From the IMG/VR virus record IMGVR_UViG_3300028833_000118, positions 25,388 through 89,387 of that record: 64,000 bases of DNA. One strand, given 5' to 3'. This DNA comes from a virus. Its lineage: Duplodnaviria > Caudoviricetes. This document shows, in pieces, positions 1 to 64,000 of this stretch (the stretch's first letter is position 1; each line of letters opens with the position of its first letter). The notes under the pieces are model-generated. The model was not told the DNA's origin and made no database searches. It was given only the letters and a program-made list of their open reading frames with translations. A program made the translations under genes and the position numbers.

Positions 1-1952
1 TACCAATTTCCGGTATCAATAAGCTCCTTCGCTTTCTTTGCTCTCTCCATTCGACTTTTTGCCGCATCATCCATCGGGAATGTCTCAGAATTATACCCAT
101 AATTACTCAGCGTCTTTTCCAGGCCCCCGAAAGAACTTTCTCTCGCAATCTCTTTCATTCTTCCACGTTCATCATATCCACGAACATGGAATATATGTCC
201 ATCATGCGTTATCTCAATACCGGCGTATTTTCCAAGATCCCCAAACGACTTCGCCTTAGCGTCGAACTCTTTTCTCACCTCTAAATACTTGTCATACGCC
301 GCTTCAACCTTCGGGTCTTTAATAAACTGCCTCGGGTCATATCCATACCTCTCACAGGTTCGGGCCATGTCATACATATCCCCATAACCAGAGATAGACA
401 TTTTATCTCCATCACGATCATAACCCCAAAGCTTATAATCCCCATCCGAATCGACTTCAATGACCGGATCTGTATATTTGCTCATTCCGAACGGAATAGC
501 TTTTGCTTCAAATTCTTTTCTCCGCTTTTCTCTCTCTTCCTCATATTTTTCTATCGCCGCTATCTTCTCTTTATCCTCATCACTAATGGTTAAGATATCA
601 TCCGAAACCCCATACGTTTTCATTAACCGCTCTTTAAACTGCCCATATGTTTCACCCGAGCTTTTCCTTTCATAATTCGCTCTATTACCATCCAGGTCAA
701 CACCATAGAACCTAACATCTCCATATGTACCTACTTTTATACCAACTTCCTGATACTCTTTATTTCCGAACTTTGCTACCGTCGCAGGGGGCTCATACTC
801 CATCGGGTTAAGTCTCTCTTTACCCTCTCTTGCCTTTTCTACTCCTTGTTCCTTCATGAACTTCATTGCCTCGGATCTGGTGCCGAAATTCCATGTTTTC
901 TTATGTCCATTCTCATCTTCACCTACAACATCCCACGACGTAGCCCAATACGATTCACTCTTCTTTAATTCCAGATCTCCATATTTGATTCCATCATCCC
1001 CGGTGACATATTCCTTCTTATCCGACGTAAGCCAACTGACTCGTTCTTTCTCTCTCTTCTTCAAAGACGGCGACAACTTCGCATCATCCGGGTTCATCCC
1101 TTTGGCACTTAAATAATCTCTCGCCATATCTAAAGACGGATACTCGGCTATTACCCTCTTCTTACCATCGAAATCTTTCCCGACCACAGAATACTTGCCT
1201 CCACGCAAACCAATAGAAACCTCTTCATATCCTCGCTCTCCATCATCGAACACCTTTTTCGGTAATTCCATTTCTTGAGGATTTACCATCTCTCCAGAAT
1301 CGGGATCTTGAAATTCTTCAACACCTTTTTCTTTGAGCCAATAGTACATATCACTCTTTGTATAGAATCTCTTGTACATATAACTCGGACTATAATGACC
1401 ATCTTCGGGCGCTTTTATTTTCTCCGCTCTCAAACTCCACGGGGCCTCTCCACGCCCTGCCCAACTCCGATACGATGCAGACAAGCTCCCATACTCTGCT
1501 CCACCATACCCTTCCATTTTTACACTCTTTACCGGCTCTTTCACGGGTTCCACATCAGGCGTTCCCGGATCTTCCCCTCTCTTTAATCTCTCATAAGCCC
1601 CTTCTGCTGTGATTCCCTTACCCGCCAGAGCATCCCAAGCCTCTTTCGGCCCCCATCCTTCTCCGATCTCAATACCAAACCTCATACAAAGCCCGAACGG
1701 AAGCCTCGTATTACCATGGCCTCCACCAGAACTTCCACCACCCTGATTATTGTTTTCATTCTCTTCATCATCTGGGGCGTCCATCCGAAACGGGTTTACA
1801 CTTTTTTCTTTTTTGATGGTTTCTACTTCGCCTTTTTGATAACTCATCACATCCAACGGAGCATCCCAATTGGGATTATACTTCGGTTTGATTCCCCTCA
1901 ATCCAAGCCGTTTCTCTCTTCTTTTCCTATATCTCAATATTGCATTGTCCAT
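1..1952 (-). CDS. Large leader-bearing protein with degenerate ~80-aa repeats (3' end runs off the window; absent from the ORF track)
   Basis: Manual translation from ATG at 1952 (RBS GAGAGGGG) is open to position 1: MDNAILRYRKRREKRLGLRG...FRMDAPDD...GGGHGNTRLPFGLC..., about 650 aa with no stop. Confidence 0.9.
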   Translation of the reverse strand, partial: MDNAILRYRKRREKRLGLRGIKPKYNPNWDAPLDVMSYQKGEVETIKKEKSVNPFRMDAPDDEENENNNQGGGSSGGGHGNTRLPFGLCMRFGIEIGEGWGPKEAWDALAGKGITAEGAYERLKRGEDPGTPDVEPVKEPVKSVKMEGYGGAEYGSLSASYRSWAGRGEAPWSLRAEKIKAPEDGHYSPSYMYKRFYTKSDMYYWLKEKGVEEFQDPDSGEMVNPQEMELPKKVFDDGERGYEEVSIGLRGGKYSVVGKDFDGKKRVIAEYPSLDMARDYLSAKGMNPDDAKLSPSLKKREKERVSWLTSDKKEYVTGDDGIKYGDLELKKSESYWATSWDVVGEDENGHKKTWNFGTRSEAMKFMKEQGVEKAREGKERLNPMEYEPPATVAKFGNKEYQEVGIKVGTYGDVRFYGVDLDGNRANYERKSSGETYGQFKERLMKTYGVSDDILTISDEDKEKIAAIEKYEEEREKRRKEFEAKAIPFGMSKYTDPVIEVDSDGDYKLWGYDRDGDKMSISGYGDMYDMARTCERYGYDPRQFIKDPKVEAAYDKYLEVRKEFDAKAKSFGDLGKYAGIEITHDGHIFHVRGYDERGRMKEIARESSFGGLEKTLSNYGYNSETFPMDDAAKSRMERAKKAKELIDTGNW

Positions 1953-2010
1953 ATATATTCCCCTCTCTATAAAGAAAAAAGAGGCATCGATTTCTCGACA
2001 CCTCTTTGAA

Positions 2011-3411
2011 TTACAACAGACTCTTTACATTGAACATCGGCTCTGCGAGCTCATTGAACGCATCCGAACTTCCATCCACCATATCATCATGTTTCCCATC
2101 CGGGAAGAACTCTAACTGCGACAAATACATATCATTCCAATCCGCCGCCAACACTTCCACATTCCCATTCTGCCATTGAGTCGCAAACGGCATTGCTCTC
2201 AAGATCTTACTTCCCGTTACTCTCTCACTCTTCACCGCATATCCCGCCAACTTCTTCACATACGCATCCGAGGCAATTTTTCCTGCCGCGCCCGGGTCAA
2301 TCGGGATGTGTATCTTGATCTTTCTTCCATACTTTGTCCTATCTGCCAAGGCCGTATTTAACAAGATCTTCTCCACATCTCCCGCCGCCACTCGAACATT
2401 TATCACATTCAAGACGATGAAATTTCCATTCTTCCTTCTACCCATCAATATACCAGCCGTGAAGTCTGGATCGTTATTTTCTGTTTTCTCCGTCGCCGCA
2501 AAGTCCCACGCCCGACATACCGAAACTATATCATCCGGCTCTTTCTCTACAATCCGAATCTGTGACCTCTTGAAATACAAGCCTCCTGCGGGTTTGATCT
2601 TCCAGTTACCCTTCAATAGACGCTCTCTCTCTACCTCAGGCAACGCTTTCAGATTTCCAAGATACTGCGGGTTTACCTTCAACAAAGCCTTATTGTCATA
2701 GACTGACGATGCAATAAACGTCACCGACCTTGGCTCACTCAATTCCTCTTCTGTCTTGAGATTGAACCTATCTATGAGCTCTTTTTTGCTATCCGCCCAA
2801 TATACGGTATTCTCTCTTCGGATCATCCACCTTACCACTCCTGATCTCTCCGGAATGGCATATCCAGTATCTTGATCGATCCACCATGAAATAAAATTAG
2901 CTACCCACGAATCCGGGTCTGGGTTGCATGATGCCAACACATACGGCCTGACACCACACATACTCCGGTTTCGGGATAGCATATAAAAGAAAACATATTC
3001 CGAAAAATGCGTTAACTCATCGAATTCAATACCACATATCTGAGCGCCCTGATAATTATGAGCCTCTTCATCTCTTTCAATATGCTTGAATGATACCCTC
3101 GAAAGAATGCTTCCATCTGTATCATGAAACTCCCAAGCCGCATCGCCCTTCTTGACCTCTGCCCCATCTATGCGAGAATACATATCCCGGGCATTGTCCC
3201 ATAGCGCACCCTCGGTAAATATCTGGTTTGAATTCTTCCGGAATATTACGCAACCGAATCCCCTTACATCTATGAACCTCAATGGATACGCGAGCTCCGC
3301 CCACGTTTTCCCTCCACCCGCAGCCCCACCATAGATAATAACATCCGCCGCGCTTCTAAGACATTTCTCCTGCGGACCTTTTTGGGGCTTTATGATAATG
3401 GGCTCATCCAT
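2011..3411 (-). CDS. terL: Terminase large subunit
   Basis: Walker A IIYGGAAGGGKT, Walker B-like IEFDE, coupling motif SCNP, RNase H-like nuclease AWDFA...HDDMVD. Confidence 0.95.
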   Translation of the reverse strand: MDEPIIIKPQKGPQEKCLRSAADVIIYGGAAGGGKTWAELAYPLRFIDVRGFGCVIFRKNSNQIFTEGALWDNARDMYSRIDGAEVKKGDAAWEFHDTDGSILSRVSFKHIERDEEAHNYQGAQICGIEFDELTHFSEYVFFYMLSRNRSMCGVRPYVLASCNPDPDSWVANFISWWIDQDTGYAIPERSGVVRWMIRRENTVYWADSKKELIDRFNLKTEEELSEPRSVTFIASSVYDNKALLKVNPQYLGNLKALPEVERERLLKGNWKIKPAGGLYFKRSQIRIVEKEPDDIVSVCRAWDFAATEKTENNDPDFTAGILMGRRKNGNFIVLNVINVRVAAGDVEKILLNTALADRTKYGRKIKIHIPIDPGAAGKIASDAYVKKLAGYAVKSERVTGSKILRAMPFATQWQNGNVEVLAADWNDMYLSQLEFFPDGKHDDMVDGSSDAFNELAEPMFNVKSLL

Positions 3412-3914
3412 TACTCGGGATCTTCATCCCTTTCAGGAAGATAAATTTGCACTCGGGATTTGGTTGTCAGCTCTCCATCGATATTAAGATTGATGCTCGC
3501 ACCATTCTCTTTCATATACTCCATCTGCTCTTCCTTCAATACGGTCAAAGAATCCAACCCTGCACTATCTCTCACATACTTCGCCGCATTCGCATCTCCC
3601 GCCATGGCCTTTACGATCATAGACGCTAAAATAGAAGCCGCATAACTCATCTCATCATTCGGGACTCCGAACCTCTCCATAATGGCCTTATGGTTCTTAT
3701 ATGCGTCTCCTACGGGCATTTCCAACATCTTTCGTGCCAGATCCATCATCATCCGATTGTTTCTTCTCTTTTCTCCAGACTTCTTTCCGGCGATTGACGC
3801 TTTCTCTTTTCTCTCTTCTGGAGTTCTCCTCGCGTTTATTTCCTCTATAGGCATAAGGTTCTGATTGCTTTTTTCTCTTCCCTTCACCTTTTCTTCTTTT
3901 TCCTTCTTTTCCAT
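3411..3914 (-). CDS. Probable terminase small subunit
   Basis: Directly upstream of and overlapping terL; basic N-terminus (ASIAGKKSGEKRR) and helical KAMAGDANAA segment typical of TerS-like proteins. Confidence 0.6.
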   Translation of the reverse strand: MEKKEKEEKVKGREKSNQNLMPIEEINARRTPEERKEKASIAGKKSGEKRRNNRMMMDLARKMLEMPVGDAYKNHKAIMERFGVPNDEMSYAASILASMIVKAMAGDANAAKYVRDSAGLDSLTVLKEEQMEYMKENGASINLNIDGELTTKSRVQIYLPERDEDPE

Positions 3915-3922
3915 TATTTAAC

Positions 3923-4708
3923 TCACACTCCCTTTATAGGCACATGGATTATAGGATTATAATCCAACGTCTTTCTCGTTTTCTTCTGATTGTGGTTATC
4001 TGTCGTATCATTCTTTACGATCTTCTTACCCCACTTTTTCTGTAGGGCTTTTAACTGTTGCTCTTCACGTTCCAGATTCCTATATGTGGCGCATCCTCCG
4101 GCCTGTTTCGACTGTTTACAATCATAATGGATTTTGTTCACTCTCAGACAGCCACGATACATCTCACAATTCTGCAACGTCATATCATAATCTTCCTTTA
4201 ACGGAAGGTTCTCATCATATCTCAAGGGGTTTCCATGAAGGAACGCCTGAAACGGCCCACCAATATACGATATCGTGCTGAAAGGAGTCGCCTGTCTATA
4301 TGACAACGCATCCATATTACACATGACTCCCCAATACTTGAATCCGAAATCATCGCACAGAATCGTATACTTCTCTATCATCCATAGAAACTCATCTGCA
4401 TCTATCGGTATATCATCATACCCATATACGCCTTTCGGCTCGAATCTCCCCATGATCTTCAAATCATCATCCACGATTACCACCACATCATTATCCGGTA
4501 GTTCTTTGTCTAAGATATAATTCCGAATCCGGCACAGATTTCCTTGCACTTCATTCGGCACCGAAATGATGTTTTCCTCATACCCCTTATTGGCTTTCAA
4601 ATAATCCTTATACTCATTTTCCGCTACCCAGACCTTGCAATACGGCAGATATTCCAACGTCTCTACATACGGTCTCTTATACGAAGGACAATTAATGCTG
4701 ATGTTCAT
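3923..4708 (-). CDS. GT-A fold glycosyltransferase, TET-associated/GREB1-like (TAGT) family
   Basis: PSYKRP N-terminus, RNYILD, DxD motif IVDDD, LKEDYD, late GGC motif. Confidence 0.75.
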   Translation of the reverse strand: MNISINCPSYKRPYVETLEYLPYCKVWVAENEYKDYLKANKGYEENIISVPNEVQGNLCRIRNYILDKELPDNDVVVIVDDDLKIMGRFEPKGVYGYDDIPIDADEFLWMIEKYTILCDDFGFKYWGVMCNMDALSYRQATPFSTISYIGGPFQAFLHGNPLRYDENLPLKEDYDMTLQNCEMYRGCLRVNKIHYDCKQSKQAGGCATYRNLEREEQQLKALQKKWGKKIVKNDTTDNHNQKKTRKTLDYNPIIHVPIKGV

Positions 4709-5360
4709 AATGCTCCCTCAGCTTCTCCAACGCCACATTACCCTTGAGAACTCTGCCGATTCCCCTTCTCTGCATATTGGCCTTTACTACTCCGTCTTTT
4801 CTTGTACTCAGATTCTTTACTTCCTTGATATCGAACAAAGACTCGGCCTGCAGCCAATCCACCTCATTGTCGAAATACAACACCAAATAATTGTGATCTT
4901 CCCCCAACACTTCGGTGAAAGGCACATCCCCCTTCTCTTCTTCCTTTTCCTTGGCTTTCTCATCCATGGCAAGGTCGAACCCGAACATCTCCATGTCGAT
5001 ATTGATAATGGCATTCAATTCCCCATTCAACAATTCAAGATCCCAATTGCTTAATTCAGCCGTCTTGTTGTGGGCTAATGCATACGCCCTTCTCTGCTCT
5101 TCATTCAAATGATCCAACCGAATAACGGGTACTTTCTCCATTCCAAGCTGTTTCGCCGCAAGAAGTCTGCCATGCCCTTCGACAATGACATTCTCGTCTC
5201 CCCATATTCCTATCGGATCATCAAAACCGAATTCCTTTATTGAATTCGCTATCGCCAGAACATCCCACTCATGGTGCTCTCTGGCATTGTCCTCATACGC
5301 CATGATTTCATCTACCGGCAAATACTCTATTTTGAGCTCCGCCTCTTTAACGACCTCCAT
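4692..5360 (-). CDS. ParB/Srx N-terminal domain protein
   Basis: NAREH, SIKEFGFDDPI, IVEGHGRLLAAKQLG, LAHNKTAELSNWD; start refined to ATG 5360 behind AGGAGG. Confidence 0.85.
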   Translation of the reverse strand: MEVVKEAELKIEYLPVDEIMAYEDNAREHHEWDVLAIANSIKEFGFDDPIGIWGDENVIVEGHGRLLAAKQLGMEKVPVIRLDHLNEEQRRAYALAHNKTAELSNWDLELLNGELNAIINIDMEMFGFDLAMDEKAKEKEEEKGDVPFTEVLGEDHNYLVLYFDNEVDWLQAESLFDIKEVKNLSTRKDGVVKANMQRRGIGRVLKGNVALEKLREHYEHQH

Positions 5361-5383
5361 GATTGACCTCCTAAAATAATAAA

Positions 5384-5411
5384 TCCCCGCTGTTTCCGGC
5401 ACAGACGGGGG
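5384..5411 (-). terminator. Putative intrinsic terminator-like hairpin
   Basis: CCCCG(T)CTGT/ACAG-CGGGG stem with one bulge followed by ATTTATTATTTT on the - strand. Confidence 0.45.
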
Positions 5412-5561
5412 AAGCCTTTATACACCCCAAACTATCAGTAAAGGGCTATTTTCTCCACGAATTACACTTTTCCGATAATTACTGGCGAAAATAATACACA
5501 CCGGCAAATTCTCCCGAAATTACCGATGTGTACTACCTTTTCGGTGACTCCACCGATATGG

Positions 5562-5747
5562 TCAGAACTCGCACTTATCTTCACCGCAACCGCAACCTTT
5601 TTCTGACGGCATCTTCATGACTTCCTCATGCAATTTATCCAACAAATCATTGATTTCCCTTTTCCATGTATAGAAACGAGAAATCAAACCAAGAACTTTT
5701 GCCTTATCGATCAAATCATTCATTTTTTCCTCCAGATGAACTAACAA
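5562..5747 (-). CDS. Hypothetical protein
   Basis: Tiles on the coding strand; no motif recognised. Confidence 0.5.
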   Translation of the reverse strand: MLVHLEEKMNDLIDKAKVLGLISRFYTWKREINDLLDKLHEEVMKMPSEKGCGCGEDKCEF

Positions 5748-5804
5748 AATCTAAATTTCTGCTAACAAATCTTCAAAATCTTCTAATTTCATATAACTAT
5801 ACTT

Positions 5805-6005
5805 TCAATATCCCAATCTTCTCAAACTCTCATCCACGCATTTCCATATCTCCAACGGAAATCTACGGGCATTTAACATCCCTACCAAAACCCTGATCCC
5901 TATATTGTCTGGACATTCCTTCTCCAATTTCCCTAATCCAATCCCATTTTTCCTCGCTTCATTGATCCGCCTTATAATATCTTTCTTGTACTCTGATTCT
6001 TGCAT
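5805..6005 (-). CDS. Hypothetical small helical protein (possibly HTH-like)
   Basis: Tiles with neighbours, RBS present. Confidence 0.65.
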   Translation of the reverse strand: MQESEYKKDIIRRINEARKNGIGLGKLEKECPDNIGIRVLVGMLNARRFPLEIWKCVDESLRRLGY

Positions 6006-6022
6006 TTCTACATTCCTCAGAA

Positions 6023-6556
6023 TTATTCCTTCACCTTTTTGGCACCATTAGCGATAAACTTTTCAACATTCGCTCGGCTCATTTCTACCGGCCTACTTGA
6101 TCCGCCCATCCATTGCAACGCCATTTTCCCACGGCTTCGCACTACTTTAAATTTTGATCCGCCACTTCCGAATCCTCCTCCGGCAGAATATACGTCTCCC
6201 TCATTGGCATTCTTCATAAATCTATCTATCGTTTCTTTTCTTTTCTTTTTTTCTTCTGCCGTAGCATATTTCACTCCGCCTACTCGAAATACCACCGGAA
6301 TCTTCTCATATACATCATCCCCACCAGAAATAACCCGCGCTCCATTCTTAGGCTCGGCCTCTTTTTCCGGCAAATCTTCTACCTTAATAGCCCTGTTCTT
6401 ATTTGACAACCCGCGCAATTTTTCAGGCCCCTTGGTGATGTTCTTATCATCATCCACCATTACATGAGTTCCCTTTATGGTAATCCAATCATCATCCATG
6501 CGCTTTTTCAGCCTTGAATCTCTTCGCTCTTTATATTTCTTTACCGACTCATCCAT
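6023..6556 (-). CDS. Leader-bearing putative virion cargo protein, unknown payload
   Basis: N-terminus MDESVKKYKERRDSRLKKRMDDDWITIKGTHV. Confidence 0.8.
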   Translation of the reverse strand: MDESVKKYKERRDSRLKKRMDDDWITIKGTHVMVDDDKNITKGPEKLRGLSNKNRAIKVEDLPEKEAEPKNGARVISGGDDVYEKIPVVFRVGGVKYATAEEKKKRKETIDRFMKNANEGDVYSAGGGFGSGGSKFKVVRSRGKMALQWMGGSSRPVEMSRANVEKFIANGAKKVKE

Positions 6557-6559
6557 TGA

Positions 6560-7156
6560 TTATCCCCCTATAATCAATTCACTATACGGCAACGTCTCGA
6601 TCCATTCACAAAACGCTCTCCACTCCGGGAGCCTATGCGTCTTTCTCTGCTTATAGATCGTTTTCAACTGTCTATAATTGGTTGTCATCCCCGCTGTCAA
6701 CTTGAACCCGGCTGGATTGCTATACAAGATCTCCAGATACTTCTTTTTCTTTTCCTCCGGCTGGAATATATCGATCATCGAATTATACTCATTGATCTTC
6801 TCTTTCATGATATCTATGATCCTCTGATCTACATACTCATTATAAGATTTATCCAGATCGAACTTTGTAATCCGATGCATGGTTGACTCGGAACTGATAA
6901 TATCCGCAAAATGATATCGTTCCATCTCTACCCACGCCTTATTTGTAAACGTCAAATCGAACTGGACCACAATTCCCAAAAGGAAATTATCATGCCCTTC
7001 ACCGATCCGACTTTTTGCCAACACCTTGATCCCATCCGTCAGCTCATTGTTGACAGACTCCGAATCAACCGACATAGGAAATTTCGCTCTCCGAAAACTG
7101 TCCTCCAGACCATACACCTGTGCATGGCTTACGCAAGAACAACCTTTGACCTCCAT
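6560..7156 (-). CDS. Divergent ThyX (flavin-dependent thymidylate synthase)-like protein
   Basis: ERYHFADIISSES in place of RHRxxSxxxxS; NYRQLKTIYKQRKTHRLPEWRAF parallels the ThyX C-terminal NxRxLxxFxxxR...EIR. Confidence 0.5.
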   Translation of the reverse strand: MEVKGCSCVSHAQVYGLEDSFRRAKFPMSVDSESVNNELTDGIKVLAKSRIGEGHDNFLLGIVVQFDLTFTNKAWVEMERYHFADIISSESTMHRITKFDLDKSYNEYVDQRIIDIMKEKINEYNSMIDIFQPEEKKKKYLEILYSNPAGFKLTAGMTTNYRQLKTIYKQRKTHRLPEWRAFCEWIETLPYSELIIGG

Positions 7157-7177
7157 ATAATCCTCCCGATAAATAAC

Positions 7178-7208
7178 AAAAGCCCGGTCACTTCTCGACC
7201 GAGCTTTT
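7178..7208. terminator. Bidirectional intrinsic terminator
   Basis: AAAAGC-C-CGGTC loop GACCG-A-GCTTTT with T tracts on both strands. Confidence 0.8.
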
Positions 7209-7288
7209 CTTTTCTTCTTTTGGCTTTTTCTTAATCACAATAACATCGCTGTCTGTGAACCTCGAAATATTCTTATCTTCCTCTTTCT

Positions 7289-8194
7289 TCATACTTCCTC
7301 CACCTCTAACATCACATACTTGCTATTTTTGAACGCTGCCTTATTGATCTTTAACTGCTGATTTATCATATTCATCATTGACCTTTCCCTATCGGTCAGA
7401 TCTTTCTTCTCACTATACTCTTTAACCAACTCATTGGCAAGGTCAAACTTTGAATACACCTTTTTCCCTACAACTCTCCACTTACTCGTGCTTGGCGCTA
7501 ACACCTCCGCCTCATAATCCCTAAATCGGCTCAAATGCTGCACACCCACCGCACTCTTATTATTCTTACACACCAACATCACACTTGACATTGATGGCCT
7601 ATCCACTTCTGCAAAATCTCTCGCCGCCGTTTTATCGCTGCTCCAACTTGATACAGACTTCATCTCTACCTCATCGCCATCCTCAAGATCGGCGAATCGA
7701 TCCACATCTCCCTTTCCATTCCAATCCGTAAAACTCATTCCACGATAGATTTCCCCATCATACGTTCCCATTCTGGCGAGTCCATCATCTATAATCTTCT
7801 CTTGATCTTTCTTCTTCCCCTCTGTGAACTCTCTATAATCCCCACCGAAATATCCCATCAACGTCTGATGCAATTTTTTTGCTTCTTTTTGCGAATACCC
7901 AGTCTCATCCATGATGCTATCCAACGCCTTTTTATTAAACGCCGTCAGATCCTTATCCGGCACTCTCCCCCCCTTTGCTTCAACCTGTCCTCTTCTTTCT
8001 CCATTCTTCTTACCATTCGCCGGGATATATTTATCTATTACATAGAAGTCCCCCTTCACCGGGCCTCCCACCGCTTTCCCATCCTTCACCGGGACATGAA
8101 CCCCATTTTTCAACGTGATCCAATCCAACTTATCAAATCTTTCTTCTAACCTCTTCTTCCGCCTCTTTTGATATCTCTTTACAGCATCATCCAC
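7289..8194 (-). CDS. ADP-ribosyltransferase (R-S-E clade, ExE type) with N-terminal leader
   Basis: IYRG, SSWSSD and YEAEVL motifs in the canonical order; start refined to GTG 8194 (MDDAVKRYQKRRKKRL), overlapping the upstream stop. Confidence 0.85.
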   Translation of the reverse strand: MDDAVKRYQKRRKKRLEERFDKLDWITLKNGVHVPVKDGKAVGGPVKGDFYVIDKYIPANGKKNGERRGQVEAKGGRVPDKDLTAFNKKALDSIMDETGYSQKEAKKLHQTLMGYFGGDYREFTEGKKKDQEKIIDDGLARMGTYDGEIYRGMSFTDWNGKGDVDRFADLEDGDEVEMKSVSSWSSDKTAARDFAEVDRPSMSSVMLVCKNNKSAVGVQHLSRFRDYEAEVLAPSTSKWRVVGKKVYSKFDLANELVKEYSEKKDLTDRERSMMNMINQQLKINKAAFKNSKYVMLEVEEV

Positions 8195-8543
8195 TCTCCA
8201 CCACCTCTTTTCTCTCGACCCCATACACAGCCTCTATGAATCGATCCGCATTCTCTATTGACGGATTCTTTCTATACTCATCTGCCGCAGACTCGATCTC
8301 TTTCCACATCCTCGAATGATGACCGACGATCTTTTTCGCATATACCAACACATCATTATCTGCCTTGAATCTCTTCAACGCATCTTTCTTCTGATTTTCA
8401 CCCTCAGATCTTGTTATCTCTCCCGCACGAAATCTTCCATACGAATCTTTCAACTCCCAATATAACGCTCTCTCCGCACAATTCATCTCGATTTCCGGCA
8501 TCTTTCCACTCGCCGCATACTTACTGATTTCTTCCCCTGTCAT
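8187..8543 (-). CDS. Hypothetical protein
   Basis: Tiles with neighbours. Confidence 0.7.
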   Translation of the reverse strand: MTGEEISKYAASGKMPEIEMNCAERALYWELKDSYGRFRAGEITRSEGENQKKDALKRFKADNDVLVYAKKIVGHHSRMWKEIESAADEYRKNPSIENADRFIEAVYGVERKEVVESG

Positions 8544-8547
8544 CTTC

Positions 8548-9006
8548 TCACCCCACCTTATAAACTCTCAATTCGCACCCATCCAACACCTTCATTTCCG
8601 GCCTCACTATCCTCTCCCATCCCAATTCTCTTTCTACAGCATCCCAGAACCCCTTAGCTCCATCATTCCTATCAAGGATATATAAACACACATCCCCATT
8701 CCAACCTTCCACAAGGCCCCTTGCAGCCTCCAATCCAACTTTCCTATTTCTCTCATCCTTTGCTATATAGAACTCACTGATATATAAGATCTTTTTCCTT
8801 CCCCTGAATGAAACTTCATTCTTGCACACGAACCCGCACAACACCCCACCATCGACAATGAAATCCGCATCCCACATTGTCTTGCTCCACATATCCTCAT
8901 CCCATACGATCCTTCGATCATATTCACTGAGCTCATCTACATATTCTTTTGCCAAACATATAAAGAATCCCCTGTCTTTATGGCAGGGGACAAACTCTAT
9001 GCTCAT
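8548..9006 (-). CDS. GNAT family acetyltransferase
   Basis: LYISEFYIAKDERNRKVG acetyl-CoA loop and NDGAKGFW motif B. Confidence 0.8.
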   Translation of the reverse strand: MSIEFVPCHKDRGFFICLAKEYVDELSEYDRRIVWDEDMWSKTMWDADFIVDGGVLCGFVCKNEVSFRGRKKILYISEFYIAKDERNRKVGLEAARGLVEGWNGDVCLYILDRNDGAKGFWDAVERELGWERIVRPEMKVLDGCELRVYKVG

Positions 9007-9248
9007 CCGGCTATCTCCCTCATTAATTTTCTCCCCCTTTTTTGCCCTTCACTTCTTCTGCGCCGGCTTTCTTCATCATAAGCCTTTTCATATTTTCTCA
9101 TGCAATTCCACCCACAAAAATACTTGATATTCCCATTCGCATGATGGTCGGCTTTTTTATATGTCCACATCCCTATCACCGGTACAAACACATTCTTCCC
9201 GCATACTTCACATTGGCACAGTACCGACTTATCCTGCTTCGACTCCAT
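9003..9248 (-). CDS. Small Zn-binding hypothetical protein
   Basis: CEVCG...YFCGWNC cysteine pairs. Confidence 0.7.
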   Translation of the reverse strand: MESKQDKSVLCQCEVCGKNVFVPVIGMWTYKKADHHANGNIKYFCGWNCMRKYEKAYDEESRRRRSEGQKRGRKLMREIAG

Positions 9249-9368
9249 TAATGACCTCCTATAATTAAAAATGCGGGATTTTCACCCGCGCTGCTTGTTT
9301 CAGCCCACGGCTCACGCTCCATGAGTCATCAACCTTGTGGCAAGGAGTAAAACAAAAGAAGAGAACCA

Positions 9369-9542
9369 TCAATATTTGATTTTCTTGCCTATCTTGATCT
9401 CATATAGCCATCCCATTTTCACTCGGCACCTATCGCAATAATCTCTTTCATTCGACCATATCAGATAAACCCGATATCCCGCCTCACGATACTCAGATAA
9501 GCAAGAAGGGCAAAGTGTGCGAATATCTTTTCCACCCCGCAC
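9369..9542 (-). CDS. Small Zn-ribbon hypothetical protein (57 aa, below the ORF-track cutoff)
   Basis: Manual translation from GTG: MRGGKDIRTLCPSCLSEY...YCDRCRVKMG; purine-rich RBS upstream. Confidence 0.55.
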   Translation of the reverse strand: MRGGKDIRTLCPSCLSEYREAGYRVYLIWSNERDYCDRCRVKMGWLYEIKIGKKIKY

Positions 9543-9658
9543 TCCTCATTCCCCCTTACGAAACGTCGCTGTGCGGTTAAGCACAGCGACATTCGTCATC
9601 TATAAGGGAAACCACAAGAAACTTTCAATCCGAAAGCACTTATCAGGAAATCCCTTTT

Positions 9659-9732
9659 TGGAGCGCCAAAGGGGAATCGAACCCCTACACTCAGATTGGA
9701 AATCTGACAGACTACCATTATCCTACTGGCGC
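9659..9732 (-). tRNA. tRNA-Gly(TCC)
   Basis: GCGCCAG/TTGGCGC acceptor stem, TCAGA-TTTCCAA-TCTGA anticodon arm, GGTTCGATTCC T-arm, encoded CCA. Confidence 0.95.
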
Positions 9733-9873
9733 ATATCGTACGGGGCCGATGTACTCATGTTCGGTCTGTGCGAAAGGTCATTCCTCTCTGGGGCACAGAC
9801 ACTTTCCACCGGCTTTTCATTCTCTGTTGGTGTTGCCCGCGCAGCCAACATCATCCGGGAGCGACCCGGCCTC

Positions 9874-9961
9874 TGGCGCTTGCGGTAGGATTTGAACCCA
9901 CAAGGACTTCCATCCTCTCTCGGTTTTCAAGACCGGGCAGTTACCATTACTGTACGCAAGC
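9874..9961 (-). tRNA. tRNA-Ser(TGA)
   Basis: GCTTGCG/CGCAAGC acceptor stem, CTTGAAA anticodon loop, long variable arm, GGTTCAAATCC T-arm, G discriminator and CCA. Confidence 0.92.
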
Positions 9962-10087
9962 ATTAAAATCGGCCGCCTCTCCACTCATGCCGATTGTCTG
10001 TGTCGTACACAGCAGATTGGCGGTCGCGAGAACATAGACCAGATCCCGACACCCGGTCTATTCAAGAACACATCCGCGAACGGCCTA

Positions 10088-10705
10088 CTATGCTCTTTCG
10101 TTTTTTATTTTTACTTCACCAAAACATATCCCATTTTTCAAGATCTGCTCCCCGATATCATTTCCGCCTTCTGCACCATCCGGTGTTCCCACCAAATACA
10201 AAGTAGGCATATCTCCATAAGCATATTGCCCGACAAGATTTATCGCTTTTTCCAAATCTTCTTTTTTTAAGCCGCCATTCCCATCTTTAATCCCTACCGT
10301 TGATACTCCATCTAATTCTCCCGCATCCCACATTCCTTTTCTTTTACTGAACTTGGCTTCTTCTCCCCACTCTCTCGGATCATCTTGATACCATTGATGC
10401 GAATTCTTAAACACATGCCCCGCCTTTTTCCCCGGCTTATCTGCTCGCAACCCGAAACTCCACCATTGTCCTGATTTTTCATAATAATCATTTATCAGAT
10501 CTGCCACATCTTGCAGATCATCAAATGTTTTTGAAAATTTACCTACAGGCCCACTTTCAAAATCAAAATTACCGTCACCGGAATTATCAACCCCTCCAGA
10601 TGAAATGAACCTCCCATTTTCCCCTCTTGGATGCTTGCTCGAATTCCACTCTTTTTCATCCATCCTTCTTTTTCGCCTTTTTCTGTATTTTTCTACCGCA
10701 TCCAT
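10088..10705 (-). CDS. Leader-bearing putative virion cargo protein (HPR motif; possible ART-like payload)
   Basis: MDAVEKYRKRRKRRMDEKEWNSSKHPRGENGRF. Confidence 0.8.
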   Translation of the reverse strand: MDAVEKYRKRRKRRMDEKEWNSSKHPRGENGRFISSGGVDNSGDGNFDFESGPVGKFSKTFDDLQDVADLINDYYEKSGQWWSFGLRADKPGKKAGHVFKNSHQWYQDDPREWGEEAKFSKRKGMWDAGELDGVSTVGIKDGNGGLKKEDLEKAINLVGQYAYGDMPTLYLVGTPDGAEGGNDIGEQILKNGICFGEVKIKNERA

Positions 10706-10871
10706 ACATCTACCCCCTCAATGTACTTTCATCTCGGTTTTCCTTTTGGCAGACCGAAAACTGCCATCCCGTTTCTCCCAATTATTCTACCATACCAAGA
10801 AATAAGAGGGAACTATAACACTTCAATCCCCCACGCATAACGCAAGGTTTCAAGGCAAGGCAAACATCAAA

Positions 10872-11102
10872 TCAATACAACAAACTCAGATTTTCGGCCG
10901 CTGTACTGATGCAATATCCGAACGCAATTTTCTCATTCGGATTCTTTTTGAACCTCTCGACTCCCTCTTTATAGAACTTCTCCATGATCTCCACGCTGTC
11001 ATCTTCTTCAAGATACTTTTCAAGATCCTCCGGGTCATCCGCTTTTCTCTCATCGACTAACTCTTTCAAACATCTCTTCTTAAACTCTTTGAACGAAATC
11101 AC
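10872..11102 (-). CDS. Hypothetical acidic protein
   Basis: Start overlaps the stop of the upstream gene. Confidence 0.7.
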   Translation of the reverse strand: MISFKEFKKRCLKELVDERKADDPEDLEKYLEEDDSVEIMEKFYKEGVERFKKNPNEKIAFGYCISTAAENLSLLY

Positions 11103-11857
11103 AACTTCCCATCCCTTTCTTTGTATGCCTCATCATATTCTTTTGGCTCCGCCATTTTCATAAACTCTTCAATCGGCGTTGTGTTGACTTTACCGGTATA
11201 TTTGAAAAATACTATTGGCTCTCTCTTTACCGCAAGTTGTTCGTCTCCCGGCTTTTCCTTCATGCCATTCCACTGTTCTCTCGTAAACCCATTCGCTTCA
11301 AGCCAATCATCATTCGCATATTCATCATCCCACTTCGTCCAACTCACAGGCTCGAATCCGCACTTTTGATAGAACCCATATATTCCGGCATAAGCATCCA
11401 ACTTATTTCCACCGGCTTTGACGGCATCTGCAAGTATATCTCTTCCCCTATCTCCCTTTTCAGCATTCGCGGCAACACTCACGATATCCGTCCCATGCAA
11501 CGCAAAGGTTGATCCATTCTCATTCATATACTTGTCCATTCCCTTGTAATCATCGGCAGAATAATCATCACTCACACGCCATCTTTTGTCCGGCTTCATC
11601 CCACTTCTCAATTTGGAAAATCCACCTTTGAAATCGACCGCAGAGCTCGTTTTCCCAAATTTTGGCGTTGATCCTCTCGGCTTCGGTTCGGCCTTTACCG
11701 CTCCACCGCCATTACCGGGCGCGAACTTTCCATCTTCATCTCTAGGATGCTTTTTTTCTTCCCAATCAACGTCTAACCGAAAACCTCGTTTCTTTAACCG
11801 CCCATCTCTCCGAATTTTATATTTTTTGATTGCTCTTTTATCCACCATAAGTGTCAC
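11099..11857 (-). CDS. Leader-bearing putative virion cargo protein with GNAT-like payload
   Basis: DKRAIKKYKIRRDGRL...RLD..WEEKKHPRDEDGKF; C-terminal DIVSV...GRDIL..AVKAGGNKLDAY..IYGFYQKCGF. Confidence 0.8.
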   Translation of the reverse strand: MTLMVDKRAIKKYKIRRDGRLKKRGFRLDVDWEEKKHPRDEDGKFAPGNGGGAVKAEPKPRGSTPKFGKTSSAVDFKGGFSKLRSGMKPDKRWRVSDDYSADDYKGMDKYMNENGSTFALHGTDIVSVAANAEKGDRGRDILADAVKAGGNKLDAYAGIYGFYQKCGFEPVSWTKWDDEYANDDWLEANGFTREQWNGMKEKPGDEQLAVKREPIVFFKYTGKVNTTPIEEFMKMAEPKEYDEAYKERDGKL

Positions 11858-11867
11858 CTCAAAAAGA

Positions 11868-11897
11868 AAAAGAGCAACCGATCACCGGCTGCTCTTA
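11868..11897 (-). terminator. Intrinsic terminator
   Basis: AAGAGCAGCCG-GTGAT-CGGTTGCTCTT followed by TTTCTTTTT on the - strand. Confidence 0.75.
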
Positions 11898-12001
11898 ATT
11901 TATTTCATGTATTTATAAAAATCCACGATATAAATTATAGCAGAAACGGCTGACACTTTGATGAACTTTTTGTTAATTATACCAAACCCTATTGACAACC
12001 A

Positions 12002-12505
12002 TTATTCCTTACCAATCAACCAATCTATTGTAACCCCACACTTCTCCGCGATCCTTTTCAAAGCATATACCGACGGCACTGACATTCCACTGATATACTG
12101 TTGCACAGTTCCGGGGATTAATTCTATCTGTTCCGAAAACTCCATCAATGATCTGTCTCCTTTCAACTCGGCTAATCTAATTACAATAGTCTTTTTGACA
12201 GCCTCCATCTCTTCTTTCGTTATCCCACGAATAGTTTTCTTCCACTTGAAAGAATTCTCCCTTACTCCCCTTGCAACCTCATCTTCCTTTTTCTTCTGAT
12301 TCCTTACGATCTGCTTCAATGCCCCTGTCAGAGTTCCGAGGCTTTTATACTCTCTCAAAAACTCTCCACTTGAATCATATAACCGAACGACATATACTTC
12401 TCCATTTTCTCTATAGAACGTCTGGTAATACCACTCTACACCTCCAACTGTGATTTTTACCGGGCTATCACAATTCTCGATGTACTCATCCATCTCCCTC
12501 TTCAT
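12002..12505 (-). CDS. Protein with C-terminal XRE-type HTH
   Basis: FSEQIELIPGTVQQYISGMSVPSVYALKRIAEKCGVTIDWLIG. Confidence 0.8.
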   Translation of the reverse strand: MKREMDEYIENCDSPVKITVGGVEWYYQTFYRENGEVYVVRLYDSSGEFLREYKSLGTLTGALKQIVRNQKKKEDEVARGVRENSFKWKKTIRGITKEEMEAVKKTIVIRLAELKGDRSLMEFSEQIELIPGTVQQYISGMSVPSVYALKRIAEKCGVTIDWLIGKE

Positions 12506-13088
12506 CTTCACTAAACTCCTTCTTAAAATCAGCCACCGCTGGAAGATCATCCAGACGATACGCCTTTCTCAATTTAACACCATAATACCCTTTCCTCTCC
12601 TTATCTTTCAAGAAGAAAAATCTATCTTCCATCTCCAACGGTTTATCTTTATTAAACCCTTCATATACCTCGAATGTTCCCTTGTCCAGATCCAACACAT
12701 ACGCCCACTCGCAAAACAGACTATCCGCGGCAAACTCAATATCATTTTTCAAGGCGAGGCCATCATCGGAATCGTTAATCATCCCCAAAACTTTCTCGCT
12801 TGTATCTCTCGAAAGCTCGGGCCACTCTTTTGTCCAATCCTCGATTTCGCCACTTCGAATCCGGGCATTTCTTTCATCAATCTCATCCTGCGTAATCCAA
12901 CGGCACTTCTCCACCTTATCCCTGAATACACTCCGAAAATACGGGTTCGAAATAGATTGCGCGAACTTCAACACGTCGGCCCCTACTCCATCCGGGTATC
13001 CATCCCATTGTCCATACTGGGCAACTTTATAATCTCCGCCACTATATACCGCGATCAAATGTCTTGTTCCCATACTGTGCCTCCCCAA
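12486..13088 (-). CDS. Conserved-looking phage hypothetical protein
   Basis: MGTRHLIAV...QYGQWDGYP...CEWAYVLDLD. Confidence 0.8.
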   Translation of the reverse strand: MGRHSMGTRHLIAVYSGGDYKVAQYGQWDGYPDGVGADVLKFAQSISNPYFRSVFRDKVEKCRWITQDEIDERNARIRSGEIEDWTKEWPELSRDTSEKVLGMINDSDDGLALKNDIEFAADSLFCEWAYVLDLDKGTFEVYEGFNKDKPLEMEDRFFFLKDKERKGYYGVKLRKAYRLDDLPAVADFKKEFSEDEEGDG

Positions 13089-13282
13089 TTATTCCAATGT
13101 TTTACCGCCGCATCTATCGTCCGAAAATCTCCACTCTTTGCCCCACAACTCAAACACTTCACCCGATACGGGAATTCCTTGTGTTTGTCTCTCTCCTGAA
13201 TCACCGCATCATCCTCATTGCAGAAAGGACAACTTCTTAGCCTAATCTTTAAGTCAGAACGGGAGTTCACCATCGTCCTCAT
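13055..13282 (-). CDS. Lar-like restriction-alleviation Zn-ribbon protein
   Basis: LRSCPFC...VKCLSCGA...AVKHWN. Confidence 0.7.
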   Translation of the reverse strand: MRTMVNSRSDLKIRLRSCPFCNEDDAVIQERDKHKEFPYRVKCLSCGAKSGDFRTIDAAVKHWNNWGGTVWEQDI

Positions 13283-13715
13283 CTACCTCCACAAATACTC
13301 CACTCGGCTTATCAATTCTCTCAGACGTATCTACCGCAACCCCATTGAAATTCTTCTGCTCGGCTCTTTCATCCCCATCTCTCTTGCTATCGCCGAAATA
13401 CGCACTATCTACGATGATCTCAATTGATGTTCTCTTGTTTCCATCTTTATCTTCCCACTTTCGGGACTGTAACCGACCATCGACAATGATTACACGGCCT
13501 TTTGAGAAATACTTGCTGACAAACTCACCTGTACTTCTCCACGCCACACAATCAAAGAAATCTGTGACCTTATCCCCATCTTTACTCTTGATGTCCCGGT
13601 CAACCGCAATTGTGAACGACGCAACCGGCGTGTTATTCCCGGTATATCTGAGTTCCGGGTCTCTCGTTAATCTTCCCCCGATAAGGACTCTATTAAGCAT
13701 CTTCAAACTCCTCAC
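13254..13715 (-). CDS. ssb: Single-stranded DNA-binding protein
   Basis: LNRVLIGGRLTRDPELRYT, GRLQSRKW, acidic tail ending ELPF. Confidence 0.95.
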   Translation of the reverse strand: MRSLKMLNRVLIGGRLTRDPELRYTGNNTPVASFTIAVDRDIKSKDGDKVTDFFDCVAWRSTGEFVSKYFSKGRVIIVDGRLQSRKWEDKDGNKRTSIEIIVDSAYFGDSKRDGDERAEQKNFNGVAVDTSERIDKPSGVFVEVDEDDGELPF

Positions 13716-14544
13716 AGAAATTCATATTTGAATTATTAAGGCTACGCTTAGCCATGAAGATCTTCCAATCCAGATAAATGTCTTTCAACATACTATCCAG
13801 ATATCGAAGCCCCATGTCCTTGATTTCATCCGGCACTCCATACATCGCTTCTGCCATTCCCCCGGCAATTGCCGCCGTTGTATCTGTATCTCCACCGATA
13901 TAGATACAATTCCGGATCACCGATTCATAATCATTCCCCTCAAAGAACGCTGCGAACGCCTGCGGACACGAAATCTGGCAGAGCTCTTTCCCATGCCCAT
14001 TCGTCTCTTTATGATATTCTTCCACACTTTTGATTTCCGGGTAATACGTCTCTTCGATATACTCTCTGATCTCTTCCTTTGACTTCCCCTCACGAGCCAG
14101 AAAAATCGCCGCAGCCGTAGCCTGCGCACCTTTGATTCCCTCCGGATGATTGTGCGATACAAGCGTAACATCGTATGCCATGCTCTCCGCCTCATCCAAA
14201 CTCCGAGCTGCGAACCCAACCGGGCTCACCCGCATCGCCGCACCATTTCCACACGAAAAATACGGGACCTGCTCTTCATAGATCCATTTGTAGAACCTTC
14301 TCCCATATCCTGCATGAGGGTACCAATACCCAATATTCGCCATTGCATTTTTCGCGGTTCTCTGCAAAGAGATTCCATCCCGGTAATGATCCATGATTCC
14401 CTTCGCCACCGAAAGCGTCATCACAGTATCATCCGTGAAACAATCATCCCATGTAAAGAGCTCGAAATCTCTTGTCTTTTCATTCTTGAACTCGAACCGA
14501 CTTCCAACGATATCACCAATTACCGCACCAATCAAATAGCCCAC
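13693..14544 (-). CDS. ADP-ribosylglycohydrolase (DraG/ARH family)
   Basis: GAVIGDIVG, FTDDT, GNGAAMRVSP, HNHPEG, GGDTDT. Confidence 0.93.
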   Translation of the reverse strand: MGYLIGAVIGDIVGSRFEFKNEKTRDFELFTWDDCFTDDTVMTLSVAKGIMDHYRDGISLQRTAKNAMANIGYWYPHAGYGRRFYKWIYEEQVPYFSCGNGAAMRVSPVGFAARSLDEAESMAYDVTLVSHNHPEGIKGAQATAAAIFLAREGKSKEEIREYIEETYYPEIKSVEEYHKETNGHGKELCQISCPQAFAAFFEGNDYESVIRNCIYIGGDTDTTAAIAGGMAEAMYGVPDEIKDMGLRYLDSMLKDIYLDWKIFMAKRSLNNSNMNFCEEFEDA

Positions 14545-14550
14545 CCTCTC

Positions 14551-15408
14551 TTATGCTATGTTGCTCATATATACTTTATCCCACTCTTTTCCCTTAAAAC
14601 GTTCCCACAAGGGGGAAAAGAACACCTTTTTTTCCTGCTTATAGTTGTATACTCTCTCGAACTTCCGCAGCGTCTCTTCTTCTCTCACAAATTCTTCCAA
14701 CACATCAGTGTTACCGTATTTCTCAATTTTCTCTAACCACCGCCTATTTGAAATTTCAGGACAATACCATGCGAACTTTGTGATTGCAACGATCTTTCTC
14801 TGCGCCCCTTTCCCCTTGCAAGCCTCACTTGTCCTAACGAAAAAATCCATGATATTCCTTGCGCTTGCCTTGTCGTATACCTTAAATCTCCCTTCGGTGA
14901 CGTCTCCACCTTTCCCAATCGTCTTCCCCGTCGTTGAAGGCACACCCAACAGAATCGCAACAATTTCGGCACCACAATACGCTTTATACTCTTCACAAAT
15001 TGACCTCAAAAACTGATAATCAGGATACCCGAGGTCTGCATAACAACTAATAAAATCCATAGGCTTCCAATTGAGCTGCTTCATGTTCAAGGCTATGCAA
15101 TCATCAATCGTCGCGCCCTCCGAAACAACATATTCTATGGGGAGCCCCAATTCTTTAAGCGCCTCAAATCTCCCCTGCCCATCAATCAACTCAAACTTTT
15201 CATTCACTACAATGGGATTCCTGATCCATCCTCTTTTTTCGATGCTGGACTTAATCATCTTTTTTCTTCCTTCGAGGACTTCCCTATTCCCATTCAACTT
15301 CTTGAATTTTGAATAATCGCATTCGCTATAAACGAAATCAACAGGCTCTCCATACTCTTTTCTCATCATTTCTCCCTCATTTCTCGAATTCTTTTCTATC
15401 ATTTTCAT
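14551..15408 (-). CDS. ParB/Srx-like N-terminal domain protein
   Basis: GNREV, NPIVVNE, LIDGQGRFEALKELGLPI. Confidence 0.75.
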   Translation of the reverse strand: MKMIEKNSRNEGEMMRKEYGEPVDFVYSECDYSKFKKLNGNREVLEGRKKMIKSSIEKRGWIRNPIVVNEKFELIDGQGRFEALKELGLPIEYVVSEGATIDDCIALNMKQLNWKPMDFISCYADLGYPDYQFLRSICEEYKAYCGAEIVAILLGVPSTTGKTIGKGGDVTEGRFKVYDKASARNIMDFFVRTSEACKGKGAQRKIVAITKFAWYCPEISNRRWLEKIEKYGNTDVLEEFVREEETLRKFERVYNYKQEKKVFFSPLWERFKGKEWDKVYMSNIA

Positions 15409-15427
15409 TTTGCTCTTATTCCCTTCC

Positions 15428-15784
15428 TTACTCTTCCACTACTTCACATTCCGGCAGATCCCCATACGAAAACGGCTCTCTACCATCATACGGGAACTTT
15501 TCTCTCAAAACTTGATAGATGTCAAAACTCATATCCGCATCTTCAAATTTCCCGATCCCATAACTATGTCCCGCACCTCCGAGCTCCGGGTAAATCGCTT
15601 TCTTTGCCGCCGCAAGGCAGCACTCAGCAATATCTCTCCGATAAAACCAATCATCTCCCTCTTGTCCCAACATCATCCTGTATGAGATCTCATTGAACTG
15701 GCCCATCTTGATCCTCGCATAGAACTCGCAGGCCATCGCACAGATCTTCGCCTGTTCCTCATTCAACTTCAACAGATATTTCAT
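15428..15784 (-). CDS. Hypothetical protein
   Basis: Tiles; start refined to MKYLLKL. Confidence 0.7.
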   Translation of the reverse strand: MKYLLKLNEEQAKICAMACEFYARIKMGQFNEISYRMMLGQEGDDWFYRRDIAECCLAAAKKAIYPELGGAGHSYGIGKFEDADMSFDIYQVLREKFPYDGREPFSYGDLPECEVVEE

Positions 15785-16046
15785 TTTCCCTCGCCTCCAG
15801 AAAATCCAACACCTTATTTCCCATCTCATTACAGATATTGAAAATCGTATTGAAATTATCCGAATTCACTACCAGAGCCTTCATCGCCTCGATCCTCGCA
15901 TTGAATTCGACCATCATATCTACAATCTCTTCCGGCTCATATCCAGTTTCCTCATACCGAGCTAACTTTTCCCGAATGCTATAACTATCCGTGTTCTCAT
16001 ACACCGCATTCGTCAACGGATCTCTTCTCGTATAACGCTCTACCAT
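15759..16046 (-). CDS. Hypothetical protein
   Basis: MVERYT...KLARYEETG motif typical of small phage proteins. Confidence 0.7.
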   Translation of the reverse strand: MVERYTRRDPLTNAVYENTDSYSIREKLARYEETGYEPEEIVDMMVEFNARIEAMKALVVNSDNFNTIFNICNEMGNKVLDFLEARENEISVEVE

Positions 16047-16062
16047 TTACTTTTGCTCCGAT

Positions 16063-16080
16063 CACTTTATTCAAATAAAC
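16063..16080. promoter_or_regulatory. Palindromic operator A, copy 1 (CACTTTATTCAAATAAAC)
   Basis: Identical 18-mer at 28663; variant with inverted centre at 59476. Confidence 0.6.
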
Positions 16081-16261
16081 TATCTGGGTTAATAAAAGGG
16101 GTGGCCCACACCCGATTATCTTTTCCGAGACCTACGATCTCACCATAAATGATATCTCCCATATACCGAAGCCCGATCCAGCAATCCTCATCCCAAATCA
16201 ACAGATCGTCTCCGATTTTGTAGATCCCCTTATCAATCACTTTTGCTCTCACTTTTCTCAC
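16067..16261 (-). CDS. Hypothetical protein
   Basis: RBS and tiling. Confidence 0.6.
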   Translation of the reverse strand: MRKVRAKVIDKGIYKIGDDLLIWDEDCWIGLRYMGDIIYGEIVGLGKDNRVWATPFINPDSLFE

Positions 16262-16314
16262 CCCCTACGCTGACATTTTACTGAATTTCCAATGCAAAGT
16301 CAATCGTATATATG

Positions 16315-16328
16315 CACGTTTTTTCGTG
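16315..16328. promoter_or_regulatory. Motif B palindrome CACG-N6-CGTG
   Basis: Intergenic; recurs at 23597, 38076 and 39302. Confidence 0.55.
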
Positions 16329-16345
16329 ATTTATTTTGTACATAA

Positions 16346-16741
16346 TCACAACACATCCATTACGCTTTTCCGGATCTTGTTATAATATTCCACCCTTCTG
16401 CTGATGTTTACCCAACTCGATTCAAACAAACTCACTGTCTCATCATATGCCAAGATATTTCCAGACTCAAAAGAGATGTCATCCCCCGGCACATTGACAC
16501 CGAACAGCCCCTCCGCCGTCTTAAACACTTTCAACGCCTTTTCTTTATCGATGATATACATGAAATCTGCTTTCCCAAAGAAATCTTCAAACCCATTCTT
16601 CTCTACACTCAATTCTCGATATTTATCATCGAATGTCCGAACTCCGCTCACATCCATAAGCTTCATCTCATAATTGATGCACTCTTCTTCTGTATCGAAC
16701 TGTTCTCCATCTTCTGCAAGCCAATAAACAACTTTTTCCAT
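16346..16741 (-). CDS. Hypothetical protein
   Basis: Tiles; YWLAEDGEQFDTEEEC. Confidence 0.75.
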   Translation of the reverse strand: MEKVVYWLAEDGEQFDTEEECINYEMKLMDVSGVRTFDDKYRELSVEKNGFEDFFGKADFMYIIDKEKALKVFKTAEGLFGVNVPGDDISFESGNILAYDETVSLFESSWVNISRRVEYYNKIRKSVMDVL

Positions 16742-16750
16742 CTCTTCACC

Positions 16751-17119
16751 TCACCATTGCACATATAACAGATCCGCCGGGATCTCCTGCCACGCCCAAT
16801 CGCCTGTTACATTCTTCCTGATACACTCTTCCAGAGATTGCAGAACACGCAACGCATCATGCGTATTCCCCCATCCATTTTCTGCATTATACTTCCGATA
16901 CTCTTTTTCGTTGAATTTGAGCTCATTGATACCGTGCTGAATCAACGGCAGAACATCCGACACCTTATAATATTCGCCCTGCTCAAAATCCCATCCGGTA
17001 CATTTGCGGAACATCAGGCCCAGATTATATGTCGGACTATCCAACTCCGGCTCATCGATCACTGCATACAGATTATCTCCGCCCTCGACCTTGACACTTA
17101 ATCTCAGATCATAACTCAT
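16751..17119 (-). CDS. Hypothetical protein
   Basis: MSYDLRL...TYNLGLMF...NGWG; ATGA overlap. Confidence 0.75.
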   Translation of the reverse strand: MSYDLRLSVKVEGGDNLYAVIDEPELDSPTYNLGLMFRKCTGWDFEQGEYYKVSDVLPLIQHGINELKFNEKEYRKYNAENGWGNTHDALRVLQSLEECIRKNVTGDWAWQEIPADLLYVQW

Positions 17120-17499
17120 GCGCTTTCCTCCACATAGAAGCAAAAATCCGATCCGATAAAATCATCCGCCGAACACTCCACATTCGCGAACAATCTCAGG
17201 CACCGGCTTTTTGTCAGGCAATCGATTGACCATCCAATCGGCTTGACCATTTCAACCCTAACATCTTTCCCATATCCACCGATTCCATTAATGTGTACCA
17301 CATCTGACCATCCAGATACTACACCGACTATCCCATCTTTCCCGATCAAGATAAACTTCATACACCGATAACCGCTATCATGCTTATCATTGGTCGGCAC
17401 AATGACGATACTTGTAAACAACCCTTCCGGCCCAAAATTCTTCATATCAAGGAACTCTTTCTTTGTGTACTCTGTAAGCGGTTTTGTTAATCGTTCCAT
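17116..17499 (-). CDS. Hypothetical protein
   Basis: Tiles. Confidence 0.75.
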   Translation of the reverse strand: MERLTKPLTEYTKKEFLDMKNFGPEGLFTSIVIVPTNDKHDSGYRCMKFILIGKDGIVGVVSGWSDVVHINGIGGYGKDVRVEMVKPIGWSIDCLTKSRCLRLFANVECSADDFIGSDFCFYVEESA

Positions 17500-17762
17500 G
17501 GTTCCTCCCTTCCATAAGAACAGAAAGCATCAGGTCTCATCTCATCCTCCAAAATCGGGCAATAATACTCTTCGATAAAGCCCTTTGCTCTCCCCAGCTC
17601 TTTGCCTTTCCCAAAGAAATAACAATCCTCACATCGGACTACCTTTACAAGATCAACCTCCGGCGCTTCTTCGATCAACTTTCTCGCCCCACCCGGAGGC
17701 CCTACATGATGCTTGTCATACTCTTCTAAAAGGGCATTTTTGCTGATATATGCCTCTCTCAT
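17487..17762 (-). CDS. Hypothetical protein with CxxC
   Basis: VVRCEDC...DAFCSYG. Confidence 0.75.
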   Translation of the reverse strand: MREAYISKNALLEEYDKHHVGPPGGARKLIEEAPEVDLVKVVRCEDCYFFGKGKELGRAKGFIEEYYCPILEDEMRPDAFCSYGREEPWND

Positions 17763-18199
17763 TTCCCCTCCAACAATTCCGGGTTATCATACACATTCCC
17801 GATCACCTCAATCTGGTTATCATTCAACAGATACATATGCGCCGCCGTTGAACTTCCGCCACCGAACCCACAATTGAACGCTCCGAAACTGAAAACTACT
17901 CTTTCCGGCGTTTTCCCATGATATGTGCGTTTAAGAACAATATCCCCTTCAAAGATCTTTTTCCCCTTCTTGTCGATCATTCCAGACCATTCACCAACCG
18001 TTTCCGGATCAACATGAATACCCATTATCCCTCTTGGCATATTCCAATCTGAAAACTCATCTTGAATGATTACATGTTCAATGTCCTCATCTTTGACACC
18101 ATATCCGACGGGAGACGGAGTTCTGTTGATATGCTTGAAATATGATCCATAAATCCATCTCCCATGATTATTTTTCGCTCTAAAAAGAATCTCTCTCAT
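17759..18199 (-). CDS. YopX family protein
   Basis: MREILFRAK...VDPETVGEW...KIFEGDIV...EVIGNVYDNPELL. Confidence 0.9.
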   Translation of the reverse strand: MREILFRAKNNHGRWIYGSYFKHINRTPSPVGYGVKDEDIEHVIIQDEFSDWNMPRGIMGIHVDPETVGEWSGMIDKKGKKIFEGDIVLKRTYHGKTPERVVFSFGAFNCGFGGGSSTAAHMYLLNDNQIEVIGNVYDNPELLEGK

Positions 18200-18407
18200 C
18201 TTTTTCCTCCAACAGATTTCTCAATCTCTGGATCTCATTCTGCATCCCGATCAAATCACTCATCCGTATCGTCACATAATCGCTCTTGATACATCCGGTG
18301 GTCTTACAATAACCAAGATCTGTCTTATTATCGCACACTACCGGGCAAGGCCCGATTCCTGTGACCCTCTGCATCCTTTGGGCCTCCCACCAATCCGCTA
18401 TCTTCAT
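18180..18407 (-). CDS. Hypothetical protein
   Basis: Tiles; Cys-rich. Confidence 0.65.
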   Translation of the reverse strand: MKIADWWEAQRMQRVTGIGPCPVVCDNKTDLGYCKTTGCIKSDYVTIRMSDLIGMQNEIQRLRNLLEEKDERDSF

Positions 18408-19087
18408 TCTTCCTCTACCAGGCCAACATAATCGCTATCTTTATAATTCTTCATCCAATCCACCAGAATCAACCCCGCCACATACGGATCAAGATCGAAT
18501 TCCCTTTCAAGATACGGTCTCGCTCCATACATATTTGTCTCTCCAGACCGACGCAACTTTTCAAGATAGATCCAATAATCATTGTTCGTCATCTTTACCT
18601 CCGCAGGACTTTTGATATACGAAACCCATTTCTCCAAACACTCGTCTTTCCCGATCTGCCGACCATCGCACTCAAATGTCATCGGGCAGAGGAAACAAGG
18701 GACATATGTACTACAATAACCCGCCAACCCTTCATCCGACTCAGAACGGATTTTGTCGCCCCACGTCATCGGCTGATAATCCTCACATTCTGTTATTCTG
18801 TGGTCGTACCCATAACAAGACTTATCGGCACAGTTCATACAAAGATCGCTCTTCATTTCTTTGATTTTAAACCTTTCTTTTGGGTTATAATCATTTTCCC
18901 CTTTGGTATCGAAAACCATAATCTTTTCTTCCTCATCCTCCGGGTGCTTGTCTCTCATCTTATGCTTTCGATTATTCACACACCATTCACACGATCCATG
19001 GTTACGGCAAGTGCCATCTATGGCTTTACTTCCACGATAAGGTTTTCTCTTTTCCTTTCCATGCTCAATCGCTTTATCGAGGCTCAT
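18404..19087 (-). CDS. Multi-module hypothetical protein
   Basis: Start refined to MSLDKAIE (ATGA overlap). Confidence 0.7.
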   Translation of the reverse strand: MSLDKAIEHGKEKRKPYRGSKAIDGTCRNHGSCEWCVNNRKHKMRDKHPEDEEEKIMVFDTKGENDYNPKERFKIKEMKSDLCMNCADKSCYGYDHRITECEDYQPMTWGDKIRSESDEGLAGYCSTYVPCFLCPMTFECDGRQIGKDECLEKWVSYIKSPAEVKMTNNDYWIYLEKLRRSGETNMYGARPYLEREFDLDPYVAGLILVDWMKNYKDSDYVGLVEEE

Positions 19088-19413
19088 TCTTCCTCCTCCA
19101 CCGGCTCCACCGGGCTTTTGAGCCAATAAAGCCAACACTGCCACGGAGTACAAGTTTCGTTTTCCCTGACACCCTCAGGGCAATCTCCCACTGTCGGACA
19201 ATCCCCATTGGAAATCTCATTGATGTATTTTGCCAATTCCTCCACGCTCATTGCCTTGATTCCGTCGAAATGGGTCATGGACTTTAGGCCTTTCTTCTGC
19301 GTGTACATGGGGCAAGACAATCCATCGCATTTAAGATACCCAGCCTCGCAAGTCGCTTTTCCGACAAAACCAGTCCACAAATTGTGGACGCAATCAAAGT
19401 ATTCTTTGTTCAT
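19084..19413 (-). CDS. Hypothetical protein
   Basis: Tiles. Confidence 0.7.
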   Translation of the reverse strand: MNKEYFDCVHNLWTGFVGKATCEAGYLKCDGLSCPMYTQKKGLKSMTHFDGIKAMSVEELAKYINEISNGDCPTVGDCPEGVRENETCTPWQCWLYWLKSPVEPVEEEE

Positions 19414-19721
19414 CTCTTTCCCTCCTGGTCTGACGGGATAATGGTTGGAGCAAGGATTATTGACCTCAAAACGCTTCTGTAACTTGCTCCGACTACTCCA
19501 TCCGGACGCCCTAACTGACTGTAATAATCTTCATTGTCGGCAAGTGCCTTATCCGCATCAATCAATCTCCCATGCTCCGAGACTTCACTTATTGGGCACT
19601 CTGGATGGACGATATGCGCTGGGAGATCAACTTGTCTCCATAACTGACACCAATTACGGATTTTGCACGGAGCACACCCTGTTGGTTTATAAAACGCATC
19701 CCCCTTGATGTATATGCTCAT
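19410..19721 (-). CDS. Hypothetical protein (HGRLID family)
   Basis: MSIYIKG...EHGRLIDAD. Confidence 0.75.
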   Translation of the reverse strand: MSIYIKGDAFYKPTGCAPCKIRNWCQLWRQVDLPAHIVHPECPISEVSEHGRLIDADKALADNEDYYSQLGRPDGVVGASYRSVLRSIILAPTIIPSDQEGKR

Positions 19722-19957
19722 TCTGTTTTCTCCCGGAACGAATTATAAAATTCCTCCAATTCTGTGAAATCTTCATCTGAAAGTCCAAATACTTCAAAAT
19801 ACGAATAAAAATAACAAATGTCTATCGTAAGACCCGCATCATCATAAACTGTAACCATCGGGTCTCCTACCCAATTACGGCAATCGAATATTCCACAATC
19901 CGCCTCCTCAAAATGCTCTTCTATGACCCTCTTTGCAATTTCAAGATTTGTTTTCAT
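19718..19957 (-). CDS. Hypothetical protein
   Basis: Tiles. Confidence 0.7.
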   Translation of the reverse strand: MKTNLEIAKRVIEEHFEEADCGIFDCRNWVGDPMVTVYDDAGLTIDICYFYSYFEVFGLSDEDFTELEEFYNSFREKTE

Positions 19958-20160
19958 TCTGTTTCCTCCTTTACACTATCCCAAATATCGCATTGCAAAA
20001 TGATTTCTTTTGCCCATCCTCGGATAAGGATTCTGCGTGAGTCACCATGACCATCTTCTGCATAACGGTTAATCGCTCCCGCCAATTCAGCAATTCTTTG
20101 TACGGCGCAAAGCCACCCCGGTTTTGCGCCTATTGGCGTTACCAATTCGTTGTTACTCAT
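19954..20160 (-). CDS. Hypothetical protein
   Basis: Tiles. Confidence 0.65.
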   Translation of the reverse strand: MSNNELVTPIGAKPGWLCAVQRIAELAGAINRYAEDGHGDSRRILIRGWAKEIILQCDIWDSVKEETE

Positions 20161-20305
20161 CCCTCTCCCTCCCCTGCCTCTCTGAGCGCTCTGTCAATCG
20201 CATCATAGCATATTTGAATTATTTGTTTGAACTCCATATCAGAAAACAAATCGCTTTTAACACAAACATCCACCGCTTCAATAAGTTCTCTTTTTTCGAC
20301 TATTG

Positions 20306-20644
20306 TCATTTCTCTTCCTCCTTATCTGTCGTGCTTGCCGGGATGATGGTTGGAGTGTCTTCTACAAATGCAGCGGCTGCAACGTGCCAATTGAATCTTC
20401 GAATCCCGACTCTTCCTAACAGCTTCAAGCTTCTGTGCTCGGTACAGAACTCATCCGCATCAATCAGCCGTCCGTGGTCGGGGACAGGGATAACCTCACA
20501 CACCCAATGGTTACTATCAACCATAATATGTAGTTTTGATTTCCCATCGGGGTAAACCATCCAAAACCCGTGGACATTATAAGTTTCGGATGTTTTGAAA
20601 TGACATACTGGCATCTCCATACCGGGAATATAGATACCGCTCAC
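20306..20644 (-). CDS. Hypothetical protein (HGRLID family)
   Basis: Start refined to GTG: MSGIYIPGMEMP...VPDHGRLIDAD. Confidence 0.7.
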   Translation of the reverse strand: MSGIYIPGMEMPVCHFKTSETYNVHGFWMVYPDGKSKLHIMVDSNHWVCEVIPVPDHGRLIDADEFCTEHRSLKLLGRVGIRRFNWHVAAAAFVEDTPTIIPASTTDKEEEK

Positions 20645-20887
20645 TTGCTTTTCCTCCCCATATAAATACCAAGAATAAATATTCCAACAGCCCACATTCC
20701 AATAAAAACGGAAAATGTGATTCCACTCATCCTACTTCCTCCTTCGGCACTTTCTTGCGCTGCTTATCGAACCGCATTGCTTTTCTGATAATTTGCTCCA
20801 TGTGTTCACATCGTTCACCACGGTCAACGGTATAGTTGTATTCCTTGCAATAACAGATGAACGGGCAATCCAATGATACGCAAGTTG

Positions 20888-21346
20888 TCATGCTTCCTCC
20901 TTTGGCGGTGTAGGTAGTGGCATATAGTGCGTTACATCCGGCTCATGCTTTCCATCCACATGAAAGTACGGCACGTTGTCAAACTTGTCTGTCGTGTAGT
21001 CAGCGACTTCATAATAACCATTTGCAAAAACAAGATAGCCATTATATCCATCATCTCCGACTTTAAGTGTCGGCTCCTCCGCCACGGGTATCCACTTCGG
21101 TTTATAGTCTCGCCGTCCCGCCCAATAACCGACATCGTATCCCTCATTGTGGGCATCATTCACAGCATCGAGTGTTTTTTGAAGTTCCTCTATGGCATCG
21201 GCGGCTTCGCTCACGCAATCCCAACACTCCTGTATCATCTCATCAGAGACCAAACCATTATAATCTCTCAGCGCCTTACAGCGCTTCACTAATTCCTCAT
21301 ACATCAAATCCACCTTTTCTCTCTCCAGAAATAACGGCAGGCTCAT
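20888..21346 (-). CDS. DUF551-like domain protein
   Basis: KWIPVAE...VTHYMPLPTPP. Confidence 0.75.
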   Translation of the reverse strand: MSLPLFLEREKVDLMYEELVKRCKALRDYNGLVSDEMIQECWDCVSEAADAIEELQKTLDAVNDAHNEGYDVGYWAGRRDYKPKWIPVAEEPTLKVGDDGYNGYLVFANGYYEVADYTTDKFDNVPYFHVDGKHEPDVTHYMPLPTPPKEEA

Positions 21347-21620
21347 CTTCGATCATCATTCTCGAAAAACCACTGTCGGAATAACCTCCACCATACGTTT
21401 CGCAAACATCCTCTGTTTTCTTTAACAGAACATCCCGATCTATCAGATCGCCATGATCCGGGACAGAAACGGCCTCTTTCCAATCAGTAAGGCCACCCGC
21501 TCGGTAGTGGTATAGCCTCGCATACATCTTTCCATCAATACCACAGGCGAATTCAATAGATAGTCCCGGTTCAATTGCCTCCTTGCTCGGAAGATCCAGA
21601 TCCTTGATATACAATCCCAT
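21297..21620 (-). CDS. Hypothetical protein (HGRLID family)
   Basis: MGLYIKDLDLP...VPDHGDLIDRD. Confidence 0.75.
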   Translation of the reverse strand: MGLYIKDLDLPSKEAIEPGLSIEFACGIDGKMYARLYHYRAGGLTDWKEAVSVPDHGDLIDRDVLLKKTEDVCETYGGGYSDSGFSRMMIEDEPAVISGERKGGFDV

Positions 21621-21794
21621 CTTCTCTCCCCCATTACCACAGACCTTGAATGTGCGTCACAACTCCTGTAACGCCTGCAGCCATAATTGCAAAATTCCAC
21701 CAAGGAACATACTGGCCCCGAACCCCCTTCATGATATTAAGAGGCACATACCAGATAGACACGAACAACACAAGAACATACAACCAGATCATCT

Positions 21795-22055
21795 TCACTT
21801 CACCTCACTCTTTAACCATTTCAGGAGTGCATGAGCCTTTCCCTCATATTCGGGGAGCCACCCGGCTATATCGCTCAGATATTCGGCAAATTCCTCCACA
21901 TTCATACTCTTTATCTCATCAAAACGTGTCTTTGGCTTTGGAATTTCTTTTCTTCCAGAACACGCCGTAACAGCCGTTCCTCTGCGAGCCGACAACCTTT
22001 CAGACGCACAATCTCCATGCTTGAGGCAACCCAAACAACGGTTTTCCATTAACAT
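21795..22055 (-). CDS. Hypothetical protein
   Basis: Tiles. Confidence 0.65.
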   Translation of the reverse strand: MLMENRCLGCLKHGDCASERLSARRGTAVTACSGRKEIPKPKTRFDEIKSMNVEEFAEYLSDIAGWLPEYEGKAHALLKWLKSEVK

Positions 22056-22067
22056 TAAACACCTCCA

Positions 22068-22862
22068 TTAAAGCCCCGTCTGTTTCGCCACAAAGTTCAT
22101 TTTCTCGCCGGTTTTCTTGTTGATTCCCTTTCCGATTACACGAACATCAAAATCCCAACATTTTTTACCACCAAAAAAGTACGAATAATGTTTCACCTCA
22201 AATTGAACAATCCCCTTGAAATCCTTTATAAGAGCCGTCGTCCACTCTTTCTCAATATGATAATTGAATTCCGGGTTGTATTTCAGAACTTCATCCAGAG
22301 ATACGACAGCCACCATCCCCGCATCTGCACAGAATCTTCCAATAACCTCTTTACTCTCGGCATCGAACACGCTGCATGACCAATCCCCATAAATCGTGTC
22401 CCTCGCCATGTAATGAATCAGCCCGAGCTCTTCAACATCCTCTCCATAATCGCTTCGCCCCCAATCCTCATCTTTGATGAAATAACACGGATCGGTAATG
22501 ATGATATCCCCATCAAACTCCATCGGTTCAGAATCCAGATACCGATCATAGTCCCGGCGATATTCCATCAACTCCTTAATTAACGGCTTCACATCTTTTT
22601 CTGCAACTAACAACTTAAAAGCGAATTCACCCTTCTTTTTATTGTCATCTCCATACATCTCTTTGCGCTTTTCCCACACCTCAGATGTCGGCAAAAAGCA
22701 CATTCCAAACCTTACATTTTCATGCATCGCCTCAAATATGGACTTTAGCTCTTCATCCTCTAAGAAATTTGCTTTTTCCAAACGCTCGCAAATCTCAAAG
22801 ATAACCGCATCTCTTTTTGCTTCCTGCTCTTTTTTCTTTTTCTCTACCCATCTCTTTTTCAT
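22068..22862 (-). CDS. Hypothetical protein
   Basis: Long ORF; IIITDPCY...GRFCADAGMV. Confidence 0.75.
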   Translation of the reverse strand: MKKRWVEKKKKEQEAKRDAVIFEICERLEKANFLEDEELKSIFEAMHENVRFGMCFLPTSEVWEKRKEMYGDDNKKKGEFAFKLLVAEKDVKPLIKELMEYRRDYDRYLDSEPMEFDGDIIITDPCYFIKDEDWGRSDYGEDVEELGLIHYMARDTIYGDWSCSVFDAESKEVIGRFCADAGMVAVVSLDEVLKYNPEFNYHIEKEWTTALIKDFKGIVQFEVKHYSYFFGGKKCWDFDVRVIGKGINKKTGEKMNFVAKQTGL

Positions 22863-22876
22863 TCTTTTTCCCCCCC

Positions 22877-23212
22877 TCAATACCGGTTGTGACAATACAG
22901 AACAATCGAATGAATCGCCCCGGCAATTGCCTCTTCCAACGTGTGATAGTCGGCCCACCGATCCTCACCCACGAACAGAATCACACTATGTCCATGAGGT
23001 TCTACGCAACGAACAATGATCCCGATGTTCTCATCTTCCTCGGCGGTCAGAACGAAATCTTTCTTCTCCCCAAGAAAATCCGTGTAACCCCATCCGAACT
23101 TCGCAGAACTCTTGTTGATCGCTCGAATCCTCCATGCCCAATTCTCATCGTGATTTCTCTCGAACCGGATCGCCTCACGAATCACACCCTTGTAATCCCT
23201 CAGATCAATCAT
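22877..23212 (-). CDS. Hypothetical protein
   Basis: Tiles. Confidence 0.7.
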   Translation of the reverse strand: MIDLRDYKGVIREAIRFERNHDENWAWRIRAINKSSAKFGWGYTDFLGEKKDFVLTAEEDENIGIIVRCVEPHGHSVILFVGEDRWADYHTLEEAIAGAIHSIVLYCHNRY

Positions 23213-23498
23213 CAATCCCGCTCTCCTTCTCAATCCAATCCCAAAGATCATCCTCGAAACAGATATCCCGAAGGACTTTGTAGAGCTTATTCCCCTCTAC
23301 CTTCGTGACCACTCGGTAGAACATATTGATCCTGTTCCGGTTCTCCACACGAACACGGCGGTTTTTCTCCTTCCAAGAGGTGTCCCACACAGGCTTCGGG
23401 CAATCACTCATCGGCCCTCGAACATCCTCATCAAGAGTCTCAAACACGATGCTCAGGCTTCCGACCTGAATCCTTCTGTTCTCTCTCCAGATTTCCAT
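23205..23498 (-). CDS. Hypothetical protein
   Basis: Tiles. Confidence 0.6.
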   Translation of the reverse strand: MEIWRENRRIQVGSLSIVFETLDEDVRGPMSDCPKPVWDTSWKEKNRRVRVENRNRINMFYRVVTKVEGNKLYKVLRDICFEDDLWDWIEKESGIDD

Positions 23499-23584
23499 AT
23501 CGCACCTCCTAAAAGCATCGCTTCTCCGGGGAAGAATTACCCTCCCCACGATCCAAATTATACCCGTTTTTCAATGCTTTTACA

Positions 23585-23610
23585 ATTGACGATATTCACG
23601 TTTTTTCGTG
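23585..23610 (-). promoter_or_regulatory. Motif B (ATTGAC-N6-CACG-N6-CGTG)
   Basis: Same spacing as copies at 38064, 60781 and 62689. Confidence 0.55.
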
Positions 23611-23633
23611 CTCTTTTTTGTGAATTGTTAACG

Positions 23634-24680
23634 TCACACGATCAGCAGGGCCGTTTCATTTACATCTTCGACAAACTCTTCAATCTTCTCCATATCCGGC
23701 GATTTTGGGAGCGACGTATTCTTCTTCGCATACTCCAACCGCTTTTCATACTCATTGACCATATCAAAGAACTCCGGCATATATGTTCCATCCGGATTCA
23801 TATACGCGCCATTTCGGATGCTCATCAACAGATCATGATCTTCCTCCCGGTAGGTCACGATCTCTTCTTTCTCCAGAATATCCAGACACATGAGGTAAAG
23901 GCGAATAAGGTGCATGGCGTGCTTATTAAGATGCGCCTCGTCTTTCTTCTTGTTCCGCCCATTCAACTTCTCATATGTTCCGATCACATTCGTCATATCA
24001 TTTATCATCGAATTAAACTCTCTGGCGGGGAAATGCTTGAGGTTGATATCTGCGAACACCTCCCGATCCAGATAGTCCTTTTCGCTCTCATCTGTAAACA
24101 ACCGAATAGATCCATTCTTGAACGATGTATATTTCTTTTCGAACGCGGCAACCGAATTCTCCATAGACTTCTTCATATACTCTTCTCGCTTACCCTGCGG
24201 AAGTTTGTCCCGCGCTATGGCATTTTCAAGCCGTCTGAGCTGTTGATTCGCATATCCTCCAAACGACGCTACGGCACGCCTCGAAAGAAAGAGCTTTCGG
24301 TTCTCTCTCATCTTCTTTCCGATCACGCTGTCCATGATGTAGTGTTCCGGCTTGCATCCTAACATCTCAATCACATTCGGGTTGCAATTCAAAAGAAGCT
24401 GTACCAACTTATTGAATGAATACACGGTCGTGTCCGTCTCACTATTGACCACCTGTTCGAAATTGGTCAACCCCAGAATGTCCGAACGGCTATTTATCGC
24501 ACATCCTCGAACATCTACATCCGATCCCTCTGCATTCGTCCCATAGGCATGACTTCCACCCAATGTGAGAAAGATGATGCGGCCTTTTAGATGCTCATTC
24601 TCTCTCAGAAAACTATATTTAGGCCCATTTACGAGCTCCTTGATTTCTTCAATCGTCATAACAACCTCCTGATCGGCCAC
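23634..24680 (-). CDS. Pol-beta superfamily nucleotidyltransferase, RlaP/YcgL-like
   Basis: LGGSHAYGTNAEGSDVDVRG, NCNPNVIEML, KHAMHLIRL. Confidence 0.88.
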   Translation of the reverse strand: MADQEVVMTIEEIKELVNGPKYSFLRENEHLKGRIIFLTLGGSHAYGTNAEGSDVDVRGCAINSRSDILGLTNFEQVVNSETDTTVYSFNKLVQLLLNCNPNVIEMLGCKPEHYIMDSVIGKKMRENRKLFLSRRAVASFGGYANQQLRRLENAIARDKLPQGKREEYMKKSMENSVAAFEKKYTSFKNGSIRLFTDESEKDYLDREVFADINLKHFPAREFNSMINDMTNVIGTYEKLNGRNKKKDEAHLNKHAMHLIRLYLMCLDILEKEEIVTYREEDHDLLMSIRNGAYMNPDGTYMPEFFDMVNEYEKRLEYAKKNTSLPKSPDMEKIEEFVEDVNETALLIV

Positions 24681-25237
24681 TCAAACCCAAAATCTTTTCT
24701 CCGGATTTTGCACATCGGCTCCCCATCTTTCCAAAAAACAACACCCTCAATAGGCATCACAGAAAGATAATCCATGATACCATTAAACGTCCTTTCCACG
24801 CTGCACTCCACCCCACCATGCCTCACAAGTGTATCAAAATCCAACCCATACGGATTTCCACGAAAATGCTTTCCGATTGCCTCAAATGTCCAATCTGACA
24901 AATTCTCTCTACGTTCTTTGGCATTATCATACGCTGCCCAAAACCACTTATCTCCGGGCTCTTTTCTATCACACTTGACCCAATGAGGCCAATGCCCCGT
25001 TACCGGGTCGGGCTCGCAACAAGGGATGGCTCCTTCTGGCGGCTTTTTACCATGTTTCGCATCATACCTTTTATAAAACTCTCCATCAATGACAGCACAA
25101 CATGCACCATCGAACTTCACTGTTGCAATTCCTTCACCTTCTAAAACCCATTCCATGCCGGGCGCGACTTTATCAACTATTCCGATAAACTTATTTCCTT
25201 CAAAGATTCTTTCAAACAGAACGGGTAATTTCTTCAC
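24656..25237 (-). CDS. RNA ligase-like protein (DUF5565/RLIG1-like)
   Basis: Motif I ATVKFDG, TFEAIG, motif IV IEGVVF, motif V CKIRRKDF. Confidence 0.72.
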   Translation of the reverse strand: MKKLPVLFERIFEGNKFIGIVDKVAPGMEWVLEGEGIATVKFDGACCAVIDGEFYKRYDAKHGKKPPEGAIPCCEPDPVTGHWPHWVKCDRKEPGDKWFWAAYDNAKERRENLSDWTFEAIGKHFRGNPYGLDFDTLVRHGGVECSVERTFNGIMDYLSVMPIEGVVFWKDGEPMCKIRRKDFGFEWPIRRLL

Positions 25238-25859
25238 GCTCTTCCTCCATCAGACCGCCAAACCGATTGTAGATCCGATCCACTTTCTGACTCAATTTCT
25301 TTCCAAGATAATCGACCTTCGCACGATCCCAAACCCTCTTGTTCGGGTCGATACCATAACCATAGACCACATTATAATGGTCTCCCTTATATGTCATCGA
25401 AAAGAGGAAAACCCTCTTCCCGATCTTCTTCGCATGAACATCAACGTCTGCATACTTTTTTCTCAGAGAACGCCACTTATCTTCCCAAACACTATCAATC
25501 TTTTCTCCGTCGACCACTACCAGAAAATGCGTTTTATAGAAACAGACGGTCAGGTGCTTATCTCCGATATAAGCATAATAATTCCCATCTAACTTTCCCG
25601 AATATCCGCCAAGTTCTTTACCCCGGCAATCCGCAATAGCATAATCCCACACATCAGGGATAGGAGGATTATTGTACTTGTACAACGCTCTCCGACACAC
25701 GCCACAATCCGATCTTCCATCGTAGAGGCAATCACAATCCTCATACTTTAATCTCGGCACATCTACCCATCCGACCGCCTCTTGCATATCCATGAAAAGC
25801 TCACTATTTACATGAGCTCCATTCTTGAAAACCACAGCGCCATAATCAATAGCCGCCAT
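25212..25859 (-). CDS. Hypothetical protein
   Basis: MAAIDYGAVVFKNG; tiles. Confidence 0.8.
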   Translation of the reverse strand: MAAIDYGAVVFKNGAHVNSELFMDMQEAVGWVDVPRLKYEDCDCLYDGRSDCGVCRRALYKYNNPPIPDVWDYAIADCRGKELGGYSGKLDGNYYAYIGDKHLTVCFYKTHFLVVVDGEKIDSVWEDKWRSLRKKYADVDVHAKKIGKRVFLFSMTYKGDHYNVVYGYGIDPNKRVWDRAKVDYLGKKLSQKVDRIYNRFGGLMEEEREEITRSV

Positions 25860-25871
25860 CTTTACTCCCCC

Positions 25872-26234
25872 TTAAAACAATGACACTTGCCCATATTCTT
25901 CTACCTCATAGCCGCCCAGATGCTTCATGTTCTGGTCAAACCATTCCTTAAACGATTCCCAATTCTCGAACATTTCTTTTTTCTCGGTACAGAACCCTCG
26001 ACCGCTATAATCGCCTTTCCCCCAATGATCTTCCTGAAACCCTATCAGATAATCTTTGCCGTGCCAGACCTCATCTGCCAGACTTTTATCCACGAACCGA
26101 CCATCTATCCTTACCGAAAAAACTCTCCCGCCAGACTTGATTTCAGACTTAAAATCGAATGCCTCTTCCTTGTCTGCACGATCCTTCATTTTCTCAAAAT
26201 CCGCGGGCTTTACCCAGCTTCTTATGTTTGCCAT
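25872..26234 (-). CDS. Hypothetical protein
   Basis: Tiles. Confidence 0.7.
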   Translation of the reverse strand: MANIRSWVKPADFEKMKDRADKEEAFDFKSEIKSGGRVFSVRIDGRFVDKSLADEVWHGKDYLIGFQEDHWGKGDYSGRGFCTEKKEMFENWESFKEWFDQNMKHLGGYEVEEYGQVSLF

Positions 26235-26235
26235 A

Positions 26236-26787
26236 TCAAGAATGAAACTCGAATTTCACGAGCCACTTTACCGTTCCGCTATGCTTTTCCTGCTCTTCTT
26301 TGATCTTCTCTATGATTTTCATCTGCTTATTGTGATACCCTTCAAGAGCCTTTTTCGTTGTTTCCGACCTCAGATCATTCCGGCACAGCGGACAACATTC
26401 TCCAACAATCAGATTTCTTTTCAATCTCGAACCGCACTTCTGGCACCCGATATATTCTGCCTTGAGGTTCTTGATAGAATGCTCACTCTCATACTTAGAG
26501 ATCTTCAAGACCGTTTCCGAAAACCGTTTCTGCAGATCCTCTATCTTTTTCGTCACGACTTGGCTATTATCGAAATACCTTACCGCATGATCGTCATACC
26601 ACCCTCTGTCGTGTTCCTGAATCCACTTTTCGGCCTCATCCCTATTCTTTAACGGTTGTACCTCATCATGCCACTTGATTGGGCCACTATACCCGTCTCC
26701 CTCTCTTTCGGCATAACCTTCGACCTCGGCCATTACCATACCCCGGTCGCATTCCTCTTCATAACTCCAATACTGAATGTTGTGCAT
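26236..26787 (-). CDS. Hypothetical Zn-ribbon/coiled-coil protein
   Basis: CQKCGS...CCPLC. Confidence 0.75.
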   Translation of the reverse strand: MHNIQYWSYEEECDRGMVMAEVEGYAEREGDGYSGPIKWHDEVQPLKNRDEAEKWIQEHDRGWYDDHAVRYFDNSQVVTKKIEDLQKRFSETVLKISKYESEHSIKNLKAEYIGCQKCGSRLKRNLIVGECCPLCRNDLRSETTKKALEGYHNKQMKIIEKIKEEQEKHSGTVKWLVKFEFHS

Positions 26788-27199
26788 CCTCTTTCCCCTT
26801 ACCGAACACCACATCAAAGATTCCTTTTTCATTCAACGTCGGAAAGAACCCTCTGAGGTATTCCTGATACTCTTTTGAGGTCTCCCGAATCTTCCCACCC
26901 ATGATTTTGTCAAAATCCTCTCTCCACTTCTCAGGGACTCTAAAGACATACGTTGCATAGGTACTATCGAAATCATCGTCATAGCTGGTCACGAAATTCG
27001 GGTCTTTATAAAGTTCCTCTTCCCCATATCCGCAACCCCGGTTCCCACCGCCGACGCGGGTGTAGATTTCAATTTCCTCTCCGCTTTCCGACACGAAGCA
27101 ATCCCGAAACCGGGGCCACTCATCCTGCTTTCTCCCGAGCATAGGCATGATAAACACACACGCCGGGTTAAACCCATTCACCATGTTATACAGACTCAT
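26759..27199 (-). CDS. Hypothetical protein
   Basis: RFRDCF...YTRVGGGNR...DFDSTYA. Confidence 0.8.
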   Translation of the reverse strand: MSLYNMVNGFNPACVFIMPMLGRKQDEWPRFRDCFVSESGEEIEIYTRVGGGNRGCGYGEEELYKDPNFVTSYDDDFDSTYATYVFRVPEKWREDFDKIMGGKIRETSKEYQEYLRGFFPTLNEKGIFDVVFGKGKEDAQHSVLEL

Positions 27200-27207
27200 A
27201 TTTCACC

Positions 27208-27879
27208 TCACCAAGAACTACTGTAATAAATCATTTCTTTCTCAAAATCCGTCTCTTTGAGAATCTTCGTCATCACCTCATAGGTGTACTTGATATCCTC
27301 CATATACCACTCATCATACTCTGTGCTTCCAAAGAAATATCCATCCTCACACGGCAGATATTTCTCGCAGATCTCTTTGTTGAGAACATACCTCCCATTT
27401 TCCCAATTCCAGATCTTCTCGCCGTTCTCACCGATCTTATATCCATTCTTTACCTTCCCATCTACCAGAACGGCGCTTTCCAGAATCTTCTCGCAACGGT
27501 TAATCAGATCTTTGATCTTTTCCTCCGTTACCTCATCATGATATTCGCAATCATCCACACCATCCTGCACAGTGTCCACAAACCACTTATGAATCTCATT
27601 CGCCTTGCGCCAATACGCAATGCTGTCATAATTTGCCATATGAGGCCACCGATGCTTTTTATCCCACACATAATATCGGATAGAACACATACCCTTCATC
27701 TTCTCGAAATCCTTGCCCTTCGGCAAATCTTCCTCTTCAACGCCACACCATTTGGTGAAGGTATGCCCCCTTGCCTTATCATCCTGCTCCCAATCGGCAT
27801 ATTCGCTGACATTGCAAAAATCCTTCGGCCCATAATGCTTATACCGAGGAAACCGCTCCAGATACATATCAAGCCCCAT
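27208..27879 (-). CDS. Hypothetical protein (MGLD...YWRKAN type)
   Basis: MGLDMYL, YWRKANEIHKWF, FFGSTEYD, ends YYSSSW. Confidence 0.8.
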   Translation of the reverse strand: MGLDMYLERFPRYKHYGPKDFCNVSEYADWEQDDKARGHTFTKWCGVEEEDLPKGKDFEKMKGMCSIRYYVWDKKHRWPHMANYDSIAYWRKANEIHKWFVDTVQDGVDDCEYHDEVTEEKIKDLINRCEKILESAVLVDGKVKNGYKIGENGEKIWNWENGRYVLNKEICEKYLPCEDGYFFGSTEYDEWYMEDIKYTYEVMTKILKETDFEKEMIYYSSSW

Positions 27880-27881
27880 TG

Positions 27882-28196
27882 TTATTCAACCTCCTTAAAC
27901 CATTTGTCGTAATCATCCGCAGGGCAATACCCGGCGATACTCTCAAAGAACTCTTTGCCCTTCCGCAGCTTTCTTTCACAGACCTTTTCATCCGGGTCAT
28001 CACACTTCACGATCACACACCCATACCCGGAAGGCGCGGGAAGAATCTCAATCTCATAATCCATGACCTCGGAAAACTCTTTTTCTCCCTCTTCGGTCAG
28101 CTCCATAGGCCCACAGAAAGCGATTGCAATTTCCTCGCAAACATCGTCATACACATCAATGTCCCCATCCATTTTCAGCAGATCACGAACCTTCAT
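27882..28196 (-). CDS. Hypothetical protein
   Basis: ATGA overlap. Confidence 0.75.
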   Translation of the reverse strand: MKVRDLLKMDGDIDVYDDVCEEIAIAFCGPMELTEEGEKEFSEVMDYEIEILPAPSGYGCVIVKCDDPDEKVCERKLRKGKEFFESIAGYCPADDYDKWFKEVE

Positions 28197-28642
28197 TCTT
28201 CTTCCTCCTCTTCCCAATACTCTTCCTCATCATCCTCATCCTCATAGTGGGTATCTTCCCACTCTCGACAATCCCACATGTCCTCATCATTCTTCTCATT
28301 GAACAAATCCGGGTTCTTCTCCAGATAATCCACAATGAGCTCTTCCAGAACATTCAGGCCCGCATCATAGACCTTTTCAGAATAGCAACCCCAGATCCCC
28401 CAAACGGCATCAGCGATCTCATCCGGGCACTTATTCATCAAATACCGGGCGGCAGCATTACACGTCTCATTCCCATATCCAACGCCCACTTGATCGCCAT
28501 CATTAAACCAACGATAACCGATCCGGCAGATGGCCCGAACGATCTCTCCACCGACGGTATCGGCCTTACCGCTCATCGGAACATACTGCTCAAACATCTC
28601 ATTGATCTTCTTCATCGCAACCGTTTCATCAAACATTCTCAA
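28193..28642 (-). CDS. Hypothetical protein with acidic tail
   Basis: ADTVGGEIVRAICRIGYRWFNDGD. Confidence 0.8.
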   Translation of the reverse strand: MRMFDETVAMKKINEMFEQYVPMSGKADTVGGEIVRAICRIGYRWFNDGDQVGVGYGNETCNAAARYLMNKCPDEIADAVWGIWGCYSEKVYDAGLNVLEELIVDYLEKNPDLFNEKNDEDMWDCREWEDTHYEDEDDEEEYWEEEEEE

Positions 28643-28662
28643 ACCCTCCCTTGAGCTTCAAG

Positions 28663-28680
28663 CACTTTATTCAAATAAAC
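28663..28680. promoter_or_regulatory. Palindromic operator A, copy 2
   Basis: Identical to 16063-16080; intergenic. Confidence 0.6.
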
Positions 28681-28693
28681 ATCCGGACAAAAA

Positions 28694-28972
28694 TTAAGTC
28701 ACACTGAAACGGCGACCTTTGACTTCCTTCACATATTCGGCATACATCTCAGGCTCCGCCTTTCTGAACCCGGTGCTGTCGAAACGCTGAGACACATAAG
28801 GAGTCCAACGAACAACACGGTTTCCAACCTCAAGCTCCGTCACGCCGCGCCGATCCATCTCGCCCTTCATCTCATTCTCAAGGCGTTCCTTGCGGGCCTT
28901 AATCTCTTTCTCAAGAACTTCGACCTCATCCCATTCGATCAACTTACGCATCAGGCTCTTTTTGTTAATCAT
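28694..28972 (-). CDS. Hypothetical protein
   Basis: RFDSTGFRKAEPEMYAEY; promoter TAGACA-17-TATTAT upstream. Confidence 0.75.
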   Translation of the reverse strand: MINKKSLMRKLIEWDEVEVLEKEIKARKERLENEMKGEMDRRGVTELEVGNRVVRWTPYVSQRFDSTGFRKAEPEMYAEYVKEVKGRRFSVT

Positions 28973-29094
28973 TCCGATGCCTCCTATCTCAAACATCTCA
29001 CTAACTCTCCCGATCACGCCATAATAATACCAAATGCTTTATTTAGTGTCTATTGACTTTATTAACGTAAATATCCCGTCATTGTTGTTCATTG

Positions 29095-29310
29095 TTAACA
29101 AACTCTCATTTTCTCTGAAACCTCATACCTTTTCACAAGTATGCTGGGCTCTTTTTCTCTTCCCAATTTCTTAAATGATCCATCGATATACTCATACAGA
29201 TAATACCATTCCCTCGCCGCCTTGCTTGTAACAATGAACAATAATTCTCCCTTTTTATTATAATAACCCGCCCAGACGATTTCACCGGGCGGGTATTTCA
29301 CTTTTTCCAA
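29095..29310 (-). CDS. Hypothetical protein
   Basis: Tiles. Confidence 0.7.
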   Translation of the reverse strand: MEKVKYPPGEIVWAGYYNKKGELLFIVTSKAAREWYYLYEYIDGSFKKLGREKEPSILVKRYEVSEKMRVC

Positions 29311-29510
29311 TATTCTCCTCCTGTCACTAGATCTCTGACCTCTTCATACGTCATGTTCGGAACGACACAATTTTCTTCATAATCTCCGAGGTCTATTACA
29401 ATGTTCCCCTCATACTCATACACGCTCTGGATATAATCTACATTCACCAGAATCGGTTTATTACTAACTGCCCCATTCACTTCAATCCATTTCATTCTCT
29501 TGTCCTTCAT
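29298..29510 (-). CDS. Hypothetical protein
   Basis: Tiles. Confidence 0.7.
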   Translation of the reverse strand: MKDKRMKWIEVNGAVSNKPILVNVDYIQSVYEYEGNIVIDLGDYEENCVVPNMTYEEVRDLVTGGEYWKK

Positions 29511-29944
29511 TCAATTATTCCCCACTCGCGCCAAAGCTCATGTACTTTTTTCCTCTTTTTAGCCTCTACAGCAAGACGATCATTACCATTATCATCTTCC
29601 ATATCCTCTATTGCGATATACGCCGAAGGTCTTACCGCACTGTCATCCCAATACTCGTTGGCAAAGATCTTCCTTGTATCTTCATATCCCCATGCTTCAA
29701 GGACTTCCGGCAAATTCTCATTCACCGCATCGAACTCCAGACCATGCAATCTGCACCACGCAACGGCGGCAGCTAACTCATCCCCACTTCTGCAAGTCCA
29801 CAGAATGATCTTATCGCCATTTTCTTTCCTGCTCTTGACCATATCCATTACCGGCTTGTTTACTGGCCCCACATCGGGCCAATCTCCCAAAGACAAGGTT
29901 TTATCGAAATCCACGGCGATAATCATATCTCTTCGATCTCCCAA
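29507..29944 (-). CDS. HAD-superfamily hydrolase (capless, small)
   Basis: IAVDFDKTL (DxD), ILWTCR, KIFANEYWDD. Confidence 0.85.
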   Translation of the reverse strand: MGDRRDMIIAVDFDKTLSLGDWPDVGPVNKPVMDMVKSRKENGDKIILWTCRSGDELAAAVAWCRLHGLEFDAVNENLPEVLEAWGYEDTRKIFANEYWDDSAVRPSAYIAIEDMEDDNGNDRLAVEAKKRKKVHELWREWGIIE

Positions 29945-30195
29945 TCTTTCTCGGCATACATAGTTTTTCTCATATCACTTGTGGAAAGTTCACCGAATAA
30001 ATGACATTTCATATTCTTTATGAACCTCTCATTAAAGAAATCCAACCACTCATCTGACATATCACAATCACACCCTATTGTATATATCATCACATCCATA
30101 AAATCTCTCCTACCTTCATACAGGCCCTTTTGGTACGCCTTATCAACATCCGCCTGTGTACGAGGGATTTTATTCGGGTTTGTTTTCTTTCCCAT
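29923..30195 (-). CDS. Hypothetical protein
   Basis: MGKKTNPNKIPRTQADVDKA. Confidence 0.75.
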   Translation of the reverse strand: MGKKTNPNKIPRTQADVDKAYQKGLYEGRRDFMDVMIYTIGCDCDMSDEWLDFFNERFIKNMKCHLFGELSTSDMRKTMYAEKDWEIEEI

Positions 30196-30199
30196 CCTT

Positions 30200-30409
30200 T
30201 TACATCTCCAGATTCAAGAATTTCTTGTCCAAATCTACATGAAGCCTATGTCTCTCATTCCAACAATCATTACACAACTCGCACCGATAACCGACAAACC
30301 AGATCTCACCATCCTCATCCCTCTCTGTGAAACAATCATCTGTCATCATTTCATTTGTCGGCAAATACGTGATATCTTTCCCGCAATGGTCACAGAATAT
30401 CTTCCTCAT
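30200..30409 (-). CDS. Small Zn-ribbon protein
   Basis: FCDHCG...ELCNDC. Confidence 0.7.
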   Translation of the reverse strand: MRKIFCDHCGKDITYLPTNEMMTDDCFTERDEDGEIWFVGYRCELCNDCWNERHRLHVDLDKKFLNLEM

Positions 30410-30417
30410 AATTCACC

Positions 30418-30765
30418 TCAAAACACGGTATACTCATCCGTGTTCAACATCTTCAATTCCTCAAAACCATCATACTCAGAAATGCGAAACGGTTCTCCCT
30501 TCACCACCCACTTTAATACAAGATTCTTGAAACCTCCAAAATACACACCTTTATAACCCCAACTATTAAACAACTCTTCCGCCTTGCTTGCTTCCTCCCC
30601 AAAAAGCAGATCATCCTTTTTGTGATTCAGCCAATACTCAATCACCCTTTTGTCATACGCCAACTGCGGACAATTCCACGTAGACCAACCCGCACCGAAT
30701 CCGGGGCTTACAAGGACTCCGACCTTTCCATTTTTCTGATACAACTCAGTTCCTTTATAGAACAT
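30418..30765 (-). CDS. Hypothetical protein
   Basis: VLVSPGFGAGWSTW...FRISEYDGFE. Confidence 0.75.
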   Translation of the reverse strand: MFYKGTELYQKNGKVGVLVSPGFGAGWSTWNCPQLAYDKRVIEYWLNHKKDDLLFGEEASKAEELFNSWGYKGVYFGGFKNLVLKWVVKGEPFRISEYDGFEELKMLNTDEYTVF

Positions 30766-30781
30766 CGAAATTCCCCCTGTC

Positions 30782-31408
30782 TTAAATAACTCCTTTATAT
30801 GTTCTCCACGTGGGTACATAACTATCATCCGCCTGATCTCCCCACATATCCCATCCTTCTCTCATTCCTCTGGCAAACAATTCAATGTACGGCCCCGCAG
30901 AACACTTTTCAATGATCGAAATAACCTCATCCGGTTTTCTCGAATGTTCCCTTTTCTGTGCTCTCACAATATTCACTTGCGAACGCGCAGGGGCCAACGT
31001 CCTATTGGGTGCTCCCTTGATTCCGAACAAAAGAATCTCCGTGACATTCCTGAAATAGAACCCTACACCCCTTCCATCCGGCAAACCATCTTTTCTTACC
31101 TTCTCCCATATTATGTTTCCTTTATACTGAAACCCCCATGCTTCCATCACCCTTAAGCCATCAGGCAACAGCGCATTCGGAACCCATAGATACAAATGCG
31201 CTTTTTCTGCGGCAATCTCTTCGACCGGCAAACCCATGATCTCTTCCATCGAAAGCGTATTATACCTATTTAATCTCTTGTGTTCCGGGGCGATCTTCCC
31301 CGTTCGGTTTTGAAATCTCCATGGAGGGTCGACTAAAATCGTTCGGTATTTTTCCCCCCCACAGAAATTCAACAAACTCTCATTCGTTTCAATCCCCATG
31401 CAACTCAA
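30782..31408 (-). CDS. MT-A70 family N6-adenine methyltransferase (orphan)
   Basis: ILVDPPW, HLYLWVPN, IIWEK, REHSRKPD, IELFAR. Confidence 0.92.
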   Translation of the reverse strand: MSCMGIETNESLLNFCGGEKYRTILVDPPWRFQNRTGKIAPEHKRLNRYNTLSMEEIMGLPVEEIAAEKAHLYLWVPNALLPDGLRVMEAWGFQYKGNIIWEKVRKDGLPDGRGVGFYFRNVTEILLFGIKGAPNRTLAPARSQVNIVRAQKREHSRKPDEVISIIEKCSAGPYIELFARGMREGWDMWGDQADDSYVPTWRTYKGVI

Positions 31409-31665
31409 AACCCTTCTTTCCTCTCATGCCTCTCATCATCCGACTCCAACCCCTGTATCGTTTCCTGCAACTTCAAGCAAAGATTACTCAGATCCATCCG
31501 ACTCTTTTGCAGATATTCGATGGCATCAGCGGCTTCGCGCATAGTCTTTAATGTTGTATACGGTACGCACGTCTCAGAGCGCAGTTGCTTTACCAATTCG
31601 GCATAATCCATCAATCCACCTTCTTCCACTCTCGATTTTTTTGATCTAACAGACTCAGCTTCCAC
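31405..31665 (-). CDS. Hypothetical coiled-coil protein
   Basis: MREAADAIE motif; tiles. Confidence 0.6.
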   Translation of the reverse strand: MEAESVRSKKSRVEEGGLMDYAELVKQLRSETCVPYTTLKTMREAADAIEYLQKSRMDLSNLCLKLQETIQGLESDDERHERKEGF

Positions 31666-31793
31666 TCACGCCACTTCGGATCTGCTTCGGTGCAGTACAT
31701 GCAGGTGCGCTCATCGACGCCCCATCTCTCATTCGGATGAAGTGAGCACATCGTAATAGATGCATTCCCATCTCGCTCAAAATACATAGGCAT
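31611..31793 (-). CDS. Hypothetical protein
   Basis: Tiles. Confidence 0.5.
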   Translation of the reverse strand: MPMYFERDGNASITMCSLHPNERWGVDERTCMYCTEADPKWREWKLSLLDQKNREWKKVD

Positions 31794-31877
31794 ATCCGAC
31801 GGCTCTTAATGTTCCATCCTTTTCTTCCTCATACTTCGTATACAGAGACAACCCTGTATTGTCACTACCGATCTCAC

Positions 31878-32036
31878 TCATTTCAATTCCTCTACATACA
31901 TCCAACTCATCGGCGGACGCTTCACCTGATACTTCCAATCCGCTGTCGCTCCACAATATGGGAATCTCTTACAATTGGTACTGCAATACGGCTTCTGGCA
32001 CACCACCCAAAAATCTTCCAACTTTTTCGGCACATC
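31878..32036 (-). pseudogene. 3' remnant of an ASCH-like gene interrupted by the methyltransferase
   Basis: Manual translation DVPKKLEDFW...KRPPMSWMYVEELK*, matching the C-terminus of phage ASCH-like proteins. Confidence 0.65.
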
Positions 32037-32057
32037 TTCGGTCGCATCCTTTTCTTG

Positions 32058-33122
32058 TTAAGAATAGCTACATTCAAATCCATTTTCTGAATAACGGATA
32101 TCGGTTATTCGCTCAACGTGCAAAGCCGTTTCTTGTCTCGTTTTTACAAAAAATCCATGTGGTATGTTTATATAGCACTTCTCTTTTTTATCTGTTGGCA
32201 ATTCCTCAATAAATGCCATATGATCTGACAAACGCTTGTCGATAACGGCATTAAGGTCAGCCAAGCGAGAATTTATATACTCTTCTGCAAGTGCTGTTAT
32301 ATCTGCCGAAATCTCAACTCCAATACTGTTTCTTTGAGCAGCCATACATGCAAGCGTGGTTGTTCCCATCCCACAAAAAGGATCCAAAATAATATCGCCT
32401 TTTACAGAATACATATTTATCAAACGATACGGAATATCAAAAGGGAATGATGCATTTCGTGTTCTTTCTGCATTCTTTTTTGCGATTTGTTGAGATGTTC
32501 CTTTAATATCCCACAAATCTGAAAACCACACGTTTCTTTCTTCCCAAAAATAAGCGCTCTCTTGCCGAGCTTTTTTGGAATCCCCATTAAAAACACGCTT
32601 GTTCCCTTTCCTGAAAATCAAGATGTATTCATGTTCATAAGTAACATACGCTCCCGCAGGATACATTCCTGATCCCATAAACTTATTGGGGGCGTTTGAC
32701 TGCTTTCTCCAATGAATATCAGGAAGAACAGTATATCCCATCTTCAAAAAAGACTGAATAATTCTTGAATGATTAGAAAAAAGTGCAAATGAACCGTCTA
32801 TAGTTCTTGTAGCATCTCCAATGTTTATGCAAACAAAACCATTATCTATCAAAACGCGGTCGCACTCTTTCCATACTTCATCAAGAACACGATGCATTTT
32901 CTCAAAAGCCTCATAGCAAGCACCAGAGTGTAGAGCATCAGAAATTGTATTATCTTGTGAAGCGAACTGCTCATCCCACATTTCTATCATCGGATAAGGC
33001 GGAGAAGTCACCACAAGATGTAAAGAATTATCTGGAATACAACTAATAGCGTTAGCATTCATGTTGAGAATCTTGTGTGTTGTTTTCATTGGGAAATCCC
33101 TTTCTGCGTTCATTTTTCCCAT
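32058..33122 (-). CDS. Beta-class amino-methyltransferase (N4-C/N6-A), orphan
   Basis: VVTSPPY catalytic motif preceding ILDPFCGMGTT SAM-binding motif; more AT-rich than the flanks. Confidence 0.92.
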   Translation of the reverse strand: MGKMNAERDFPMKTTHKILNMNANAISCIPDNSLHLVVTSPPYPMIEMWDEQFASQDNTISDALHSGACYEAFEKMHRVLDEVWKECDRVLIDNGFVCINIGDATRTIDGSFALFSNHSRIIQSFLKMGYTVLPDIHWRKQSNAPNKFMGSGMYPAGAYVTYEHEYILIFRKGNKRVFNGDSKKARQESAYFWEERNVWFSDLWDIKGTSQQIAKKNAERTRNASFPFDIPYRLINMYSVKGDIILDPFCGMGTTTLACMAAQRNSIGVEISADITALAEEYINSRLADLNAVIDKRLSDHMAFIEELPTDKKEKCYINIPHGFFVKTRQETALHVERITDIRYSENGFECSYS

Positions 33123-33156
33123 TCGGTCTGACAGACAACAGAACCGCTTGCCCCAT
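33121..33156 (-). pseudogene. 5' remnant of the ASCH-like gene
   Basis: ATG overlapping the upstream TAA (TAATG) reads MGQAVLLSVRP, the typical ASCH-like N-terminus, then diverges. Confidence 0.6.
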
Positions 33157-33581
33157 TACCACTCTCTCACTTTCTGGTGCAACGTCTCTGCTCCATCATA
33201 ATCGTCAATGACATATTCCATGCCATCCGGGATCTCTACCACAACCAGATTCGACACATTTGAACTCGCCTTATCTCCGAGCTCTTCCACCACCTCTACC
33301 AAGACCGGATCTTCCCTATAATCATCTCTCAGAACCAACGCATATTTCTCATAATCATCATTACCGATCTCTACATTTTCCCCGAAATCCCTTGTGAAAT
33401 ACTGCACCCACATATTATCATTCTCACAATCATCCGCCTTTTTGTATCTCACCCGGCTAAATCCGGACACATAATCCATTATATATGGATAGACCTCAAT
33501 TCCTTTCTTTTTGGCATACAACCTATACGCCTCCACAGAAGGGTGAAACCCACCATAACACTTATTCAATATTACCTTCAC
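33156..33581 (-). CDS. Hypothetical protein
   Basis: MKVILNKCYGGF...YVIDDYDGAE. Confidence 0.8.
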   Translation of the reverse strand: MKVILNKCYGGFHPSVEAYRLYAKKKGIEVYPYIMDYVSGFSRVRYKKADDCENDNMWVQYFTRDFGENVEIGNDDYEKYALVLRDDYREDPVLVEVVEELGDKASSNVSNLVVVEIPDGMEYVIDDYDGAETLHQKVREW

Positions 33582-33613
33582 ACCAATTCTCCTTTACTCA
33601 CATCAACAACAGA

Positions 33614-34150
33614 TTAAAAAATATCATAAGATCCGAGCTTTGCAAAAAGCTCTCCAACTTCCGGCATTTTTGAGCTCGTTCTTGTCACGCCATCATAGGC
33701 TACTCTCTGTGTTGACCCATCTTTATTCAAAACATCTACCCACATTCCATCTACGGCAATAACAACGCCGAACATACTGCGAACTTTCACAACATCTCCA
33801 ACCTTGAAATTGCTTTCCTCATCATACTTTTTGATTGCCTCAATCGCATCTTCTGGCTTTACGCTCCGAAGCATCTCCCAAAGATTCCCCGTTCCATCCT
33901 TCAAGATGGCATGACGTACAGGCCAATCCTCTTCCACGATCCGAATCGCGGCATTCCACGCATCATTCAGGCCCTTCTTATATACATCCGAATTTACCGC
34001 AACATCCACGATCAATTCATCAGCGGCCTGTCTCAGAACATCCGGCAGATCCACGGGAACTTCCCAAATGTTTCCCTCGGCCCAATCTGCATACTCCCGG
34101 CACTTTTCAACCAACTCTTCAATATTCATCGTCTCATCTGCCATATTCAT
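33614..34150 (-). CDS. Hypothetical protein (KOW-like C-terminus)
   Basis: FKVGDVVKV...GVVIAV. Confidence 0.7.
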   Translation of the reverse strand: MNMADETMNIEELVEKCREYADWAEGNIWEVPVDLPDVLRQAADELIVDVAVNSDVYKKGLNDAWNAAIRIVEEDWPVRHAILKDGTGNLWEMLRSVKPEDAIEAIKKYDEESNFKVGDVVKVRSMFGVVIAVDGMWVDVLNKDGSTQRVAYDGVTRTSSKMPEVGELFAKLGSYDIF

Positions 34151-34349
34151 CCCCCCACTTCTTCATCTCTGCCAATGCGACCGCCACTTTATTCTGACAC
34201 TCAGAACACAAAATCACATGATTTTTATCATCCATACTGTGCCGAAACGGCACCATCTCCAACTCCCACCAATCGCTTTTTAGTCCAGACTCTACGAACG
34301 CCTCTCTCCCACACAATTCGCAGGTTAACCAATATCCTTCCTTCTTCAT
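34134..34349 (-). CDS. Small Zn-ribbon protein
   Basis: TCELCG...LCSEC. Confidence 0.65.
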   Translation of the reverse strand: MKKEGYWLTCELCGREAFVESGLKSDWWELEMVPFRHSMDDKNHVILCSECQNKVAVALAEMKKWGDEYGR

Positions 34350-34543
34350 GCACTCTTCCTCCATTCCTCGTGTAACCTCTTCTGCTCTTCGATCCAATCA
34401 TCATCAACATCCTTATAACACTTGATCCCATGATTGCAGACCACACAGAGCTTCGCCCCATTATACTTGTTGATAATCCTCCACCCATTCTTTCCATACG
34501 AAACCGCATGGCAATTCGGGCACACATTAACCATCTTTACCAC
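34346..34543 (-). CDS. Small Cys-rich hypothetical protein
   Basis: CPNC...CVVC. Confidence 0.6.
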   Translation of the reverse strand: MVKMVNVCPNCHAVSYGKNGWRIINKYNGAKLCVVCNHGIKCYKDVDDDWIEEQKRLHEEWRKSA

Positions 34544-35124
34544 CCCATGAAAAGCATGGACTTATTGTCCCAATCAAAGGTCTTATAGATCCTAACCAAA
34601 TCGAAAAACGTGTGTTCATACAACCAAGAATGTACCAAATTATCATGTTCCATATTGAGGTCAGCCGGGCCATACTCCCACCATCTCAGATAATCTTTTG
34701 CATTCTCAATCAACCTATCCAACTGCGGTCTTGAATCCCATTCCCGGGCAGATTTTTCTCTAAGCAGATCTCTATACATCTCAATGATGTGATTTCTCTG
34801 CCACTCAATCGCACATAAAACCCCTTCTGGATCAAGAACGATTGCGCCATAGTCTCTGTAATACTCATTCAACTCCTCAGATGTGAACAGACTATCTCCA
34901 TGCTTGTACATCTCATCCGAATTCTCATAATACTTCCCGAACTCAAAGAGCTCATCCCCGATATGATGAAGCGACACATAATAATGTTCATTGAACGGAT
35001 CATACTCCACGATGTCATTCCGGAACTTCTGCATGTTCTTGATGAATTCTTCATTGGTCTTGCATTTTCTGATCTCATCGACCAACCATGTATCTACCGA
35101 ATAAAGGTACTGCCTATAACCCAT
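34537..35124 (-). CDS. Hypothetical protein
   Basis: MGYRQY...ends FMGW. Confidence 0.8.
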   Translation of the reverse strand: MGYRQYLYSVDTWLVDEIRKCKTNEEFIKNMQKFRNDIVEYDPFNEHYYVSLHHIGDELFEFGKYYENSDEMYKHGDSLFTSEELNEYYRDYGAIVLDPEGVLCAIEWQRNHIIEMYRDLLREKSAREWDSRPQLDRLIENAKDYLRWWEYGPADLNMEHDNLVHSWLYEHTFFDLVRIYKTFDWDNKSMLFMGW

Positions 35125-35387
35125 TATTCCATCAACCCTTCCTTCGTATCTGCGATTTTTACGATCCTCCCCGTCTTATCTTCCTGCTTGATCCATACCA
35201 ACGGCGTATAACACGCAAACATGGTTCTTGATTCCTCATCCTCTGCCAATAACTTCAAGAGAGAAACAACACATTCTTTATACTGCTTCTTTGATTTGCA
35301 ATAATGATCTATCAACCTTTCCCCTTGAAAAAAGTTGTACAGATCCAATATTGCCTTGTGATACCCTCCAGAGTAGTTGTCTAACAT
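35124..35387 (-). CDS. Hypothetical protein
   Basis: Tiles. Confidence 0.7.
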   Translation of the reverse strand: MLDNYSGGYHKAILDLYNFFQGERLIDHYCKSKKQYKECVVSLLKLLAEDEESRTMFACYTPLVWIKQEDKTGRIVKIADTKEGLME

Positions 35388-35770
35388 AAGCCAAGCTTCT
35401 CCGCCAACATCTGAGTCCTTGTATCAATTGCGATTTTTCTTGCAACATCTCTATCTCTGGCTACTATTTTGGCATAAAACTCATTACCATATCGAAAACC
35501 GAAATAATTCTCATACTTATCATCAAACGTCCATTCCTCATCCCCCTCAGAAATATCTCCATTTTCTAAAATGCAGAAATTCCAGACTCTTCTTGGCTCT
35601 CCTACAACAATATCATCTTCGGTATCATACACTTCTATGCGTGGTTCATCGCTCCAACTCTCTGACCTCGAATACCATTTTCTAAGGAGCTCTGCCCTGT
35701 CAGGGTCAACCGCGACAGCATTAATATGATAATCCGAATAACGACCGCTTGTAATTACATATACTTTCAT
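35381..35770 (-). CDS. Hypothetical protein
   Basis: MKVYVITSGRYSDYHI. Confidence 0.75.
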   Translation of the reverse strand: MKVYVITSGRYSDYHINAVAVDPDRAELLRKWYSRSESWSDEPRIEVYDTEDDIVVGEPRRVWNFCILENGDISEGDEEWTFDDKYENYFGFRYGNEFYAKIVARDRDVARKIAIDTRTQMLAEKLGLC

Positions 35771-35979
35771 TTTCCTTCCTCCCCAAACACCGACTCGATG
35801 TATGCTTTCAATTCCTCTTCATCCCATGATCCGACAGGCTCCGAACTCGGCATAAAGCCGAATACGCCATCATCTTCCCACCATTCTTCGCCACACCATA
35901 CTCCCGGCAAATCTCTCATAACGATCCTCCCTAAATGGTCTGTTGGGAGAGCCCCGCCGTGCCTGACGGGAACGATCAA
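35767..35979 (-). CDS. Hypothetical protein
   Basis: Tiles. Confidence 0.55.
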   Translation of the reverse strand: MIVPVRHGGALPTDHLGRIVMRDLPGVWCGEEWWEDDGVFGFMPSSEPVGSWDEEELKAYIESVFGEEGK

Positions 35980-36102
35980 CCTTTACTGATACCATAAGCC
36001 CATCACTCAAGACTCTCTTCTAATAACGCCTGACATACGATCCAGACGGTCGGCCTACTCTCTCAGATATTTCTTTGACCGCTTGCACTACTCTCCCAAC
36101 AA

Positions 36103-36187
36103 TGGTGCGCAAGGCGAGGTTCGAACTCGCACACCTTTCGGTATCTGATTTTAAGTCAGATGCGTCTACCTATTCCGCCACTCGCGC
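36103..36187 (-). tRNA. tRNA-Leu(TAA)
   Basis: GCGCGAG/CTTGCGC acceptor stem, TCTGA-CTTAAAA-TCAGA anticodon arm, long variable arm, CCA. Confidence 0.95.
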
Positions 36188-36421
36188 ATAGAACGGGACA
36201 TTGTTGCCATTCATCTTGCCATCGACTTCTGGCGGCTGGTGTTAGTCCCATTTACCAGCACTTCCCTCCTCAACGGGCGAGGTGTCCGGGATTCTTAAAG
36301 ATACGTACCTGACCTTTTGGGTGTCGCATCACCCTCACCGCCATATGCGACAGGCGGAGGCTTAATTCAACGGGCTTTCATCAGAGGTGCAACCCTAACC
36401 CTCACAGACCCTAGGCCCTGT

Positions 36422-36506
36422 TGGTACTCCCGGAGGGGCTCGAACCCTCACACCTCTCGGCACAGCATTTTGAGCGCTACGTGTCTACCAATTCCACCAC
36501 GGGAGC
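36422..36506 (-). tRNA. tRNA-Leu(CAA)
   Basis: GCTCCCG/CGGGAGT acceptor stem, CTCAAAA anticodon loop, long variable arm, GGTTCGAGCCC T-arm, CCA. Confidence 0.95.
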
Positions 36507-36863
36507 ATATAGTTTGTTCCGACACTTCTTTGCCAAATCTGAGCTCGGAACCGGGCGGGCAGAACCCCTCCATAGAGGTAACAAAGACCCGATCCGGATT
36601 TACTTTCTCACTCATCGTCCTCCGGTAAGGCGACTTTTTCGGAGTGAAAGCTACTCCCACCGATTCGATGATTCCCCAATCGATGCTAGGGGGGCTTATC
36701 TCGTTGCGCACCGACACATAAGCCAAGTGTTTTTCCACGGTAAAAGCGGGCAATAGAAACCCGTGGCATCGGGCATTTACAGCTACCCTCAGTTTTGGAT
36801 AACCATCTGTAAATGGATTACCCTCCCCTCAGCAACAAGGGGTTTTATCAACACCCACTATCA

Positions 36864-36938
36864 TGGTGGGCCCTCCGGGGGTCGAACCCGGGCAACACAG
36901 ATTATGAGTCTGCCGCTCTTCCTCTGAGCTAAGGGCCC
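36864..36938 (-). tRNA. tRNA with CAT anticodon, probably Ile2 (lysidine type) rather than fMet
   Basis: GGGCCCT/AGGGCCC acceptor with paired G1-C72 and C4-G69, C5-G68; CTCATAA loop; CCA. Confidence 0.9.
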
Positions 36939-37247
36939 TCATTCCAACATCTTATATAAAGTGCCTGTCTTGTTTGGTCTGCGGCACCCACAGAATGGCA
37001 CTTACACGGCACAAGACAACCGTTTCCGTACACGCCGACAACCTCTGTACGGTGAGGCTTTATCCTCAAAGACCTCCGAACAACTTTGAGGCACTTGTAG
37101 CGGAAGGTGTATCCGGGCCGCACAGTAGCCCTTCGTCTCCACGTCCAGACCTACGGTTTACGCTGTTTTAAGGTATCATCCGATTATTAATTTCTCCCAC
37201 CCCATAGGGCACAGCGGCAGGTTTTTCTTGAAATCATCAACACTTCT

Positions 37248-37664
37248 TCATGCCACTCGCACCAGACCGGCACCAGATCCGAGCCGAAAACCGATACTGC
37301 CAAACTCAGAACAATCCGGCATATCATAATTGATCGTGTACGTCATAACGATCTTGTCCTTGATATCCTCATGATCCATCTCCCACTCTTCGGGATAATC
37401 GCTCACATAGAGTAAACTGTCCATCTTCCCGAACGAGGTGAACGCCCGAACGACCATATACACCAGAGCATTATTCTCTTTCTCAAACTCCTTGATCTTC
37501 TCAGCAAGCTCCGGCTCAGGATCATACACGGCCCCAAACGGAGGCTCATTCACAAACACCTTGTTCTGGCGGCGAAACGCCTCTTTCGCGCGGCCCCAAT
37601 ATCCGAGCTCCTTCATACGCCCGATAGCTTCAACCTTTTTCTCTTCACGGCTCACATTCATCAT
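37248..37664 (-). CDS. Hypothetical protein
   Basis: Tiles; CSEFGSIG. Confidence 0.8.
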   Translation of the reverse strand: MMNVSREEKKVEAIGRMKELGYWGRAKEAFRRQNKVFVNEPPFGAVYDPEPELAEKIKEFEKENNALVYMVVRAFTSFGKMDSLLYVSDYPEEWEMDHEDIKDKIVMTYTINYDMPDCSEFGSIGFRLGSGAGLVRVA

Positions 37665-37675
37665 TCAACCCCTCC

Positions 37676-37939
37676 TCAATGTTCGGTTCCATATCCGACA
37701 ACTCTTTCTCCATCTCCGACAATGACCATCTTCAACGGATCTTTTACATCATGCCACTTCCCATAGAACGAAACCTCGACCGGCGCTTCCCCGAATCCAT
37801 TGATCTTCCACAGATCGATCCCGATTCCGCCGGGGACACAATCAGCCATGTCCATCATTCCGAAAATCTCATTTTCCGTCATCACCCGGGAGAACTCTTC
37901 ATCATCCTCACCATAGATTCCATTCACTAAATACCTCAT
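37676..37939 (-). CDS. Hypothetical protein
   Basis: RBS GAGGTG. Confidence 0.75.
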   Translation of the reverse strand: MRYLVNGIYGEDDEEFSRVMTENEIFGMMDMADCVPGGIGIDLWKINGFGEAPVEVSFYGKWHDVKDPLKMVIVGDGERVVGYGTEH

Positions 37940-38063
37940 TCTCCCACCTCACTTTCATTTCACAGGGGACGGGGCGTGAGTCCGTTCGCGCCGCTGGCCT
38001 AATGGGGAATGCGTTTCCCGTCCCCTACGCTCTGAATTATATAGGTTTTCCAACCTTATTTCA

Positions 38064-38089
38064 ATTGACATTGTACACGTATTTTCGTG
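38064..38089 (-). promoter_or_regulatory. Motif B promoter/operator
   Basis: ATTGAC-ATTGTA-CACG-TATTTT-CGTG; TACAAT -10 box on the - strand. Confidence 0.6.
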
Positions 38090-38114
38090 ACCATTTTCGT
38101 TTACGTTGAACGTC

Positions 38115-38318
38115 TTACCTCCAATTCTTCACGATCTTAGAAACTTCAAGGACCTCATAATCTTCGGCATCATGGCTATGCCACTCCCTCACACGATCAA
38201 CCGCATGCTGAGTATTCATTGCCCAAACATACTCATCATAATTGTTCATCCCCGAATCCTGACCATACACACGATACTGCTTGAGGGCATTCATTTCTTT
38301 TTCCATCTTATTCATCAC
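38115..38318 (-). CDS. Hypothetical protein
   Basis: Tiles. Confidence 0.65.
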   Translation of the reverse strand: MMNKMEKEMNALKQYRVYGQDSGMNNYDEYVWAMNTQHAVDRVREWHSHDAEDYEVLEVSKIVKNWR

Positions 38319-39178
38319 TCCACCTCTCCAAGAATGAACTCCACAGCCTTATCTGCCTTACCCGCCGCTGCAACGATCAGGGTTGGATCACCCTTGATCG
38401 CCTTTGTCCATCCATCCAGATAGGCGGCAGAATTCCGAAAACTGTACTTGCTCTCGACTCCACATTTTCCACAAAGAGCAGCCGCACCGAGCTCGGCAAT
38501 CAGCTCTTCCTTTCCATAATCCTCGCCACCGAACGCCGCCACAAGGCCGCTCTCTTTGAAACGTCCCAGGCGGCTCCAATGTCCGGTCGAATGCGTCATT
38601 TCATGAAACAGAGTCGAATAGAACTCTTCGATCTTCTCAAACTGTTCCTTCGCCGGAACAACGATCATATCCTCACTCGGACGGTAGAACGCCCGATTAC
38701 TCACATCCTCACGCTTGATCGTAAGACCCGGATTGGCCTCGCAATATCCTCGAATCACATCTTCCGCATCTTTGACCGTCTCATGAACGAAACGAGTATC
38801 ATCATCATTGAGGTACTTCTTTTTCATTCCCTCACAATCATTCAGATTGAAAACCCGATAATACCGCAGAACGAAATGTACCTTCTCGACCTCTTCCCCA
38901 TCGGCATTGATCTCTTTTTTCTTGAACGGAGACCAATACACGACAACCTTGCTCTTTGCTCCCTTCTTCACCTTTCCACCCTCATCGGTGATCTGCTTAA
39001 ACGTCGCATACTCACCGGGCTTCCCGAGCATCAGGCAATTCAACAGACTATAATGCTTACCGGTCGTATGACTCACAAACCGATCCGACCCAAACCACGG
39101 CTGACTCCACGGAGCAACGCCATTTTCGAGTTCTTCCAGGACACGATCCGCTACCATCTGACAGATTTTCTTGTTCAT
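38315..39178 (-). CDS. ardC: ArdC-family antirestriction protein (ssDNA-binding domain plus zincin-like domain)
   Basis: PWSQPW, YSLLN, YATFKQI...GGKVKKGAKS, YYxVFN-like YYRVFN, FHEMTHSTG, EELIAELGAA. Confidence 0.92.
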   Translation of the reverse strand: MNKKICQMVADRVLEELENGVAPWSQPWFGSDRFVSHTTGKHYSLLNCLMLGKPGEYATFKQITDEGGKVKKGAKSKVVVYWSPFKKKEINADGEEVEKVHFVLRYYRVFNLNDCEGMKKKYLNDDDTRFVHETVKDAEDVIRGYCEANPGLTIKREDVSNRAFYRPSEDMIVVPAKEQFEKIEEFYSTLFHEMTHSTGHWSRLGRFKESGLVAAFGGEDYGKEELIAELGAAALCGKCGVESKYSFRNSAAYLDGWTKAIKGDPTLIVAAAGKADKAVEFILGEVE

Positions 39179-39351
39179 TCCACACCCTCCATTTTGCATT
39201 CATAAACCCACTTTACTCACATCAACTTCGTGACAACAAAAAAGCATCACTTGACGCTCTAAATATACATCAACTCCAACTCTTTTTCAATCGTAATACT
39301 GCACGAAATATCGTGTTCTTTTTCGTTTAACTCGACAACGATTCTCTCCAT

Positions 39352-39379
39352 TGCCTTTTAAAACAAAATATGCTATAAT
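39352..39379 (+). promoter_or_regulatory. Sigma-A-type promoter of the HTH gene
   Basis: TTGCCT-17-TATAAT with TG extension. Confidence 0.6.
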
Positions 39380-39411
39380 TCGCGTGTATATTTTTAGAAA
39401 GGAGAATTTAC

Positions 39412-39627
39412 ATGCCCTTACGTTGGCGGGTCAACCCTTTACAACTTCTGAAAGACAGCGGCTATACGACATATCGAATTCGCAAAGAAAACTTATTTGC
39501 TCAATCAACCGTCGGCAAACTTCTTAAAGAAGAACCGATCTCTTGGCAAGAACTTGAGAAGGTTTGCAAATACACCGGTAAGAACCCCGGTAAACTAATT
39601 GAATATGTGGAAGATCGCCCTGAATGA
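39412..39627 (+). CDS. Cro/C1-type HTH regulator
   Basis: LLKDSGYTTYRIRKE...STVGKL...LEKVCKYTGKNPGKLIEY; RBS AAAGGAG. Confidence 0.85.
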   Translation: MPLRWRVNPLQLLKDSGYTTYRIRKENLFAQSTVGKLLKEEPISWQELEKVCKYTGKNPGKLIEYVEDRPE

Positions 39628-39647
39628 CCTCCAATTCAGGACGGTCT

Positions 39648-40115
39648 TTATTTTATATCCCAATTTCTCCCCATCCACTCTATTGCTCGATTATGTGCCC
39701 TATACATCCTTCTATCAAAACTATCCTGTTTCTTCGCATATTCCTTGTGTTTACCATATATTTTAAACCGAATCTCACTCCACTCCATCCCGAACAGATA
39801 CCGGCACTTGATTACTTCCTTATCTTCATCCTTTTTTATACGCCGGGTGAGATTCACCAATGCCTCACGATCTCTTTCATGTAATTCCAATCGTCTTTCC
39901 ATATTCCCTTCCAACCGTTCCAACTGTATCACATAATCACACATCGGATCGTCAGATCCTTTTCCCTTCGGCATATCTGTAATTTCCTTCGCCCTTATGC
40001 TCGTCGCGCTTCCTCTTAATTCCCTCACACGATCTATCAACTCATCTAATTCACTTTCTTCTCTCCTATACCCTTCAAGCCATTCTCTGACCGCATCTCC
40101 CTGTGAACTGTACAT
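39648..40115 (-). CDS. ArpU/RinA-like transcriptional activator
   Basis: VREWLEGYR...VIKCRYLFGMEWSEI...RAHNRAI. Confidence 0.75.
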   Translation of the reverse strand: MYSSQGDAVREWLEGYRREESELDELIDRVRELRGSATSIRAKEITDMPKGKGSDDPMCDYVIQLERLEGNMERRLELHERDREALVNLTRRIKKDEDKEVIKCRYLFGMEWSEIRFKIYGKHKEYAKKQDSFDRRMYRAHNRAIEWMGRNWDIK

Positions 40116-40123
40116 TATTCACC

Positions 40124-40441
40124 TCAAATGTAAGATTTCCCGAATCTCTCCCGAAAATCATCCACCGTCCATCGGTAATAATCCATCGCAATCTTTTGGA
40201 CTCTCTCTTTTACCTCACGATCCACGCTCCCTCCTCTATGGTGCAACTCATCATGACAATCATCACACAAAAGGACCCAACATCCCAACCTCTTACTTTT
40301 GTCTCTATAAGCCCCATGAAACGCCTCATGTCTATCCAACTTTCTATCCCTTCGACCACATACGAAACATCTATCCTGATCCCCTACGATTGACGGCGCA
40401 TAATGGTTGGCATCTAACTTAATCCCATACTCATTTACCAT
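40124..40441 (-). CDS. HNH-like Zn-binding protein
   Basis: CFVCG...RHEAFHG...LLCDDCHDELH. Confidence 0.7.
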   Translation of the reverse strand: MVNEYGIKLDANHYAPSIVGDQDRCFVCGRRDRKLDRHEAFHGAYRDKSKRLGCWVLLCDDCHDELHHRGGSVDREVKERVQKIAMDYYRWTVDDFRERFGKSYI

Positions 40442-40929
40442 CCGTCACCCTCTGCCAATTCCGTCACATATATTTCAACTCTTTCTCTTTCTCCATAGAA
40501 CTTTCTGGCCGACACCTCCACAACCTGAGCATCATCGATCCATATTACGCCATTTCCAGAATCCAACACCGCTTTCATGAGATTATCAACATCTCCATTT
40601 GCCCTCTTCATCGGCCTGATTTCTCCACCGATCATCTCCCAATATTTCTTCTTCGTTGTGCTTTTCGGCGGCTTGAAATAGAAATCCGCAACCACACGCA
40701 GCGGCGAATCCTTTGGGAACATATAATCATGATATTCCTTCTTGTACATCAACGCGACAAGCTCTTCATACGCATGGGTCTTTTCAGGCGTATAGATCGC
40801 CCCATTCCCGAACCTCGGCCTCGCCTTTGCCACAGGCTTTCCCGGCACAACGAACCTCACTTCTTTAAGCTCTCTAAACCCTCCATTTTCCATTTTCTCT
40901 TTGGCAATATCCTTACCCTCTGTATTCAT
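40435..40929 (-). CDS. rusA: RusA Holliday junction resolvase
   Basis: PGKPVAKARPR, DVDNLMKAVLD, WIDDAQVV. Confidence 0.9.
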   Translation of the reverse strand: MNTEGKDIAKEKMENGGFRELKEVRFVVPGKPVAKARPRFGNGAIYTPEKTHAYEELVALMYKKEYHDYMFPKDSPLRVVADFYFKPPKSTTKKKYWEMIGGEIRPMKRANGDVDNLMKAVLDSGNGVIWIDDAQVVEVSARKFYGERERVEIYVTELAEGDGW

Positions 40930-41094
40930 AAAAAAACGAATTTGCCCCCTTACGGCTTCTCTGAGCCGTTATTACTTGATATGAGGTCTTTTATCTTGCT
41001 AAGAATAAACAACTCGGCATCATAAATCCATATCTCTACCTTCAAAACGAAAACGCGGATGTCTGTGTACAGAATAAATAACCTCAGCTCAAGC

Positions 41095-41888
41095 TCACTC
41101 ATGCTCCAATCCTCTCATTCTCCAATTTTCCATCCCGGTCGTCCGAATATACGTCTGTCTTCTCTCATAGATTCTCGAACCGATTGCTTGGTCCAACTCC
41201 AAAATATCTTCGATTGTTTTTTCTGACGAAATGATCGTCAACAGATTCTTGTTATTATATCTCGCATTGATAATATCGAACGCAAGATTGATATCTCCAT
41301 CCGTGACCGTCTTACTCTTGAAAAAATCGTCAATATAAAGAACTCTGACCATCTTATACGGTCTTACCTTCTCTTCATATTCCATCGTTCCTGCGCTTGC
41401 CTTTAAAACAGGGGCCTCAGACCTCCACTGGAAATACCGAACATCATACCCCTTTTTTATCAAACTCCCACAGATCGCCGTACACAGATGAGTTTTTCCC
41501 GTCCCCGGGCTCCCGGTCATAATCAACCATCCATACGGATTCTCAGCATACTCTTTACATTTTTCCAACGCCGTCTTTTGCCACAATTCATCGGTCTGAA
41601 AATTGGCAAATGTATACCTCGAAATCACATCCTCCAAACCTGACTCCATCATTCTCTTCATCGCCCTTCTCTTTCCAATACACGAGCATTCCTTCATGAC
41701 GATCTTTCCATTTTCCAGAACCGCATAATCTCCACGATTCAAACACTTCGGACAATCATAATATTTCAGACTTCCCACACGGCCGTTGATGGCCTTTATC
41801 TTTTCCTGCTCGAACTCTTCATCCGACGTCGGCGTCAATTCTCCAGCGAGGCTTAGGAGTTTCCCCATTAGATCCTTGATTTCCACCA
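41095..41888 (-). CDS. DnaC/IstB-like helicase-loader ATPase
   Basis: CPKC...CSC Zn motif, TGSPGTGKTHL, LYIDDF, ARYN, SRIYE. Confidence 0.9.
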
Positions 41889-42712
41889 TTTCTCCCACTT
41901 TGCTCCCCCCTATTATCATAATTTCCATCCAATGTTTTTGCCATATTACTATCGCAGATCAGCCAATCGAAGTTTGCCATCCAATTTCTTTCATTCTTCC
42001 CTTTGAGAAAATCAGACTTCTCCGCATTTTCAAACAACCTCTTGAAATCATCCACAGAATATGTGTTCATTCTTGCCCTGATCGCTTTTTTTCTCGCATC
42101 TGACACGGCCCTTACCTTCGGGAACGAAACACAGATCTCATTGTACATATCAACAATCTCCTGCACCCCCACCTTTTTTGCAACCGGCCTTTCCTCTTCT
42201 TCCCCCACACCCCTATTATCTTCTTCTATATCTTTATAAGGAAAAGAATAATTAAAAGGAAAGGAAAGGAAAGATGTATCCATACCATATTGATACGGTA
42301 TCCATACCATATCTTTTTCTTCTCCACTATACCTCTGGTAGAGGGCATCAAGATATATCTTGAACTTTTCAGATTTAATGGAATCTATCTTTTTCCTAAG
42401 AGCAACCAAATACTTATCGCTTCTTGTCCAATGGTGCTTTCCCCACTTATGGATCAAGATTTCTTTCGTCTGCGGATCATAATCGATCATTCTATGGTAC
42501 TCGACAAATCGCTCAATCAAACGCTCTACCGTATCTTTTGTATACCCCATCTCATCCGCGATCTGTTTAAGGCTAACCTCAAAACACCCCGATATATTCC
42601 CATGCGGAGATGTTAACAAATACAAATAAAAATACTTATCCTCCGGCGTGAAATTATCTATAACATCTGCATCCGACCAAAATGCCGCATCAACCGAAAA
42701 ATACGTTCCCAC
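41819..42712 (-). CDS. Phage replication initiator
   Basis: N-terminal wHTH YLYLLTSPHGNISGCF; C-terminal WMANFDWL...LDGNY; directly upstream of the loader. Confidence 0.8.
   Translation of the reverse strand: MGTYFSVDAAFWSDADVIDNFTPEDKYFYLYLLTSPHGNISGCFEVSLKQIADEMGYTKDTVERLIERFVEYHRMIDYDPQTKEILIHKWGKHHWTRSDKYLVALRKKIDSIKSEKFKIYLDALYQRYSGEEKDMVWIPYQYGMDTSFLSFPFNYSFPYKDIEEDNRGVGEEEERPVAKKVGVQEIVDMYNEICVSFPKVRAVSDARKKAIRARMNTYSVDDFKRLFENAEKSDFLKGKNERNWMANFDWLICDSNMAKTLDGNYDNRGEQSGRNGGNQGSNGETPKPRWRIDADVG
42276..42312. repeat. Putative origin iterons (2 x GTATCCATACCATAT, 22-bp period)
   Basis: Exact 15-bp direct repeat inside the initiator gene next to an A-rich tract. Confidence 0.6.
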
Positions 42713-42849
42713 TACATTATCCCTCCCTATAATTTACTCAAAGGGGACACTCTTTATTCACATCAATTACTGACTAAAAAAAGAATGCCCCCTCCGACTC
42801 TCACATCATAACGTAATCATTTACATAATGTCAATGAGATTCTTCACTT

Positions 42850-43182
42850 TTATTCCTCGGCCTTACGTTTCTGACCGAAATAGATCCGATCCACCACGAA
42901 CTCAGTCTTACGCTGACGGTTCCCATTAGAATCCTCATAGGTATGCACCTGAGCCCGAGCGTTCGCTACCGTTGCAAGATCTCCCTTGTGGAAATACTTC
43001 TGCACGAATTCAGCCGTACCTCTCCACGCGATGAAATCCAGAAAATCGGTCTCATACTCACCATTCTCAAGCTTCTGGTCACGGTCCACCGCGAGCGTAA
43101 ATACGCACCGAGCCACACCATCATTCTGGAAAAACTTAGGTTCACTTGCAAACCGTCCAGAAAACACACACATGTTCAGCAT
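42850..43182 (-). CDS. ssb: Second SSB lacking an acidic tail
   Basis: MLNMCVFSGRF, FTLAVDRD, DFLDFIAWRGTAEFV; ends FGQKRKAEE. Confidence 0.85.
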   Translation of the reverse strand: MLNMCVFSGRFASEPKFFQNDGVARCVFTLAVDRDQKLENGEYETDFLDFIAWRGTAEFVQKYFHKGDLATVANARAQVHTYEDSNGNRQRKTEFVVDRIYFGQKRKAEE

Positions 43183-43198
43183 TAATAATTATCCTCCA

Positions 43199-43495
43199 TC
43201 AAATATAATATTCTCCATACTGGACTTGCTTACCAAATCGATTCTTACCATACCTCATTATCATCTTGATATTCATGTACGGCTCAATCTTATATCGCAA
43301 TTTGTAAATCACCGCAGATAACCGGGTGATTCCATAGAGGCTATTTGCCTCCGCCTGCGTGATACTCCCATACTTCTCCAGATGGTTTCTCACCTTTGTT
43401 GTCTCCGGCAACAGATTTTCCACCTTTTCAGTCTCGAAATCCTGATACCGAACGACCTTCGCCTGTTTCATATCAACTACGCTTACCATCTTCAC
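43199..43495 (-). CDS. Winged-HTH protein
   Basis: LEKYGSITQAEA...GITRLSAVIYKLR. Confidence 0.75.
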   Translation of the reverse strand: MKMVSVVDMKQAKVVRYQDFETEKVENLLPETTKVRNHLEKYGSITQAEANSLYGITRLSAVIYKLRYKIEPYMNIKMIMRYGKNRFGKQVQYGEYYI

Positions 43496-44003
43496 ATTCC
43501 TCCATCAAACTCTCCCACCAGATTGCCCTATCCGGCGTATCTGTGTCGATTCCTAACTGTTCCGCCTCAAAAATCAGATTGTCGATCAAAGATGCCATCT
43601 GATCCCTATTAAATGTAGACGATCCATAATACGCTATGACATTCGATCTTCCATCTCCATTCTCTATTACCTCCGTTTGCCACCCCAATCCTTGAGAGGC
43701 CCATTGTTTGCAGAACCTGTCAACCGCCTCATCAATCATCAAGAAAATGTCCGACACTCCGCCAATCTCTTTAATCTCATTCCTATATACCTCTTCCTTC
43801 GTCAACCCGGTCTCTTTTGCAATTCGATCCACCAACACCCACATATACCGATTGGCAGCTCCACTTCTTTTTGGCTTCCACGCCTTTACATCGATATTTA
43901 CATCCTTGTCTCTGTACTTGTCATACGTCAAGGAGAAATCCGATTCAAAATCAATTATCGCCCTGTTCGTCTGATAATGATATTCGATGATTTTTGCCTT
44001 CAT
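43473..44003 (-). CDS. NinB/Orf-like recombination protein
   Basis: KRSGAANRYMWVL...SSTFNRDQMASLID. Confidence 0.7.
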   Translation of the reverse strand: MKAKIIEYHYQTNRAIIDFESDFSLTYDKYRDKDVNIDVKAWKPKRSGAANRYMWVLVDRIAKETGLTKEEVYRNEIKEIGGVSDIFLMIDEAVDRFCKQWASQGLGWQTEVIENGDGRSNVIAYYGSSTFNRDQMASLIDNLIFEAEQLGIDTDTPDRAIWWESLMEECEDGKRS

Positions 44004-44646
44004 CTTTCCCCCGATCTACGTGTTGATGCAGATAGATGTACTCAGATCTCGGCCCCATATTTTTATAAAGCCAATCATTTACCCTATGCTCCGACAGGTG
44101 GTTCTTCATAACCCGGATCTCATAGGCATACTCTCCACTCTCCATCTTCGCATCCAACCGGGCCTTCAACTCATCATCATTGTAATTCTTCTCGACCATA
44201 TACAAATCATATTGAGGTGCCGTAATACCCTTCAATGACCTCGTATCCGTGGCATAGAAAACCTTCCCATTCGGGAAATGGAGCTTATACCCATAGTTCG
44301 GCACATCATGGTACAGTGGGAACGGAATCACATTACAGATCCCGAAATTATAAATTAATCTCGGCTCCAACACGATAATCTGATTCTTATTTACCCCGGC
44401 ATCCACAAGATGCTTTACCAAAAAAGGCCCACAACCGATCTTCAACAATGGCTTTTCCAAGGCCATCCTCCGAATCGTCGATGCTTTAAAATGATCCGAA
44501 TGAACATGGGTCAACAGCAACAACTTGATCCGATCCATGTACGGTTCCACGTTTTTATAGGGAATTCCGGCATCAATCGCCACGTTTTTCCCCACGATGC
44601 AGAAATTCCCGGTACTCCCCGTAGCTATTACCTCGGCACTTACCAA
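43951..44646 (-). CDS. MBL-fold metallo-hydrolase (probable exonuclease partner of RecT)
   Basis: STGN, IDAG, LTHVHSDH, YATDT, KNHLS; adjacent to recT. Confidence 0.88.
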   Translation of the reverse strand: MVSAEVIATGSTGNFCIVGKNVAIDAGIPYKNVEPYMDRIKLLLLTHVHSDHFKASTIRRMALEKPLLKIGCGPFLVKHLVDAGVNKNQIIVLEPRLIYNFGICNVIPFPLYHDVPNYGYKLHFPNGKVFYATDTRSLKGITAPQYDLYMVEKNYNDDELKARLDAKMESGEYAYEIRVMKNHLSEHRVNDWLYKNMGPRSEYIYLHQHVDRGKDEGKNHRISLSDEQGDN

Positions 44647-44691
44647 TCAATCGCCTCCCTATTAAGATCCCTACCACCCACCCGTGTATAA

Positions 44692-45660
44692 TTAGAGCTT
44701 GTCTAAATCGACCTGACCACCGACACCAACGAACTCCGGCTGTACCACCTCGGCTACGGGCACTTCAACCAGATCCGAATTGTCCGTCACGATCTCATTT
44801 CCGATAACCCTCTGCACCGTATCATCCTTTGCCACAGCTGTCTGCATTTCAATAGAAGTCAGGCCCCACCGGCTGATTAGCTGACGCAACAGGGTTTTCT
44901 TCGCCATCCCGTCGAAATCGGCATACCAATAGGAACTGTACTTCCACATCTCATTCTCGGGGATCTCACCATTGATATACTTCTCATACTCTTTGGCGGA
45001 GAACGCCTGAGAATACTTGTCAGCATGTTTGAGCATCTTTTCCTTCGACCAATAGATCGTTTTCTTGAAACCATTAAGGTACTCAAAATACGCCATGTAA
45101 CCAATGACAGGAAGCTCTTCTCTCTTATCATCATCCTCGATGAAACAGAACGTCGGTTTTCCGGTATTCTTATCTTTTCCAAGATACTCACCCTGCCGAA
45201 TCTCCATCACATCCAGGTCGGCATACTGTCCCGTCCGAATTGCAAGAGTCACAAGCCCCTTCCAACCGATAACGAATGTCGCCCGACTCTCTGTTTCGGC
45301 AATCCAACGCCCCTTCTCATCCTTGAGCTTATTCCCCTGCTCATCAGTCTTGTAGATTACCTTACCATCCGGCCCCTTGACCTTGATCTTGAACGGTACG
45401 AGGTAATACTGCCCCAACTGCGGAGACGGCGACAAATTCAAACTTTCGCCCAAAAGGGCACCCGCCAGAATTGACCCGGCATCGCACTCCTGCAACGCAG
45501 GAGTGACAGCCACCGCCGAACTGATCGCCGCCACAAATCGCCGCGCCCGATCAGGATCTCCCAACGTATTGTTGATGAGTTTCTGGTACGCCTCCGACTG
45601 AATTGCCACAGAAAACTTCGGCTTCTGTCTCAATCCCTGATTCACATTAGCAAGCCCCAT
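44692..45660 (-). CDS. recT: RecT single-strand annealing protein
   Basis: LNLSPSPQLGQYYLVPF, FVIGWKGLVTLAIRTG, MAKKTLLRQL. Confidence 0.92.
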   Translation of the reverse strand: MGLANVNQGLRQKPKFSVAIQSEAYQKLINNTLGDPDRARRFVAAISSAVAVTPALQECDAGSILAGALLGESLNLSPSPQLGQYYLVPFKIKVKGPDGKVIYKTDEQGNKLKDEKGRWIAETESRATFVIGWKGLVTLAIRTGQYADLDVMEIRQGEYLGKDKNTGKPTFCFIEDDDKREELPVIGYMAYFEYLNGFKKTIYWSKEKMLKHADKYSQAFSAKEYEKYINGEIPENEMWKYSSYWYADFDGMAKKTLLRQLISRWGLTSIEMQTAVAKDDTVQRVIGNEIVTDNSDLVEVPVAEVVQPEFVGVGGQVDLDKL

Positions 45661-46591
45661 ACTTCAAACCCTCCATTTCACAATATTCCATCAAGGCTTC
45701 CTGCATATATCCTTTGAGCCCTTTCAACTGCTCCAAGGTTCCAAAAATCTCATACCCAAGATACCGGGTGCTTAAAACTTGACTCTCAGTGCCCTCAGGC
45801 GACTTCTCATCAACTTCCGGTGACACCGAAACCACAGATACCGCCTCTGTAGAAATCGATTCAGGCTCATTCTGGGCCTCAATAGCCGCATCTACGATTT
45901 TTTCCTGCTCTTCTCTCTGCCGCCGAGCCTCTGCTTCGGCCTCCCGACGCTTTCGTTCCTCTTCGATCTTCTTATGACGCTCATTGACCATCCGAACGGC
46001 TTCGGTGACATTCAAACTTTCCCGATACTCTGCCAACACCTCATCGGCATTGTCTAATGTATCGATCATTGCGATATCACCCTTGATTCTATCAAGAAAT
46101 GCGCGAGCCTGTTCTTTCAGAGATTTCATTGTCCCTGAAAGCCCCACCTTGATTCCTGATTTGCTCGGATCTGCCAACGATGCATCCAGACCAAGGCTCT
46201 GCCGATATTCTTCATAATACGCCAAAAGTTCTTCCTGACGTTGCCTCTTGAGCCCACCTTCAACATCCTTGATGTTCCCATCCAACTGAGCGATAGATTC
46301 TCTATACTTATCCGCGAGTTTCTTATACGCTCCACTCTCGAACTTCTTATACGGTTCCTCTACCGCCTCTTTGACCTTTTTTCGCAGAGCTTCCAGATCC
46401 GAAAACTCTTTATTCAGGTCTGCCCTTGTCTTTTTGAGCTCCTTATAATTATCTTCCGTCACCACTAACGAGGACATGGCCTCAAGGCGATCCTGCACCA
46501 TCGCATACGCCTCATCCAATTTGTCCTCAATAACGGGCAACTGTTTGACAATTATGAGCTCTCCAGATCCTACGACTAACTTTTCTTCCAT
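45647..46591 (-). CDS. DUF1351-like coiled-coil protein
   Basis: VVTEDNYKELKKTRADLNK...LEALRKKVK; upstream of recT. Confidence 0.7.
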   Translation of the reverse strand: MEEKLVVGSGELIIVKQLPVIEDKLDEAYAMVQDRLEAMSSLVVTEDNYKELKKTRADLNKEFSDLEALRKKVKEAVEEPYKKFESGAYKKLADKYRESIAQLDGNIKDVEGGLKRQRQEELLAYYEEYRQSLGLDASLADPSKSGIKVGLSGTMKSLKEQARAFLDRIKGDIAMIDTLDNADEVLAEYRESLNVTEAVRMVNERHKKIEEERKRREAEAEARRQREEQEKIVDAAIEAQNEPESISTEAVSVVSVSPEVDEKSPEGTESQVLSTRYLGYEIFGTLEQLKGLKGYMQEALMEYCEMEGLKYGAC

Positions 46592-46634
46592 ACTTCCTAC
46601 CTTCCATTTTTATTTCCACTGTATTACAACCGTA

Positions 46635-47135
46635 TTACGGTCGGATTCTTGCCTTTTTCTTGTCTCTGATAATCTCCAACTCGGATATGATCTTTGATAC
46701 CTCTCTCAATTCATCCATGATCTTGTTAAAATCGCCAATCTCATCATCCGATATGACTCCATCAGCCGCGATATCCTGTAGCCCATGCTTAAACCATTGA
46801 ACTGTCTCTTTTCTCAAGATCTTCGTCAACTTCACCGTTGCCCTCTCAATCTCAATGGTCTCATCCGAAATGGGTCTTTTTGATCCGATGGGACATTCAT
46901 GCAGACAATAATAATTGAGCAAAGCAGGATCTTTATATAGGTCGGCCATCAACACGGCTTTATCTACCGGCATCGCCTTTGACAGCCCCAATTCAGCATC
47001 CGCAACAGACGATACCGACATTCCCAAAAGCTCTGCCGCCCCTTCCCGACTGTATAGCCTCTCATCATATTTTGCAGCCCTTATTCTCGCCTCATACCAT
47101 GGATTTCCCACTGCTTTAGTAGCATCACGCCCCAT
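46635..47135 (-). CDS. XRE-HTH phage regulatory protein
   Basis: SREGAAELLGMSVSSVADAELG...YCLHECPIG. Confidence 0.75.
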   Translation of the reverse strand: MGRDATKAVGNPWYEARIRAAKYDERLYSREGAAELLGMSVSSVADAELGLSKAMPVDKAVLMADLYKDPALLNYYCLHECPIGSKRPISDETIEIERATVKLTKILRKETVQWFKHGLQDIAADGVISDDEIGDFNKIMDELREVSKIISELEIIRDKKKARIRP

Positions 47136-47194
47136 TTATTTCCTCCTTGCTTTGATGTACTATACAATCAGTCCGGTGAAACACCTCAAATAAA

Positions 47195-47398
47195 TCACAC
47201 CAAGATCTTTATCCCATCTTCCAACGTCATGTCCAACAATTCACAGACTTTCACAATCTCCTGAGCCGTAAACGGCACGATCCCATTCTCACGAGTACGG
47301 TACTTGGCATAAGTGATATCCAAAGCCTTTGCGAAACTCTTCGCCGTGAAATATCCCGCTCTGCATCTCGCCCTTTTCAACTCATACGTATTCACCAT
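47195..47398 (-). CDS. Cro-like HTH regulator
   Basis: ELKRARCRAG...FAKALDIT...YRTRENG..FTAQEI; divergent from the cI-like gene. Confidence 0.8.
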   Translation of the reverse strand: MVNTYELKRARCRAGYFTAKSFAKALDITYAKYRTRENGIVPFTAQEIVKVCELLDMTLEDGIKILV

Positions 47399-47456
47399 TA
47401 CATTCACCACCTCCCCAGAATTTACTTTCACTGTGTTAACTTTATGTAATGCAACT

Positions 47457-47548
47457 ATAATACCGCATTTCCGTGCATATGTCAATGATTAACGGGCTAT
47501 TTTACTTAAATAAAATTAATTGACATTTGTAACCCCTAATGTTAATAT
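47457..47548. promoter_or_regulatory. Divergent promoters of the lysis/lysogeny switch
   Basis: - strand TTGACA-17-TATTAT (47485 to 47457); + strand TTGACA (47520)-17-TAATAT. Confidence 0.65.
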
Positions 47549-47571
47549 CCACTCAGAAAGGAGAGGGAACA

Positions 47572-47937
47572 ATGCCAAATAAAAAATACAAAGGGAATCA
47601 AGATTTCAACATCGACTGGGATACTTTTCGTTTCAGGCTACAATCCCTCATGGATCGCAGAGGTATCAACAAATCCACACTGGCAAGAGATACCGATCTC
47701 GCATTGAGCACTATCTGTAGATATTTTCTCCATAATGGCACCACACCAGACATTACCGCACTATATCTACTTGCAAACTATTTTGATGTAGAGATCGATT
47801 GGCTCATAGGCCGTTCCGAGGAACGATGGAAAGGACTCTCCCCCATGCAGCAAAAACTCGCTGACCGATACGCAATCCTGACTCCATCCGACAAGCTCAT
47901 CATTGATACCATCATTGAAAAATACGGCAATGATTAA
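47572..47937 (+). CDS. CI-like repressor (XRE HTH)
   Basis: LMDRRGINKSTLARDTDLALSTICRY...LANYFDVEIDWLIGR. Confidence 0.85.
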   Translation: MPNKKYKGNQDFNIDWDTFRFRLQSLMDRRGINKSTLARDTDLALSTICRYFLHNGTTPDITALYLLANYFDVEIDWLIGRSEERWKGLSPMQQKLADRYAILTPSDKLIIDTIIEKYGND

Positions 47938-48259
47938 TTCCGCCATAATAGCAAAAAATGTGCCTCTAACCTCTCGGTTAAAGGCACTAGAAATATGGGT
48001 ATCATCTACAGCAGAAATTACCATTATCACAGAACAATTCGGACCATCACAACCGATTCCGCGACTATCGCTCCCATACCTTGAATCTCTCTGCTGCAAA
48101 TTTTACTTTGGCGGAGTCAATAGGCAGAACGCTATCGCAGATATCCTTCTATTAAATGGCTATCTTCGCCGCAACCAATATGATGATTTCTATTATTGTT
48201 TAAAAAAGACCACCGAGCGTTGCGATCTCACCATTATTTCATCGACCCTATTCCCATAG
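47930..48259 (+). CDS. Hypothetical protein translationally coupled to the repressor
   Basis: ATG overlaps the last codons of cI; fills the gap up to the converging gene. Confidence 0.5.
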   Translation: MINSAIIAKNVPLTSRLKALEIWVSSTAEITIITEQFGPSQPIPRLSLPYLESLCCKFYFGGVNRQNAIADILLLNGYLRRNQYDDFYYCLKKTTERCDLTIISSTLFP

Positions 48260-48398
48260 CTTCTCCAAGCTCATTCATAATATCTTTCGCAATCCATATC
48301 AACGTCGCTCGATCATTCACATCCAAATCGGCCCTATCCAAAACCGAAATGATAGCCCTGCACTTCTCATAACATTCTTCCATTTTATTCAGGTCCAT
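48234..48398 (-). CDS. Hypothetical protein
   Basis: RBS GGAGGG, MDLNKMEEC... Confidence 0.6.
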   Translation of the reverse strand: MDLNKMEECYEKCRAIISVLDRADLDVNDRATLIWIAKDIMNELGEAMGIGSMK

Positions 48399-48447
48399 TT
48401 CTATCCCTCCAATTTTTAAATCACCATCCGGCGGTAAATAATATACA

Positions 48448-48657
48448 CTAATTGCAACGAAGGTTTTTGTCGCTTTCTGCCGAAACCTGATTTTTAACCC
48501 ATTCCTCCAATCCAGATCTTGCAATCAACGTTCTCTTTCCTACCTTGAACGCAGGGAAATCCGATCTCTTCATCAACTGATACACAACCGGGCGAGAAAC
48601 ACCCAAAACCGCTGCTGTCTCACTCACATTCAATGCCATCTTTTCATTTACGTTCAT
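48448..48657 (-). CDS. xis: Excisionase (MerR-like HTH)
   Basis: ALNVSETAAVLGVSRPVVYQL...FPAFKVGKRTLI; divergent from int. Confidence 0.85.
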   Translation of the reverse strand: MNVNEKMALNVSETAAVLGVSRPVVYQLMKRSDFPAFKVGKRTLIARSGLEEWVKNQVSAESDKNLRCN

Positions 48658-48755
48658 AAACTAACATCACCTTTAATAAATATTTAAACATAATATACAC
48701 TTGTACTTGCTTTATGTCAAATTTTTTTATTCGGATAAACAAAGGGGCGTAAACA

Positions 48756-50021
48756 ATGGCTCGCAGAGCAAAAAACGAAGGAACTATCTATAAAAAGACC
48801 ATAATCCGAAACGGGAAAGAATACACCTACTGGGAATCTCAGGTCACGATAGGCTATGATCCCGGTACGGGAAAACGAATCCGAAAAACATATACCGGCA
48901 ACACTCAAAAAGAAGTACGGGTCAAAATGCAACATTCTTCTCTTGACATTGAGAATGAAGATTATATTGAGCCATCAAAAATGACACTTGCCGAATGGAT
49001 GGACGCATGGCTTTCCGAACACACTCCACATGTCAAGCCACAATCGCGGCGGCTATACAAGATCCAATGCGATTCCCACATAAAACCATCCATCGGCAAT
49101 ATCAAACTGTCCGAACTCACAACGAAAACAATCCAACACCTCTACAACAATCTTGCCTCCGGCGGGAATGTAAAACAAACAAAGAACCCAGACGGCACCC
49201 CTTTAGAAACACGATTGCCACTATCTCCCACAACGGTAAAGAACATCTCCACTACATTGTCCGCATGTCTTAATACTGCCGTAGAACTTGGATATATAAA
49301 AAACAACCCCGCAAGCAAAGCGAAAAGCCCTAAACTAATAAAAAAAGAACAAACTCCATTGACTAACGAACAGATCCGAAAATTCTTGGAATTAATCGAA
49401 ACAGATCCATACAAAAACATATTCAAACTCATCCTGTTTACTGGCCTACGCCGCGGTGAAGCTCTTGGCCTGACATGGGATAGTATCAACATCACAAATC
49501 GCACACTAACCATAAACAAACAACTCAGGTACCTTCCATCCGAATCAGGCAGCTACACCCTCGGCCTTCCAAAACGCGACAAAATTCGCATCCTATCGAT
49601 TCCTCAATCCATCATCGATATTTTACTTGACGAAAAGATCATCCAAGAACAGAACAAATTGGACGCAGGGCCACTATGGTCTGGATATAAAGACGATGCC
49701 GAACGAGAAACATCTTTAATCTTTACATCCAAACTCGGCACCCCCATTGATTTCGGTACCCTACATAAACATTACAAAAACATCGTCAAAACTATGGGCA
49801 TCCCAGATAGCCACATCCACCAACTCAGACACACATACGCCGTCCTATCGATCCAAAACGGAGACGATATCAAAACAATCCAAAACAACTTAGGCCACGC
49901 CTCTGCCGCTTTCACACTCGACATTTACGGTCACACGACAGACAAGATGAAAGAAGAGGCTGCCAATCGGATGCAAACCTTCATAGAAAAAATGACGAGA
50001 GAGAACGATAATGACGAATGA
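48756..50021 (+). CDS. int: Tyrosine recombinase/integrase
   Basis: N-terminal arm-binding NEGTIY; TGLRRGE, HQLRHT, LGHAS..FTLDIYGH (R-H-R-H-Y). Confidence 0.96.
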   Translation: MARRAKNEGTIYKKTIIRNGKEYTYWESQVTIGYDPGTGKRIRKTYTGNTQKEVRVKMQHSSLDIENEDYIEPSKMTLAEWMDAWLSEHTPHVKPQSRRLYKIQCDSHIKPSIGNIKLSELTTKTIQHLYNNLASGGNVKQTKNPDGTPLETRLPLSPTTVKNISTTLSACLNTAVELGYIKNNPASKAKSPKLIKKEQTPLTNEQIRKFLELIETDPYKNIFKLILFTGLRRGEALGLTWDSINITNRTLTINKQLRYLPSESGSYTLGLPKRDKIRILSIPQSIIDILLDEKIIQEQNKLDAGPLWSGYKDDAERETSLIFTSKLGTPIDFGTLHKHYKNIVKTMGIPDSHIHQLRHTYAVLSIQNGDDIKTIQNNLGHASAAFTLDIYGHTTDKMKEEAANRMQTFIEKMTRENDNDE

Positions 50022-50031
50022 TCGTGCATCT

Positions 50032-50291
50032 TTTTTCTGCCAATTTTTCTGCCAATATCTTTCTCACTCATTAACGATTATTACCACATTCACGGTGTTT
50101 TCCTATGAAAATGACGGTATTTTACACGATTTTCACCCATACATACAAAAATTTATTTTATGTATTGTCTCCTGATTTCTCTCAGATTTGTTCTAAAAAC
50201 ACGACGTTTTTGATGAAATATCCCACAATTACATATAAAAAATGATGGCAGAAAACCCGACCTCCTGAGTTTTCTGCCATTTTTTCTGCCA
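50032..50291. mobile_element. Putative intact attP with arm-type sites
   Basis: Five TTTTCTGCCA copies: direct pair 50032/50044, inverted 50246, direct pair 50270/50281, flanking an AT-rich imperfect palindrome at 50139-50165. Confidence 0.65.
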
Positions 50292-50300
50292 CAAGATTTT

Positions 50301-50582
50301 TTATTCGCTTTTTTCCCCTGCTTTTTCCTCTACAGGCCCAGATTCCTCCACGGCCTTACTTATGGACAGCTCAAGGCCGAAAGCATCCAAGAACGCGAGA
50401 AATACAGACAATCTTATCGATCCACTTTTCACCATTTTAAAGAAAGACTGTCTCGATAACGGCTTATCATTTTTTACGATCCTTGATGCGGCTTGGGCAT
50501 AAGTCGTTCCAGCGAACTCCATACATTTATCTACGAGAACCGATGCCTTTTCCGAATAATCCACGCCCCGCACTCCCTTCAC
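50301..50582 (-). CDS. Hypothetical HTH-like protein
   Basis: YAQAASRI...LSRQSFFKMVKSGSIRLSVF. Confidence 0.65.
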   Translation of the reverse strand: MKGVRGVDYSEKASVLVDKCMEFAGTTYAQAASRIVKNDKPLSRQSFFKMVKSGSIRLSVFLAFLDAFGLELSISKAVEESGPVEEKAGEKSE

Positions 50583-50611
50583 TCTTTTATTTATTATAAT
50601 TCAAAAGCCGA

Positions 50612-50986
50612 TTAAGTGTCAAGGCATCCAACATCTGACCACGCCTTGTAAATCTTTGGCCCTTGAATAGCAACCCAATCTACCATCTCTTCATCCTCAC
50701 AATATGATCCACTCATACAATGGGCATTTGCCATCATTCCACTCTCGGCAAAAAACGCATGGACAATCTCATGCCTCAAAGTCTGTCTCTCGCTAGCCCT
50801 CTTTGTTTCCTCAAACTCATGCTCCCACCCTTTGTAGGTGTCCATATCACAGACAACGATCTTTTTTATCATTCCATCGCAATAACCATCTATCCCGCGA
50901 CGCTCAAACGCTTCATCCTCATCATACTTTTTACGCTCGATCACATACGTTGTTCCCAATACATTGACTTTCTTTGCGAACGCCAT
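50612..50986 (-). CDS. Zincin-like HExxH protein
   Basis: TLRHEIVHAFFAESG...DEEMVDW. Confidence 0.75.
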   Translation of the reverse strand: MAFAKKVNVLGTTYVIERKKYDEDEAFERRGIDGYCDGMIKKIVVCDMDTYKGWEHEFEETKRASERQTLRHEIVHAFFAESGMMANAHCMSGSYCEDEEMVDWVAIQGPKIYKAWSDVGCLDT

Positions 50987-51000
50987 TTGTATCCTCCAAT

Positions 51001-51408
51001 TTAACAGAAATACATATTTACCCGCCTGTCAGCGCAATGCTTGAACATCTTTTTCCAATGTTCGAGCATATTGTATGGCTCCATCTGACCATAATTTTTT
51101 CCGATAAAATCCATCTGCAGATCCTTTATGGCATTGTAGATTCTCCGACACTCTTTTGGCGTGAACTTCCCATCACAATCTGAATGGAACAACCATAAAT
51201 CCAAATCTTCATTACAATGCTCATTCCAATACTCGATCTCTTCATCGGGAACGTCCAACCCTAAATACTCTCGCTGTTCAAATGTTCTTCCCATCTTTTC
51301 CCCATACGCCTTATACGCCAGATTTCGGAGAAAATTTCCATAGGTCAAATAACCACAAGAAAAAGAATCCGCATCATCCAATCCCTTTGCACGCACATCA
51401 AGCCCCAT
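51001..51408 (-). CDS. Hypothetical protein
   Basis: MGLDV...FHSDCDGKFTPKEC. Confidence 0.8.
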   Translation of the reverse strand: MGLDVRAKGLDDADSFSCGYLTYGNFLRNLAYKAYGEKMGRTFEQREYLGLDVPDEEIEYWNEHCNEDLDLWLFHSDCDGKFTPKECRRIYNAIKDLQMDFIGKNYGQMEPYNMLEHWKKMFKHCADRRVNMYFC

Positions 51409-51583
51409 CTACAATTACCTCCACTTTATCCGTCGGGCAGACAATTGAATGTTCGATATAATACTTGTCCACCTCTTCAATATAAGTTAACTCAAAGTGC
51501 AAACCATCACTCCACACACGAACAATCTCCGGTGGGATATATACCCTATCATTGATTCTATAATACAACTCTTTGAACTTCAT
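51398..51583 (-). CDS. Hypothetical protein
   Basis: Tiles. Confidence 0.55.
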   Translation of the reverse strand: MKFKELYYRINDRVYIPPEIVRVWSDGLHFELTYIEEVDKYYIEHSIVCPTDKVEVIVDGA

Positions 51584-51954
51584 ATAACATCTCCAACAAT
51601 CTCCAACACGATTTTGCCGACTATTTTGCTTCCCATGGGTTGCATCTCGAACGTACTCTGGGTTGCATATGCATCTTTTATTCGATAACGCCCATATCTA
51701 ACCACCGGTTTCTTTCCCACATTCAACACTAACGAATTAAGATCCACCACATCTTTAAGGTCAACATACGTTATGGGCTCCCGATGGATTTTTCCATCTA
51801 TATCTCGGTAGGTAGAGTCGGATTCATTTTTGCCTAAACAAACATCCACATTCTTTTTCCTTTGACTTCTCGGCTCTCCACAAGCAAGGCATTCATCCGA
51901 CCATGCCGGGATAAAAGCCCCACACTTCTTACAATACCCATTTCCTTCTACCAT
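51580..51954 (-). CDS. Zn-ribbon hypothetical protein
   Basis: CKKCG...CLACG. Confidence 0.65.
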   Translation of the reverse strand: MVEGNGYCKKCGAFIPAWSDECLACGEPRSQRKKNVDVCLGKNESDSTYRDIDGKIHREPITYVDLKDVVDLNSLVLNVGKKPVVRYGRYRIKDAYATQSTFEMQPMGSKIVGKIVLEIVGDVI

Positions 51955-52241
51955 AACGTTTCCTGCCCCTCACATTCTTCTATCTCTTTGGGCCTCTGGG
52001 AATGTTTTACAAACCATATTCCCTTCGGCCCATCATATTCCTTATTAAACAATCCACACGCCACATTTCTCTTCACCCAATCCGTCGCCTCAGACATACT
52101 CAAGCCGTAACACCTACATTTATAATATGTCTTATCATAGAACCTCTTTACCAGATTGGAACACTCCCCACATTTATGCCCTTCACACACACCAAATTTA
52201 AGATGCATAAGGTCTATCTTTCGGATCATGTTCTCCCTCAT
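51948..52241 (-). CDS. Cys-rich hypothetical protein
   Basis: CGECSN...KCRCYG..SEATDW. Confidence 0.7.
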   Translation of the reverse strand: MRENMIRKIDLMHLKFGVCEGHKCGECSNLVKRFYDKTYYKCRCYGLSMSEATDWVKRNVACGLFNKEYDGPKGIWFVKHSQRPKEIEECEGQETLW

Positions 52242-52500
52242 ACCATCCTATCGAAACCTCTCCGGTTACGCTGTTCTTCCAGATCTCTACCGTACAATTT
52301 TCATGGATCTCTTCGATATCATAGATTCCGCTTGACTCCGGGTGAATCAACATATCGAGCGCCTGCGCCGCGGCCAATTTCAGTGTCTTTGCCCCGCACC
52401 CCTTATCAGAATACTCGCAGACCCCACAACCACCACTTTCTTCGGCACAATACCTCAAACGCTCCACCAACATTTCATATTGATTAAGAGCATCATTCAT
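52198..52500 (-). CDS. Hypothetical protein
   Basis: Tiles. Confidence 0.65.
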   Translation of the reverse strand: MNDALNQYEMLVERLRYCAEESGGCGVCEYSDKGCGAKTLKLAAAQALDMLIHPESSGIYDIEEIHENCTVEIWKNSVTGEVSIGWYEGEHDPKDRPYAS

Positions 52501-52904
52501 ACGCCAGTGCTCCCGAAACCAGATTCCCCACGCTCTGTTTCCTCAAATTCTGTGACCCACTCCATTTTCGGAAATAAGCACGGCAAAATAACAATCTGAG
52601 TCACCTTATCCCCCTTTTTGAACTCAATAGGTTCATCACTATGGTTAAACAGAACAGGAAAAATCTCCCCCGTATACCCGCAATCTATCGTACCTCTGCA
52701 CGTCAGGCCCTTCGCCATCAATCCAGATTTGCTTGTCAACAGGCCGACACACCCATCCGGTATCTCTATATGAACCCCGGTTCTCACCTTTACGAAACCA
52801 TGCGGATGAACCGTAATATCTTCCATGCAACACAGATCCAATCCAGCATCCGTCGCATGAGCTCTTTTGGGAATTACGGCTCCATTGTCAATCATTACTT
52901 TCAT
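52497..52904 (-). CDS. dut: Trimeric dUTPase
   Basis: DAGLDL, SKSG, GTIDCGYTGE, GDKVTQ, RGESGFGSTG (motifs I-V). Confidence 0.95.
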   Translation of the reverse strand: MKVMIDNGAVIPKRAHATDAGLDLCCMEDITVHPHGFVKVRTGVHIEIPDGCVGLLTSKSGLMAKGLTCRGTIDCGYTGEIFPVLFNHSDEPIEFKKGDKVTQIVILPCLFPKMEWVTEFEETERGESGFGSTGV

Positions 52905-53196
52905 TTTTACTCGCCTTTCCGTTTGCAGAATTTTTATATCTCCGAGGCAGATCCAATACTGTAATCAGAACTTCGCCAGAAAAAACCCACACTTTTTCTG
53001 ACCAAACCTTTATATTGTCCGCCTCTTCATCATAATGGTAATACATGCCATCCAAATATCTCCGAAGCGATCCGCTAAACTCACATCTTCCTATCCCCTC
53101 TTTCAAGGCCCGATCCGCGAGTTTATCTACCGCTTTCCTCTTCACTCCGATCCTCTTTCTGATTCGGAGCTCCCCATGATTCGTTACTCTCGCCAA
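52888..53196 (-). CDS. Hypothetical protein
   Basis: VTNHGELRIRKRIG...LITVL (RelE-like fold possible, unproven). Confidence 0.7.
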   Translation of the reverse strand: MARVTNHGELRIRKRIGVKRKAVDKLADRALKEGIGRCEFSGSLRRYLDGMYYHYDEEADNIKVWSEKVWVFSGEVLITVLDLPRRYKNSANGKASKNESND

Positions 53197-53292
53197 TTTC
53201 CCCTCCTATGATTTCATACGGGCAACCGCAAAAATATAGGCAACGCCCATCATCGGTTTTATCCTGACACTCTTTGCAATTCATGATTCACC

Positions 53293-53511
53293 TCATATCG
53301 GTAACTCATATTCGTCGGCATTTAGGCTCGTCTCTTTAATGACGAACCCATTGACTAACTTATGCATACAATCGAACGTCGTTTTCTCCGCCGTACTTCC
53401 TTCATGATACCAAACAAACGCGCCATCATCGGTAATCCTCTTGATTTTCCCAATTTCATACCGATCTCCATTGACATATACAATATAATCTCCCGGCTTG
53501 AACTCAATCAT
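53293..53511 (-). CDS. Hypothetical KOW-like protein
   Basis: FKPGDYIVY. Confidence 0.7.
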   Translation of the reverse strand: MIEFKPGDYIVYVNGDRYEIGKIKRITDDGAFVWYHEGSTAEKTTFDCMHKLVNGFVIKETSLNADEYELPI

Positions 53512-53860
53512 CGATCAACACCACATTTGCACTATGGGTAAGATACGTTACCCCATCGATTTTCACCTGAATCTGGTCCCCATCTTCAAAATCTTTCCAC
53601 GATTCCACTTTTCCTTCAATCACTTCCCCATTTGGCATTGCGATAACCGCACGATCAAAATTCCAATGCGTATCAACCATCTGCACATTGCATCCAGAAA
53701 ACATGATTGCGAAAATCGAAACAAAAAGAATAACGATTAATCCCCAAACCAAAAACTTGTTCATTCTAAAAGCCCTCCCATTCAACAATAGATTTTCAAA
53801 TATAAACCATCCGAAATAAAACCCCACAAGCAAAACGGGGACCAAGAGATAATGTATCAT
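53504..53860 (-). CDS. Membrane or lipoprotein-like hypothetical protein
   Basis: Two hydrophobic segments ending FSGC; VDTHWNFDRA. Confidence 0.7.
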   Translation of the reverse strand: MIHYLLVPVLLVGFYFGWFIFENLLLNGRAFRMNKFLVWGLIVILFVSIFAIMFSGCNVQMVDTHWNFDRAVIAMPNGEVIEGKVESWKDFEDGDQIQVKIDGVTYLTHSANVVLIDD

Positions 53861-53971
53861 TCATCATCCTCCGCTTCTGTTCTTGCCATCAAAAACAATG
53901 CTGCGAACAAAACGATCCACCACTTCCCAAATTTGTACGCCAACACCGCCATCACCGCGACCACGAACGCA

Positions 53972-54226
53972 TTATATGTGAGTACCATCATCATTCTCGA
54001 TGCACCTCTCACCGATATCTTTTTCAAACTCGGCATATAACAGAGGATATGTTGTTTCATTGCTCGGCACATACAATGTTCTGATAATCATATTCCATCC
54101 ATCCGCCAACGCATGATTTACCTCATCATCAAAGACATTGGATCTCTCGATTCTTTCCCAAACGGTTTTTATCTGTTTCAATAGTCTTCCTCCCCCATTA
54201 CATGAGTACAGATATCTTTCGCACAA
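53972..54226 (-). CDS. Hypothetical protein
   Basis: FDDEVNHALADGW; true start probably further downstream. Confidence 0.55.
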   Translation of the reverse strand: MCERYLYSCNGGGRLLKQIKTVWERIERSNVFDDEVNHALADGWNMIIRTLYVPSNETTYPLLYAEFEKDIGERCIENDDGTHI

Positions 54227-54510
54227 CAGCTCTCACATTCCCATTCTGACGGTTCCCAACACTTCCATCCCAGAGCCACCAGAGCCCGTCTATCTTCATC
54301 ATCATCCCAATCCATCTCGCTATATCCCTTATAGCAAGAATCCAATTCAGGGACACGGCGGGCCGTTATATTGACGAATTCCACATCTTCGCACGCATCC
54401 GTCCACATCGCACGGCTTCTCGCTTTACCCGCCGTCTCCGCAAATACCACGGTAGAATAAAACGACTCCAACTTATCCCGGCAAACATACGCTTTCATAA
54501 CGACAACCAC
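54178..54510 (-). CDS. Hypothetical protein
   Basis: VVFAETAGKARS. Confidence 0.75.
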   Translation of the reverse strand: MVVVMKAYVCRDKLESFYSTVVFAETAGKARSRAMWTDACEDVEFVNITARRVPELDSCYKGYSEMDWDDDEDRRALVALGWKCWEPSEWECESCCAKDICTHVMGEEDY

Positions 54511-54749
54511 TTTTTCGTTTCCAATTCCGGGTGCTCATCCATCCACTTGATATCTTCGAGGAGCCACCTATACGCCTGTAAATAATCCCGAGCAACACAT
54601 TTTATTTCTGTTTCCCCATATTTCGCTTCGACCGACACGCCACATTCTTTTCTCTCCCAAGCGGGTCCTTTTGAGGCATACTCTTTCTTGATTTCCACCC
54701 CTCGGCGCAGACATTCTTTTCTCAGTCGTTTGGCAATTTTAGCTCGCAT
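54495..54749 (-). CDS. Hypothetical protein
   Basis: Tiles. Confidence 0.7.
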   Translation of the reverse strand: MRAKIAKRLRKECLRRGVEIKKEYASKGPAWERKECGVSVEAKYGETEIKCVARDYLQAYRWLLEDIKWMDEHPELETKKWLSL

Positions 54750-54960
54750 TTTCCACCATCCTATTCCATGCCTCTATCGCGGCCTCTTTACTTCCCAAAT
54801 ACTCCACTCGAACTTTTTTCATATCCTTATGAATTCCATCATTCATCTTTGCTCTGGCGCATCCGCATTCCCATCCATAATCCGCCCGATCATACCGATC
54901 ATACATATGGATCGCCACAGCTTTCCCTCCACACTCAGGGCAATCTTTAATTTCCATCAT
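54739..54960 (-). CDS. Lar-like Zn-ribbon protein
   Basis: IKDCPECGGKA...EAAIEAWN. Confidence 0.7.
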   Translation of the reverse strand: MMEIKDCPECGGKAVAIHMYDRYDRADYGWECGCARAKMNDGIHKDMKKVRVEYLGSKEAAIEAWNRMVENAS

Positions 54961-55256
54961 CTATCTCTCTCCCTATAATCCTGACACGGATATTCGCTTT
55001 TCAAACGATCCTCAAGACTTTCATACGGGCAATCCAGAACACGAGCTTCGGCAAGATGGGCGAGACAATACACACTGTCATCGGCACACAACCCTTGCGC
55101 TCGGCAGAACAACTCTCTCACCCACTCTTCGCAACCATCATCTTTTTCCGGCTGTTCAAAATCTACTTCTCCATTGTGCTTCCAACAATGGCCATAATCG
55201 TCGATCTCTTCTCCATCTCCACCGTAATAGCAGTTGTAACAGGTATGTTTCATCAA
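54957..55256 (-). CDS. Cys-rich hypothetical protein
   Basis: Tiles. Confidence 0.6.
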   Translation of the reverse strand: MMKHTCYNCYYGGDGEEIDDYGHCWKHNGEVDFEQPEKDDGCEEWVRELFCRAQGLCADDSVYCLAHLAEARVLDCPYESLEDRLKSEYPCQDYRERDR

Positions 55257-55262
55257 CTCACC

Positions 55263-55877
55263 TCAATCCATCCCATTGTACATAGACTTTGACAAATCAT
55301 CGGCAGATACTACACCCATCTCCGAAATGGCCTGCAATAACTTCACCTTTGAATCTCTGCAGAGGAAATACCCATACCTCGCATACCGCAACACTCTCTC
55401 AAACGTAGAGGCGGGTTTTACAAGGTTTTCATCGATCACCAACCTTTTCAAGAACAGATCTTCAAAGAACTTCGGGTGCATGATGATCCAAAATTCCACC
55501 TCATCCTGATCCACGAGGCCCATAGCGATCTTCGTAATTGTAAAATCGAACTGCGAAATCACTTCTTCCGGCGGTCCAAAAATATAATGAATTAACTCGA
55601 TCAACGCGCCATCTTCTTTATATCGGAAAGCCTCTACTTTATCCGAGGAATAGGCGAACTCCCATTTGGGCGATGTTCTCATATATGTTAAAGCATAGGC
55701 ATAATCCTCATAACTTTCAAAGAACATATCATAATCTTTGACCTTTTCCCCGGTGAACAATCTCTTGAAACATCCTCCGGCTATATACCCCTTGTGCCCA
55801 AACAGATACCGCTTGACCACATTTAACTGCGGGTAATTTTCGACCTCTCCATCAATAAACTTATCTTCCATTACCAT
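55263..55877 (-). CDS. Minimal CCA/poly(A) polymerase-like nucleotidyltransferase
   Basis: YIAGGCFKR, KDYDMFF (DxD), FDFTITKIA, RVLRYARYG. Confidence 0.7.
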   Translation of the reverse strand: MVMEDKFIDGEVENYPQLNVVKRYLFGHKGYIAGGCFKRLFTGEKVKDYDMFFESYEDYAYALTYMRTSPKWEFAYSSDKVEAFRYKEDGALIELIHYIFGPPEEVISQFDFTITKIAMGLVDQDEVEFWIIMHPKFFEDLFLKRLVIDENLVKPASTFERVLRYARYGYFLCRDSKVKLLQAISEMGVVSADDLSKSMYNGMD

Positions 55878-56009
55878 TCCTCCACCCAATGATCTATGTG
55901 TTTCCCCTCGAAACAACTCAGGCATAACCACCCATTCGGAGATCCATCATCCCGGTACATATTCGATTGCTCATCCCGGTCTCCACAGATGCCACACCTT
56001 CGATAATAC

Positions 56010-56225
56010 TTACGCTTCATCTTCTTCATCCGGTTCATTTACCTGACCATAATACTTTTTGCACCGAGCCATGATTACACATACAGCCATAGCAACGCCC
56101 GCCATAAACCCGGCTCTTCCACTGTCTTGAGTAGACGCAACAGCTTTTTCATAATCCTCAGATCCGATATACTCTAAGATGGTATTCCCCATATCATAGG
56201 TATTTATAAATTGATCTTTAATCAT
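56010..56225 (-). CDS. Hypothetical protein
   Basis: Tiles. Confidence 0.65.
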   Translation of the reverse strand: MIKDQFINTYDMGNTILEYIGSEDYEKAVASTQDSGRAGFMAGVAMAVCVIMARCKKYYGQVNEPDEEDEA

Positions 56226-56259
56226 TTTTTCTCATCCTCCTACGCCAAAGGACACCACT

Positions 56260-56505
56260 TCAGCCTTCTCTGCTGACGATACCTCCAAAAATCCGCTCCC
56301 CATCAGCCGGTATTACCGTAGGCTCATCTTCAATTTCCGACCTCCATACGCACCAATACGGATCATCGCATTTTGCATAGAGCTTATCCCCATCTACCAA
56401 TCGTCCATGATCCGGTACAGCAACGTAAATAAACTCCAACCCGGCACTTTTGCATATTTGATTAAACTTGTCCTCAGAAAGATTTGGAATATAGATCCCT
56501 GCCAT
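56260..56505 (-). CDS. Hypothetical protein (HGRLID family)
   Basis: MAGIYIP...VPDHGRLVDGD. Confidence 0.7.
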   Translation of the reverse strand: MAGIYIPNLSEDKFNQICKSAGLEFIYVAVPDHGRLVDGDKLYAKCDDPYWCVWRSEIEDEPTVIPADGERIFGGIVSREG

Positions 56506-56762
56506 TAAAACATCACCTCGAATTCATCTACTTCTTCAACCGATGTGAATTTCTGTTCCATGTAGGCATACAGTCCATCTTCTGTCTTTTCCATGGCCTC
56601 CTGCTCATCTTCGGCCTCCACATAGGCAAACCCCGAAAACTCCACCCGGTATTTCATACAAACCCCTCATCCCGGAGCCATTCTGTGAGCTCATCATATT
56701 CCTCCTCTGAAAGTTTCATAAACGCCTCATTAAACAACTCCATGAATTCTTCCTTGTAATCC

Positions 56763-56957
56763 TCAAGCATCTTCATCCTCCATATCTATCTCCCCATATC
56801 CAACAGGGGAAACGGTCTCTGCCCACACAGAAACGCCACACACAGGGCATGTTATGAAACTTCCACACACCTCGGATTTTTTGTACTCGATCCTCGACTT
56901 GCACTCAGGGCACACAGCCTGATAAAACGGAATGGGTTTCTGTTCAACTACGATCAT
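56763..56957 (-). CDS. Zn-ribbon protein
   Basis: CPECKS...CPVCG. Confidence 0.7.
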   Translation of the reverse strand: MIVVEQKPIPFYQAVCPECKSRIEYKKSEVCGSFITCPVCGVSVWAETVSPVGYGEIDMEDEDA

Positions 56958-57225
56958 TCTTTTCCCTCCACTCCTTCTGCTCTTTTTTCACCTGTTCATA
57001 CCGTCTGGCCTCTTCCTCATCATCCTTGAAAATTCGACCGTCAAGCAGACAAACGCGGGCTTTCTGGGACATTTCCACCAATTCATCGACCAACTCCTGC
57101 AAACTCTTCACGGTATTGCATCCATCATAATCACAACCGATCATCCAGATAAGCGATAACCATTCATCACAACGATCCGGCTCACTTACAACACATCCGC
57201 TCTTATCATCTACCCAATACTTCAC
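56944..57225 (-). CDS. Hypothetical protein
   Basis: Tiles. Confidence 0.7.
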   Translation of the reverse strand: MKYWVDDKSGCVVSEPDRCDEWLSLIWMIGCDYDGCNTVKSLQELVDELVEMSQKARVCLLDGRIFKDDEEEARRYEQVKKEQKEWREKNDRS

Positions 57226-57470
57226 AACAGAATCGGCCCTCCATTCAAGAACCTCGCACTAAACACAAGATCCGGCGAAACGGCATTTTCAATATCGAAC
57301 TCCGTCAAAATATATCTCTCTTTGATTGACGGGAACGTAGTGTTCCGAAATTCCATTGAAACTCCGCCGCCATCTAACTCTCTCCATTCGAATTTGACAG
57401 ACATATACGGATGCTCTTTCAAATACCGATAGAGGTTTTCGGCAAAAGAATCACTCTTTATTGTTTCCAT
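57222..57470 (-). CDS. Hypothetical protein
   Basis: Tiles. Confidence 0.65.
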   Translation of the reverse strand: METIKSDSFAENLYRYLKEHPYMSVKFEWRELDGGGVSMEFRNTTFPSIKERYILTEFDIENAVSPDLVFSARFLNGGPILL

Positions 57471-57639
57471 TTATTTCACAGGCGCATCCGGCCCCTCTGC
57501 CCAAGACGAAATCCAATCAATTACACTTTTCATGCTCATTCTCCCTTCCAGATTGACCAAACGATCCACGCAACGGCATACAACCACATAACTGGCACCG
57601 CAAGCAACATCGCCGCGAATGTCCATATGATACTATTAA

Positions 57640-57942
57640 TCAAAAACACTTTTTTGCCTCCAGACGTTCTAATTCTTTCCGATACTCATCAATCTTCTCC
57701 CTATGATATCTAATATTCGATGCAACGTTGTCTTTCTGAATGTTCAACAGCTCGGGATCATCGAAAAACCATCGGTCGAACTTCTCTTCCTGCTCCAACT
57801 CTTCTTCGTGATAACGAATCCTTGCCTTTGCCCTCTCTATAGGGTCATCCGAACAACACCCGCAATGACAACAGATCTCCCCGAAACTCCACTGCAACGC
57901 ATAACAATTTTCCTTTGCAGATTCATCAACTAAAGTCACCAT
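57640..57942 (-). CDS. Hypothetical protein
   Basis: CYALQWSFGEICCHCGCC. Confidence 0.7.
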   Translation of the reverse strand: MVTLVDESAKENCYALQWSFGEICCHCGCCSDDPIERAKARIRYHEEELEQEEKFDRWFFDDPELLNIQKDNVASNIRYHREKIDEYRKELERLEAKKCF

Positions 57943-58427
57943 TACTCACCCTCCGGCACATAAATCGTCCAATACGATCCTCCCGCCAAAGTAAACTTGG
58001 CGAAAGATGCCGCAAACGATTTGAATCCCACACACTCGCTTTTTTCGATCTTAGGTTCACCATCAACGATATAACAATCTTCCTTTTTTAACATACACTC
58101 ATGCTTACCTTTATCATCTTTAACCATCACAACATAATAATCGGTTTCTTTTTCCTCATCCCGCATCTCTCTATAATATCCGTCGCCGTTTTTCACGATC
58201 TGCCGCGACTCTACAACCGCATATACGCAATTCTCTTCTTTAACACCCGCACATCCGACACTAAATGCGATCACCGCTAAAATAAGATCCAACAAAAGAA
58301 TGCAACATCCGAAGCCGAAATCATCTTCTTCGAGCCATTCAATCACGAACAACCCGAATCCAAATCCAATAATTAAGAACACAAGACCCATATATTCACC
58401 AATCCTCTCCACCCATGTTCCGAACAT
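57942..58427 (-). CDS. Membrane hypothetical protein
   Basis: Two N-terminal hydrophobic segments. Confidence 0.65.
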   Translation of the reverse strand: MFGTWVERIGEYMGLVFLIIGFGFGLFVIEWLEEDDFGFGCCILLLDLILAVIAFSVGCAGVKEENCVYAVVESRQIVKNGDGYYREMRDEEKETDYYVVMVKDDKGKHECMLKKEDCYIVDGEPKIEKSECVGFKSFAASFAKFTLAGGSYWTIYVPEGE

Positions 58428-58609
58428 GGATATTCATCGCAACCGCAATCGCCAACCCCGCAAACGCCACCATATAAATTGCGAAATCACCCATCAATCT
58501 CTTCCCCACACATCATCATCCCTGCCTCCAACCGCACACGCCGCATACACAATCAACACCAAACAAATAACAAATACTATTCCGGCTAATAGCATATTAT
58601 TTCCCCCCC

Positions 58610-58966
58610 TTACTGCGCGGCCTCTTTCGCCGCCTTGATTTCCTCGACTACTTTAAATGGATCAATTACTTCCCCATTCTTTTGCGGGATCTTTGCCCAC
58701 CGCTCATATTCCTTCTCCTGTATCTCTTCATCCAGATTCTTGCCATTGAGATGAGCCGCATCCACATCCTTCGCCCCCGCAATCCACACACCAGACAGAA
58801 CGGCAAAAAGAATCACGAATCCACCGGCAATGCAGAACGGAATTTGCCGGTAATTATACATATTATTTGCCAACACAACTCCATGAATCACGAGCTGAGT
58901 AACCTGACCACACACATAAGCCATGACAATTCCAATCGTTTTCTTATTCATTCTTTCATCCTCCAA
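58610..58966 (-). CDS. Membrane hypothetical protein
   Basis: Two hydrophobic segments. Confidence 0.65.
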   Translation of the reverse strand: MEDERMNKKTIGIVMAYVCGQVTQLVIHGVVLANNMYNYRQIPFCIAGGFVILFAVLSGVWIAGAKDVDAAHLNGKNLDEEIQEKEYERWAKIPQKNGEVIDPFKVVEEIKAAKEAAQ

Positions 58967-59146
58967 TTAATAATGTCTTTTTCCACTCCACTCAGGATGG
59001 CAACTCCCATCCGTCGGCGAACAATCCGCATCCAACCATTTGCAAAACCCACACGCTCTGTAAACCTCAATCATCAACTTCAACTGATCTTCCACTTCTT
59101 TCAACCGCTCTCTCAATTTTTGAATCTCAAGATCTTTCTCGGTCAT
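58967..59146 (-). CDS. Hypothetical protein
   Basis: ATGA overlap, MTEKDLEIQ. Confidence 0.6.
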   Translation of the reverse strand: MTEKDLEIQKLRERLKEVEDQLKLMIEVYRACGFCKWLDADCSPTDGSCHPEWSGKRHY

Positions 59147-59463
59147 TCGAGCACCATCTTCCTTATCTCTGGAATTCTTACATACGGCTGCGCGATCAAA
59201 TCGCACGCGATTTCCCACTCATCTTTTTGCCCTTTTCTCGCATATCTTGATTTTTTCAGAAACCGGATATCACTCTCTGGTATCTCCGGCATCTTCGGGA
59301 TCTTATCTTCCCCATACAATAATTCTATCGGGTTCCTCACTCCTTCTTCCCATCTCGCCAATCCGAGGCTATATGGAACAGAATTTGCCGTACACCACGA
59401 CTGCAACGAATATGCCTTTCCATCGAACTCTACTCTTGTCCTCTTCACATGCTTCCACGACAT
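59143..59463 (-). CDS. Putative DNA-binding protein
   Basis: VEFDGKAYSLQSWC...VPYSLGLARWEEG resembles small HTH modules seen at the C-termini of phage HNH endonucleases. Confidence 0.6.
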   Translation of the reverse strand: MSWKHVKRTRVEFDGKAYSLQSWCTANSVPYSLGLARWEEGVRNPIELLYGEDKIPKMPEIPESDIRFLKKSRYARKGQKDEWEIACDLIAQPYVRIPEIRKMVLE

Positions 59464-59475
59464 TCAAACCATCCT

Positions 59476-59557
59476 CACTTTATTTGAATAAACACCATGA
59501 CACAAAAATGTTTATTCAAACTACACATAGTATACTCTGAATAAACCATCATGTCAA
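59476..59557 (-). promoter_or_regulatory. Sigma-A promoter overlaid with operator A sites
   Basis: TTGACA-17-TATACT; full site 59476-59493 plus GTTTATTCA half-sites at 59510 and 59538. Confidence 0.7.
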
Positions 59558-59572
59558 CAAATTTAATGACAT

Positions 59573-60190
59573 TCACAACACAATCTCAATCGTCAACTTT
59601 GCTCCAGATCCTTTAAGCGAACGAAGCAAAACCGCGATGTTGTTCAGATCCATACCATCTGCATCCACCTTTTCCACCTTCGGCATTTCTTCTGCCACCT
59701 CATTTTCCACCTCTTCGGGAGGCTCATACTCCACAATCTCATCTTTTTCCTCAGACTCACCACGCGCCCACTTCACAAAACGGTAACCATCCTCCGACCT
59801 CAGAAACACTTTTCCGGTCAGACAATGTTTTCCTCCAGGCTGATGTACCGACATTTTCCGGTTCGACAGATACACGCTAAAAGCGCTCCGAGTCGTTTTC
59901 ATCGCCTCGGCAATCAGCGTATTCGGAATCCCCGGAAACCGCCGTGCGATCCCATCTAAGTATTCCTGCTGGATCTCCAGAGGCATCCCACGAAATTCTC
60001 CCCAATTCATAACCTTCGACAGATTGTAGCTTTTCACTTCGCCATTCAACTCCCTCTTTTCTTTTCTGCTCAAATAATCCGACGGCATCTTTACATTCCG
60101 ACCGCCGGCGCGAACCTTGTTGTAGCTCCCTCTCGCTATGCGCTTTCTCTCAAAACTTGTCTGATTGAAAACGAACTCTGCATCATTCAT
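59573..60190 (-). CDS. Hypothetical protein
   Basis: Long ORF; KMPSDYLSRKEKRELNGEV. Confidence 0.8.
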   Translation of the reverse strand: MNDAEFVFNQTSFERKRIARGSYNKVRAGGRNVKMPSDYLSRKEKRELNGEVKSYNLSKVMNWGEFRGMPLEIQQEYLDGIARRFPGIPNTLIAEAMKTTRSAFSVYLSNRKMSVHQPGGKHCLTGKVFLRSEDGYRFVKWARGESEEKDEIVEYEPPEEVENEVAEEMPKVEKVDADGMDLNNIAVLLRSLKGSGAKLTIEIVL

Positions 60191-60202
60191 ACTGATCTCC
60201 CC

Positions 60203-60523
60203 TCAATCAACATTGAGCCAGACAAGCACCTCTTCCGGACTCCAACCCTCGAACTTATCATAGTTCGGAGCTCCATTAACAAAATCGGGCTCATCCTCCC
60301 GAATCCGGCTTGCCTTAATTCCTTCATGTCCCGCCGGGTAAAGACTGATGGGCTCACGGCGTTTCCGCATACGAATCCCGGCCCCACAAATATTCTCCCG
60401 GTACTCTTTGAGCCGCTCCTTCGCCTCTTTATAGGTATACTCGCTGCACTCTACATCCCATCCATACCCATAATTCGTTTCGATATCCCACCGATCACGG
60501 GTCTTACGGACATAAGCCATCAC
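60203..60523 (-). CDS. Hypothetical protein
   Basis: YVRKTRDRWDIETNYGYGWD. Confidence 0.75.
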   Translation of the reverse strand: MMAYVRKTRDRWDIETNYGYGWDVECSEYTYKEAKERLKEYRENICGAGIRMRKRREPISLYPAGHEGIKASRIREDEPDFVNGAPNYDKFEGWSPEEVLVWLNVD

Positions 60524-60729
60524 CGCACCTCCAATTCAAACACCTTTTCGGGAGACACACAGATCTGAGCCCCTGTCACATCCTCAAACACATAATCCCC
60601 ACGAAACATCCAACCGCTGTACCATACATAACGGCTCATCCACCAACACCAATATCTCAGATCTCTCTGCGGCATATCATTCCTCCACAAATAAACTAAC
60701 TTTACTCTCGTAAACATCCAACCGAACAA
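60520..60729 (-). CDS. Hypothetical protein
   Basis: Tiles. Confidence 0.5.
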   Translation of the reverse strand: MFGWMFTRVKLVYLWRNDMPQRDLRYWCWWMSRYVWYSGWMFRGDYVFEDVTGAQICVSPEKVFELEVR

Positions 60730-60780
60730 AACGCCCCGAACGGAGCATTATCATTTTAACCCATATCCAAACGAATTACA

Positions 60781-60806
60781 ATTGACATTGTACACGAATT
60801 CTAGTA
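60781..60806 (-). promoter_or_regulatory. Motif B variant
   Basis: ATTGAC-ATTGTA-CACG-AATTCT-AGTA. Confidence 0.55.
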
Positions 60807-60816
60807 TCTATTTTCG

Positions 60817-61092
60817 TTAACATCGCACGCTCTTCTTTATGTAGTACGCAGGGTAATGTCCATCCCTATGATTACAATTGTAGAACACGAACATATCTAC
60901 CGCCGAATCAAAATCCACTGGCGCTATCTTAGCATCTTTTCCATCGGTCAAGCAAATACTCACCTCTGGTTTCCAAGGCTCTCCGGGCCGCAAATTACAA
61001 GGGCACAGATATATGATCTCACCATTCTCATACAGCTTCTTCGCCCGCACCTTTTGAACCCGAATAAAATCGCCAATATGATCCCACTTCAC
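60817..61092 (-). CDS. Hypothetical protein
   Basis: Tiles. Confidence 0.7.
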   Translation of the reverse strand: MKWDHIGDFIRVQKVRAKKLYENGEIIYLCPCNLRPGEPWKPEVSICLTDGKDAKIAPVDFDSAVDMFVFYNCNHRDGHYPAYYIKKSVRC

Positions 61093-61346
61093 GCCGCTTT
61101 ACTCACCTCTTTCATTACCAGATCCATAACCTGTCCCACCGTCCAACAATCATATGCTCCGACTCCACCGAAATACTTGAAATTCCTCGTTCCTACTTTC
61201 CGACGGTCAATCGCCACATACGACGCGAACCCTCCACGATACGTCACCCGATACTCATACCCATCATGAACGAACCGGGTATTGTCGATCTTCTTCAATC
61301 GACGCTCCTGAGCCCCAAGCAAGATTACCGCATCCTTATACGTCAT
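61089..61346 (-). CDS. Hypothetical protein
   Basis: Start refined to MTYKDAV overlapping the upstream gene. Confidence 0.65.
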   Translation of the reverse strand: MTYKDAVILLGAQERRLKKIDNTRFVHDGYEYRVTYRGGFASYVAIDRRKVGTRNFKYFGGVGAYDCWTVGQVMDLVMKEVSKAA

Positions 61347-61584
61347 CTTCCCACCCCTCAATCTTAATCTCTGCCCCACTATGACGCACATACGCCATTT
61401 TGGGTATTGCCTTTGCCACTTCCTCGGGAACCTCGAAATATAACCCTCCATCTCCAAAACGGTCATACCCTCTCGATCCCCATATATCCAGAAAACGAAA
61501 CCAATCAAACACACCATTATCGGCATAAACCACAACATCGGCGTTCCCATGAACATTCTTTCTAATGTCAATGCGCCACGCCAT
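61336..61584 (-). CDS. Hypothetical protein
   Basis: Tiles. Confidence 0.6.
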   Translation of the reverse strand: MAWRIDIRKNVHGNADVVVYADNGVFDWFRFLDIWGSRGYDRFGDGGLYFEVPEEVAKAIPKMAYVRHSGAEIKIEGWEDDV

Positions 61585-61883
61585 TACTCACCCCTCCAAT
61601 CAAGCTCCACCCATCCGAACGAATCACAATACCAAACCCCATCATTCATCTCGACCACATCACTCACACTCAGGCTGTGCCCCTTGAAATCCTCGGGCCG
61701 ATCCAGATTGAACATCTCATACAGACCATCCGGCGAAAGCTGATCTTCGCTCTCAAACTCATACACAAGGTCGTACCACTCTTTTTTCGGCTCACCGAGG
61801 TCTTTCTTTACATCATCGTACCAACGAAACGCAACATCCCGAAAATAATCCTCATTCACCTGATAGATGCGATACGTAAACAT
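61584..61883 (-). CDS. YodL-like domain protein
   Basis: YRIYQV...YDLVYE...LYEMFN..RPEDFKGHSLSVSDVV. Confidence 0.85.
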   Translation of the reverse strand: MFTYRIYQVNEDYFRDVAFRWYDDVKKDLGEPKKEWYDLVYEFESEDQLSPDGLYEMFNLDRPEDFKGHSLSVSDVVEMNDGVWYCDSFGWVELDWRGE

Positions 61884-61895
61884 TCAAATCCCTCC

Positions 61896-62117
61896 TCAAA
61901 TCAATCCCATAACCTCATAGATGCTTCTTGCAAGCTTGATGTGATCGAACGAATCAAGAACCTCCATATAATCCTCATCGCCTTCACCGACAAGCTCCGC
62001 CCACTCGCACAGCCCTTCATGGCTGAGCTCATTGAACAACCTCCGGGCAGATCCGGGCTTCATATCACACCGGGCCGCCGGGCTCTGCCCCACCATCTGA
62101 TACCGAACCCTCATCAA
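61896..62117 (-). CDS. Hypothetical protein
   Basis: Tiles. Confidence 0.65.
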   Translation of the reverse strand: MMRVRYQMVGQSPAARCDMKPGSARRLFNELSHEGLCEWAELVGEGDEDYMEVLDSFDHIKLARSIYEVMGLI

Positions 62118-62398
62118 ACGGCCTCCTTCAACACACTCTCATCCACGATGAACCGGTGAATCGCAGAATACGTGTCCGATCCATCTTCCTCCGTCACTTC
62201 ACTGCTGATCCGCACACATCCGATCTCTTCCATGAGCCATTTCAGGCGAAGGTGCTCATGCTTCCAATCGCCCCAATTGATCTCGCACTCCACAACAGGC
62301 ATATCCAGACCATAGGGATAAACACTATACGTAAACTTGTTATCCTCAAGATACTTGTTGATCCGGTCACAGATCTCGAACACCTTTTTATCCGTCAT
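62114..62398 (-). CDS. Hypothetical protein
   Basis: WGDWKHEH...EDGSDTYSAIH. Confidence 0.75.
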   Translation of the reverse strand: MTDKKVFEICDRINKYLEDNKFTYSVYPYGLDMPVVECEINWGDWKHEHLRLKWLMEEIGCVRISSEVTEEDGSDTYSAIHRFIVDESVLKEAV

Positions 62399-62414
62399 CG
62401 TTCATAACCCCCTT

Positions 62415-62615
62415 TCAGGCAACCACACGAAGCTCACCAAAGAACTCACCGAGCTCCGCTTCTCCGAAACGACCGACACAAACGAACTTCACCCACAGGC
62501 GACCGTCCAGACAAGCTGCCTCATACACATCGCGGAGGACACCCCCATCAGCGACGGCATACGTCCGACCGGCTTCGCAGCCACGGCCATCTTTCTTACA
62601 GATCCCGAATCTCAT
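62415..62615 (-). CDS. Hypothetical protein
   Basis: Tiles. Confidence 0.55.
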   Translation of the reverse strand: MRFGICKKDGRGCEAGRTYAVADGGVLRDVYEAACLDGRLWVKFVCVGRFGEAELGEFFGELRVVA

Positions 62616-62688
62616 TAATCATACCCCCAAAAAGAATCTGCCGCCCTCCAGGGCATTATCATTGTACCAAATGCGCCCGAAAATGTAT

Positions 62689-62714
62689 ATTGACATTATA
62701 CACGTAATTTAGTG
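62689..62714 (-). promoter_or_regulatory. Motif B variant with TATAAT -10
   Basis: ATTGAC-ATTATA-CACG-TAATTT-AGTG. Confidence 0.55.
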
Positions 62715-62978
62715 TCTATTGTCGTACAAATCGTTAGCATTTTCAAGGCTTTTCTTCATCCGGCAACGCAAAATTTGAATCGCCTGTACGCTTCTCCCGA
62801 TCTCCAACGCAATCTCCCGATCCGACTTCTCATGCTTCATGACGATATCTATTTCATTCTCTGCCCAAACCTGACCACCATTATCCGCATACGCCGTTCT
62901 CCCATAATACCTCCGTTTCTGGGCTCTTGCCGTCTTTGCCCATTTATCCAGATCCTTATATAAACTCTTCCGAAGCAT
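62709..62978 (-). CDS. Small HTH protein
   Basis: WAENEIDIV...SDREIALEIGRSVQAIQILR. Confidence 0.7.
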   Translation of the reverse strand: MLRKSLYKDLDKWAKTARAQKRRYYGRTAYADNGGQVWAENEIDIVMKHEKSDREIALEIGRSVQAIQILRCRMKKSLENANDLYDNRH

Positions 62979-62997
62979 CGAAACCTGTCCTCCCTCC

Positions 62998-63225
62998 TTA
63001 ATCCACGAATTTTGCAATTACTCTCAAAGACTTTAATGTGATTCCCGAAAATGCATAATGATAACTCAGATACTTGAAAGCCTTGTAATGCTTTTTTAAA
63101 CACCACTTCTCAAGGTTTTCCAAAGACTTTTCCGAATCCTCTACCTCCGCAAAACCAATTGCGGGGCAAGATTCGGGAATCGGCCCATGATCCTCACACA
63201 CGATCCAAAGATTTTCATGATTCAT
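62998..63225 (-). CDS. Hypothetical protein
   Basis: Tiles. Confidence 0.6.
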   Translation of the reverse strand: MNHENLWIVCEDHGPIPESCPAIGFAEVEDSEKSLENLEKWCLKKHYKAFKYLSYHYAFSGITLKSLRVIAKFVD

Positions 63226-63267
63226 AATTTAACCTCCAATTCCCAATCAACAGCCGGATAATCAGAC

Positions 63268-63945
63268 TTACGCCACCCGGCAGCGGGTCAACTCCGTCTG
63301 CTTGATTCCACGAAACTCCTTGAGCTCCTTGATCTTCCCGGTGATGGTCTTTCCGACCACATCATCATCAAACCAACTTCCGGTTTTCCAAGTTGCCTCA
63401 TGCCCCTCTTCATCCTTGAATCGGAACACATAAGTGTAACCCCACTGAGTCTCCCAGCTCGAAATCAAGAAATAATCAGCGATCTTGAAACTCACCTTAT
63501 CTCCAACCTCACCGAGCCAAGAACTCTTTGCTGCCGCCTCAGCCTCTTTCAGGGCCTTTTCTTTTCGCTCCGCATCTCTCTCCAACTCACGATTGAAAGC
63601 CGGAAACGCAGACACCAGAAGCCCCAGAAACTTACTCTCACAGCAATCCAGAGAACAGGCGACTTTCAGGTTGTGAAAGTAATTATCCTCACGATCATTA
63701 TTGACGATCCAATCACGAACCTTCCCGGCAAGCTCCACACTATCCGGGTTCTTCGTATTGAACCCACGGCTCACCGCATCCTCGTAAGTCTCTTCCCACG
63801 CTTTACGGTCTCCCCACACCCGCATATTGTTCTCAATCCGGTAAAGCATCTCGGTCAGATCAGCGGTGCAGAGCCCATTGAAATCACGCTTGACATATCC
63901 GAACAAACGAATCGTCTCAGCGGCGCAGACCATGAAATCCTTCAC
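63268..63945 (-). CDS. Hypothetical protein with a C-terminal OB-fold-like segment (start uncertain)
   Basis: SSWLGEVGDKV...WKT...TITGKIKELKEFRGIKQTELTRC. Confidence 0.7.
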   Translation of the reverse strand: MKDFMVCAAETIRLFGYVKRDFNGLCTADLTEMLYRIENNMRVWGDRKAWEETYEDAVSRGFNTKNPDSVELAGKVRDWIVNNDREDNYFHNLKVACSLDCCESKFLGLLVSAFPAFNRELERDAERKEKALKEAEAAAKSSWLGEVGDKVSFKIADYFLISSWETQWGYTYVFRFKDEEGHEATWKTGSWFDDDVVGKTITGKIKELKEFRGIKQTELTRCRVA

Positions 63946-64000
63946 ATCGAAATAACTTCCACCAAAAGATCCCCACCCAGAGAACTCCGAAGCCTCTTAA

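What the first reader, a model, noticed from the sequence alone, without database searches (positions are those of the whole stretch)
1..11857. Five unrelated proteins share one N-terminal leader: candidate modular capsid-loading/injection system
Seen: five ORFs around the terminase genes begin with the same signal. 1952: MDNAILRYRKRREKRL...FRMD. 6556: MDESVKKYKERRDSRLKKRMD. 8194: MDDAVKRYQKRRKKRLEERFD. 10705: MDAVEKYRKRRKRRMD. 11857: DKRAIKKYKIRRDGRL...FRLD. The consensus is D-x-A/S-V/I-x-K/R-Y-x-x-RR-x-x-R-L followed by R-[MLF]-D. After the RxD comes one of three second modules (WITxxxGxHV twice, WxxxKHPRxxxGxF twice, GHGNTRLPFGLC once), then a Gly-rich or low-complexity linker, then unrelated payloads (repeat protein, unknown, ADP-ribosyltransferase, ART-like?, GNAT-like). 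I saw this leader in no other ORF of the window. Established analogy: T4 internal proteins and the injected ART Alt use a short N-terminal capsid-targeting sequence removed by the prohead protease. Inference: this is a swappable address tag that loads host-takeover or anti-defence enzymes into the head, with RxD a possible protease site. I do not recall this leader being described, but cannot check.
Basis: partly seen in the sequence, partly recalled or inferred. Interest (0 to 1): 0.9.

Follow-up and report, generated by a model that had tools for sequence, protein, structure and literature searches.

The report
Shared capsid-loading tag on phage effectors
In this 89-kb gut-type phage, eight otherwise unrelated proteins encoded around the packaging and head genes begin with the same arginine-rich helix and junction motif, which is most likely an undescribed address tag that loads enzymes into the virus head for injection, though neither loading nor cleavage has been shown.

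Summary
The window is part of an 89,387-bp phage contig. The leader occurs at the N-terminus of the five named ORFs. It also occurs in three more ORFs left of the window, between portal, MuF and the DUF2213 scaffold, and nowhere else in six frames.

It has two parts:
- an Arg-rich helix, [AS]-[VI]-x-x-[YF]-[RK]-x-R-R-x-x-R-[LIM];
- a junction, R-[MFL]-D plus an acidic run, followed by a W-x-T..G-x-H or W..H-P-R..G-x-F mini-module.

A profile of this module finds 377 protein clusters among 1.84 billion. Most hits sit at residue 1-4 of proteins with diverse payloads (ADP-ribosyltransferase, HD, GNAT, deamidase, alarmone-synthetase-like; most unknown).

In related phages the same junction-plus-payload cassettes are fused to the portal C-terminus, or chained in giant proteins, without the Arg helix. 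Among non-cargo ORFs, the helix resembles only a conserved segment of the scaffold protein. R-Φ-D also lies at a conserved position near the major capsid protein N-terminus.

The best reading is a non-covalent head-loading tether plus a maturation junction. This is supported by comparative evidence only. Pfam, PHROGs, NCBIfam and two key papers do not describe it. The scan had noted it only on this same genome.

The parts
1..1952 (-). P1: cargo gene of 1077 aa in full, running off the window's left edge. Leader helix at 1905-1952, R-M-D at 1779-1787, GHGNT..PFGLC domain start at 1686-1721. The rest is a repeat-rich body.
   Evidence: strong RBS; lies directly downstream of TerL
2011..3411 (-). 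Terminase large subunit (context gene inside the cargo cluster)
   Evidence: Terminase_6N/6C; phrog_979
3411..3914 (-). Probable terminase small subunit (context)
   Evidence: position upstream of TerL; phrog_2412 (no function assigned); homologue annotated as terminase small subunit in FP_Brigit
6023..6556 (-). P2: 177-aa cargo. Leader helix 6509-6556, R-M-D 6494-6502, W-I-T..G-T-H-V adaptor 6428-6487, disordered linker, then a small alpha/beta payload of unknown fold.
   Evidence: AF2 model: helix 3-21, beta-hairpin 24-34, payload 100-174; no fold match
7289..8194 (-). P3: 301-aa cargo starting at GTG 8194. Leader 8147-8194, R-F-D 8132-8140, W-I-T adaptor 8063-8122, ADP-ribosyltransferase payload.
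   Evidence: phrog_16619 minor head protein and phrog_832 Alt-type ADP-ribosylase; tblastn to minor capsid proteins of other phages
10088..10705 (-). P4: 205-aa cargo. Leader 10661-10705, R-M-D 10658-10666, W..H-P-R..G-R-F adaptor 10607-10648, payload unknown.
   Evidence: The adaptor region matches phrog_30637, a 1119-position profile whose other parts match this phage's portal and DUF2213 scaffold.
11099..11848 (-). P5: 249-aa cargo, with ATG 11848 the preferred start. Leader 11795-11848, R-L-D 11771-11779, W..H-P-R..G-K-F adaptor 11723-11764, payload unknown.
   Evidence: no family or structure match for the payload

Best explanation
The five window proteins belong to a set of at least eight cargo proteins built as [Arg-rich amphipathic helix, one or two copies] - [R-Φ-D + acidic run + small beta-hairpin adaptor] - [flexible linker] - [variable payload].

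Proposed mechanism:
1. The helix acts as a non-covalent tether. It recruits the protein into the assembling procapsid of this head type (portal PF06381, DUF2213 scaffold, cement protein, PF09950 capsid protein). The most likely route is that it copies a conserved helix of the scaffold protein, so the cargo co-assembles with the scaffold core or occupies the site that the scaffold helix binds.
2. The junction then works as the maturation or release element. It may be cut at R-Φ-D by the head protease, for which the DUF2213 domain is the only candidate.
3. The freed payload is delivered into the next host cell with the DNA.

Shown: the shared module, its distribution, its position in genomes, its interchange with portal fusion, and its likeness to the scaffold segment.

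Inferred: packaging, the binding partner, cleavage and injection.
For: 1. Specific and recurrent. The leader is found only at these N-termini in six frames of the genome. A profile of leader plus adaptor gives 377 clusters at E<=1e-3 and 105 at E<=1e-10 among 1.84e9 representatives. Among the top 150, 96 carry the leader within the first 60 residues and are at most 560 aa long. A model built only from the five window leaders hits 70 of the 150, and 46 of those hits begin within residues 1-4.

2. Swappable payloads. Pfam on 96 tagged short proteins gives ADPrib_exo_Tox in 6, and HD, Gln_amidase and ATLF in 2 each. GNAT families and an ADP-ribosyl cyclase match one member each, and most proteins match no family. 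In this genome P3 is an ADP-ribosyltransferase. The 402-aa protein matches a small alarmone synthetase (8vx3, E=1.2e-4).

3. Position. All eight genes lie within 24 kb of the 89 kb, around TerS/TerL, portal, MuF and scaffold. Uniform placement would give about 3e-5. The same arrangement holds in about 15 related IMG/VR contigs, all with the same head module.

4. Interchange with covalent anchoring. In relatives the same [R-Φ-D/acidic + adaptor + payload] cassettes follow the portal domain in one polypeptide, or are chained in proteins of 1,400-1,850 aa. There the Arg helix is absent. The portal of the cultured Faecalibacterium phage FP_Brigit carries R-M-D plus an H-P-R adaptor at about aa 684. 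The helix therefore appears where covalent attachment to a virion protein is missing.

5. Scaffold likeness. A leader-core HMM built from database hits finds only two things in 17,112 ORFs of 80 related loci: cargo N-termini, and one segment just after the DUF2213 domain of the scaffold (E about 1e-4). That segment is conserved in 19 scaffolds and is predicted helical.

6. Cleavage hint. R/H-Φ-D followed by S/G/D/E is conserved at about residue 30 of the capsid protein in 29 homologues down to 32% identity. R-Φ-D also sits at invariant scaffold positions. It is about 3-fold denser in the head/cargo region than in the rest of the genome.

7. Structure. AF2 predicts helix 3-21, then a beta-hairpin, then a disordered linker and a folded payload.

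8. Protein-level selection. Synonymous codons differ between copies.
Against: - There is no direct evidence that any of these proteins is in virions or is cleaved.
- The binding partner is unknown, and the complex test could not be run.
- DUF2213 has no detectable similarity to known protease families. Its AF2 model was too poor for a fold search. The homologue in Pseudomonas phage Pa193 is described only as a scaffolding protein (PMC11456595).
- The Pa193 scaffold lacks the leader-like segment. Some scaffolds keep only the A-I-x-x-Y-K core without arginines, so the likeness may be convergent.
- Many relatives have the scaffold segment but no tagged cargo in the sequence fetched.
- Internal leader copies in two-cassette proteins are not needed for a pure N-terminal address.
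- R-Φ-D is a three-residue motif. Its conservation in the capsid and scaffold proteins could be structural.
- Four of the five window cargo genes lie upstream of the terminase among non-structural genes (ParB, glycosyltransferase, GNAT), not inside the classical head operon.
Confidence: 0.6

Rival explanations
1. The conserved element is essentially a processing or joint module of 'split polyvalent proteins'. The R-Φ-D/acidic/W-adaptor marks the borders where payload cassettes are cut apart or recombined. The Arg-rich helix is an accessory with no targeting role, for example a solubility or chaperone handle. Cargo would enter the head by some other means, or not at all.
For: The junction and adaptor occur before every payload in giant multi-cassette and portal-fused proteins without the helix. 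Cassettes exist both fused and free. Conserved pre-toxin motifs that mark exchangeable toxin domains are known in polymorphic toxins (established knowledge; PMC3482391 covers such systems).
Against: It does not explain why the helix is so well conserved at the protein level, sits at residue 1-4 in dozens of clusters, is often duplicated in tandem, appears just where covalent anchoring is absent, and resembles the scaffold segment.
Confidence: 0.17
2. The Arg-rich helix is a nucleic-acid-binding handle, like the arginine-rich motifs of lambdoid N proteins or the basic internal proteins of T4. It would bind the phage DNA or an RNA so that cargo rides out with the genome, or it would direct the enzymes to nucleic acid or ribosomes in the infected cell.
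For: The composition and layout are an N-terminal M-D-A start, an R/K-rich helix, and a Trp about 20 residues in. This recalls the lambda N boxB-binding peptide (from memory, not tested). Basic internal proteins that leave with the DNA are known in T4 (established knowledge).
Against: Proteins must be inside the procapsid before DNA enters, so DNA binding alone does not load them. The motif has conserved non-basic positions ([AS]-[VI], Y/F, L/I/M) shared with the scaffold, which is not a nucleic-acid-binding protein. No cognate repeated RNA hairpin was looked for or seen. This reading is compatible with the main explanation as a second role.
Confidence: 0.15
3. Not a functional tag: a DNA-level signal, recent duplication or gene conversion of 5' ends, or a secretion signal (Tat-like twin arginine).
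For: Twin arginines are present, and the 5' ends of neighbouring genes look alike.
Against: Identical residues share codons in only 34% of cases, and nucleotide identity is 55%. There is no hydrophobic h-region after the R-R; an acidic run follows. The module is found in hundreds of divergent clusters.
Confidence: 0.02

Closest known systems
T4 capsid-targeting sequence of internal proteins IPI-III and Alt (established knowledge)
   Same: A short N-terminal tag on unrelated proteins, including an injected ADP-ribosyltransferase. It targets the scaffold core and is followed by a prohead-protease site.
   Different: There is no sequence likeness. Here the tag is a roughly 20-residue Arg-rich helix plus a 20-40-residue adaptor. 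The head type differs (DUF2213 scaffold, PF09950 capsid). The tag can be internal or tandem. Loading and cleavage are not shown.
Polyvalent proteins of phages and conjugative elements (Iyer et al. 2017, PMC5512222)
   Same: The same payload repertoire (ART, NUDIX, HD, GNAT, peptidases), the same link with portal and MuF, and the same proposed delivery with the DNA. Relatives of this phage have true polyvalent proteins using the same W adaptor.
   Different: Here most payloads are separate genes, each with its own leader. Term searches of that paper found no mention of a leader or linker and no passage describing this helix or the W/H-P-R junction. That paper proposes zincin-like metallopeptidases for processing, and none was detected in the proteins scanned here.
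MuF polymorphic toxins of temperate phages (Jamet et al. 2017, PMC5576092)
   Same: Variable toxin-like C-terminal domains (ART, alarmone-synthetase-like) attached to a head-incorporation module.
   Different: The incorporation module there is a covalently fused MuF domain. Here MuF is a separate 318-aa gene, no cargo protein contains MuF, and some tagged relatives show no MuF in the region fetched.
Scaffold-dependent loading of P22 ejection proteins; C-terminal capsid-targeting tail of the HK97 protease; herpesvirus protease-scaffold release and maturation sites (established knowledge)
   Same: Minor and ejected proteins enter procapsids by binding scaffold or the capsid interior. A protease fused to scaffold cuts itself and its partners at a short consensus.
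   Different: No shared sequence. A tag that copies a scaffold segment has not, to my knowledge, been described for these systems.
Pa193 gp24 scaffolding protein (PDB 9b40; PMC11456595)
   Same: It is a homologue of this phage's DUF2213 protein. It is found in mature virions, and its helix-turn-helix is bound under the five-fold vertices. An unassigned helical density of about 16 residues lies under the hexons.
   Different: gp24 lacks the leader-like segment. No tagged cargo is known in that phage.

Membership tests
T4-type capsid-targeting sequence (CTS) | Short tag at the extreme N-terminus of several unrelated proteins of one phage | tested here: met
   eight proteins, with the tag at residue 2 where the start is clear
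T4-type capsid-targeting sequence (CTS) | Sequence related to the T4 CTS and followed by the gp21 L/I-x-E site | tested here: not met
   The leader is Arg-rich and followed by R-Φ-D. It bears no likeness to the T4 tag as I recall it.
T4-type capsid-targeting sequence (CTS) | Tag necessary and sufficient for encapsidation, and removed by the prohead protease | not testable with these tools
Polyvalent proteins (Iyer 2017) | Two or more disparate effector domains in one polypeptide | tested here: inconclusive
   Only the 941-aa protein has two cassettes. The five window proteins each show one payload. Relatives do have true polyvalent forms.
MuF polymorphic toxins | N-terminal MuF (PF04233) domain fused to the toxin | tested here: not met
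   No MuF hit in any cargo protein. MuF is a separate gene.
Tat/Sec signal peptides | Hydrophobic h-region after the basic n-region | tested here: not met
   The R-R is followed by charged residues and an acidic run.
Prohead serine protease (HK97/assemblin type) for the DUF2213 domain | Protease fold with a His/Ser/His-type catalytic set | tested here: inconclusive
   Invariant H74, H110, S124 and H154 in 19 homologues, and a PHROG label of 'head maturation protease'. But there is no Pfam similarity to protease families, and the AF2 model is too poor (pLDDT 30-55) for a fold search.

The most novel reading that the evidence does not exclude
A lineage of Clostridia gut phages (Brigitvirus-like heads) uses a modular protein-loading code. 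An Arg-rich helix that mimics a segment of the scaffold docks any payload into the procapsid. A DUF2213 domain, as a new family of Asp-specific prohead protease, cuts at R-Φ-D in capsid protein, scaffold, portal fusions and cargo alike, releasing a customisable set of injected effectors. The tag would then be portable for loading designed proteins into such phages.
Probability: 0.3. Interest if true: 0.85.

Novelty: new variant of a known kind. Interest (0 to 1): 0.75.

Why it matters
Phages are known to inject proteins with their DNA. How cargo is chosen is understood for only a few model phages: the T4 targeting sequence, the P1 Dar system, and fusions to MuF or portal. This finding offers a sequence-defined, widespread candidate loading tag (377 clusters) for an abundant but little-studied lineage of gut Firmicutes phages.

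If confirmed, it would:
- allow the injected effector set of these phages to be read directly from genomes; most payloads have no known family, so this would be a rich source of host-takeover or anti-defence enzymes;
- give a testable function and specificity to DUF2213;
- provide a handle for studying protein delivery by such phages in laboratory strains.

Tried and rejected
- Pfam, PHROGs and NCBIfam have no model for the leader or adaptors. The only match over the module is a weak one of the P4 adaptor region to PHROG phrog_30637, a family of unknown function.
- The ESM Atlas feature search gave nothing. Its structural rows (a portal cluster, a DUF2213 cluster) are too weak to use.
- tblastn of the 50-aa module against 50,697 GenBank phage records gave no match.
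- The search for related loci with the mixed alignment A2 failed for lack of a conserved stretch. Narrower alignments A4 and A6 worked.
- The look-up of encoding contigs on three hits returned only contigs of 2-9 kb with little context.
- The AF2 model of the scaffold gave an unusable N-terminal domain, so no protease fold search was run. A Pfam scan of 19 scaffolds at E<=5 showed no protease family.
- Foldseek of the P2 model against PDB found no match at E<=0.001.
- PDB sequence searches for the P4 and P5 payloads gave only chance or low-complexity hits.
- Term searches of the polyvalent-protein and MuF-toxin papers for these motifs found nothing.
- Rejected: a DNA-level repeat or recent duplication, and a secretion signal (no hydrophobic core).


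Full report
**Setting**

The window is bases 25,388-89,387 of a single 89,387-bp contig. All long ORFs are on the minus strand and GC skew is strongly negative throughout.

The gene order in the direction of transcription is: early and replication genes, then P5, P4, two tRNAs, a GNAT, P3, a ThyX-like ORF, P2, a ParB-like protein, a TAGT-like glycosyltransferase, a probable TerS and TerL.

Left of the window the order continues: P1 (1077 aa), a portal fused to a NUDIX domain, a 402-aa protein, an HD protein, a 220-aa ORF, a 438-aa protein, MuF, a 941-aa protein, a 505-aa DUF2213 protein, a cement protein, and a PF09950 major capsid protein.

The nearest cultured phage by capsid protein is the Faecalibacterium myovirus FP_Brigit at 61% identity. 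The host is therefore probably a gut Clostridia member. That is an inference.

**Checking the observation**

A strict pattern for the helix occurs five times in six frames of the whole contig, always at these N-termini.

Looser patterns and HMMs add three proteins outside the window:
- the 402-aa protein, with two helices in tandem;
- the 438-aa protein, with two helices followed by the GHGNT domain;
- the 941-aa protein, with helix plus W adaptor at the N-terminus and again at about residue 460.

A 220-aa ORF has a degenerate copy followed by R-M-D.

Shine-Dalgarno sequences put the leader at residue 2 for P1, P2 and P4. They support GTG 8194 for P3 and ATG 11848 for P5.

Residues that are identical between leaders share the same codon in only 34% of cases, and nucleotide identity is 55%. 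The conservation is therefore on the peptide, not the DNA.

**Anatomy**

Alignment of many copies shows two separable parts.

- Part 1 is a helix: [DN]-x-[AS]-[VI]-x-x-[YF]-[RK]-x-R-R-x-x-R-[LIM], sometimes doubled.
- Part 2 is a junction: [RK]-[MLF]-D and an acidic run, then one of several mini-modules.
  - W-[IV]-T-x(2-5)-G-x-H-[VI], followed by a Gly/Lys-rich tail;
  - W-x(3-5)-H-P-R-x(3)-G-x-F.
- In P1 and the 438-aa protein, the junction is followed directly by a shared domain that begins GHGNT.

AF2 on P2, with a 12-sequence alignment, predicts a helix at residues 3-21, a beta-hairpin at 24-34 plus a third strand, a disordered linker at 51-95, and a compact payload at 100-174. Confidence is moderate: pLDDT 58-75 for the module and 80-89 for the payload.

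**Distribution**

A profile of helix plus W/H-P-R adaptor (alignment A2) was searched against 1.84 billion representative proteins. It gave 377 proteins at E<=1e-3, 105 at E<=1e-10 and 6 at E<=1e-30.

Among the best 150:
- 96 are at most 560 aa long and carry the helix within the first 60 residues;
- an HMM made only from the five window leaders hits 70 of them, and in 46 the hit starts within residues 1-4.

The remainder are long proteins, up to 2,056 aa, with two to six adaptor copies.

Pfam on the 96 short tagged proteins shows ADP-ribosyltransferase exoenzyme in 6, and HD, glutamine deamidase and lethal-factor-type peptidase in 2 each. GNAT families and an ADP-ribosyl cyclase match one member each, and most proteins match nothing.

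In this genome P3 matches Alt-type and 'minor head protein' ADP-ribosyltransferase PHROGs. The 402-aa protein matches a small alarmone synthetase structure and the XopAD C-terminal region. The payloads of P2, P4 and P5 remain unidentified.

**Genomic position**

In this genome all eight tagged genes lie in a 24-kb stretch that holds the terminase, portal, MuF and scaffold genes. None lies in the other 65 kb.

In about 15 distinct IMG/VR contigs, recovered through TerL or through the adaptor, tagged ORFs lie between TerL and the DUF2213 gene, or just upstream of TerL. Three to seven occur per phage. Every contig with enough flank has the same portal, DUF2213, cement and capsid set.

**The key comparative result**

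In other members of the same head lineage, identical cassettes (R/H-Φ-D, acidic run, W or H-P-R adaptor, payload) are not free genes. They follow the portal domain in one polypeptide: examples are an 850-aa, a 1,149-aa and a 1,393-aa portal, and P0012, which is portal-NUDIX-adaptor-ART at 1,814 aa. Or they are chained three to a protein of 1,450-1,850 aa. In those contexts the leader HMM finds no Arg helix.

FP_Brigit's portal has R-M-D plus an H-P-R adaptor at about residue 684, with a roughly 140-residue extension.

The Arg helix is therefore the element that appears when a cassette is not covalently attached to a virion protein. That is what a non-covalent tether would predict. A junction at every portal-payload and payload-payload border is what a release site would predict, because a payload fused to the portal cannot leave the particle unless it is cut.

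**Likeness to the scaffold**

A 22-column leader-core HMM was built from 161 leader cores of the database hits. It was run over 17,112 six-frame ORFs of 80 TerL-related loci plus this genome. Apart from one marginal hit (E 0.05), it found only cargo N-termini and one internal segment of the DUF2213 protein, at about residue 226 with E about 1e-4.

In an alignment of 19 such proteins, that segment (E-E-[LF]-x-[KE]-A-I-x-x-Y-K-x-[RS]-[RK]) is among the few conserved features between the N-terminal domain and the helix-turn-helix. AF2 predicts it as a helix at pLDDT about 78.

The Pa193 homologue (PDB 9b40) is reported in mature virions. Its residues 286-326 are bound under the five-fold vertices, and a further unassigned helical density of about 16 residues lies under the hexons. 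Pa193 gp24 itself lacks the leader-like segment.

I infer that the cargo helix copies a scaffold helix, and so either joins the scaffold core or binds the scaffold helix's docking site. This step is a hypothesis.

**Cleavage**

- R/H-[FYL]-D followed by S/G/D/E is conserved at about residue 30 of the capsid protein in 29 homologues, down to 32% identity.
- For comparison, the Pa193 capsid protein is modelled only from residue 66, and its portal lacks the first 93 residues.
- R-L-D, R-M-D and R-L-D-G-K lie at invariant or conserved scaffold positions. An [RH]-x-D-[GS] precedes the leader-like helix.
- R-Φ-D is 2.0 per 1,000 residues in the head/cargo region against 0.7 elsewhere.

This fits one Asp-directed maturation protease. 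It is not proof, because the motif is short. DUF2213 is labelled a protease only by PHROGs and shows no detectable link to protease families.

**Comparison with known systems and novelty**

Functionally, the closest parallel is the T4 capsid-targeting sequence. In payload repertoire, the closest are polyvalent proteins and MuF toxins.

Membership fails for each of these. There is no T4-like sequence, no MuF domain in the cargo proteins, and mostly one payload per protein.

Neither Pfam, PHROGs nor NCBIfam models the module. Term searches of the two most relevant papers found no description of it. No GenBank phage record matched it by tblastn.

Earlier first-stage notes of this scan on an overlapping window of the same genome saw the same leader and proposed the Asp site. 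Nothing was noted on other DNA.

I rate it a new variant of a known kind of system. My confidence that it is a head-loading tag is about 0.6. My confidence in the full scaffold-mimic plus R-Φ-D-protease scheme is about 0.3.

Noticed in passing
window 9659-9732 and 9874-9961 (minus strand): tRNA-Gly(tcc) and tRNA-Ser(tga) sit in the ORF-free gap between cargo gene P4 and the zinc-finger/GNAT genes.
   Followed up: no
L002:6404-8521 (genome 21404-23521, left of window): The portal protein (PF06381) is fused to a C-terminal NUDIX domain. Relatives extend the same portal with adaptor-payload cassettes up to 1,814 aa.
   Followed up: partly
L002:5196-6404 (left of window): The 402-aa protein has a double leader, and its residues 201-375 match a small alarmone synthetase (PDB 8vx3, E=1.2e-4). 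An HD-domain protein follows two genes downstream.
   Followed up: partly
window 3923-5402: A ParB-N-like protein and a TET-associated-glycosyltransferase-like protein lie directly upstream of the terminase genes. Both hits are weak and below the Pfam cut-offs. FP_Brigit also has a ParB gene next to TerS.
   Followed up: no
L002:3686-4348 (left of window): A 220-aa ORF has a degenerate leader-like stretch followed by R-M-D, and a weak match to the C-terminal part of a portal PHROG. It may be a ninth, decayed cargo gene.
   Followed up: partly
L091, L099 and proteins P0002, P0017, P0049: Some adaptor-bearing proteins start with other N-terminal regions: L-x-R-I-R-R-S-L-type helices, or an M-T-T-x-E-F..A-V-x-x-F-V-x-x-Y-R domain. 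These may be alternative tethers.
   Followed up: no
L001:11442-12959 (DUF2213 protein): A roughly 100-residue hyper-acidic Glu/Asp tract lies between the helix-turn-helix and the C-terminal helices. It is a possible electrostatic partner for Arg-rich leaders.
   Followed up: no
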